The notes under the pieces: generated by a model | The model's input: the letters and a program-made list of their open reading frames with translations, nothing else | What the model was told of the DNA's origin: nothing | The model's database searches: none | NCBI GenBank assembly: GCA_900291995.1 | Contig: OLMU01002625.1 | Location: 1-36,586 of the forward strand | DNA: 36,586 nucleotides | DNA from: Licmophora abbreviata | Lineage: Eukaryota | Direction of reading: 5' to 3' | Made by a program: the position numbers and the translations under genes | Shown here: in pieces, positions 1 through 36,586 of the stretch | How positions within the stretch are numbered: the stretch's first letter is position 1 | Layout of the letters: each line of letters starts with the position of its first letter

Positions 1-1438
1 AGTCGTCTGAAAGTTGAGCCTGTTTGGCAATCCTTTGAAGTGTGGCTCCGACAGAACACACGAAGAAAGCTATGGAAGCCGTTAGTGTCGACAGCTTGGT
101 CCCGCTCTCCAATCCAGATTCGAACTGCTCTCTGCGGAAATGAGCGACGAGAGTTCGGATTGATGCCACCGCGACGGGGGGAAGGTCCAGATTTCGAATC
201 GAATGCTCCACGAACTTGCTCGTCGAGAAGGGAGCGAATGAGTGTCGTTCGACCGACAGCGTTTGGCTTTTGATCGCTCCCAGAGCGCCGAAGCTGGCTG
301 CACTTGCAAACCCAGGAAAGAGGGCCTTGATCTCGTTCATAGCGCGTGAACAATGTTTCGGTTTTACGAAAGGGTCGCTTGCAATTGTCGCTACTATAGA
401 TGCATCATCATCGCATAGCTGGACACTGGAGCAAACTTCCGCCAGTGACCGCGTCCAACCAAGTTTTCTCGCAGTAAGGAACAGCAACGCCGATCCAAGA
501 GCACCCATTTGTTTCAACTTGTTGTATCGCAAAAAGAGTTCCGATGGATCGTCCTCCTTGTCATTTTTCCGTTTAGTAGATGAAATACGTCTCGACACGC
601 CCCGTACGGATATCCCATCACGCTTTGTGGCGTACTGACACAAAATGGCCGAGGCCTCATGTAGGACCCGAATCGGCAAATGCAATCGATTCGACGCGGT
701 GCAAAGCATACGATACGCCTTAAAAAGATCTCGCGAGGCTTGTAGCAAACCCTTATCGAGCCTTTGAGAAAGATCGTCGCGCTCAGTTTCGCGTTCCATG
801 TGTGACGCCTGTCGAAAGACTTTAGACGAGCCGGCGTCTTCGTCGCGGCCATGCAGCAACAATGCACGATCCAAAGACCACTTTTCAGTATACAACGCAG
901 AACGGATGCGCTCCGCCTCCTTTTCTTCCTGTATCAGTACCTTATCATGCTCAGGTCGAATCAAGTCGTCATCGTCGTGTACTGAGGCATGTTGGTCCTG
1001 TTGGCGATTCTGGTTTCTTCTAGCCAATTTCGATATTCTGGCTCTCTTAAGTGCCACGACATGTTGCTTGTCCATCATGCGATCAATTTTACTGTTGGAT
1101 GATATCAGAAATTTTCTTCTTTGGAGATCTTTTCCTCCTCGTGTTGCTCCGCCGTAGACATGTTTCGACAACGTCGTCGGCTGGAGTCCCCCCAGGTACT
1201 TAGTTTCGTCGACTGGGACCATTCCACATCGCGCTGCTGCAGGAAGTCCCTTAGCTAAGTCGTCAACATCGTTGAACTCTCTCCATTCGGGACGATCGTC
1301 ACGTAAACGTTCTTCGTCGACAACGCCACAGTTGGTACAGACACGATCCCCCGCAGCCCAGTCCACCACGAGGGCGGGGGAAAGACACGACCCGCACAGT
1401 CGCTCCGTGTACTCGTACGATGATTCAGGGGCAAGCAT
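1..1438 (-). CDS. Divergent TFIIB-family transcription factor (Zn ribbon, B-reader, two cyclin-like repeats); 3' end runs off the window
   Basis: Absent from the ORF track because it is open to the window edge. Manual translation from ATG 1438 gives MLAPESSYEYTERLCGSCLSPALVVDWAAGDRVCTNCGVVDEERLRDDRPEWREFND (CxxC..CxxCG zinc ribbon plus EWRxF B-reader). Later cyclin-repeat-like segments include ASNRLHLPIRVLHEAS, ALGSALLFLTARKLGWTRSLAEVC and SKFVEHSIRNLDLP. No stop down to position 2. Confidence 0.8.
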   Translation of the reverse strand, partial: MLAPESSYEYTERLCGSCLSPALVVDWAAGDRVCTNCGVVDEERLRDDRPEWREFNDVDDLAKGLPAAARCGMVPVDETKYLGGLQPTTLSKHVYGGATRGGKDLQRRKFLISSNSKIDRMMDKQHVVALKRARISKLARRNQNRQQDQHASVHDDDDLIRPEHDKVLIQEEKEAERIRSALYTEKWSLDRALLLHGRDEDAGSSKVFRQASHMERETERDDLSQRLDKGLLQASRDLFKAYRMLCTASNRLHLPIRVLHEASAILCQYATKRDGISVRGVSRRISSTKRKNDKEDDPSELFLRYNKLKQMGALGSALLFLTARKLGWTRSLAEVCSSVQLCDDDASIVATIASDPFVKPKHCSRAMNEIKALFPGFASAASFGALGAIKSQTLSVERHSFAPFSTSKFVEHSIRNLDLPPVAVASIRTLVAHFRREQFESGLESGTKLSTLTASIAFFVCSVGATLQRIAKQAQLSDD

Positions 1439-1850
1439 GGCGCTGGACGACGAAGAGCTCAGACTCGTTATACCGGTACGCAGGGGACTAGGATTCTTGC
1501 TCTTGTGGGACGACTTGGTATGGTGCAGCAAGGCAGTTCACGATTTCGTGTTGCGAAATCGAAATTGGTGGCGGGAAGGCATCGTCATCGAAAGCCGCGG
1601 TATGATATGATACAGGAATCTTGCTATATATTCTCACATTTTCGACTATTTTGTGAGCTAGTTACAAATTCTGTCGATTTTGGTCGATTCCATCGCAGCC
1701 ACCCATCAACATCTGAAAACATCATCGGCGCATCTTGAATCTGCATCACATCACTGCATTTGTTCTTTGGGATACCGCGGTATACCGGCAGTGCACGACG
1801 CCTTCCCCGCCGACGTTTGTGGATGCAAAGCATCGAGCGTTAACTTTGAG

Positions 1851-3569
1851 ATGCAGAAGAGGCATTTTTTTACGAAGAGACGTCTCAGAAGGATCCAGAT
1901 GGCCACCCTCGCCGTCGCGGCACTCGTCGCATCACCCATGGCAGCGTTTACATCAGTACGGACTCAGCCACAACGTCAACTTGGAAATTCCTTTGGTTAT
2001 ATCGCAGAACCTCTCCGCAATCGACGGATATGGATTCACTCCGGTGACAACGATCTCTTTTGCGACAACGAAGACGACGACACCTGGGACGCAACGCAGC
2101 CCGGACCGTCTGCTCGAAACAGAAATGGTGGCAGAGGAGACACAACAAGCCACCATGAGTCTCACTTTTTCAGTAAGAAGCCACTGCAGGATCCTGCCTT
2201 CCGTACTAGCAAGGTCTTTGATCGTCTTTGCGAGGGGGTTGGCATTACGCGACCGTCCCGCATCCAATCATTGGCGTGGCCGGCGTTGCTGGATGGAAAG
2301 CACGCCATCATTGCAGACCAAACTGGATCGGGCAAGACTCTGGCTTATCTCATGCCACTATTGCAGCGAGCTCTGTCCTCCATTGCACGGGATGGAACGA
2401 AAGGGCGAACGAATGGAGCGCCTCGTCTGCTGATTCTTGCGCCAACAGCTGAACTGGCCGATCAGATCCATGCTGTGTGTCTCAAACTGTCTCAGCAGGT
2501 CCCATTCAAGACTATGGTCGTGACAGCATCGGGAAAGTATGCAACATCCATCCGTGATCAGATTCGTATGCTGCGACGTCAACCAGTTGACGTCTTGATT
2601 TCAAGTCCTGGCCGTGTCGCTACGATACTCCGGAGTCGTAATTCCGGTCTAGATCTGACTGCACTACAGAGCATTGTGTTGGATGAGGTTGATGTGCTGA
2701 TGATCGACGAGACGTTTGGTCCTCAGCTACGTACAGTCGGTGTAGCAGCGCCCCTCGAGCGAACTCAGTTTGTGTTTGTCACGGCGACGCTCCCTGATAC
2801 CGTCGTTGACACTGTGGAACGTGAGTTTCCCGGTGTTGTCCAAGTGCGGGGTCCGGGGTTGCATCGCGTGGCGTTGACTGTTAAAGAACACTTGGTGGAT
2901 GTGTCAGTGCCGTCGAAGTTCAATCGAGATACTAAGCTTTGTTTTGACGTCAAAGCAAAACAGTTGCTAAAAGCGTTGCGGCAGAATCGCTCGCGACGCA
3001 CTTTGATTTTCTGCAATACTGTCGAAAGTTGTCGATCAGTCGAGAATCTTTTGAGACGGAAAGATCGCAAAGGGCAGATACTACAAGTTGGGGCGTACCA
3101 TAATGCTATGACACCTGAGAACCGCAATGAGAACTTGGCCGCATTTGCTCGTGCCAGAGATAGCAGTGGAAAAGCGGCCGACCAGCTGCTGATCTCGACG
3201 GAGCGAGCGGCACGAGGTGTAGACTTTGAGGCAGCACCGGTTGATCATGTCATTCTATTCGACTTTCCCAAAGATCCAGCGGAGTATATCCGCCGAGTAG
3301 GAAGAACGGCTCGGGCGGGACGAATAGGTACGAGCACAGTGTTTGCCTATGGCTGGCAGCTCCCGATTGCACGGAAGATTATGGGCAGCAAGCTGGATAG
3401 CTTTACTGTTGCCGTCGACGATATTGATAGCGACGACGAGTACCGGGGAGGTGTCCAAGGCCGACGAAAGCAAAACTTCTCGAAGAAGTCGGGCAAAGAG
3501 AGAGAATTCTTGATTAAGGGCAATATTGAAGGTGGCCAGTTGTGGAAGCGCGACAAGAATCACCGCTAA
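1851..3569 (+). CDS. DEAD-box RNA helicase, RH50-like, probably plastid-targeted
   Basis: Q motif (PSRIQ), QTGSGKT, PTAELA, SPGR, DEVD, TAT, ARGVDF and RVGRTAR. The DEVD/FVTATLP variants resemble plant plastid RH50. Presequence ATLAVAALVASPMAA-F. Start is ATG 1851 or 1899. Confidence 0.9.
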   Translation: MQKRHFFTKRRLRRIQMATLAVAALVASPMAAFTSVRTQPQRQLGNSFGYIAEPLRNRRIWIHSGDNDLFCDNEDDDTWDATQPGPSARNRNGGRGDTTSHHESHFFSKKPLQDPAFRTSKVFDRLCEGVGITRPSRIQSLAWPALLDGKHAIIADQTGSGKTLAYLMPLLQRALSSIARDGTKGRTNGAPRLLILAPTAELADQIHAVCLKLSQQVPFKTMVVTASGKYATSIRDQIRMLRRQPVDVLISSPGRVATILRSRNSGLDLTALQSIVLDEVDVLMIDETFGPQLRTVGVAAPLERTQFVFVTATLPDTVVDTVEREFPGVVQVRGPGLHRVALTVKEHLVDVSVPSKFNRDTKLCFDVKAKQLLKALRQNRSRRTLIFCNTVESCRSVENLLRRKDRKGQILQVGAYHNAMTPENRNENLAAFARARDSSGKAADQLLISTERAARGVDFEAAPVDHVILFDFPKDPAEYIRRVGRTARAGRIGTSTVFAYGWQLPIARKIMGSKLDSFTVAVDDIDSDDEYRGGVQGRRKQNFSKKSGKEREFLIKGNIEGGQLWKRDKNHR

Positions 3570-3673
3570 GAAAATAGTCTCGTTTATGGCTGATTACGGC
3601 TGCCTTTTGATATTATGAGAAATATGTCCTATTTCGCTTTTCGAAAGCGATCGCTGGGATGAATGTATGCTGG

Positions 3674-4795
3674 TTATGAGAATGAGATAGATTCGAAGAG
3701 AAATTCTTCGTCGTCGCTCGTCTCGCTCATACCTTCCCGACGCCTATTGGGTTCTTTCTTCTTCCGTCGGGAGGTGATACTACGAGCCACAGTATTGGAT
3801 GAACGTGAGTGACGAATTTGCCACTCAAACCCAATTTTGTTGAGCTTGGAGAATCGCTCAGGAGTCATGGCCGAAGATTTGCCTGCCCAGTACAACTTGT
3901 AAAGTCGTCGCTGACACTTGACCCACGTCGACAGCTGCCTATTCTCGTCCCAGTTGGAAGGAACAAGTGTATCCCCATACTCTTTCTTGTACTGACTAAG
4001 CTCTTCAAGACGCTCTTCCCAAACTGCTTCATGAGCATCCCATACGAACTCGATGTCGCCAAGCATTTGAATGCGATCCTCTGTCATGGCCGACGTTTGC
4101 CCGTCCTGCATCAACTTGTACTGTCGACGCTGTCGCTTCACCCATCGCGCGAGTTCCTTGCGCTCGTAGCCATAGGGGACGTTGCAGTGCCCATAAATTT
4201 TGCGAAACTGCAAAAGCTCGTTGAATTTGGCAGCCCATTTTTCTTCGTGGTACGGCTTGAAGCGTCGAGTGTCTCCTTGGCTCGGTTGATATGAAGATTT
4301 TATGTTTTCGGGTGAAAACCATGATGATCCTGTTTGGCTAAAGCGTCTGGCAATGTCGACGAGCGACTCGTCTGTAAACCTATCCAATCCGCGAGGCCTT
4401 TCCCTGGTGGTTGCTTCGCTAAGATTGTTGAGGAGGGTGGTAAAGGGAGGGGGGTCGTTGGATAAGCTGAACGATCCAAAATCGAAGACTGAATTCGGGG
4501 ACGCCGAGTTGAAGAGTGTGCTCGCAGTCGAAGTATTTACACTCAAGGAAGGGGGAGCAAACTGAGTTTTAAAGTTTGACAAGGAGCTGCTCGAAGCAGC
4601 AAAGCTTGATGACATAGATGACACCGGATACGAGACAATGCTTGCATTCGACGTGCGAAGCGATAGTCTGCGAACTGGGTCAAAGATCGACGGATCGAGG
4701 CTCTCATTCAGCATTTCGCTCATAGCGGGTTGGGATGCAAGCTGAGATATGATGTATGCATCATCAAGTGGCATGTTCTCGTTGTTGGCGGCCAT
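3674..4795 (-). CDS. Helicase-associated (HA) domain protein with two tandem HA repeats
   Basis: Repeats KWAAKFNELLQFRKIYGHCNVP..LARWVKRQRRQY..RIQMLGDIEFVW and WEERLEELSQYKKEYGDTLVP..LSTWVKCQRRLY..RFSKLNKIGFEW, after a Ser-rich N-terminus. Likely start MAANNEN (4795); the ORF is open to 4930. Confidence 0.85.
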   Translation of the reverse strand: MAANNENMPLDDAYIISQLASQPAMSEMLNESLDPSIFDPVRRLSLRTSNASIVSYPVSSMSSSFAASSSSLSNFKTQFAPPSLSVNTSTASTLFNSASPNSVFDFGSFSLSNDPPPFTTLLNNLSEATTRERPRGLDRFTDESLVDIARRFSQTGSSWFSPENIKSSYQPSQGDTRRFKPYHEEKWAAKFNELLQFRKIYGHCNVPYGYERKELARWVKRQRRQYKLMQDGQTSAMTEDRIQMLGDIEFVWDAHEAVWEERLEELSQYKKEYGDTLVPSNWDENRQLSTWVKCQRRLYKLYWAGKSSAMTPERFSKLNKIGFEWQIRHSRSSNTVARSITSRRKKKEPNRRREGMSETSDDEEFLFESISFS

Positions 4796-4912
4796 TTTAA
4801 TGCTTGAGTTGGACCGAAGGGGGCACTGATGAAGCGAGACAAACTGGAGATTTGTGAGCGGTTCCAACACAACCGCATACAAGCGCGTTGGGAATGTCTT
4901 GACATTTGTATT

Positions 4913-5065
4913 ATGACTTTCTACAGGCATTCACATATCCCTCAGGTCATTTCCATGACTCCGAGTTTAATTTGTTTAAACAGTATCATATATAAAGAAA
5001 TGACTATATTCTACAGGCTGCCCATCATCTGAAACGTCATGACTATCCATAATGACTTGGTGACG
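4913..5065. promoter_or_regulatory. Cluster of ATGACT/TGAC motifs in the divergent promoter between the HA gene and the TGR gene
   Basis: ATGACT at 4913, 4955, 5000, 5039 and 5052, a GTCATGAC palindrome at 5036-5043, and a duplicated ATGACT..TTCTACAGGC block. Regulatory function is inferred. Confidence 0.35.
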
Positions 5066-5236
5066 CCCGCGTTCGTTGGGAAAGAGCGCGCTATATTAGA
5101 GAAGTCCGTCCTTCGATGCACCTTTTCCTCCGTTTGGAAGTTGAAAGTGTGAGGCGATGATGAAGTGGACAACATTCAACATACACAAGGCGCCTGGCAC
5201 AGCTGTCACGCGTCCGCTTCTCTCTTTGCTTGAATC

Positions 5237-7411
5237 ATGTCGTCTCCGAAGGTCCTTCACATTGCTGGCTGGGGATCCTGTACGTTTCCTTGTCTACTCT
5301 GGGTGAAAATAAGCGTCAACAGGGCGATCTTGGTTCCTATTGAAGGCTCCAATGGATTGTGATGGCAAATGCGGCATGCTCCGGGCTGACAATTTCTATC
5401 TACTGTACTGCTGCAGTGGGATGCTTTACTGATCGATCGTATCCTGGTTCGCCCCCTGATTCTCACTCACTGTTCGTCCTCCCTTCCACGCTCACAGGCG
5501 GATTCTACCGCAGAATTACAAGCCTCCTGAGTTCTCTTTCTTTGTTGTATCCTACCAAAGTCAAGGTCGTGCAGCATGACTTTCAAGACCGAACCAACTT
5601 CCGATCTTGGCTTATTGACGGTGGATTTCGTGACAACTTCGTCGATAGTCGGGCCCACACCCACAGCGCGTCGCCCTTTGTCTGGGTGTCGTCTGAAGCT
5701 ACTCCAGAGCCCGACGAAACTGACATTCAGGACTTTTTGGGAGGTCATGACGATACCATCAAATGGTGCCGAACTCTTCTCTCTCCTACTAGCGAGATAG
5801 CGCAACCTCCCCAAGCCATCATGGTAGACGATGGGCATGTGAAGGATCACCCTTACGATTACGACCTTGTCGTCATTGGAGGGGGGTCGGGAGGAATGGC
5901 TGCGGCAAAGGAAGCGGCAGCTCTCGGCGCCAAAGTGGCGCTATTGGATTTCGTCAAGCCTTCTCCCAAAGGAACGTCTTGGGGACTCGGCGGGACGTGC
6001 GTGAATGTCGGATGTATCCCCAAGAAGCTTATGCATTTCGGTGCGCTCTTGCACGAATCAATTAGTGCCGACACGGAAGCCTTCGGTATTACCGTGGGCG
6101 AAACGGATGGTGGCGCACAACATGAGCCCGCGATTCAACAAAAGTGGGAAGCACTGCGTGAAAACGTGCAAAACTACATTCGTGGTCTCAATTTCAAATA
6201 TCGAGTACGTCTTCGCGAAAAAGAAGTTACCTATCTCAACAAGCTCGGTACCTTCAAAGATAAGCACACCATCACAGGCGTCGACAAGAAAGGACGCGAA
6301 AGTACCATTACGTCGTCGCGTTTCTTGGTCGCCGTCGGAGGTCGTCCTCTTCCCCTGGACTGCGAGGGAGGAGAACTCGCTGTCACTTCGGATGATATCT
6401 TTGCCCTCGAGAAGAATCCGGGGAAGACGTTATGCGTCGGCGCCTCGTACATTAGCTTGGAGTGCGCAGGTTTTCTCAAAGGCTTGGGCAACGACGTCAC
6501 AGTGGCCGTTCGCAGCATTCTCCTTCGCGGTTTCGATCGCGAGTGCTCTGAAAGGATTGGAAGTTATATGGAAACTAATGGGGTCAAGTTCAAGTATCAA
6601 GTTCTTCCCAAAAAGCTCGAAAAGGTTGACGGGGATCGCATTAGAGTCACATTCACTGACGACAACGTGGACGAATTCGACACAGTTCTCGTCGCGATTG
6701 GTCGCTATGCCGACACAAAGAACTTGGGATTAGAGAGCGTCTCGGTCGAAACTAGCCCGAAAAATATGAAAGTCGCTGCCAAACTGGAACAGACGGCGAC
6801 GCCGAATGTATATGCAATTGGCGACGTGATGGACGTAAGTACTGAGTTTTGACTTGCGCAAGCTGTGCATTTCTAGCGAGAGTCTCACGAATTTGTCCGT
6901 GTTATTTCTGCATCGGAAGGGATGTCCTGAGTTGACTCCGGTGGCGATCCAAGCTGGTCTACTTTTGGCTCGTCGCCTGTTTGGGGGTAGCAATGAGTCG
7001 ATGGACTATGTCAATATTTGTACGACGGTATTTACTCCCATCGAGTACTCGTGCGTCGGCTTGTCAGAGGAAGCCGCGGCCGAAAAGTACGGAGCTGAAA
7101 ACATCGAGGTGTACCATCGAGAATTCTTGCCGCTCGAGTGGTCGATGAGCCACGGTCGGACTGGCCACAACGCCTTTACCAAGGTCATTGTCGACAAGAT
7201 GCCGGAAGAGAATGTCCTTGGCATTCACTACGTTGGACCAAACGCGGGAGAAGTCATGCAGGGCTACGGCACTGCGATGAAGCAAGGCTTGAGCTTTAAG
7301 ACGCTCACCGAGACGGTAGGTATTCATCCGACATCGTCCGAGGAGATCGTCACTCTATCCGTGACGAAGAACAGCGGCGAGGACGCAGCTGCCGGGGGTT
7401 GCTGAGGATAA
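5237..7411 (+). CDS. TXNRD: Selenoprotein thioredoxin reductase with N-terminal glutaredoxin-like domain (TGR-like); exons 5237-5279, 5498-6834, 6920-7411; Sec at TGA 7403-7405
   Basis: FAD motif GGGSGG, redox disulfide CVNVGC, NADPH motif GASYISLEC and IHPT. The C-terminus GGT TGC TGA GGA TAA reads G-C-U-G-stop. GT-AG introns at 5280-5497 and 6835-6919 give 1872 nt in frame (623 aa). The N-terminal domain has WGSCGFY, SPFVW and FLGGHDD. Confidence 0.95.
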
Positions 7412-7482
7412 GCCCTTCGAGTTTTTCGGGCAGTGCAGACTCGAATCGGTGGTGCGAGACCATTGCCCGAACTCGAAGGGCT
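7411..7482 (+). other. Long RNA stem-loop immediately 3' of the Sec-Gly-stop codons
   Basis: AGCCCTTCGAGTT (7411-7423) is the exact reverse complement of AACTCGAAGGGCT (7470-7482). After a 3-nt bulge, CGGGCAGTG pairs with CATTGCCCG (one G-U), with an inner CTCG/CGAG pair. Confidence 0.75.
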
Positions 7483-7533
7483 CTTGCCGCAGGGGTGCTT
7501 GTGGTTGAGAATTGATATCTAGATTGTGTAGAC

Positions 7534-7617
7534 GAGTCACTTCGCGAGAATGACGGTTGAGTTCCGTGTTTTGGCCCCTGGCCTGGGAACAATACCTGAC
7601 ATCGCTAATGTGAGCTT
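7534..7617 (+). promoter_or_regulatory. Candidate SECIS element (type II-like, non-canonical apical loop)
   Basis: ATGAC 7550-7554 / TGAC 7597-7600 quartet. Helix II is GGT..GTTCC/GGAAC..ACC, with an apical mini-stem GGCC-CCT-GGCC. Helix I is TCAC..GCGA/TCGC..GTGA. It lies about 145 nt after the in-frame TGA. Confidence 0.6.
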
Positions 7618-7706
7618 CACAAGTATGATCATGTTGGAGGGAAGGAAACTTTAGTTCAATTAGAGAAAGTTGTCGATGTAGTCCGCGTTGTATACTCGTA
7701 GTTGGT

Positions 7707-8822
7707 TCAGTGCTGTTTATCGGGGGACACGATAGCCCGGAGCCATCTTTCGTCGCGCTCGTCTATAGTAGCATTCCGCTGCATGTCTCGGGATAGCCAG
7801 GTCTTATGGTGTTGAACGTATTCTTCGTACACGTTACGCATTGGACTGTTCCGATCTACTAGTGTCGCGAGTGTCGATCCAGGCAGCATACACGCCTTAA
7901 TCTGGTTTCCGCGCGAACTACGTTTTGAGAAGACTGAAGATAGGTACCACCTCGATGCCAGGAGCTCAATTCGCTCATCTACAGCTACCCATCCATGTTC
8001 GTACAGGCTATCGTAGAGCTGAATCAGGTTTCGTGGTCGCGAGTTTGTTGGCTGTAGGATCAGCTGTCGGCAACCGACACGGTCCAGTTCAGTAGCAAAA
8101 TCTGCGACCCTCGAAGGTTCTAGCAGTATCTGAAGCATAGTGTTGATACCCATTCCAGCAATGCAAACAACATTGGCCTCGCCGGGATTGAGAGCCTGAA
8201 GACCACTCCCCACTCGAAAGTCGACTGGAATAATGGTACGATCGTTTATGGACTCATATCCATTGACAGAGCGCTTGTGATTCCACTCAATATCGCTATC
8301 ATGAAGGGACTCCAAGAGTTTCTCGTGCAACGCAAGTGCACCATCACGCAATGCACATTCTGATGCGTCCACTCCGACGACACTGTCGAATTCTCCAGAC
8401 ACGGCGAGAGCCATTGCGAGAATACCGTGATCACAACCAACGTCGGCGATCGTACTCCACTCATTGTGCCCAACGCAGGCCAGCTCTACGACGTGACGAA
8501 GTCGCTGCCATGTCCTCCCCTTGTTGGCGAGAATGGCAAATGTGTCCCGGGCTAACGACAAGGCGTCTCGAGTCGCATTCGGGGAGCTTTTGTCCTCGAG
8601 GGACGCGTGTAGAACTCGGCGTCCAAGTCGTTGGGGTACGGACAGCGGCGGATGAGATCGCGTGAATAGGAAACGATGATGAGAGCCGCTGTAGCCAAAC
8701 ATGCATCCCGTTGTCTTTCGTCGACAACATGCGGATCGTATGATCGACAAGGCTCCAACACTGATTAGCCGCTGCCCCTTCATCTGCGACAGAAACATAA
8801 GCACCAACGACCACGATCTCAT
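7707..8822 (-). CDS. trmK: TrmK-like tRNA (adenine-N1) SAM-dependent methyltransferase with an N-terminal organelle-targeting-like extension
   Basis: Motifs IADVGCDHGIL, RVGSGLQAL, CIAGMG and LILQP match the TrmK family. ATG at 8822 (8825 is GTG). Confidence 0.8.
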   Translation of the reverse strand: MRSWSLVLMFLSQMKGQRLISVGALSIIRSACCRRKTTGCMFGYSGSHHRFLFTRSHPPLSVPQRLGRRVLHASLEDKSSPNATRDALSLARDTFAILANKGRTWQRLRHVVELACVGHNEWSTIADVGCDHGILAMALAVSGEFDSVVGVDASECALRDGALALHEKLLESLHDSDIEWNHKRSVNGYESINDRTIIPVDFRVGSGLQALNPGEANVVCIAGMGINTMLQILLEPSRVADFATELDRVGCRQLILQPTNSRPRNLIQLYDSLYEHGWVAVDERIELLASRWYLSSVFSKRSSRGNQIKACMLPGSTLATLVDRNSPMRNVYEEYVQHHKTWLSRDMQRNATIDERDERWLRAIVSPDKQH

Positions 8823-9515
8823 CACTTTAGAGAGGCATCGTGCAGCTGTAACTGAGGGTGAAGTCAGTTGCAGAGGCCTTCAAACACTCATCGTTGGTCT
8901 CTGATCGCCACTGGCCTCATCATCAGCCCTTCTACCTTTTGCTTGACTGACGATGACGCGAGATTTCAAAAAGGTATATGGAATTCTAGACACGCGGTTA
9001 TCGTAGTATCAAACGTTAAGTCTACTTAGCAAATCCCAGTTTCGAATCTCGATGGGTTCTGCCTAAAGTCTGAAGTGAGAGGATCTACTGTCTTCGACGC
9101 AATCCGAAGCCTCTCTCGCCTCCCACTAAGCATCACATTGAACACTTTCAACTTCCCTAGTGCATCGGATAAATCGATAAGGTGTCAAAAGAACGCCACC
9201 CAGCACTCAGCATTCCCATCTTGGATTCTTTGGTTCGCGACACGAGAGTCAAGCCTAGTCGAGTCATGTGGCTATCAATTTTATGGTAGATTCTACGGAA
9301 CATTCGCCATAGACCAGCAAGACGCAAGACGAGTGTCCACTTATTAACGGAAACTGTGAAGGAGTAGGCAGCAAACGTTCTCTGGAGTACGTATCGGAAG
9401 ATGAATATACCTGGCGAGTTCCGAACGAGAAATACGCCACTCGTTCGCCCGACCCTTCGAATAAGCTCTTTCCAATGTGATCGGCAATCAATCAAACACG
9501 AGTTGATACCGACTT

Positions 9516-9779
9516 CTAAAAGAAGTCGCCCTTTTCAAATCGCGGTCGAAGCTTGTTCCACTGTTCCTTGGTCGGGGGGCCGTACTTGATGGGGCCACGC
9601 CGCACCGCTTCAGCCTCCCGCACTTTCTCCATTTGCTTTAGCATGGACTGTGTCTTCTTTGTGTAAAGCGTCAGTCCCGCAGATGCGCCCACCATCAGCA
9701 CACCCAAAGCCATTGACCAGCCTGGGGGAGACGACTCGTGTTTCTTGGTAGGTGCCGGAGTTGAGCTAGGAGTTGACAT
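9516..9779 (-). CDS. Small single-pass membrane protein of unknown function
   Basis: MSTPSSTPAP..WSMALGVLMVGASAGLTLY (one hydrophobic helix) followed by a charged tail. Oriented divergently from UTP11; start could be 9788. Confidence 0.6.
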   Translation of the reverse strand: MSTPSSTPAPTKKHESSPPGWSMALGVLMVGASAGLTLYTKKTQSMLKQMEKVREAEAVRRGPIKYGPPTKEQWNKLRPRFEKGDFF

Positions 9780-10013
9780 TTTTCTCATAAAAGTACTGGT
9801 AGCAGAGTGTACAAATTTTAAATGGTTCACGTCAGATCTGTCGTTAGGTCTCGCGGCACTGTATTTGAGCAGACAATCAAGCGAGGGTCGACGATACGCA
9901 AGTCAGGTGAGGTGACGGCGTGATGCCACGATTGATCTGCAGAGAGTTTTGGAAGCGCGCTTCACACCACAATGTTAAATGTGGTCTTTGTCTTTTGTCT
10001 TAAAGCACAGGGG

Positions 10014-10078
10014 TGATGACGACTGACTGATGCGACTGATGTATGACTGAATGACTGACTCGACTCACATGATGATGC
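10014..10078. repeat. Degenerate TGAC/TGAT-rich simple repeat in a divergent intergenic region
   Basis: gtgatgacgactgactgatgcgactgatgtatgactgaatgactgactcgactcacatgatgatg. Confidence 0.55.
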
Positions 10079-10323
10079 GATCGAACATGACGGAGGACCG
10101 ACTGGCAATGCGCCGAGAGCCACACACACGGGATGAAAAGAAACAAGTTGACGCGCAAAAGTTTTCTCATCAATCATTGCACTTCACACGGCACCGCGTG
10201 TGAGCTTCGCCAACCACATACCGCCACTGCTCGCTCCTCGACAATAGAGGCGATATTTGAAAGTCAAGGATAGCGTCGTCCGCTTCCGCAGGTTCTATTT
10301 ATTACTGTAACATTTCGATCACA

Positions 10324-11181
10324 ATGTCTTCGCTTCGTAATGCCGTCAAGCGCGTTGCTCACAAGGAGCGGTCGCAACCGCAGTCCCGCAATCACTTGGG
10401 AATCTTGGAGAAAAAGAAGGATTACAAGCAGCGAGCGCGTGATTTCCACAATAAGGAGGATCGTATCAAGGCTATCCAGCAGAGATCGAGCATGAGAAAT
10501 CCAGACGAGTTCTATTTTGGTATGAATCGCTCCGAAGTAGTTGATGGGCGACATCGGAAGACCGTTCAAGCAAGGCAGTATGAAATGCACGACCAGATTG
10601 GAGCAGAAGCAGTGCGTATCATGAAGGACCAAGACTTGAGCTACGTGAGAATGCAAAAGCAACGCGATTCTAAGAAAGCCGACCGTCTTCAAGCTTCGCT
10701 TCACTTTCTGGATAGAGTGGGAGACGAGACTCGCAGCTCGAAAGAACGAAAACACACTGTCTTTGTTGAAACCAGGGAGGCGGCGCATGACTTCGATGCC
10801 GCGAAACACTTTGACACAATTCCGGAGTTTGCAGACCGAGCTCACAATCGGCCTCGAGTGGAAGCTCTTCGAAAGACCGCTCTGGCGACGGCTGATGGGC
10901 GTCGCGTCGACGATGAAGGCGAAGAGTATGCAATGACCGAGAAGGAACTCAGGGCGCAGGCAAAACTAGCGAAGCGCACAGCGAAAAAGATTGCGAAGGC
11001 AAGATCTTCATCGTATCGAGAGATGGACGCGCGGAGAAAGAGAGTTGCTGTCATGGAGCAAGCTGAGGCGCACTTGGTGACGGAAAAGCTTGTCGCCGGC
11101 AAGGGTCGAAAGCGAAAGATAAAGGCCGCCGAAGACGGCAAGCCACCTGTGTATAAGTGGAGACGAAAGAGGCAGTCATAA
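10324..11181 (+). CDS. UTP11: U3 snoRNP/SSU processome protein Utp11
   Basis: [58 protein letters not shown] and C-terminal YKWRRKR. Confidence 0.95.
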
Positions 11182-11883
11182 CTTCTTTCTCGCCACCAGT
11201 GACTAAAAGCGCAAGCTTGCGGTTGATCGTTTGGGATCTTCATCGATTTGTTGCATCCTGCCGTCATCGTCGATTTGCCGTCAGGAAGTCCTTTCTTCGA
11301 TATCAACAGACTGGCTGCTAGATATGGCTAGAGACACCTTCGCTGGTGCCAGGTACGATGATGTGCCGTAAGGTGAACAAAGTAGACTTAAGCTCCAGCT
11401 AGCTGATGCCTTTTGCGAAGAAATCGAGAGCGCTCGTTTTACACTCTAGCTCCAGCTATGAAATAGCAAAGAGAGAGACATGTCTTTCATTGTCTGCCGT
11501 TGAGAAGCTGATGTGATATCGAGGATAAGGATATACTCTACTTGACCAGAGGGGCGACAACTGGATCATGACGAGTAGGTCTAGTGTTGGACTACCAGGT
11601 GTGAACAAAAGAGTATGATACCGGTACATTGAACATACGAGAAGCCCTATCGGAAGTGCACTTCACGCACAGCGGACAGATGAAGCGCGGCTTTTTTGGC
11701 GCGCCCGAGAGGAGAACAGAACCAAAGCTGTGTGCTGCAGTGTGCGTTTGTTGCATGAAAGCTGTGCTCTCTTGCTCCATTTACACATTGCAACGTCAAA
11801 GCTCACCGTCGACGACTTTGCATTCTACATCTACCAGTACCGCTGCGTCAGTGCACTTCTTATTGAACGCACAATACTACAGC

Positions 11884-12846
11884 ATGCCTGGAAGACGCAG
11901 CTCTGATGCGGTGGACGTGGAATCTGCCGCAGTGGCTCGTGCCCCTCGTGACGACGACTCGGAGGAAGAAGACGAAGACATGCAGTTCACGCAGCAGCTT
12001 CCTGAGCTCTCCCAGCCCATCATGCCTGCCAAGATGAGCGAGAAGGCGAATTTGGCGAATCTGGGGAACGAGAACAAGCACAAAGTCGTCAGTGACCTGT
12101 CTCGCCTCGTTCTCTTCAAAGCATTGGCCGGAGATCCCATTGATCGCACCAAGTGTCTCAAGGAAGCCATCGGCGACGGAACAAAGGATCGTATCAGCTC
12201 CGCTGCTTTCGAAGAAGCAGCTGCCAACCTCCGTAATGTCTTCGGCTTCGAACTCCGCCGCGTTCCCAAATTCATGGAGAAGATCAAGTCGCTGCCTTCA
12301 AAGTTCAAGGACCGCTACTACGTCATCAATCAAGTCGAGGACGACATCGACGGCTCTCATTCCAAGGAGATTCACTGTATCCATCCCAAGTCCTCCATCG
12401 AAAAGGGCTTCCTCATGGTGGTTCTTGGCTTCTGTTTCTGCAAGGGCGACCCCGAGCCCGACGGCTCTCGCTGGATCTGGGAGAACGACTTGTACCGTCT
12501 TCTGCATGGCGTTGACGAGAATCTGCCGCCCGAACCACCGGAGCAGAAGCGTCGGCTTACGCAATCGTCGCAGGCACGCGCCCGGAGCGGAGGAGAAGAC
12601 TCGGATACTCCCGACGTGGACATTCTTATTGACAAGTTTGTAAAGATGGACTATTTGCTTCGTCTTTCGAAGGACGACAAGAAGGGATCAGGGGACGGAA
12701 AGACCGTCTACTCTATGGGCCCTAGATCTGCAATGGAGATTGGACGCAGACAGGTCATCTCGTTCTGCGCCGAGATTCTTGATGAAGAGCCGGATCCAAC
12801 GATGCTTGCCGAAATCGAGGACAACGGCGACGACGAGGAGTACTAG
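11884..12846 (+). CDS. NSE3: MAGE-domain protein, Smc5/6 complex subunit Nse3
   Basis: MAGE homology features FEEAAANLRNVFGFEL, YYVIN, KGFLMVVLGFCF, FVKMDYL and YSMGPRSAMEIGRRQVISF. First plausible ATG is 11884. Confidence 0.85.
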   Translation: MPGRRSSDAVDVESAAVARAPRDDDSEEEDEDMQFTQQLPELSQPIMPAKMSEKANLANLGNENKHKVVSDLSRLVLFKALAGDPIDRTKCLKEAIGDGTKDRISSAAFEEAAANLRNVFGFELRRVPKFMEKIKSLPSKFKDRYYVINQVEDDIDGSHSKEIHCIHPKSSIEKGFLMVVLGFCFCKGDPEPDGSRWIWENDLYRLLHGVDENLPPEPPEQKRRLTQSSQARARSGGEDSDTPDVDILIDKFVKMDYLLRLSKDDKKGSGDGKTVYSMGPRSAMEIGRRQVISFCAEILDEEPDPTMLAEIEDNGDDEEY

Positions 12847-13101
12847 TAGATGACAAGATGGATTGTGTGTTTGGATTTTGCACCGTCGCCATTCTTTACG
12901 AGTTTGTGCTGGCGACGACATTTGCCACGGTGTGGCACGGACCAGAAGGATAGTGTCTGCGTGCTCATCAATCGTAGAGTAGGGGTGAGATCGCTTATAT
13001 TCGGTCTACACGATTTGACGATATCGATGTCTATCTATGCTCTACCGAATGTACATTGCCACCGAGCTTGAAAGCGACCTAAAATTGATATGAAGAAACA
13101 T

Positions 13102-13662
13102 CTAAATCGGCGTCTGCATATCCATAGTTTGTTTCGATTGTTCCAGCGTTTGATTCATTTCCGCGGCCGTACGCAGGAAGTCTTCGATACATTCCAGCAA
13201 GTCGTCGCGACCCAGTCCGCAAATCGGAGCCGAGAAACAAAGATTGACCTCGTCCCCTTCAAAGCCGAGACAAGCTCCTCGCGTACCAGCCTGCATGTAG
13301 TTCATCTCCATGGCCCGCTGCATGACGGCCGCCTTGTTGTCGGCGCGATCGACGCGACATACCATGGTGTATACAAAAAAGATGCCGCTTTGGTCTCCCG
13401 GGACTTCGATGCAGATGATGAACTTGTTAAACTGAAAGTAACACATTCCATCTTTGCTGAGAACGAGCTGTTTGCCGAACACAGTGCCCATACGTCGGAG
13501 GTGTCCATTTAGAGCCTTGCGATTCTTGGCCATTCTTTCCTGTGAGCTTCGATATGAAACCCAAAACATTCGCCGTTGACTCTTCCTCTCGATTTCTAGT
13601 CGCACATCAGACGAGGACACCATCGCGTCCGGCGTGGAATGCATGTGTTTGAGAATATTCAT
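13102..13662 (-). CDS. CesT/Tir-chaperone-like (type III secretion chaperone fold) domain protein
   Basis: C-terminal ~130 aa pattern LVLSKDGMCYFQF..IEVP..FFVYTMVC..AMEMNYMQAGTRGACLGF..VNLCFSAP..LLECIEDFLRTAAEM resembles class I T3S chaperones. Start is uncertain (13662 or a later Met). Confidence 0.65.
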   Translation of the reverse strand: MNILKHMHSTPDAMVSSSDVRLEIERKSQRRMFWVSYRSSQERMAKNRKALNGHLRRMGTVFGKQLVLSKDGMCYFQFNKFIICIEVPGDQSGIFFVYTMVCRVDRADNKAAVMQRAMEMNYMQAGTRGACLGFEGDEVNLCFSAPICGLGRDDLLECIEDFLRTAAEMNQTLEQSKQTMDMQTPI

Positions 13663-14229
13663 GATGATCTCAGCATAGAGTCGAAACACGGCTCTGCTGT
13701 TGCTGTTGTTGACGTGTGTTGACAGCACTGACTTCGATTGTGTGCGTGATGGATCATCCAAGAACGCGGAAGTGACGATTTCTCGATTTCGCTATTGTTC
13801 CTGTCGAAAAGCATCCTGAAATCACCAGAGAAGCTGTTCCTACGACGTGTTTGTTAAGTAACTGTGACGATGATGTCCAGAAGCACGTTTCATACAAAAG
13901 CAGAACAGAGCACAGGAGCGAGCATCGCAACTCAACAAGGGAATGGTCGAAGGCCTCCACCGGTACCAGGGTACCGGTATAGTAGGCACCGGTATGAATA
14001 TAGCTGCGATTAACATAACAGTTGATCGAAATTGTGCATGGCGCCCTGCATTGCACCCGTCTCCGATAGTTCCGCCTCCGCCGCACGCCTCTCTCGCCAG
14101 CCTGATAGCTGCTACCCACGTACGTTTCTCTTACAGTCGTAGAGTAGGTCAACCATAGCTCTACTAGCTTCTATTGTAGTGACGTGAAAAGCGCTCTGCT
14201 CGCCAATTTGTTTTAGAAGTCTAATAATG

Positions 14230-15936
14230 CTACAAGGCCGCCGCCGACTGCACTTCACTTGAATTCGTTGCAGGTGTGACCGACATCATATCGCCCACGA
14301 TGACGTCCTCGGTCTCCAGCTTTCTTCGACTTTGCCATTCAGCCACTATCGCTGCTGACCCACTTACACCGCCTCTTCTCCTCTCCTCTTCCCAGAGCTT
14401 CCGCTCGTAACTCTCGAGGGGAGATCGCAGCAGCACTTCCTCACTGAGGTGCTCCGAGGCTGCATTCAAAATTAGCTCTGATAGTCTTGGAGTGCCAGAT
14501 AAGGTCTTGCCTTCCTTTAACAGTGCCTTGGGAATTCTGGCAATCTCATCCAATGCTATGCGATACCGCTTGGCATTCGGTTCGCCTGCAAAAATTGGCG
14601 TTACAGCTTTAACGATGAATCGCCGAATCTTCACAGGGTCCCAAAGCTCCTCCTCTGCATCCGCATGCTTACCGTACGCTTGTAGGATACCCCATCGATT
14701 CTTAGAAGGAGAGAACTCATCATCGGCATACAATACTTGATCCGCCATGGCAAAGCTCCATGGATCTGCTGCCCATGCTCGTCCAATCATGACTCCAAGG
14801 AGACCTGGGCATGCCTCTAGCTCAGACTGAGCCCCCGACAGACTGTCGATCCCTCCATTCAACGAAAAGGTCAACTCGGGATAATCTCGGACGAGCTTCC
14901 GCACAACGTCGTATTTGAGAGGTGGAATCTTTCGATTGTCGGCGGGGGAAAACGACTTTTGCAGAACAGCAATACGTGCATGTACCGAAAAATCGGTCAC
15001 GATATTGTTGGACGCCACGGTCTCAATGAATCGGCAAAGATCTGCATATTCTTCTTCGGGATCAAGTTCTGAGTACCCCAGCTTGGAAAATGGAATCTTG
15101 GAGTCGGTGCCGATGCGACATTTGACCGTCACCGGCAACTCGCCGCAGCTGCCCTCGTGTAGCGCAGACGTGAGTTCCGCTACAAGTTTCGGGTCGTCCA
15201 TCAGCGCCGCTCCAAAAGAACCTTTGCCTGCAACCTTGGGACTTGGACAGCCGCAATTTAGATTGATGGCAGTATAGTCACACCAACCCCGTCCAGTCAT
15301 TTCTTGTACAGTCTGTGCCGCTTCGTACATCTGCTGCGGGTCGGAACCACCAAGCTGTAGAACGGAGGGTCCTTCCAAGGGCGATACCGCTCCCTGCCCT
15401 AGATATCGACGCAGGTATTGATCGTCATAGTTAAACAATGCATCTTGTTCCGTCGCATCAGGATACAAGCGCCGATAGTCCTCTTGGACGGACCGTGTTT
15501 CGTGGGCCAGAGCGTTGGCAGCCACCATTTCGGTATATAGCAGGGTGTTGTCTGAAATGAGGCGCACTAAATGACGAAAATGCCGGTCTGTATACTCCAT
15601 CATGGGAGCTACTGATAATCGACTGGCGTGGGCAAGTTGTTCGTATCTGGCTTGTCGACGAGTACTTGGGTCGTCAGCAGAGTGATCCGACTTCAGTGTC
15701 CCCGCCAATGTTGGGCCTCCAGGTCTTTGCCTCGGTCTGATTCGTCTCGCAGCAGGACTTCTCGTAGCAGAAAATGCCGTTGTTATCATCTTCAGATTCG
15801 CTATGGAGGAAGAAATGGTAGCGAGAAAGAAAAGAGGCAATGCAAAGAGTACTCGAGCTTGGCGGCCGCAAGCCTCACGAGCAGTGAAGACGTTGTTTCG
15901 ACTTGCTAGAGTCTTTCGGAATCGACGCGTTGCCAT
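14230..15936 (-). CDS. dusA: tRNA-dihydrouridine synthase, bacterial DusA-like, probably plastid-targeted
   Basis: SVAPMMEYTDRHFRHLVRLIS, YTEMV, LQLGGSDP, NLNCGCPS, VTVKCRIG, VHARIA, NGGI and GVMIGRA. A hydrophobic signal is followed by TTA-F. Confidence 0.9.
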   Translation of the reverse strand: MATRRFRKTLASRNNVFTAREACGRQARVLFALPLFFLATISSSIANLKMITTAFSATRSPAARRIRPRQRPGGPTLAGTLKSDHSADDPSTRRQARYEQLAHASRLSVAPMMEYTDRHFRHLVRLISDNTLLYTEMVAANALAHETRSVQEDYRRLYPDATEQDALFNYDDQYLRRYLGQGAVSPLEGPSVLQLGGSDPQQMYEAAQTVQEMTGRGWCDYTAINLNCGCPSPKVAGKGSFGAALMDDPKLVAELTSALHEGSCGELPVTVKCRIGTDSKIPFSKLGYSELDPEEEYADLCRFIETVASNNIVTDFSVHARIAVLQKSFSPADNRKIPPLKYDVVRKLVRDYPELTFSLNGGIDSLSGAQSELEACPGLLGVMIGRAWAADPWSFAMADQVLYADDEFSPSKNRWGILQAYGKHADAEEELWDPVKIRRFIVKAVTPIFAGEPNAKRYRIALDEIARIPKALLKEGKTLSGTPRLSELILNAASEHLSEEVLLRSPLESYERKLWEEERRRGGVSGSAAIVAEWQSRRKLETEDVIVGDMMSVTPATNSSEVQSAAAL

Positions 15937-16292
15937 CCCAAACAATTCAGCTGATCTCTGAAGTCCTCGAGCAACTATGATACTGCGAGATTGGAGGTTG
16001 TGGAACTGTGGTCAAGAGTTGCTTTCTTGCCACGAGAATCCGCCGTCGCCGTCGCCGTCGTATAGCGCCATTCCATCGTCAATGGGATGCTTTGGGATAA
16101 ATTGAAATTGCATACGAACCTCTGTTTCCAATCCCAAACTCCAGATTCCTACCACGGTATCTCAGCGGACCTGCTCAGACACAAAGAGGCGACGACACAC
16201 TCACACACACACACTTTTCATAGACACCAATCGAGGCACACCACCGCGATGGCGACGATTGACGACGATGCAGCAGCAGCAGAAGCAGCGCC

Positions 16293-18155
16293 ATGGATGT
16301 GCTGCTGTTGACGGCCTCAGGAAGCTGTACGGCTTATCTGTCTCATCAAGTAGGCAACGACCTATCGAGGAGACAGCGCCATGCGATAACGCTGGCCTTG
16401 GGATTGTCTCTGGGTCTCTTTTCTTTGAGTATCCTCGAAGCGACCGCTCCCTCCTGGTCTCTGCTGCTTGAACACGAAATCACTGCGACTGACGAGCTGC
16501 TCGGTTCCATCAGATTCTTGTCCATTTCTACTGTTTATCGCTTTCTGTTGTGGATTCTCTGTTTATGGATTGTCGTTGTGCTTCCGGCAGTCGCAGGTGC
16601 TCAACTGCTGGGGACTCTCGTGTCGGTGATGGCTCCAGACGAGCGAAAGTACCAGCACCAGTACAGGGCAAGGGGGGAGTATCTGCACTGCGGCAGCAAC
16701 ACGTTTCGATGGCTTCGATTCATCGTACGAGTGATTTCGATCGTCCCTGTCGTACTTTTACGACTCATTCTTGCGATATGCTGCCGACTGAGAAAGCAAT
16801 ACTTTCGTCGCGTCGAACCTGTCCTCGTCGTGACGGTCAACGACGACGATTCTGCTCCGATAGGGCGATCCGTCACGGCAACTCAGAGAACAAGAGGAAT
16901 GTGTGGTGCCTGGCTTAAGAAATCGCATCCCCGTCATCTACAGAGTGCCATGCTTGGAAGTATTCTGGGTGTCATGACCTCTGTGGTCTTTCTTCGTGAA
17001 GTTTGCCGAATCGTCATGATATTGTCTGTGACCTCCGGCTCTCATCATTCTGGTCAGGACGACTCCATCGGCGCATTGCTCCCTACCATGGTGTCGTGGT
17101 TGTGTACCATTGGTCTTTTGCTCTCTTCCGCGTTGAATGGATTCGGCAGTGTGTCGATGCCTCATTCCTGCTTGGCGGGATTCTACTTGGAACCGATTCG
17201 TCCCGAAACAATTGCAAGAGTACAAGTCGAACTGGAGCAAACCAGGAGTGCACTCGAAGCCTCAAGAGGGGAACTGCTCCAGATGACCAAAATTAATCAA
17301 TCGTCGTCTGCCTCGCTTGACGGCATGGCACGCCGTCGGAAAAAGTCGTTAGGCGAAGAGGCGACGCATCGAACACAAGCACTACAAAGAGACGTGGAGT
17401 TTCTTGATACCCTTGTCGACGAGCTCCAAGACAATGTATTAGACTTGAAGCACTCACAATCCATAGCGAGAGTGGCGCGAACGCCTCTCGGAAAAGCCAG
17501 GACATGGCTTGGAGGAGTGTTTTCTATCATCCTACTGGTTCGATTGCACATGGCAATAAATAGCATTTGGAGAGGATTGAGCGCCGAACGGACTGTTTCT
17601 GAGTCAGCTACATCATCAGGGGGTGGCGACGACCCCATCACGACTGCGCTACTATGGTTGACAGGGCATAACATTGTCAGCGAGCAGGACTATAATGCGC
17701 TTTCCCAGTGTATCTCTCTGTTCTTGACTGCATTTCTCAGTGCATCTCAAGTACGCACGTTTTTGCGCACCATGTCAGCGATTCAGCGACGTGTCATTCG
17801 CTTCTACAGAAGATGTTATTGCGCACAAAAGGAGTCTCTGTCTATCGAACCTCTTCACAGCCATCACGCGGACAGCTTTGCCTACATGCTGTCGGCAGTT
17901 CTTGGGTGTTACTTTCTGTCGTGCCTCGTCTTGACCAAGATGAACCTTCCTCTTCTCTATCGATCCGCGTTCTCCGCTGCCTTAGGAAATACGACGTTCG
18001 TTATTCAGGCCTCGGTGGCCAATGCAGTCTATGCCGGGTCCGCGATTGCGAGTGCCATTGTGCTGGGACTACTTTTTGGTATTCAACGACAGAATACCAA
18101 GCGACATGCCGCATCTGACGGTGGTATGTCATCGAGTAGCCTCGATGTTTGTTAA
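16293..18155 (+). CDS. GPR89: GPR89/GPHR (Golgi pH regulator, GTG-like) multi-pass membrane protein
   Basis: Multiple TM helices, ALNGFGSVSMP (family LSGFGAVxxP), a central coiled coil, RTPLGK, DPIT, SQCISL and a YFLSCLVL..NLP segment. True start may be 16249 (see findings). Confidence 0.75.
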   Translation: MDVLLLTASGSCTAYLSHQVGNDLSRRQRHAITLALGLSLGLFSLSILEATAPSWSLLLEHEITATDELLGSIRFLSISTVYRFLLWILCLWIVVVLPAVAGAQLLGTLVSVMAPDERKYQHQYRARGEYLHCGSNTFRWLRFIVRVISIVPVVLLRLILAICCRLRKQYFRRVEPVLVVTVNDDDSAPIGRSVTATQRTRGMCGAWLKKSHPRHLQSAMLGSILGVMTSVVFLREVCRIVMILSVTSGSHHSGQDDSIGALLPTMVSWLCTIGLLLSSALNGFGSVSMPHSCLAGFYLEPIRPETIARVQVELEQTRSALEASRGELLQMTKINQSSSASLDGMARRRKKSLGEEATHRTQALQRDVEFLDTLVDELQDNVLDLKHSQSIARVARTPLGKARTWLGGVFSIILLVRLHMAINSIWRGLSAERTVSESATSSGGGDDPITTALLWLTGHNIVSEQDYNALSQCISLFLTAFLSASQVRTFLRTMSAIQRRVIRFYRRCYCAQKESLSIEPLHSHHADSFAYMLSAVLGCYFLSCLVLTKMNLPLLYRSAFSAALGNTTFVIQASVANAVYAGSAIASAIVLGLLFGIQRQNTKRHAASDGGMSSSSLDVC

Positions 18156-18410
18156 GAGTTTGTCAGTTTGTGCATCAAATCATAGAATGAAGATACCCTA
18201 ATTTGAAAGTAGCGATACCAGTTGAGCAACATACAACGACACACTAAGTCGAAACATTGAATGTTCTTTCCGCACAGAGATACTCTGCTGGAGGTCGTTA
18301 GAGAGTCCAATAGGAAGGATCTACCAGCTATAAATCGAACGGGTTTTGAGTTGCGACTACCATTACGCTCACATAGCTACTGCTTACTATCGAACCAACC
18401 AACGCAGTGC

Positions 18411-18968
18411 TTATCCGACCTTGACGAAACGACGCTTTGCAGCCATTTTCTTTGGGATCTGGACACGATCCCCTTCGTCTGCTTCCTTTTCTACCGCTTG
18501 CGATTTGTCAGTAAGAATAATTTCAACGTGCGCAGGCTGACTGGCGTACTTGCCAATTCGTCCGTGTGCGCGGTAGGTACGACGTCGTCCCGGCGGTGCT
18601 CGGTTGACCTGAGCATGCGAGATGACCAAGTTCTCGGGCAGCAAGTTCTTGTCGGCACCGTTGGCGACGGCGTTGCTCAAGAGATCCTTGTACACCTGGA
18701 CAGCCTTGACAGGCCAGCGTCCCTTGGATCCGGGCACCTTGAGCATTTTGGCTTGAGCTTTGCGACCGATCCCTCCCGTGTACTTGACAAAGGGGATAAC
18801 ATTTTCAAACTTGAGAACCTTATCAAGGTAGACGAGTGCCTTGTCGGCCGTCATTCCCTTGGTGGCATGAGCAATCTCCCTACAGTGCTTGAAGTGCACT
18901 CGCAAGTGGGATCCACGCGACTTGCACGTAATCTCCGGAACATCGGGCTCTACTGAGTAGCGAACCAT
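18411..18968 (-). CDS. RPL17: 60S ribosomal protein L17 (uL22)
   Basis: MVRYS..KSRGSHLRVHFK..GGIGRKAQAK..GRWPVK..RRTYRAHGRI. Confidence 0.97.
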   Translation of the reverse strand: MVRYSVEPDVPEITCKSRGSHLRVHFKHCREIAHATKGMTADKALVYLDKVLKFENVIPFVKYTGGIGRKAQAKMLKVPGSKGRWPVKAVQVYKDLLSNAVANGADKNLLPENLVISHAQVNRAPPGRRRTYRAHGRIGKYASQPAHVEIILTDKSQAVEKEADEGDRVQIPKKMAAKRRFVKVG

Positions 18969-19827
18969 TGTTATTGTATGATTTCTGTGTAAGAGAGAAA
19001 CGAACAGGGATAGCCGCGGTCAGTAAGCATCGATAGCAAAAGGCATCGTTGTCGTCTTGTTCTGTCGCCTGTTCCTCGTTTTCGATCCTGCCATGACCAA
19101 CACCACATTGTACGACCCGCAAGCTTCAAAGTATACGCCACTAAAGATTTCACCAAAGAGGCGCGTTTCGAAGAGCCGCTACACTTGTTCGTCCTCGGGA
19201 TCCCCTCTTGAACACACACGGAAAGACGGAGTGATGGTCAGGCAGTCACCATCGTTTGTGTGTCGTTTTCAGATGTTCGTTCTCTCTTCCCTTCACAATT
19301 TTCATTTGTAGCACTTCAGAGACACTCTCAAGCAGACGAAACCTCCAGTTGGACAGCAGATAAGCCGCTTCAACGCCATGGTAGCACACACCTTCACACA
19401 CCGTCGCAGCTTCAGAAGTGCGGTGGTGGGTTGGCCGACAATGGTACGTAGATCCACGTGCAGCTTGTACTGACAAGTGTAGTAAGAAGTAAAAGACAAA
19501 TATCATAGGAGAACTATTGCGAGCTCGCCCTGTCGAGGAGTATGATAGCGCAAGAGCTCTCACTAGCTTTAAAGTCCGGGTTACAGCATCCAATTCAGAC
19601 TCTGTGACCGTAGAATATGTACTGCATTCTACGCAGAACGGCATGTGAAGGAAAGCACAAGAACAAGAAGGCCGCGCTGTGGTGGCATCACGCCAAGACT
19701 GAAGACACTGTACAGCGGCCAAAGTTCAAAAGTACTACACAGCGACGAAGGAGTTTGCTTCCCTTGTTCACGCACTCCATATTCTGCTGACTGCACAGTA
19801 GTACAATATAATAATAAGGAAGCATTC

Positions 19828-20865
19828 ATGACGTCTGTGCTTGGCAATTTAAGCGCGTGGAGAGAGCGCCACGCTGCGCGACGACATCACCAGCCGCTCG
19901 AAGGCAGTCACGAACACTCTGATGAACCGGACATAGCTGTCGACGATCATCCTTCGTCCAATACCGGTAGCAACGGAGATACCTCCTCGGCTCTTCCTAG
20001 TGAAGCAGCACCTACGGTCGAACCTGTCTCTGACGATGAAGCTCTCGAGGAGGGGCTTTCCGACGAAGACGCGATTGTTCCTCCATCCGACGGGGGAGTC
20101 TTGCCTAGACGAGGCAGGACTGTCACACTAGCGGAACTGGAAGAAGAAAGGGAAATGGCGCGACGACGCACTAGTGCTTGTATTCTGATGGCAGTGTTTA
20201 TTCTCTTTCGTCTCTGGATCGAAGCACTTGCCATGCGAGACATTGGCCTCTTGTTGCTGTGCCTGGTCGGTACCAGCTGGACGGCACGCTTTGTACGTCA
20301 CAATCGCGAGCGAGAAGAAGAGCTGGATCGAAGAATCGAAGCATTTATTGAAAACGGCGGCGAAGAAAATCCAGAAATCAGCCGCGACGACTTTCGCCTT
20401 CTTTCCTTCCAAGCGCAGTTGGCGCTCGCCATGATGGAATCGCAGCGTAACATGATGCAGGGAGGATTTGGTCACCCCGATGGAAATCACAACGCGGATG
20501 ATGGTGTCAGTGACCAAGCAAAGCAGCACTGGCAGACATTTCAGCATTCGAGCAGCGCCGCTAATCCCGCGTCGGTCAAGGGAGGGTACGGTAGTGTCGC
20601 CTCGGAGGATAGCGAGGTTGGCGAAGACGACAAACTGGCGGAGACTGACGATATTCCACACTGTTCTATCTGTCTCTCGGAGTATGAAGATGGTGACATG
20701 CTGGTGCGACTGCCATGCTCTCACATTTACCATCAAGAATGCGTATCGTCGTGGACTTCCAGCCACGTCAAATGCCCCCTTTGCAACTTTGATCTCGAGT
20801 CACTTGCAGGCGATTCAGTGACCGTCACGTCGTCTACTCTTGGACCCGAGGACTCCATTGTGTAG
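19828..20865 (+). CDS. Membrane-anchored RING-H2 E3 ubiquitin ligase
   Basis: Two hydrophobic helices and a C-terminal CSICLSEYEDGDMLVRLPCSHIYHQECVSSW..KCPLC (C3H2C3). First ATG is 19828. Confidence 0.9.
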   Translation: MTSVLGNLSAWRERHAARRHHQPLEGSHEHSDEPDIAVDDHPSSNTGSNGDTSSALPSEAAPTVEPVSDDEALEEGLSDEDAIVPPSDGGVLPRRGRTVTLAELEEEREMARRRTSACILMAVFILFRLWIEALAMRDIGLLLLCLVGTSWTARFVRHNREREEELDRRIEAFIENGGEENPEISRDDFRLLSFQAQLALAMMESQRNMMQGGFGHPDGNHNADDGVSDQAKQHWQTFQHSSSAANPASVKGGYGSVASEDSEVGEDDKLAETDDIPHCSICLSEYEDGDMLVRLPCSHIYHQECVSSWTSSHVKCPLCNFDLESLAGDSVTVTSSTLGPEDSIV

Positions 20866-21440
20866 TACATTATAAACAACCTAGCTTAAAGGGTGCGTGT
20901 AACTGATTTAATTCATCTGTTATTCTGTAATCGAAATGAATTTGCTACGGTACATTGTAAATATGTCAAGGATGATGCTAGGCCAGTCTGCTAGCATGAA
21001 CAGTGTCTCTTCGACTGACGAGCTGGCCGGACTCGCATTACACTCGTCATACGCTTACCTAACGCTAATGGAGATCCAGTTGAATATTGCCCCCCTTATT
21101 TTCCCATCTGTCGCCATACAATCCCAAAGCACCAAGTCGTAGTCCAGCAGCGCAAGCTAGCTATAGTAGCACAGCTTGGTCGCGTTTTTACATTGTGCGA
21201 GTTGGAGCCGTGTTCGCAAAGGACGTCAGCGAAAAAAGCGCGCCCCACGTTATCAACGTATTGGGGCTCGAAGGATGGGACAACCCTTTCAACCTCTCAA
21301 CGGACAAACTCATCTCAAGCGCCGACTGCAGATTGCAAACTGCAGACAGAAAGTGAGACGAGGGCCGCTGCACCGATCGCATTTTTTACTTGACGAAGTT
21401 TCGCCATACTGGTTTTATTCTGGTGCTGAAACTGGCCAAG

Positions 21441-23715
21441 ATGGAAGACGGTGATGTTGGCTGGGCGGCAGAGCCGATTCGGAGGCAGAGTCCTTCTAAA
21501 GTAACCAGTGGCGCTCCCGCTCGTGGCGGCGATGAAGTAACTGAGCGGACCGCAGCCATATCCGCTCGTCTCAAACGCATCTACCGCAAAGCGGTGTTGC
21601 CAGTGGAAAAGCGATATCGTTACGACTACTTTTACGAAAGTCCTTTGCTGACAGATGTCGAATTTGATGGTAGGTATCGTCGATTTTGTACTTTGGAAGT
21701 TAGTGGAAGTTTAACTTGGCATGAACTCACGACTTGATTCCATACGTAGCCAAACCACAGGTACTCCTTATCGGCCAGTATAGCGTCGGAAAGACTTCTT
21801 TCATTCGGTACTTACTTGGCCGTGACTTTCCGGGGCAGCGTATCGGTCCCGAACCAACCACGGACCGCTTTACCGTGCTTATCAATGGTCCGGAGGAACG
21901 CACCATTCCTGGAAATGCCCTTTCGGTGCATCCCGACTTGCCCTTTCGTGGATTGGAGCGATTTGGAGTGTCCTTTCTAAGTCGATTCGAGGGTAGTCAG
22001 CTTCCCTCGAGTGTCCTGCGATCGGTTACTCTCGTCGATACCCCGGGCATCCTATCTGGAGAGAAACAACGAACTAATCGAGGGTATGACTTTACGAAAG
22101 TGGTTTCCTGGTTCGCTGAGGTGAGTGGGAGAAGCGAGCGAGAGCACAGGGGTTTCTGCTTGGTAAATTGCTTTTTTCCTTCTCGGGAATTTAACCCTTG
22201 CTCATCTATCTCTTGCAGCGAGCCGATTTGATCATTCTTCTGTTTGATGCGCACAAATTGGATATTTCTGATGAACTCAAGGGAGCGATCGATGTTTTGA
22301 AAGGTCACGAGGACAAGATTCGCTGCATCCTGAACAAGGCCGACCAGATTGATCGGCAGCAGCTCATGCGAGGTAGGTTGGAATGTTTAGGAATCAAAGC
22401 TGCTGAGCTTCTTTGCTCCATTTTTGCTAACTTTGTTTGGATCATATGGGTCGTGCAGTGTACGGTGCTCTCTTGTGGTCACTCGGGAAAACCATGTCTT
22501 CTCCAGAGGTTGCAAGGGTCTATGTCGGTTCTTTCTGGCAAGAGCCCCTTCAGAACTTGGACAATGCCCAGCTGTTTGAAGACGAAGAAAAGGATTTGAT
22601 GCGCGACCTTGCCATTCTTCCACGTCAGTCTGCCGTTCGAAAAATCAATGAGGTATGTATGTTCCGGTTGTGTCGACGGGAACCGGCAGAATTGGAGCCG
22701 CTGCTCATGTTGTATTGTATCCCCCTCTACTCTGCTAGCTTGTGAAACGTATCCGCAAGGTGAAGACGCTCGCATACATTGTCGGACACTTAAAAAAGGA
22801 AATGCCGAGTCTGATGGGCAAGGAAAAGAAGCAGCAGAAGCTCATCAGCGACTTGCCAAACGTGTTCCGTAGCATTCTGAAGAAGTATAACCTGGCGCCT
22901 GGTGATTTCCCGGTAAGAGTCATGCGTCACCTGGTCGGGTTTGGTCGAAGAAGTTCTCTTCGCCTTTGCGTCGCTCACACCGTGTCTTTCGTTCGCGGCA
23001 GGACATCCACAAGTTCTCGGAAAAGTTGAAAGAGACAAAGTTCTCCGAGTTTCATACCCTCTCGAATAAGCAGATTGAAGAACTCGACAAGGTTCTTAAT
23101 GTGGATATTCCAAAGTTGATGGAGGTGAGTTCTGTGGTCACAATCTGGCCTTTCTCCATTAATTGGAGTTCTCTGGCTTACGATTGCTTACATTGTGTCT
23201 ACGTAATGCAGGAGCTTCCGAGCGAAAAGGACTCGCCAGAAACGTTGCGCGCCAAGATGGCGTCGACTTCCATGGGAGGAGCGAGCGCGGCTGTCCCGTT
23301 GCCGACTCGAGCGTCAAAGTTTGGAAAAAAGACAGACGAATACGAATCGAATCCTTTCGGCGTGTCTGAGGCAGACGAAGACAATTACTGGGCTCTCGAG
23401 GAGTCCGCGCAAAAGCTGCAGAGGAGTTTTGAAGCACTCGGACCAGAAGGCGGCTTCTTGGCTCCAGAGACTGCGCGTGAAGTTTTGGTCAAGACGGGTT
23501 TGAAGAAGGACCAATTGCGAATGATCTGGAATCTCTCGGATATTGATCGTGATGGGTATTTTGATCTTGACGAGTATGTCGTTGCCATGTTCTTATGCGA
23601 TGCTGTGATCCAGAAAGGGCGGCCGGTTCCTTCGGAATTGCCAACCAGTGTGGTTCCTCCCAGTAAACGTGCCATTCTCGCCGAAAGGCAAGCTGCTCGT
23701 GCGGCGAGCTTCTAA
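21441..23715 (+). CDS. EHD1: EH domain-containing dynamin-like ATPase (EHD/RME-1); exons 21441-21669, 21750-22120, 22219-22372, 22459-22652, 22739-22912, 23002-23124, 23212-23715
   Basis: GQYSVGKTSFI, IGPEPTTDRF, DTPGILSGEKQ, FDAHKLDISDE, LNKADQ, an NPF motif and a C-terminal EH domain (IWNLSDIDRDG). Six GT-AG introns give 1749 nt in frame (582 aa). Confidence 0.95.
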
Positions 23716-24172
23716 GTCATTATGGTACGGTGCTCACGAGACACATGGGAAAAATGATGTCAATTGGGATCGTAGTTGAGATTATAGTTCATGAGAGTGT
23801 ATAGATCAACTATCCATACGCTAGACTGTACGCTCTTTCGATTGCGACAACCTGGCTTTGTTTCAGTCTCGCGTTAAGAAAACATCGCCGTTTGTGCTGT
23901 TGAAACTTCATCAATGTAGACATTACCTTGAGCATCTCTGTCGAGTGTAGCTTCTTCGTCATGTCGGCTTTCAGATAATAATTCAAGTGTTTTCGTGGAT
24001 GAGTACAGTCTTACACAGGACGATCGACCTCCGTGCGATCATGTTCGGTTGTTTCCCATTTCCCAATGCAACTTCTGATAAAAGAGGCTCTTGATAGATT
24101 CGAGGATATGCAGTTGATGCATCCATGTGCGAGTCAAAGCCGTCATCCCATCCTTTTCTTCGGTGCGCAATG

Positions 24173-24305
24173 ACAAGACGAGAAACTGGCTTCTCGAAAG
24201 TCCAGTGATGTATAGGCACAAGACGAGAAACTGACTTCTCATAAGTCCAGTGATGTATAGGCGCAAGACGAGAAACTGACTTCTCGAAGTCCAGTGATGC
24301 ATAGG
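24173..24305. repeat. Three-copy 45-bp tandem repeat with internal inverted repeats
   Basis: Units start at 24174, 24219 and 24264, with consensus CAAGACGAGAAACTGACTTCTCGAAAGTCCAGTGATGTATAGGC. The third copy has a 1-nt deletion. Confidence 0.95.
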
Positions 24306-24364
24306 ACTGCCCCCCAACGCTAGCATGTTACTAGCTATGTACTAGGGAGATGCCTATCATGACG

Positions 24365-25257
24365 TTATTGTATTGGAATCGCCCACTGTCCAGGTTCCGA
24401 CACTTCCGGAAGCCACTGGATAGGAAACCGATTACTACGAGCGGGACACTCGTACACCATGCCCGAGCCGAGTTCCGTCTGTTCAGCAGTTGGATCAATA
24501 AACTCCGAGAGCTTAACTGCGGCGGAGGAACAAATAAGGCCATACTCGACTGCTGAGGACTTGTGAAGAGGCGTCAGCGCGGCAGAAGAAGTGTCACCCT
24601 CTCCATTCGATGTGGCAGTGAGTCGATGGTAGAGTCGGCCGGAATGAGCCGACATGGCCAGTCTGGCTGGATGGAAGGTTTGAGTGAATGCACCTCCGAA
24701 AGCCAGAGACTTGGGTGATCCATCTTCAGCATCGATGAGAGCGTGAAAGACGATAGCGGAGTCCGCTGGTCGGACAAAGTTTAGCTCCTGACCACAGGGC
24801 GACACAAACGGGTAGTCCTCCGATACGCCCAAGCGAGCAAGAATGTCACGCTCGCGGTCGCGTGTTCTCCTCAAACGAGCAAGGAAGAAATCAAGAAAGT
24901 GGACGCTCTTGATCGATGTGGCGATATTCTTAGGGAGCGTCTCCTCTGACATACGCGACTGATTCGTGAGGCCCGGGCTGGCTATTCAGAGCAAAAGGAC
25001 GAGACATGACGGCCTGCGGTCTTACCGAGGAAAACTCGTCCCTGCAGATCGATATTATAGAAATAGTTCTTTCGCTGGAGTCCGGGCGCTGCATTCTCTT
25101 CATAGAACGATGGGGGCTTGATAATCGCAGCAAACCATTCGTCAATGTAGGTTTGGTTCACTGAAGTGCTTGATCTGAATCGCCGACAGCCATCAGAAGA
25201 AAGCCAGCAACGAGGCTGCAAACGTCGAGCGACGAGGGGCCTCACAGTCATCGCCAT
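24365..25257 (-). CDS. C8orf82/UPF0598 (DUF4505)-like protein; exons 25257-25026 and 24945-24365
   Basis: RKNYFYNIDLQGRVFL-EETLPKNIATSIK..FLDFFLARLR..YPFVSPCGQELNFVRPADSAIVF. GT-AG intron 25025-24946 joins in frame (813 nt). Arg-rich N-terminus resembles a mitochondrial presequence. Confidence 0.85.
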
Positions 25258-25721
25258 TTCTCACGTTCTTAACAGTCTTTGCCAGGAGGACGAGTCTACC
25301 AGAATTATCAGAGACAATGCGGATCTCTTCAATTTTGTTTTGATGCATGACGATTTTCAATTTGGTTGCCTTCGCAATGTCGCGCAATCGTATGATACCA
25401 GTATTGCAATGATTGTTTAACAGTTAAGATGAATTTTGATATGAGTAATACAAGAAACGAGGTCCTTTGGGTGAGATCCAAGGAGTCGAGTCAATCTATC
25501 TCTCAGTGTCTCAACAAGCGTCTGTCATTCGCCTCACACAGAGTTGACGAATTCCCTTTACAAGTTACTTGGTTACGTAGAAACAATACGGCTTTCCACG
25601 AAGGCTCTTGGGCACCGCACAAAGTACCGTTGCGGCCCAATTTCCGTGGCCTACCACGCGACATCTTTCCTGTTCTCGTTTGCTTTGGAACGGCGTTCGT
25701 CAGTGAAAAGAATTGAACAAC

Positions 25722-26484
25722 ATGAGTCTACAAAAGATCCGCAAGAGCAGTGGTGTAAGTGCGATCTCAGAGTCAGAATGGAAGGCGACCTCAACAGAAA
25801 GGAGGAGAAAACGAACGAGAACAACAGAGATGGTCCCTGTCCGTCTTGGCATGGGTTATGGGACGACCACGGCGGCGGACAACACTCATGCTGGAGCCTA
25901 TCGACACATCGGGACGCAAACTCACCGCTTTGCTTTCTCTTCCGCAATCGCAGGAACCTGATGAGTTCGAGGCCAATGTTGCCCAGGAGCTGCTGAACCT
26001 CGAGATGACCTCGACGGAGCTCAAGTCGTCCCTGCGTCACCTTTACATCACGGCGGCCAAGGAGGTCGACTGCGGCGCTGGACGAAAGGCTATCATTATG
26101 TACGTCCCCTACAAGCTTCTCTCGTCCTTTCATAAGATTCAGACACGGCTCGTTCGGGAACTGGAGAAGAAGTTCTCGGGACGCAACGTCTTGATTGTCG
26201 CCCAGCGCACCATTCTCGGGAAGTCTTATGTCCGGAACGCAAAGACCAAGGGACCTCGTCCTCGCTCGCGTACCCTCACTGCCGTCCAGGATGCTATTCT
26301 TGACGATATTGTCTACCCTACCGAGGTTATGGGAAAGCGAACGCGAGTCAAGGTCGATGGAAAGCGAATCCTCAAAGTCTACCTTGACAGCAAGGAGAAG
26401 GCCAACGTCGAGGGCAAGGTCGACACTTTTGCCGCAGTCTACAACAAGCTCACCAACAAGCAGGTCTCATTCTACTTTCAGTAA
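25722..26484 (+). CDS. RPS7: 40S ribosomal protein S7 (eS7); exons 25722-25754 and 25954-26484
   Basis: MSLQKIRKSSG-EPDEFEANVAQEL..RLVRELEKKFSG..RPRSRTLTAV..YPTEVMGKRTR. Intron GTAAGT..CAG of 199 nt; 187 aa. Confidence 0.97.
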
Positions 26485-26690
26485 ATACGACGTATGATAG
26501 TAGATTAAATTGTTGGGTCATATGATCTTTTTCTTTTCGTCGTACGTGTGATGTAGCGGCCACTCCGGTACTCCAAAAGCCGATGCTTGAAGGCAATGGA
26601 GTGCCTGTCTCAACCGGAGATCGCTCTCTCCAGGACGCTAAAAAGTCTGGCTACAACTAACACTATTCACAACGACATGTCCTGTTTTTG

Positions 26691-27729
26691 CTAGCTAGAT
26701 TTCTCCATGGACATCAGCCGACTGACCTTTTGTGCTCTCCCCGCGAAGAGAAATCCAATCGCGTACGCTGCAATAAGCGCGCTTCGAAGTCCCAACATAA
26801 ACTTTGTATTTACCTTCATAAGCTGGTCCGCTTCCGGGAGCCAGACAAAATTAAGGACAAGATTGAACACGAGCTGATATAGACAAATCACCTTCAGTTG
26901 TCGGACAGTACACACTTCGCGAATTCGCATGAGAATTAATACGTGGTTGATGGAGTGGGTCGTCGCAAGGACGCAGCTGGTTCGGGCAATCGGTGAGAAA
27001 TCGGATGCACTCTTTACAATGAACAACTTCGAAAGACCGTCCTCTTCAACGAAGGCTTGAATGGATGCCGCAATAATCAGTACATTCGCCCCCTTTTTAT
27101 TCAAGATCAGGATCGTAGGTGAGAGAACAGAAAGGCATCATTCATGATTTTTGAAACTCAATGTGCGCCTGGCTTACCTCTCCAGCGAGAATTGCCATGC
27201 CAGGCACACTCCAGGCGGCTGACATAGCTGCTGTTTTAGAGACACGGTCTCGAACGGGCTGGAATACCCAGAGACTGAGCGAGATTGCCAAGAGATGACT
27301 CAGAACTGTAAACGAGAAAAACTCTCGTTCATATGCAACACCGGATGCGAAATGCTGACATGCCATGACCAACATAACAAGAAAAGAGCAATAGATAAGC
27401 GTTCTGTGGAATCGCAATAAAGCTTTATGAGACGTTTCGTCGTCTCGCGTTGACATGATGAAACACGCCACAGTGGACAAGAGAACGTTTCTCACAAAAC
27501 GAATTCCAAGGTCGCGAATCGCGAATTCCTCAAGCGGTGAACAGTCTCCTTCGAGTCCGTCGTACATGGCGCAAGGAGATGGAAGGCTCATCCAATCTTT
27601 GGGAAACGGACGGATCTGGTAAATGCCGGAGCGACTAGGAATTCCAATGAGCAGCAGATGCAGCATGGCGCCACCGAACGGGCCCAGCAGCCGATTCAAT
27701 TTCCTGCCGAACGCACTGTTCGACTCCAT
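26691..27729 (-). CDS. Hypothetical multi-pass membrane protein; exons 27729-27178 and 27092-26691
   Basis: Two hydrophobic ORFs joined in phase 0 by an 85-nt GTAAGC..AAG intron (954 nt total). Several TM-like segments; no family recognised. Confidence 0.6.
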
Positions 27730-28169
27730 TTTGGGGTTGTCGAGTCGAGCACGATGAGTGCCACTTTTGTTTCAAATGTCAGCGGGCACGACGCAGCCAC
27801 CTAGAAAGACGAGGACATTGCAACGATGGGAACTTGTGGTGTAGCAGTGTCAGACTACTTTTCAGCTTGGTGAATGGCGCCTTCAACATTTTTTGTCACA
27901 CTTCGAACTTTCAACAGAAAAACATTGCGCGAAGGTCTGTCCTCGCCCTGCCACATTCACACGATAGTAACTCTTTGTTTCAGCCGTCCATTTTCAACAT
28001 TTGCCCCGTGCCCGCACAGAACAAAAGCATCATGCAACAAAGAGAAGAAAAGACGGCGACGATCACAACGACAGCCTCTGTCTCCACTTCCATCTTTATT
28101 AGCCAGAGGTCACACTTCCCAAGGGCCTTTTGAATCGCCGTTGTTCTAGCACAGGGAAGTACCAGCAGG

Positions 28170-29135
28170 ATGGCGAGACGATCCGCAAGAAAACGAAGCA
28201 TATCGGACGCCAGCAAGGACGATGAAGTGCCCCAGGAAGTATCGAAGGAGCGCGATGAGGGCCGTGAAGATGGCATAGCTAAACGGCAGAAGCAGCGAGA
28301 GATGCGCCGTAAGACGCGTGGAAAGATGCGAACGAGAAACGTGGGAATCGGTCTTTCCATTTCGAGTGACCCACCTCGGAGCAAGAACCGATTGGCGTTC
28401 GATGACAATGAATTCGCCACTCCGGCAAGAGAGGAACAGCTAGAAGACCCCAACGTCGACAATGGACATATCGAGGGCAGTCAAGATGACAGCGACGACG
28501 ATCGCGTGGAAGAAGTAGAAAGCAAGGTGGCCCGATCACAGGTTCTTGATCAACGCGCCTCGGAGCGCGAAAGCGCACAGTTGGAGCTTGGTCGAACGAG
28601 GAGAAAGAAGCGTCAGACCAAGAAGCAAGCTCTACTAGTTGAGGAGGACGAAACCAATTCCCAAAGCTCTGAGCAGGGCCACGATTTTGACGAAGAATTC
28701 TTCAGCCAGATTGAATCCGAGGTGAACCACGCACGTAAAGCAAGGCAAGCAAGACGGGACGGACTCGGGCGCACAGGAAAGCACACGACTTTTGTCGCCG
28801 TGAACGAAACAGAAGATTCAGAAGTGCCTACACAAAGAGATCACAGCATTGAGCTTGTTGTGCTTGGTCGTGCCAATCTTGAATCGACTGCTTCAGGGCG
28901 ACAGGGCGACTCCCTGGGTATTCCACCGTCAGAGATTTCGATGCTCTTTGGTGGGAAGATGCTGTCAAGCGGGGAGGACAACGCCCGCTTCGCAAAAGGG
29001 AAAAAGAAAAAGACGCCGACCAATGTCGCATGGAAGCGGTCTAAGAAAGCAAATACGCTGGCGTCGTCGCGGGCTAGGGTCAACAGACGTCGTGGTCGGG
29101 GGGATGCTGCCGCTCGCTTTGTCGTGAAGTCGTAG
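28170..29135 (+). CDS. Hypothetical highly charged low-complexity protein, likely nuclear or nucleolar
   Basis: 321-aa ORF with alternating K/R-rich NLS-like and D/E-rich blocks; no family confidently recognised. Confidence 0.7.
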   Translation: MARRSARKRSISDASKDDEVPQEVSKERDEGREDGIAKRQKQREMRRKTRGKMRTRNVGIGLSISSDPPRSKNRLAFDDNEFATPAREEQLEDPNVDNGHIEGSQDDSDDDRVEEVESKVARSQVLDQRASERESAQLELGRTRRKKRQTKKQALLVEEDETNSQSSEQGHDFDEEFFSQIESEVNHARKARQARRDGLGRTGKHTTFVAVNETEDSEVPTQRDHSIELVVLGRANLESTASGRQGDSLGIPPSEISMLFGGKMLSSGEDNARFAKGKKKKTPTNVAWKRSKKANTLASSRARVNRRRGRGDAAARFVVKS

Positions 29136-29210
29136 GGCAGCATGAGATATCTCAGTCGAGTTATAATAGCAGACCTGAACTATATGTTAGCCCTGCTATG
29201 GTATATTGTA

Positions 29211-30493
29211 CTAGCTAGTAGACAAAAGTTTTACTTTTTCCGCAATGACCTGCTCGAGCTTTTCAGTTTCGGCAATGAAGGCGCGGATTCCTTCAGCCAT
29301 TTTGTCCGTACCACAACCGTCTTGGTTTAAAAGATAGCGGAATTCTTTTTCCTCCAACATCCCGTTTCCAATGAGTGCAAGACCAGATGATTCAGCAGTC
29401 GCTGGATCGAGGACTCGCGGAAGGGGTTCCTCGCTAGCAGCAAGTTTCTCGAGAAGTGGTGCCGGGATTGTCATCCTGTCTACTCCGGCAAGGGCACGAA
29501 TTTCGTCTAAATCATATCCTGGACCACGAGAAGGCCTCCAACTAGCTGGCATGCATATTGTCTTGTGCCCGTGGCACTGAACACACATTTGAGACGATTT
29601 GCAGCATGGTGAGCGGGGCACGTCAAAATTTAGAAGACCGCAAAGTAAGCCTTCGTCTAACTCGTACATACCTTGTAATAATCATACATTTGTTTGACTG
29701 CAATCACGCCCTCATCTTCTTCGGGAGGGACACCGACATCCGCCGGTCTCCCCTCCGCAATCTTGTACCAGTCGAGAATGCGTCCAGGAAATGGCGAGAT
29801 CAAGTGTGCTCCACGCTGAGCACATGCGACGGCTTGAACGAATGAGAAAATGAGAGTAAGATTGCACTGAATTCCTTTCTGCTGCAGCTGCTCCGCTGCT
29901 AGAATCCCCTCCCATGTCGCCGCCAGCTTGATGAGCACGCGTTCCCGAGGCACCCCGATTTGTTCGTACATGTCGATGATGCGTTCGCCTCGTTCGACAG
30001 AGGCGTCTGTGTCGAACGACAGACGAGGATCGACTTCTGTGGAGACATATCCAGGGACAATCATGGCTATGGCAGCCCCGAGGTTGACTGCAAGGCGATC
30101 AATTGCAAGCGACACAGTCTCGTGTTCTGCCGGTAGTCCGGCCGAGACTGCGAAATGTACAGCACTGTCCACCAGCTCTGCGTAGGTCTTATCACCACTT
30201 AATCCCGCTTGCGATATGAACAAAGGATTCGTGGTAGCGTCGGTGATGAATCCAGTTTTTGCGTAAGCCTCGATAACTTTCAAATCCCCAGAGTCGATAG
30301 AAAGAGTCGTCATGCTCGCGAGCTGTGCCAATTGAGACGTTTCAGAAGCCTTGGTCATGGACAACTCTGTGCGAGACATGCTTCGCAAGGACGAGTGCAA
30401 AGGCACCGTCGTGGCGCGGAAACATGATGCTGGAACCGTCCAGCATACAAGCAAGGACGTGAGGAAGACTCTGACTCTTAGAATTTCATGCAT
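29211..30493 (-). CDS. TAL: Transaldolase, plastid-targeted; exons 30493-29672 and 29576-29211
   Basis: IDSGD, DATTNP, VSTEVDPRLSFD, IKLAATWEGI (Schiff-base Lys), CNLTLIFS, ISPFPGRILDW and KMAEGIRAF. 95-nt GTATGT..CAG intron; presequence VPASC-F. Confidence 0.95.
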
Positions 30494-30780
30494 GGTTCAT
30501 CACTTTGTTGTCGGTTGTTGGATATCGTTTGTGTTGCTGTATCTTTTGGCTGTTGATCTTTTCCGAATTGGTGTCGGAGGGAGAGTTTCTACACACACTG
30601 CAGTACATAATGGCCGTGGAACGTGAAGTACGTCAGTGTGACGGAAAATTATGAGGTCTTGAAATCTCGCAGCGAATGTGGCGTGCCATCATATGAATCA
30701 TGGGCAACAACAAAGAAGCACACAACTTGAGGCTGCCTCGGATCGATTCGATTGGATCCGTTTGCATCCGTCTCGTAAGC

Positions 30781-32076
30781 ATGTCTACCGTCAAGACTTT
30801 ATTTTTGGTGCTGGCCGCGTCCTGCCGACTGCCGTCGGCAATACAAGGTTTCTCGATTCTTCCGACCGAGAACACTAGGTTACGTTCCTCGAGCCGGCAT
30901 CTCGTCGCCGCTACGAGGATGTGCTCTCAGCACAGCAGCGACTTGAATCGACGCGAGGTGCTATCAAAGGCTGTCTTGGCTGCTTCTGCCGCGACGACTG
31001 CTTCTGGACTGACTCTGCCGGCCTCGGCTGACACAGTTCCTTCGTCTGTTCTCGTGCCACCGACTGCAACGTCCATTCCGACTGTTCGACTTGGAGGCAG
31101 TACTTTGGAGGTTTCTAGAACAATCCAGGGGTATTGGCAGCTCGCAGGTGGACATGGAAGATACAAGGAGTCAGAAGCGATAGCCAATATGCAAAAGCAC
31201 TTCGACGCGGGGGTCACCACACTCGATACGGCGGACATCTATGGTCCAAGTGAACTCATTGTGGGAAAGTTTGCCAGTCATCAACCCAAGGCGATCCCCT
31301 GTACAAAATTTTGTTGCTTTCGCTATCTGGAAGAAATTGACCGTGCTGAAGTTCGACTGCGAATTCAGAAGGCCTGTGAACGACTGCAAGTTGCAAAATT
31401 GCCGCTGGTAGCCTTCTTTTGGTCCAATTACGATGTCAAGCGATACACTGATGTGGCGCTGTACCTGACGGAGCTAAAGGAAGAGGGACTGATACAAGAA
31501 ATAGGAGCAACAAACCTCGATCTCAAACGACTCAAGGAACTCAAAGACGCTGGAGTGCCGCTTGTGTCGAATCAGATCCAGCTGTCGGCACTCGACCGAC
31601 GTCCGGTACAGAGTGGCATGGCGGACTGGTGTACCGACAACAAGATAAGCCTGATCGGATTTGGTACGGTGGGCAGTGGTATTCTTTCCAATCGCTATCT
31701 CGGAAAGGGCGCTCCTACGCAGGAAGAACGAAATACGGCATCGATGCGAATGTACAGTAGCACTGCGGCTCGGTTCGGCAGCTGGAAACTTGTGCAGGAG
31801 CTTCTGCAGACGATGAACGCAATTGCGATAGAGGCGAGGAACGATGGGCGCTGCCCAGAAGCTAATATTTCCAACATTGCGCAGCGCTACGTTTTGGAAA
31901 CGCCTGCTGTGGCCTCGGTTCTCATAGGGGTACGAAACCAAGAGCACATTGATGAGAACGTACGCACGCACTCGTTTCAGCTCACATCCTCTGAAAGAGA
32001 CGCCATAGACAAAGTTGTCGCCAGACGAAGTGGGCCGAAAGGCGACGTATGGGACGTAGAGCGAGGATACGTTTAG
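30781..32076 (+). CDS. Aldo-keto reductase family protein with plastid plus thylakoid-lumen (Tat-type) presequence
   Basis: QGYWQLAGGHG, DTADIYGPSE, TKF, EIGATN, SNQIQLSALDRRP and VLIGVRNQEHIDEN. The N-terminus has a signal peptide ending IQG-F, then NRREVLSKAVLAASAA..LPASA. Confidence 0.9.
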   Translation: MSTVKTLFLVLAASCRLPSAIQGFSILPTENTRLRSSSRHLVAATRMCSQHSSDLNRREVLSKAVLAASAATTASGLTLPASADTVPSSVLVPPTATSIPTVRLGGSTLEVSRTIQGYWQLAGGHGRYKESEAIANMQKHFDAGVTTLDTADIYGPSELIVGKFASHQPKAIPCTKFCCFRYLEEIDRAEVRLRIQKACERLQVAKLPLVAFFWSNYDVKRYTDVALYLTELKEEGLIQEIGATNLDLKRLKELKDAGVPLVSNQIQLSALDRRPVQSGMADWCTDNKISLIGFGTVGSGILSNRYLGKGAPTQEERNTASMRMYSSTAARFGSWKLVQELLQTMNAIAIEARNDGRCPEANISNIAQRYVLETPAVASVLIGVRNQEHIDENVRTHSFQLTSSERDAIDKVVARRSGPKGDVWDVERGYV

Positions 32077-32152
32077 ATTCCAAGAGCTACAAAGCAAGTA
32101 ATCCTCATACAATGAAGCACGGCAACAAACGGCCCCCCTATTTGCTACGGAA

Positions 32153-34728
32153 TCACCACCACTCGTCGTCCCCTTTCTCGTCATGATCGCCAGTCCTGTC
32201 TTCGCCCTGTTCTGATTCACTTTCATCCGAGTCATTACTATGCTTCAAGAATGAGTCGCCTTCTGAGTCGATTTCTTCCGATATGTTCGTCGGCGCGACA
32301 CAATGTTCTTCCTGAGACTCTGTGTCCGGGGCCATCATGGCTTCGTCGTCGTCACATTCCATTAGGTCTTCATCGTGGTCGCGGTCTTCCTGCTGGGCGC
32401 GTTGAGATTGAGAGGCGTCGGCTCTCTTTTGGTGACAGCAAACAGAGCGAAGCCGCTTCTCGATAGCCCAGGTCGCGACCGTCGCCGACAGAGCGTGCAG
32501 CTCCGGCGCGGCCGAAGAAGCGTCTGCATTCCGTGCCCCTTGGGGTAGGTCTTCTTCTATGAATGAATCATCATTTGCGTTGATATCCCCGTGCCTCCAC
32601 GCGTGGATGGAGAGCTGCAAGGAGGCTTGCAAGGAGGCGTTCTTGGACTTACGCACGATGGATGCGATCGCGCCTGACACAGCAGGAATGTAGCGAGTGT
32701 CCCGCGCCGTGTGTTTGAGCTGCTGGGACGTAAGTAGCAGCTCGGGGTTGGTGACTTGCAGGCTACGAAGGCAGTCAGTAATGCCAAGCTCGAGGGCACC
32801 GCCAATAGCTCGGTTGTTCAAAGGAAGTCGACCCTACAGACCACATTTGCAATTGAAGTCTGAGCAAAAGCGCGAGAATAGGATCACAGCATTGTACACA
32901 AGGTTCTTACTTTTGACAAGGTTGGGAGTGGTAGCGAAGCAGGCTCTGCGCAGATCTGCACAATGACCAGAATCTGACCGAGCCGATGAAACGCCGGAAG
33001 GAGTCGCGCTCGTGAATGTAACTGGCCTTCGTCGTCGCTTGATTCGTCGCTAATGCTCTCATTGTTTTCAAAGAGAGCGTGAACACTATGTTGAAAGAAT
33101 GGTGCCACCTGGTCGCTGTCAACGACCGCATACACAGGAACAAACAGATGTGCTGGCAATTGCCCAGAATGTTCCTCGTCTTCATCACTATTATCTCCAC
33201 CGGTCTCTTTCATGCTTCTAGGAACAAGATTCATTTCTGATGTGGGAGCAATGTGTAGTCCAAACGCATTCCAGCTCGCTTGGTTCGCACAGATTCCTTG
33301 GACAAGCCCACATGCCGCGGCTTCCGCACCGTCCAGAAGAGGCACGCCATTGACCATTCGAATCATGGAAAGCTTTGCATGGCGTTGTTTTTCCTCTCTG
33401 TCCGCAAGTATATCGTCTGCTGAGTCGCTTGTGCAGTACGACATACATTCGTCGTCGCTCATTTCGCTCCCATTTTGACTGCCTCCTCTATGTTTTGATC
33501 TGGTTTGTATACGATGATGGACACTTCTAGCGTCGGCGTGACTCGTCGACGTTTGCCTCGTCCAATGGGATGAGTTGAGTGAGCAACGTTCTTGAGTTCC
33601 ACGTTGCGCATAAGATAGCTTTGGACGGCGCTTCGGACTTGATCTCGATGCACGAGACTCTTGGAGGACCGCTGGTGCCGGTGATGTCGGCTGGTGCTCA
33701 GTCGGGCGCTTCTACCAGCTTGTTCATCACGCGGCGCTTCTACGGCTCCGTGCATCCAGGTGTTGTCCGACTGCAGATCATCCCTAGTGTTGCCAGCATT
33801 GCCGTTGTATGGTTCGTCCTCGCCAGTGATATCGACGACACCTTGCTGTGTTGGTGGCCGGACAAAGAGAGGCACATTTGACAAAGACGGGGCCAATACC
33901 TCGACGCTGCACTTTAGTTTCAGACTGAGTTGAAAGCGAGCAAAGTACTCGGCGAGTCGAGGCCATGCCAGGCGTGCCGTCGGACCATCCTGAGAAAGAG
34001 AGAGAGAGATGCGAAGTTAGTGGCGATGAGATCGGAGCGAGTGGTTCAAGAGAGCTCTCACAGCCCGTTCGACGCACCGGTACAAGAAGACTGACAGCAG
34101 TCCCACTTTCGCCAAACGATGTCTTGGGCAACTGCTCTCGCTTTACGCATCGAACGGAGTCTTCGTCCTTGTCAACCACATAGTTGGCCCTCGTATAGCA
34201 TTCTTGTTCTGTCGTGGCGGACATTATAGACGCACAGGAATCTGGAACGAGGCGTTGCGCGTGCAACATGCACAACGTGAGTCCCAGACCATAGCGCCCC
34301 GCCGTATGATCTACATCGATAGTGCTTGTTTCTATATCGTCCTCGTTTCCATCCGCTCCTGTATTGCGCTTGTTGCATGCCTTGGTGGTTCGAAAGACGT
34401 CTACACACTGCTGGATGTCTTTCATGCCGCATCCGTTGTCAGAGATCGTGACCCGAAGAACAGAATCTTCACTGCTGTACTCTTCATGGCTGTCCTTGAC
34501 GTGTTTGATTCGTTCAATGACGACGCGAACACGTTTGGCAGAGGCCGTGGTGTCGTTTTGTTGCTTACTACAAGCGTCTACTGCATTGTCGACGAGCTCT
34601 TTCACAATCTGAGCAAAGGCGTCGCAGTCTTTCTCTGACACAGCGGCTGCAGATGCGTGGGAGGCTCCGCCACTTTCTCCTCCAAAGCCTCCCAGGCTAG
34701 GATTGGAATGAAAGGCACGGAGCGCCAT
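32153..34728 (-). CDS. Divergent topoisomerase VI subunit B-like protein (GHKL plus transducer; candidate TOPOVIBL/MTOPVIB); exons 34728-34078, 33989-32911, 32833-32153, with a 1-nt frame break near 33460-33510
   Basis: GHKL boxes ELVDNAVDAC, ISDNGCGM, GRYGLGL and GTAVSL. Transducer-like MIRMVNGVPLL..ACGL..WNAFGL and LPLPTLSK-GRLP..LELGITDCLRSL. Introns 34077-33990 and 32910-32834 are GT-AG. Confidence 0.7.
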
Positions 34729-35075
34729 GGTCGATGCGTCGCCGACGTCGAGCAATGACGAAAAATGAAAAATATCTTTGAAAGAGGAAAGATCCTCGAA
34801 GTTTTGGCGCGCTCTCTAAAAACTACTCGAGTAGCTCGTCATCAGGGGTTGACGCAGAAGAGTCACAGTCTCAAGTCGTGCTGCGACACCTTTTGGCAAA
34901 CGACTCGACTCTCATGCTCCGTATGGAACCCTAACACTACCTCGCGCACGCTGGCTAGACTACAAATAGGATTGATATCGGTTTGCCCAGCTGTGAGGCA
35001 CGTCACGTTTTGCGCGAAGCTCAATCGGCAGTAAGTTGTGAGTTGAAGTACTAGCTTTGGTACGCTCGCATGAAC

Positions 35076-36341
35076 CTACTCGTCGCCGTCAATGGGCGCG
35101 AGGTAGAGTTCATGAAAGGGCATAGCGAAAAATCGTTGCAGATCAACGGGCGATTTGAGCGTTCCAATGTGCTCCTCTGCAATCAGTGGTCCCACTTCGT
35201 CCTATCGACCACAGGAAATGAATGATGAGTCTGTACCAGGCGTTGAATTCCCTATCAACAAGCCACACCGGTACTCACCTCTGATGCAAGTCGCACCTTC
35301 TCCCTCGTGTCGGCACTCAGGAAAGGGTACAATAGCTTGAACAACATCCTCATCCAGAACGGGGCATTGAGGATAAGCAAGAGCTTTAGTCGCCCAGGAT
35401 AGTTGCGCTGTAGCACACGAACAAGTTCCAAAATAGCAGCCCGTGGAGGGGCATTGTTGCTGCTACTGTACCGATCGAAATCAAAGACAGTCATTACTTT
35501 TTCTCGTTTTCCTTCCGTCAAAATTTCTGTGGTGGCAATGGCTCGTTCCGAAATATAGTTTTGTGCGGCGATGTACGGTTCGGCAGTGGTGCCGCCGACC
35601 AATCGAGGGAACTTGACGACGACGGCATGGGAGTCTCGGTCCACACCCCGCACAACCGTGATCTGTTTTTGTAGGTCATCCCAAACAAGCCCTCGGTACA
35701 GTTTCGCCATTTCTGCTTCCTCTTCAGTATCATATTCAATATCCTCCCTAAAGCAAGTCCGAAAAACATCCACTAGACGTTCCTAAGTATGACGTAGGAA
35801 GTAGACCAGCATGACAGAAAATCGTTAGCGGTCACCGTCAGCGGTAATTGCGTGATGCACGAAGGTACAGCTCACTCATACCTTTCGATCTTGACACGTA
35901 TCACGCAGTCTCTTCAAAGTCGTTTCATGGTTTTCTCCTTCTTCTACGTAGTGACGTCGGGCCTCCCGCATAGCCATCTCTTGCTTCACTGCCGCCGGAT
36001 CAAGCGCGCTGCCGTCCGACAACAAGCCAGTCGTCGATGCCACCCAATACGCATAGGACGTTCTTGCGGCCATCTCTTGTTCTTCATCGGTGAGTTCGTC
36101 AAACAGTTTCTGTAGGGGGGACGGGTATTCATACACTGGTGAGCAAGTGTGCCTCTCTGTCTCTGGAGGAATTGCTGTGTCGAAACTCTACACTCTCGGG
36201 TCCTCTGTTGGTGACTATCCTGTTGCTCACCTTACATGCTTGCTTTTGAGCCTCGTCCTTGTACGGCCCATCGGACTGCAGAACTCGCAAGATCACCTCG
36301 GGTGGAGGCAAGAAGGACTCTTCACTCTCGATTTTCGTCAT
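35076..36341 (-). CDS. CRAL-TRIO (Sec14-like) lipid-binding protein; exons 36341-36236, 36135-35882, 35782-35279, 35201-35076
   Basis: VRGVDRDSHAVVV..VMTVFDF..LVRVLQRNYPGRLKLLLILNAPFWMRMLFKLLYPFLSADTREKV. Three GT-AG introns give 990 nt in frame. Confidence 0.88.
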
Positions 36342-36586
36342 TGCGATTTAGCCTCCAAGCGTACAATTTCGGTACAATACTTCGTATATTCGATTGTTTC
36401 GATCCACCGCGAGCGATCAATGTAAGAGGTGAGCTGCAACAACGTTCAGAGCGGATACAATACACGCGCCGATGCAAGCAAACGACCAATGCGATGATGA
36501 TGATGGATGTTGTCGTTGGCGGTGGTCGCATCTTTGAATTGCGCATTGGCTTTGCCCACACATTCAACACTCACATCGTCGTCGTC

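Follow-up and report, generated by a model that had tools for sequence, protein, structure and literature searches.

A diatom gene that very probably encodes a TOPOVIBL protein with the full set of ATP-site motifs

Results

Structure of the gene

The window analysed here is a 36,586-nt contig from the diatom Licmophora abbreviata (OLMU01002625.1; contig C2625 of the 29-Mb assembly GCA_900291995.1). It carries on its minus strand a gene that is single copy in the genome and whose features are listed in Table 1. Three exons (803 codons) run from an ATG to a terminal stop, the only stop codon in the spliced model. When eight homologs were compared to the window by tblastn, all eight tiled the same minus-strand segments in order. 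Both intron positions are family-wide: among 131 representative matches, all 38 exon-1 fragments and 41 of the 80 PTLSK-bearing matches read into V (GT). An initial sequence-only reading had joined four open-reading-frame fragments into one gene. The single gene stands; it has three exons, and the middle break is attributed to a one-base assembly gap.

Table 1. Features of the gene on the window (exon and residue numbers refer to the 803-aa model unless a homolog is named).
Feature	Position	Strand	Observation
Whole gene, very probable TOPOVIBL of the GHKL-retaining class	32153..34728	-	803-aa model; matched in order by homologs
Exon 1, aa 1-217: N-strap-like start, main part of the GHKL domain	34078..34728	-	Pfam HATPase_c E 3.6e-8
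N-strap-like motif MALRAFHSNPSLGGF	34684..34728	-	aligns with TOP6B EFFAENQAIAGF; F6 and N9 kept in 34/35 homologs
N box ELVDN (E44, N48)	34585..34599	-	35/35 homologs
G1 box DNGCG	34426..34440	-	D97, G99, G101 in 35/35 homologs
G2 box GRYGLG, preceded by a 27-residue ATP-lid insertion	34282..34299	-	35/35 homologs
G3 box GT (G209, T210)	34099..34104	-	invariant in family alignment; T210 in 35/35 homologs
Intron 1, 88 nt, GT-AG, phase 0	33990..34077	-	position common to family
Exon 2, aa 218-577: last GHKL helix, linker, transducer sheet	32911..33989	-	
Unconserved linker at the place of the TOP6B H2TH	33651..33884	-	pLDDT <50, homolog residues 253-286
Apparent frameshift, one base missing in window assembly	33489..33492	-	extra base in 2/2 covering contigs
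RMVN with anchoring N431	33349..33360	-	35/35 homologs; aligns with TOP6B RFANRIPLL
WKxY-like motif WNAF (W457)	33262..33273	-	W in 35/35, F at +3 in 29/35 homologs
PTLSK, putative switch lysine K577	32911..32925	-	35/35 homologs
Intron 2, 77 nt, GT-AG, phase 0	32834..32910	-	
Exon 3, aa 578-803: lever helix, three-helix SPO11-binding region (predicted), acidic tail, stop	32153..32833	-	helices in homolog model
Predicted SPO11-binding helices, RYIPAVSGAIASIV and next helix	32600..32695	-	co-fold interface, exon 3 residues 47-78
Acidic tail, probably disordered, 30% D+E, ends DEWW	32156..32560	-	pLDDT <50, homolog residues 654-774

A third intron, with a fourth exon, was considered near position 33490; none of the GT-AG pairs listed there was convincing, and a one-base assembly gap is preferred. 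Two of four read runs (X2 and X3, from two studies) cover this position and both carry one extra base that leaves the frame open, each as a single contig at a depth of about 3.3-3.5. The frame break is most likely an assembly error.

The homolog family

Using exon 1 as query, we obtained 50 longer proteins at E<=0.001, and all those with a species name come from diatoms. The 35 longest were aligned, leaving out 15 fragments of less than 600 aa. Gathering homologs with exon 1 biases this set towards intact GHKL domains; residues of the transducer lie outside that selection. A profile search matched 699 cluster representatives, 345 of them at E<=1e-30, and no non-diatom member is found among the best 150 of the 699, which are those listed. 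In an Atlas search the best cluster is a eukaryotic GHKL family (483 aa, Oomycota commonest, score 0.98), while the transducer alone gives three lead-level matches (0.84-0.86), all PF09239. Public records name the homologs hypothetical or "histidine kinase/HSP90-like ATPase".

The ATP site

The GHKL N, G1 and G2 boxes recognized in the sequence-only reading all lie in exon 1, the exon that matches Pfam HATPase_c. An N-strap-like start, MALRAFHSNPSLGGF, and a G3 box, both overlooked in that reading, are present as well. We take E44 of the N box to be the catalytic residue and N48 to be Mg-binding, in keeping with established GHKL roles. Residues E44, N48, D97, G99, G101, K116, R145, G147, G149, T210, N431, W457 and K577 are invariant in all 35 homologs. 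The ATP-lid spacer measures 27 aa in the window protein and from 8 to 79 aa in the 34 of 35 homologs where it is measurable; in 115 of 120 canonical TOP6B sequences it is 7 aa long. So variable an insertion could weaken the ATPase activity of diatom TOPOVIBL, and it is mainly this variability of the lid that raises doubt about ATP use. Judged from the sequences, ATP-driven dimerisation in vivo would be slightly favoured.

Linker, transducer and C-terminal region

The gene model contains the transducer motifs RMVNGVPLL, WNAFGL and PTLSK, acidic insertions and an acidic C-terminal tail, all of them named in the initial reading. That reading had also seen no recognisable H2TH domain, and none could be detected: alignment to the TOP6B H2TH by hhalign gave probabilities of 1.2% and 0.15%, and the corresponding linker has low confidence in the homolog model. 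An N-strap, RxxNxxPLL, W motif and YIP helix of Top6B type are apparent in hhalign. K577 would be the equivalent of the lysine in TOP6B KGTGKE by its place just before the lever helix, a pairing that hhalign does not align directly.

A terminal W is found in the acidic tail of 14 of the 33 long homologs. Tail ends (window 32156-32200) fall into classes, many being D/E-rich with WW or WF and several G-x-F-F/H-R-like. These classes could correspond to a short partner-binding motif; as a REC114-binding element, the terminal D/E-W motif is no more than a candidate.

Fold and family assignment

Fold comparisons were made with an AlphaFold2 model of homolog P0004, a protein 60% identical to the window protein in exon 1 (mean pLDDT 69.5, pTM 0.68). 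Foldseek ranked Top6B first (E 4e-15). With VIA-align, ranks 1-10 were all Top6B (Z 22.6-25.1), followed by gyrase B (18.5) and MutL (17.1); a wide search of 48,161 chains gave Z values of 23.9 and 22.1 for Top6B, 17.1 for MutL and about 10 for MORC. MutL, MORC, HSP90 and gyrase B all lie 4-15 Z units under Top6B with this homolog model. The best structural match is 1mx0_B (rmsd 3.2 A over 340 residues), and 2zbk_B aligns over model residues 6-630, into the A-subunit-binding helices (rmsd 11.4). The fold searches with the P0004 model brought up no Rec102 or TOP6BL chain, an absence that carries no evidence. The comparison to Top6B proposed in the sequence-only reading thus returned Top6B as the best fold of the homolog model, with a transducer fold present.

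Sequence profiles give a fainter picture. Alignment to diatom TOP6B by hhalign reaches 98% probability for the GHKL domain and only 26% for the transducer. PF09239 has no match on the window segments and matches 3 of the 35 homologs weakly (E<=0.1, best E 0.0077), and Top6B is non-significant in a PDB sequence-profile search (E 0.08). A prokaryote genome scan with diatom patterns yielded no archaeal TOP6B, and the tree has no archaeal rows for that reason. In the tree, support is 77/64 for the TOPOVIBL family and 57/70 for TOP6B, with saturated outgroups and with 4 of the original 11 TOP6B rows removed under the cutting rule; this tree does not separate the groups and carries no weight in the assignment. 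A canonical TOP6B identity was rejected, as the protein has no H2TH, stays under the PF09239 cut-off and coexists with a separate TOP6B in the genome. By its fold and missing H2TH, the protein does not group with canonical TOP6B, MutL or MORC, groupings that would have contradicted the initial proposal.

Paralogs and the SPO11 partner

The separate canonical TOP6B that the sequence-only reading had suggested looking for is indeed there: a single gene on contig G000:C1954, with a 742-aa frame and the genome's sole PF09239 match (E 7.5e-54). In 10 named diatoms that have both B paralogs, TOPOVIBL is 38-49% identical to the window model and TOP6B 60-68%; by these sequence identities, TOPOVIBL diverges faster than TOP6B in diatoms. 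The genome also has a TOP6A-like gene (L002) and an SPO11-2-like gene (L003), labels that we presume from likeness to database matches and from known motifs. L003 (1432-2940, minus strand) contains a catalytic-Tyr motif REVYY and DCNPYG with DxN; from SPKG to WFCG it carries some 25 additional codons, probably an in-frame intron. A broken piece resembling the TOP6A Toprim domain, with a stop and frame shifts (L004, G000:C209:3728-3943), is either a pseudogene fragment or an assembly artefact. A MutL fragment (L008, G000:C6055:13-162) is bacterial-looking by eye and possibly comes from a contaminant contig.

Residues 1-120 of exon 3 were co-folded with the winged helix of the genome's SPO11-2, the one partner used. 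The score was 0.78, against 0.01 for the best of three controls, and at least 83% of contacts are common to the runs (pLDDT 77 for the partner, only 55 for chain 1). No alignments entered the calculation, and 51 of 78 solved pairs attain this mark, as do 2 of 108 mismatched ones. At the interface, the RYIPAVSGAIASIV helix contacts the first helices of SPO11, which is the known A-B contact. The result indicates likeness: the co-fold resembles solved TopoVI complexes and may pass on the strength of memorised structures, and it does not separate SPO11-2 from TOP6A. Co-folding with an SPO11 paralogue, proposed at the outset, thus agrees with binding of the SPO11-2 winged helix by the three-helix region, as modelled.

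Expression in the sexual programme

The homolog in Seminavis robusta is Sro495_g154420. Bilcke et al. (PMC8027222) list this gene as SRB21, among 52 genes that sex pheromone induces in both mating types, and annotate it solely as an HSP90-like ATPase with an S5-domain-2 fold. The same text reports that SPO11-3/TOP6A is pheromone-induced too and that the SRB list holds metabolic genes as well; for these two reasons SRB21 induction is not specific to meiotic cutting. Of the induction during sexual reproduction that the sequence-only reading had suggested looking for, published RNA-seq provides an instance in one species, shared with SPO11-3. The gene was not found in three supplements of PMC12618581, which deal with expression in other diatoms, nor among markers M1-M4, judged by their described functions. 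In the diatom meiotic toolkit of Patil et al. 2015, the text available describes SPO11-2 induction and contains none of the B-subunit terms searched (PMC4647503). Our literature search found nothing tying SRB21 to TOPOVIBL, a point on which supplementary files may still bear.

Altogether, the fold, the missing H2TH, the separate TOP6B, the SPO11-2 co-fold and the pheromone induction of the S. robusta homolog identify the gene, very probably, as a diatom TOPOVIBL retaining the full set of ATP-site motifs, as initially proposed.

Discussion

Relation to known B subunits

The initial reading implied a novel protein; the class had already been defined. Brinkmeier et al. 2022 describe a "GHKL" TOPOVIBL class with N-strap, ATP boxes, anchoring N and switch K and without H2TH (PMC9665070, Table 1). 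According to the article and its preprint (bioRxiv 10.1101/2022.05.08.491100), it spans SAR and haptophytes, including Ectocarpus, Aphanomyces, Bigelowiella and the diatom Phaeodactylum tricornutum. The journal text available makes no mention of diatoms; it is the preprint legends that place P. tricornutum in three TOPOVIBL alignments, and we infer that this entry is the ortholog of the window gene. Shared features are the N-strap, the N, G1 and G2 boxes, the anchoring N, the W of WKxY, the switch K, the three-helix SPO11-binding region, a linker in place of H2TH and a separate TopoVIB paralog. Compared to the class as the text describes it, no fundamental difference was found; the variable lid, the W-ending acidic tail and pheromone induction are not found in that text. 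The authors predict a range of activities for TOPOVIBL and report repeated loss of ATP motifs, for example in Albuginales (PMC9665070). Of the "intermediate-type B subunit" put forward initially, the TOPOVIBL identity holds; the motif-retaining form is better read as a conservative, ancestral-like state.

With canonical Top6B (2ZBK, 1MX0, 2Q2E and the Licmophora TOP6B) the protein shares the GHKL and transducer fold (Z to 25.1) and the ATP-site residues. It differs from it in lacking H2TH, in a PF09239 match that stays under threshold, in faster evolution and in its variable lid; identity to archaeal Top6B chains is about 18%, and the genome's own TOP6B gives mere scraps of BLAST similarity. 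Mouse TOP6BL, plant MTOPVIB and yeast Rec102 share with it the predicted binding to SPO11 N-terminal helices and the lack of H2TH. In these proteins, however, the GHKL domain is degenerate or absent, whereas the diatom protein keeps all ATP-site motifs tested. Mouse SPO11-TOP6BL is reported not to be dimerised by ATP and to stay monomeric (PMC11922745), so that ATP is not a general need. The apicomplexan pTOP6B (Allen and Maxwell 2024, PMC11302465) likewise is described as having GHKL motifs and no H2TH and as belonging to the topo VIB-like class. It lacks the G3-box glycine that is invariant in diatom TOPOVIBL, and Apicomplexa have no canonical TopoVI, unlike diatoms. The same paper remarks that the GHKL folds of topo VIB-like proteins in SAR are similar to the canonical fold, and poses their ATP use as a question.

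A proposed mode of action and its alternatives

The best explanation of these data, which we hold with considerable confidence, is that the gene encodes the B subunit of a meiotic TopoVI-like complex with a complete GHKL ATPase site, working as follows. TOPOVIBL would be switched on with the sexual programme, on the basis of one homolog, that of S. robusta, in published RNA-seq. Its C-terminal transducer helices would bind the N-terminal helices of SPO11-2, as in the model. Bound to ATP, TOPOVIBL would dimerise via its N-strap like Top6B, as the invariant residues suggest, and would so join two SPO11-2 subunits; once paired, these would make the double-strand cut. Without H2TH, strand passage should be disfavoured, given the known TopoVI mechanism, and the cuts would be left for recombination. 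Vegetative TopoVI work would fall to the separate TOP6A and TOP6B genes.

Membership in another GHKL family (MutL, MORC, HSP90 or gyrase B), with transducer-like motifs arising by chance, is extremely unlikely. The generic HATPase_c is all that Pfam returns, no PDB profile match to Top6B is significant (E 0.08), and MLH1 stands beside the TOPOVIBL family in the tree, on a very long branch; but a Z gap of 4-8 favours Top6B in the homolog model, the N-strap, RxxNxxPLL, W motif and YIP helix are of Top6B type, and exon 3 co-folds with SPO11-2. The modelled fold largely refutes this reading. A frameshifted pseudogene or null allele in the sequenced strain would account for a frame break near 33490 that is real in the window and holds no convincing intron, yet both contigs that cover it, which come from two studies, keep the reading frame and show no other difference at this site, and the motifs on either side are all intact, making such a defect very improbable.

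Two further alternatives were weighed. The protein might be a second B subunit for TOP6A (SPO11-3), or for either A subunit, in a topoisomerase that depends on ATP and may serve premeiotic replication or organelle DNA, similar to what has been claimed for pTOP6B of Plasmodium. In favour of this, none of the ATPase residues is lost, nor is the switch K, S. robusta SPO11-3 is pheromone-induced too, and the co-fold cannot separate A-subunit paralogs; moreover, PMC11302465 summarises a report of decatenation by pTOP6B in yeast extract. We nonetheless judge this reading improbable: the H2TH domain that links ATP hydrolysis with strand passage is missing, a canonical TOP6B is present in the Licmophora genome and in the 10 named diatoms, and PMC11302465 itself reclassifies pTOP6B as topo VIB-like. 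The other alternative bears on the dimerisation step only. TOPOVIBL could have a dead ATPase or gate and act as a passive scaffold like mouse TOP6BL, its ATP motifs being kept for fold stability or for nucleotide binding only. The ATP-lid insertion of 8-79 aa would fit, as would the mouse complexes, monomeric with ATP (PMC11922745), Spo11 cleavage, which according to a review needs no ATP (PMC12203943), and the repeated motif loss exemplified by Albuginales (PMC9665070). Against it, the catalytic E, lid K and R, G boxes, anchoring N and switch K are kept in 35 of 35 homologs despite 38-49% identity; conservation so selective usually marks an active site and thus counts against a scaffold, which we consider rather unlikely, though by no means negligible.

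Returning to the meiotic B subunit, we tentatively suggest, at somewhat less than even confidence, that SPO11-2 and TOPOVIBL in diatoms may form a still ATP-gated meiotic cutter in which ATP-driven closure of the B subunits supplies SPO11 dimerisation, pheromone primes the system before pairing, the fast-varying lid and the acidic W-ending tail tune or recruit, and SRB21 is that subunit. In mouse and yeast the SPO11 dimerisation step is weak and ATP-independent; ATP use in diatoms would, if true, be a real difference, and the complex would be a present-day proxy for the stage that separates TopoVI from Spo11 machines working without ATP, found in organisms where sex is inducible in culture. 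Whether any SPO11 partner uses ATP is a question already posed in the texts of Brinkmeier et al. (PMC9665070) and Allen and Maxwell (PMC11302465), and diatoms in which crosses can be induced are well suited to addressing it. The useful additions made here are the link to pheromone-induced expression, the invariance of the ATP site across the family, and the variability of the lid. An annotation gap is filled as well, the homologs being called hypothetical and SRB21 being listed without function; the predicted diatom TOPOVIBL now has a link to published data on expression induced during sex, and may be of use as a marker of sex.

Other genes in the window

The neighbouring genes (aldo-keto reductase, transaldolase, CRAL-TRIO) give no hint of function. 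The transaldolase lies at 29211-30496 (minus strand); the S. robusta SRB list includes a transaldolase too, on a different scaffold from the TOPOVIBL homolog, which is probably coincidence. A MAGE-domain protein (11605-12846, plus strand, E 4.6e-23) is presumably the NSE3 subunit of SMC5/6. A eukaryotic open reading frame at 13102-13791 (minus strand) matches the CesT chaperone family (E 1.8e-9), a fold better known in bacterial secretion chaperones. At 5344-7411 (plus strand) lies a thioredoxin-reductase-like gene with Pyr_redox_2 and dimerisation domains. It ends in GGT TGC TGA GGA TAA, which reads Gly-Cys-Sec-Gly-stop if TGA encodes selenocysteine; the product is probably a selenoprotein, and a SECIS element may lie near 7550-7615.
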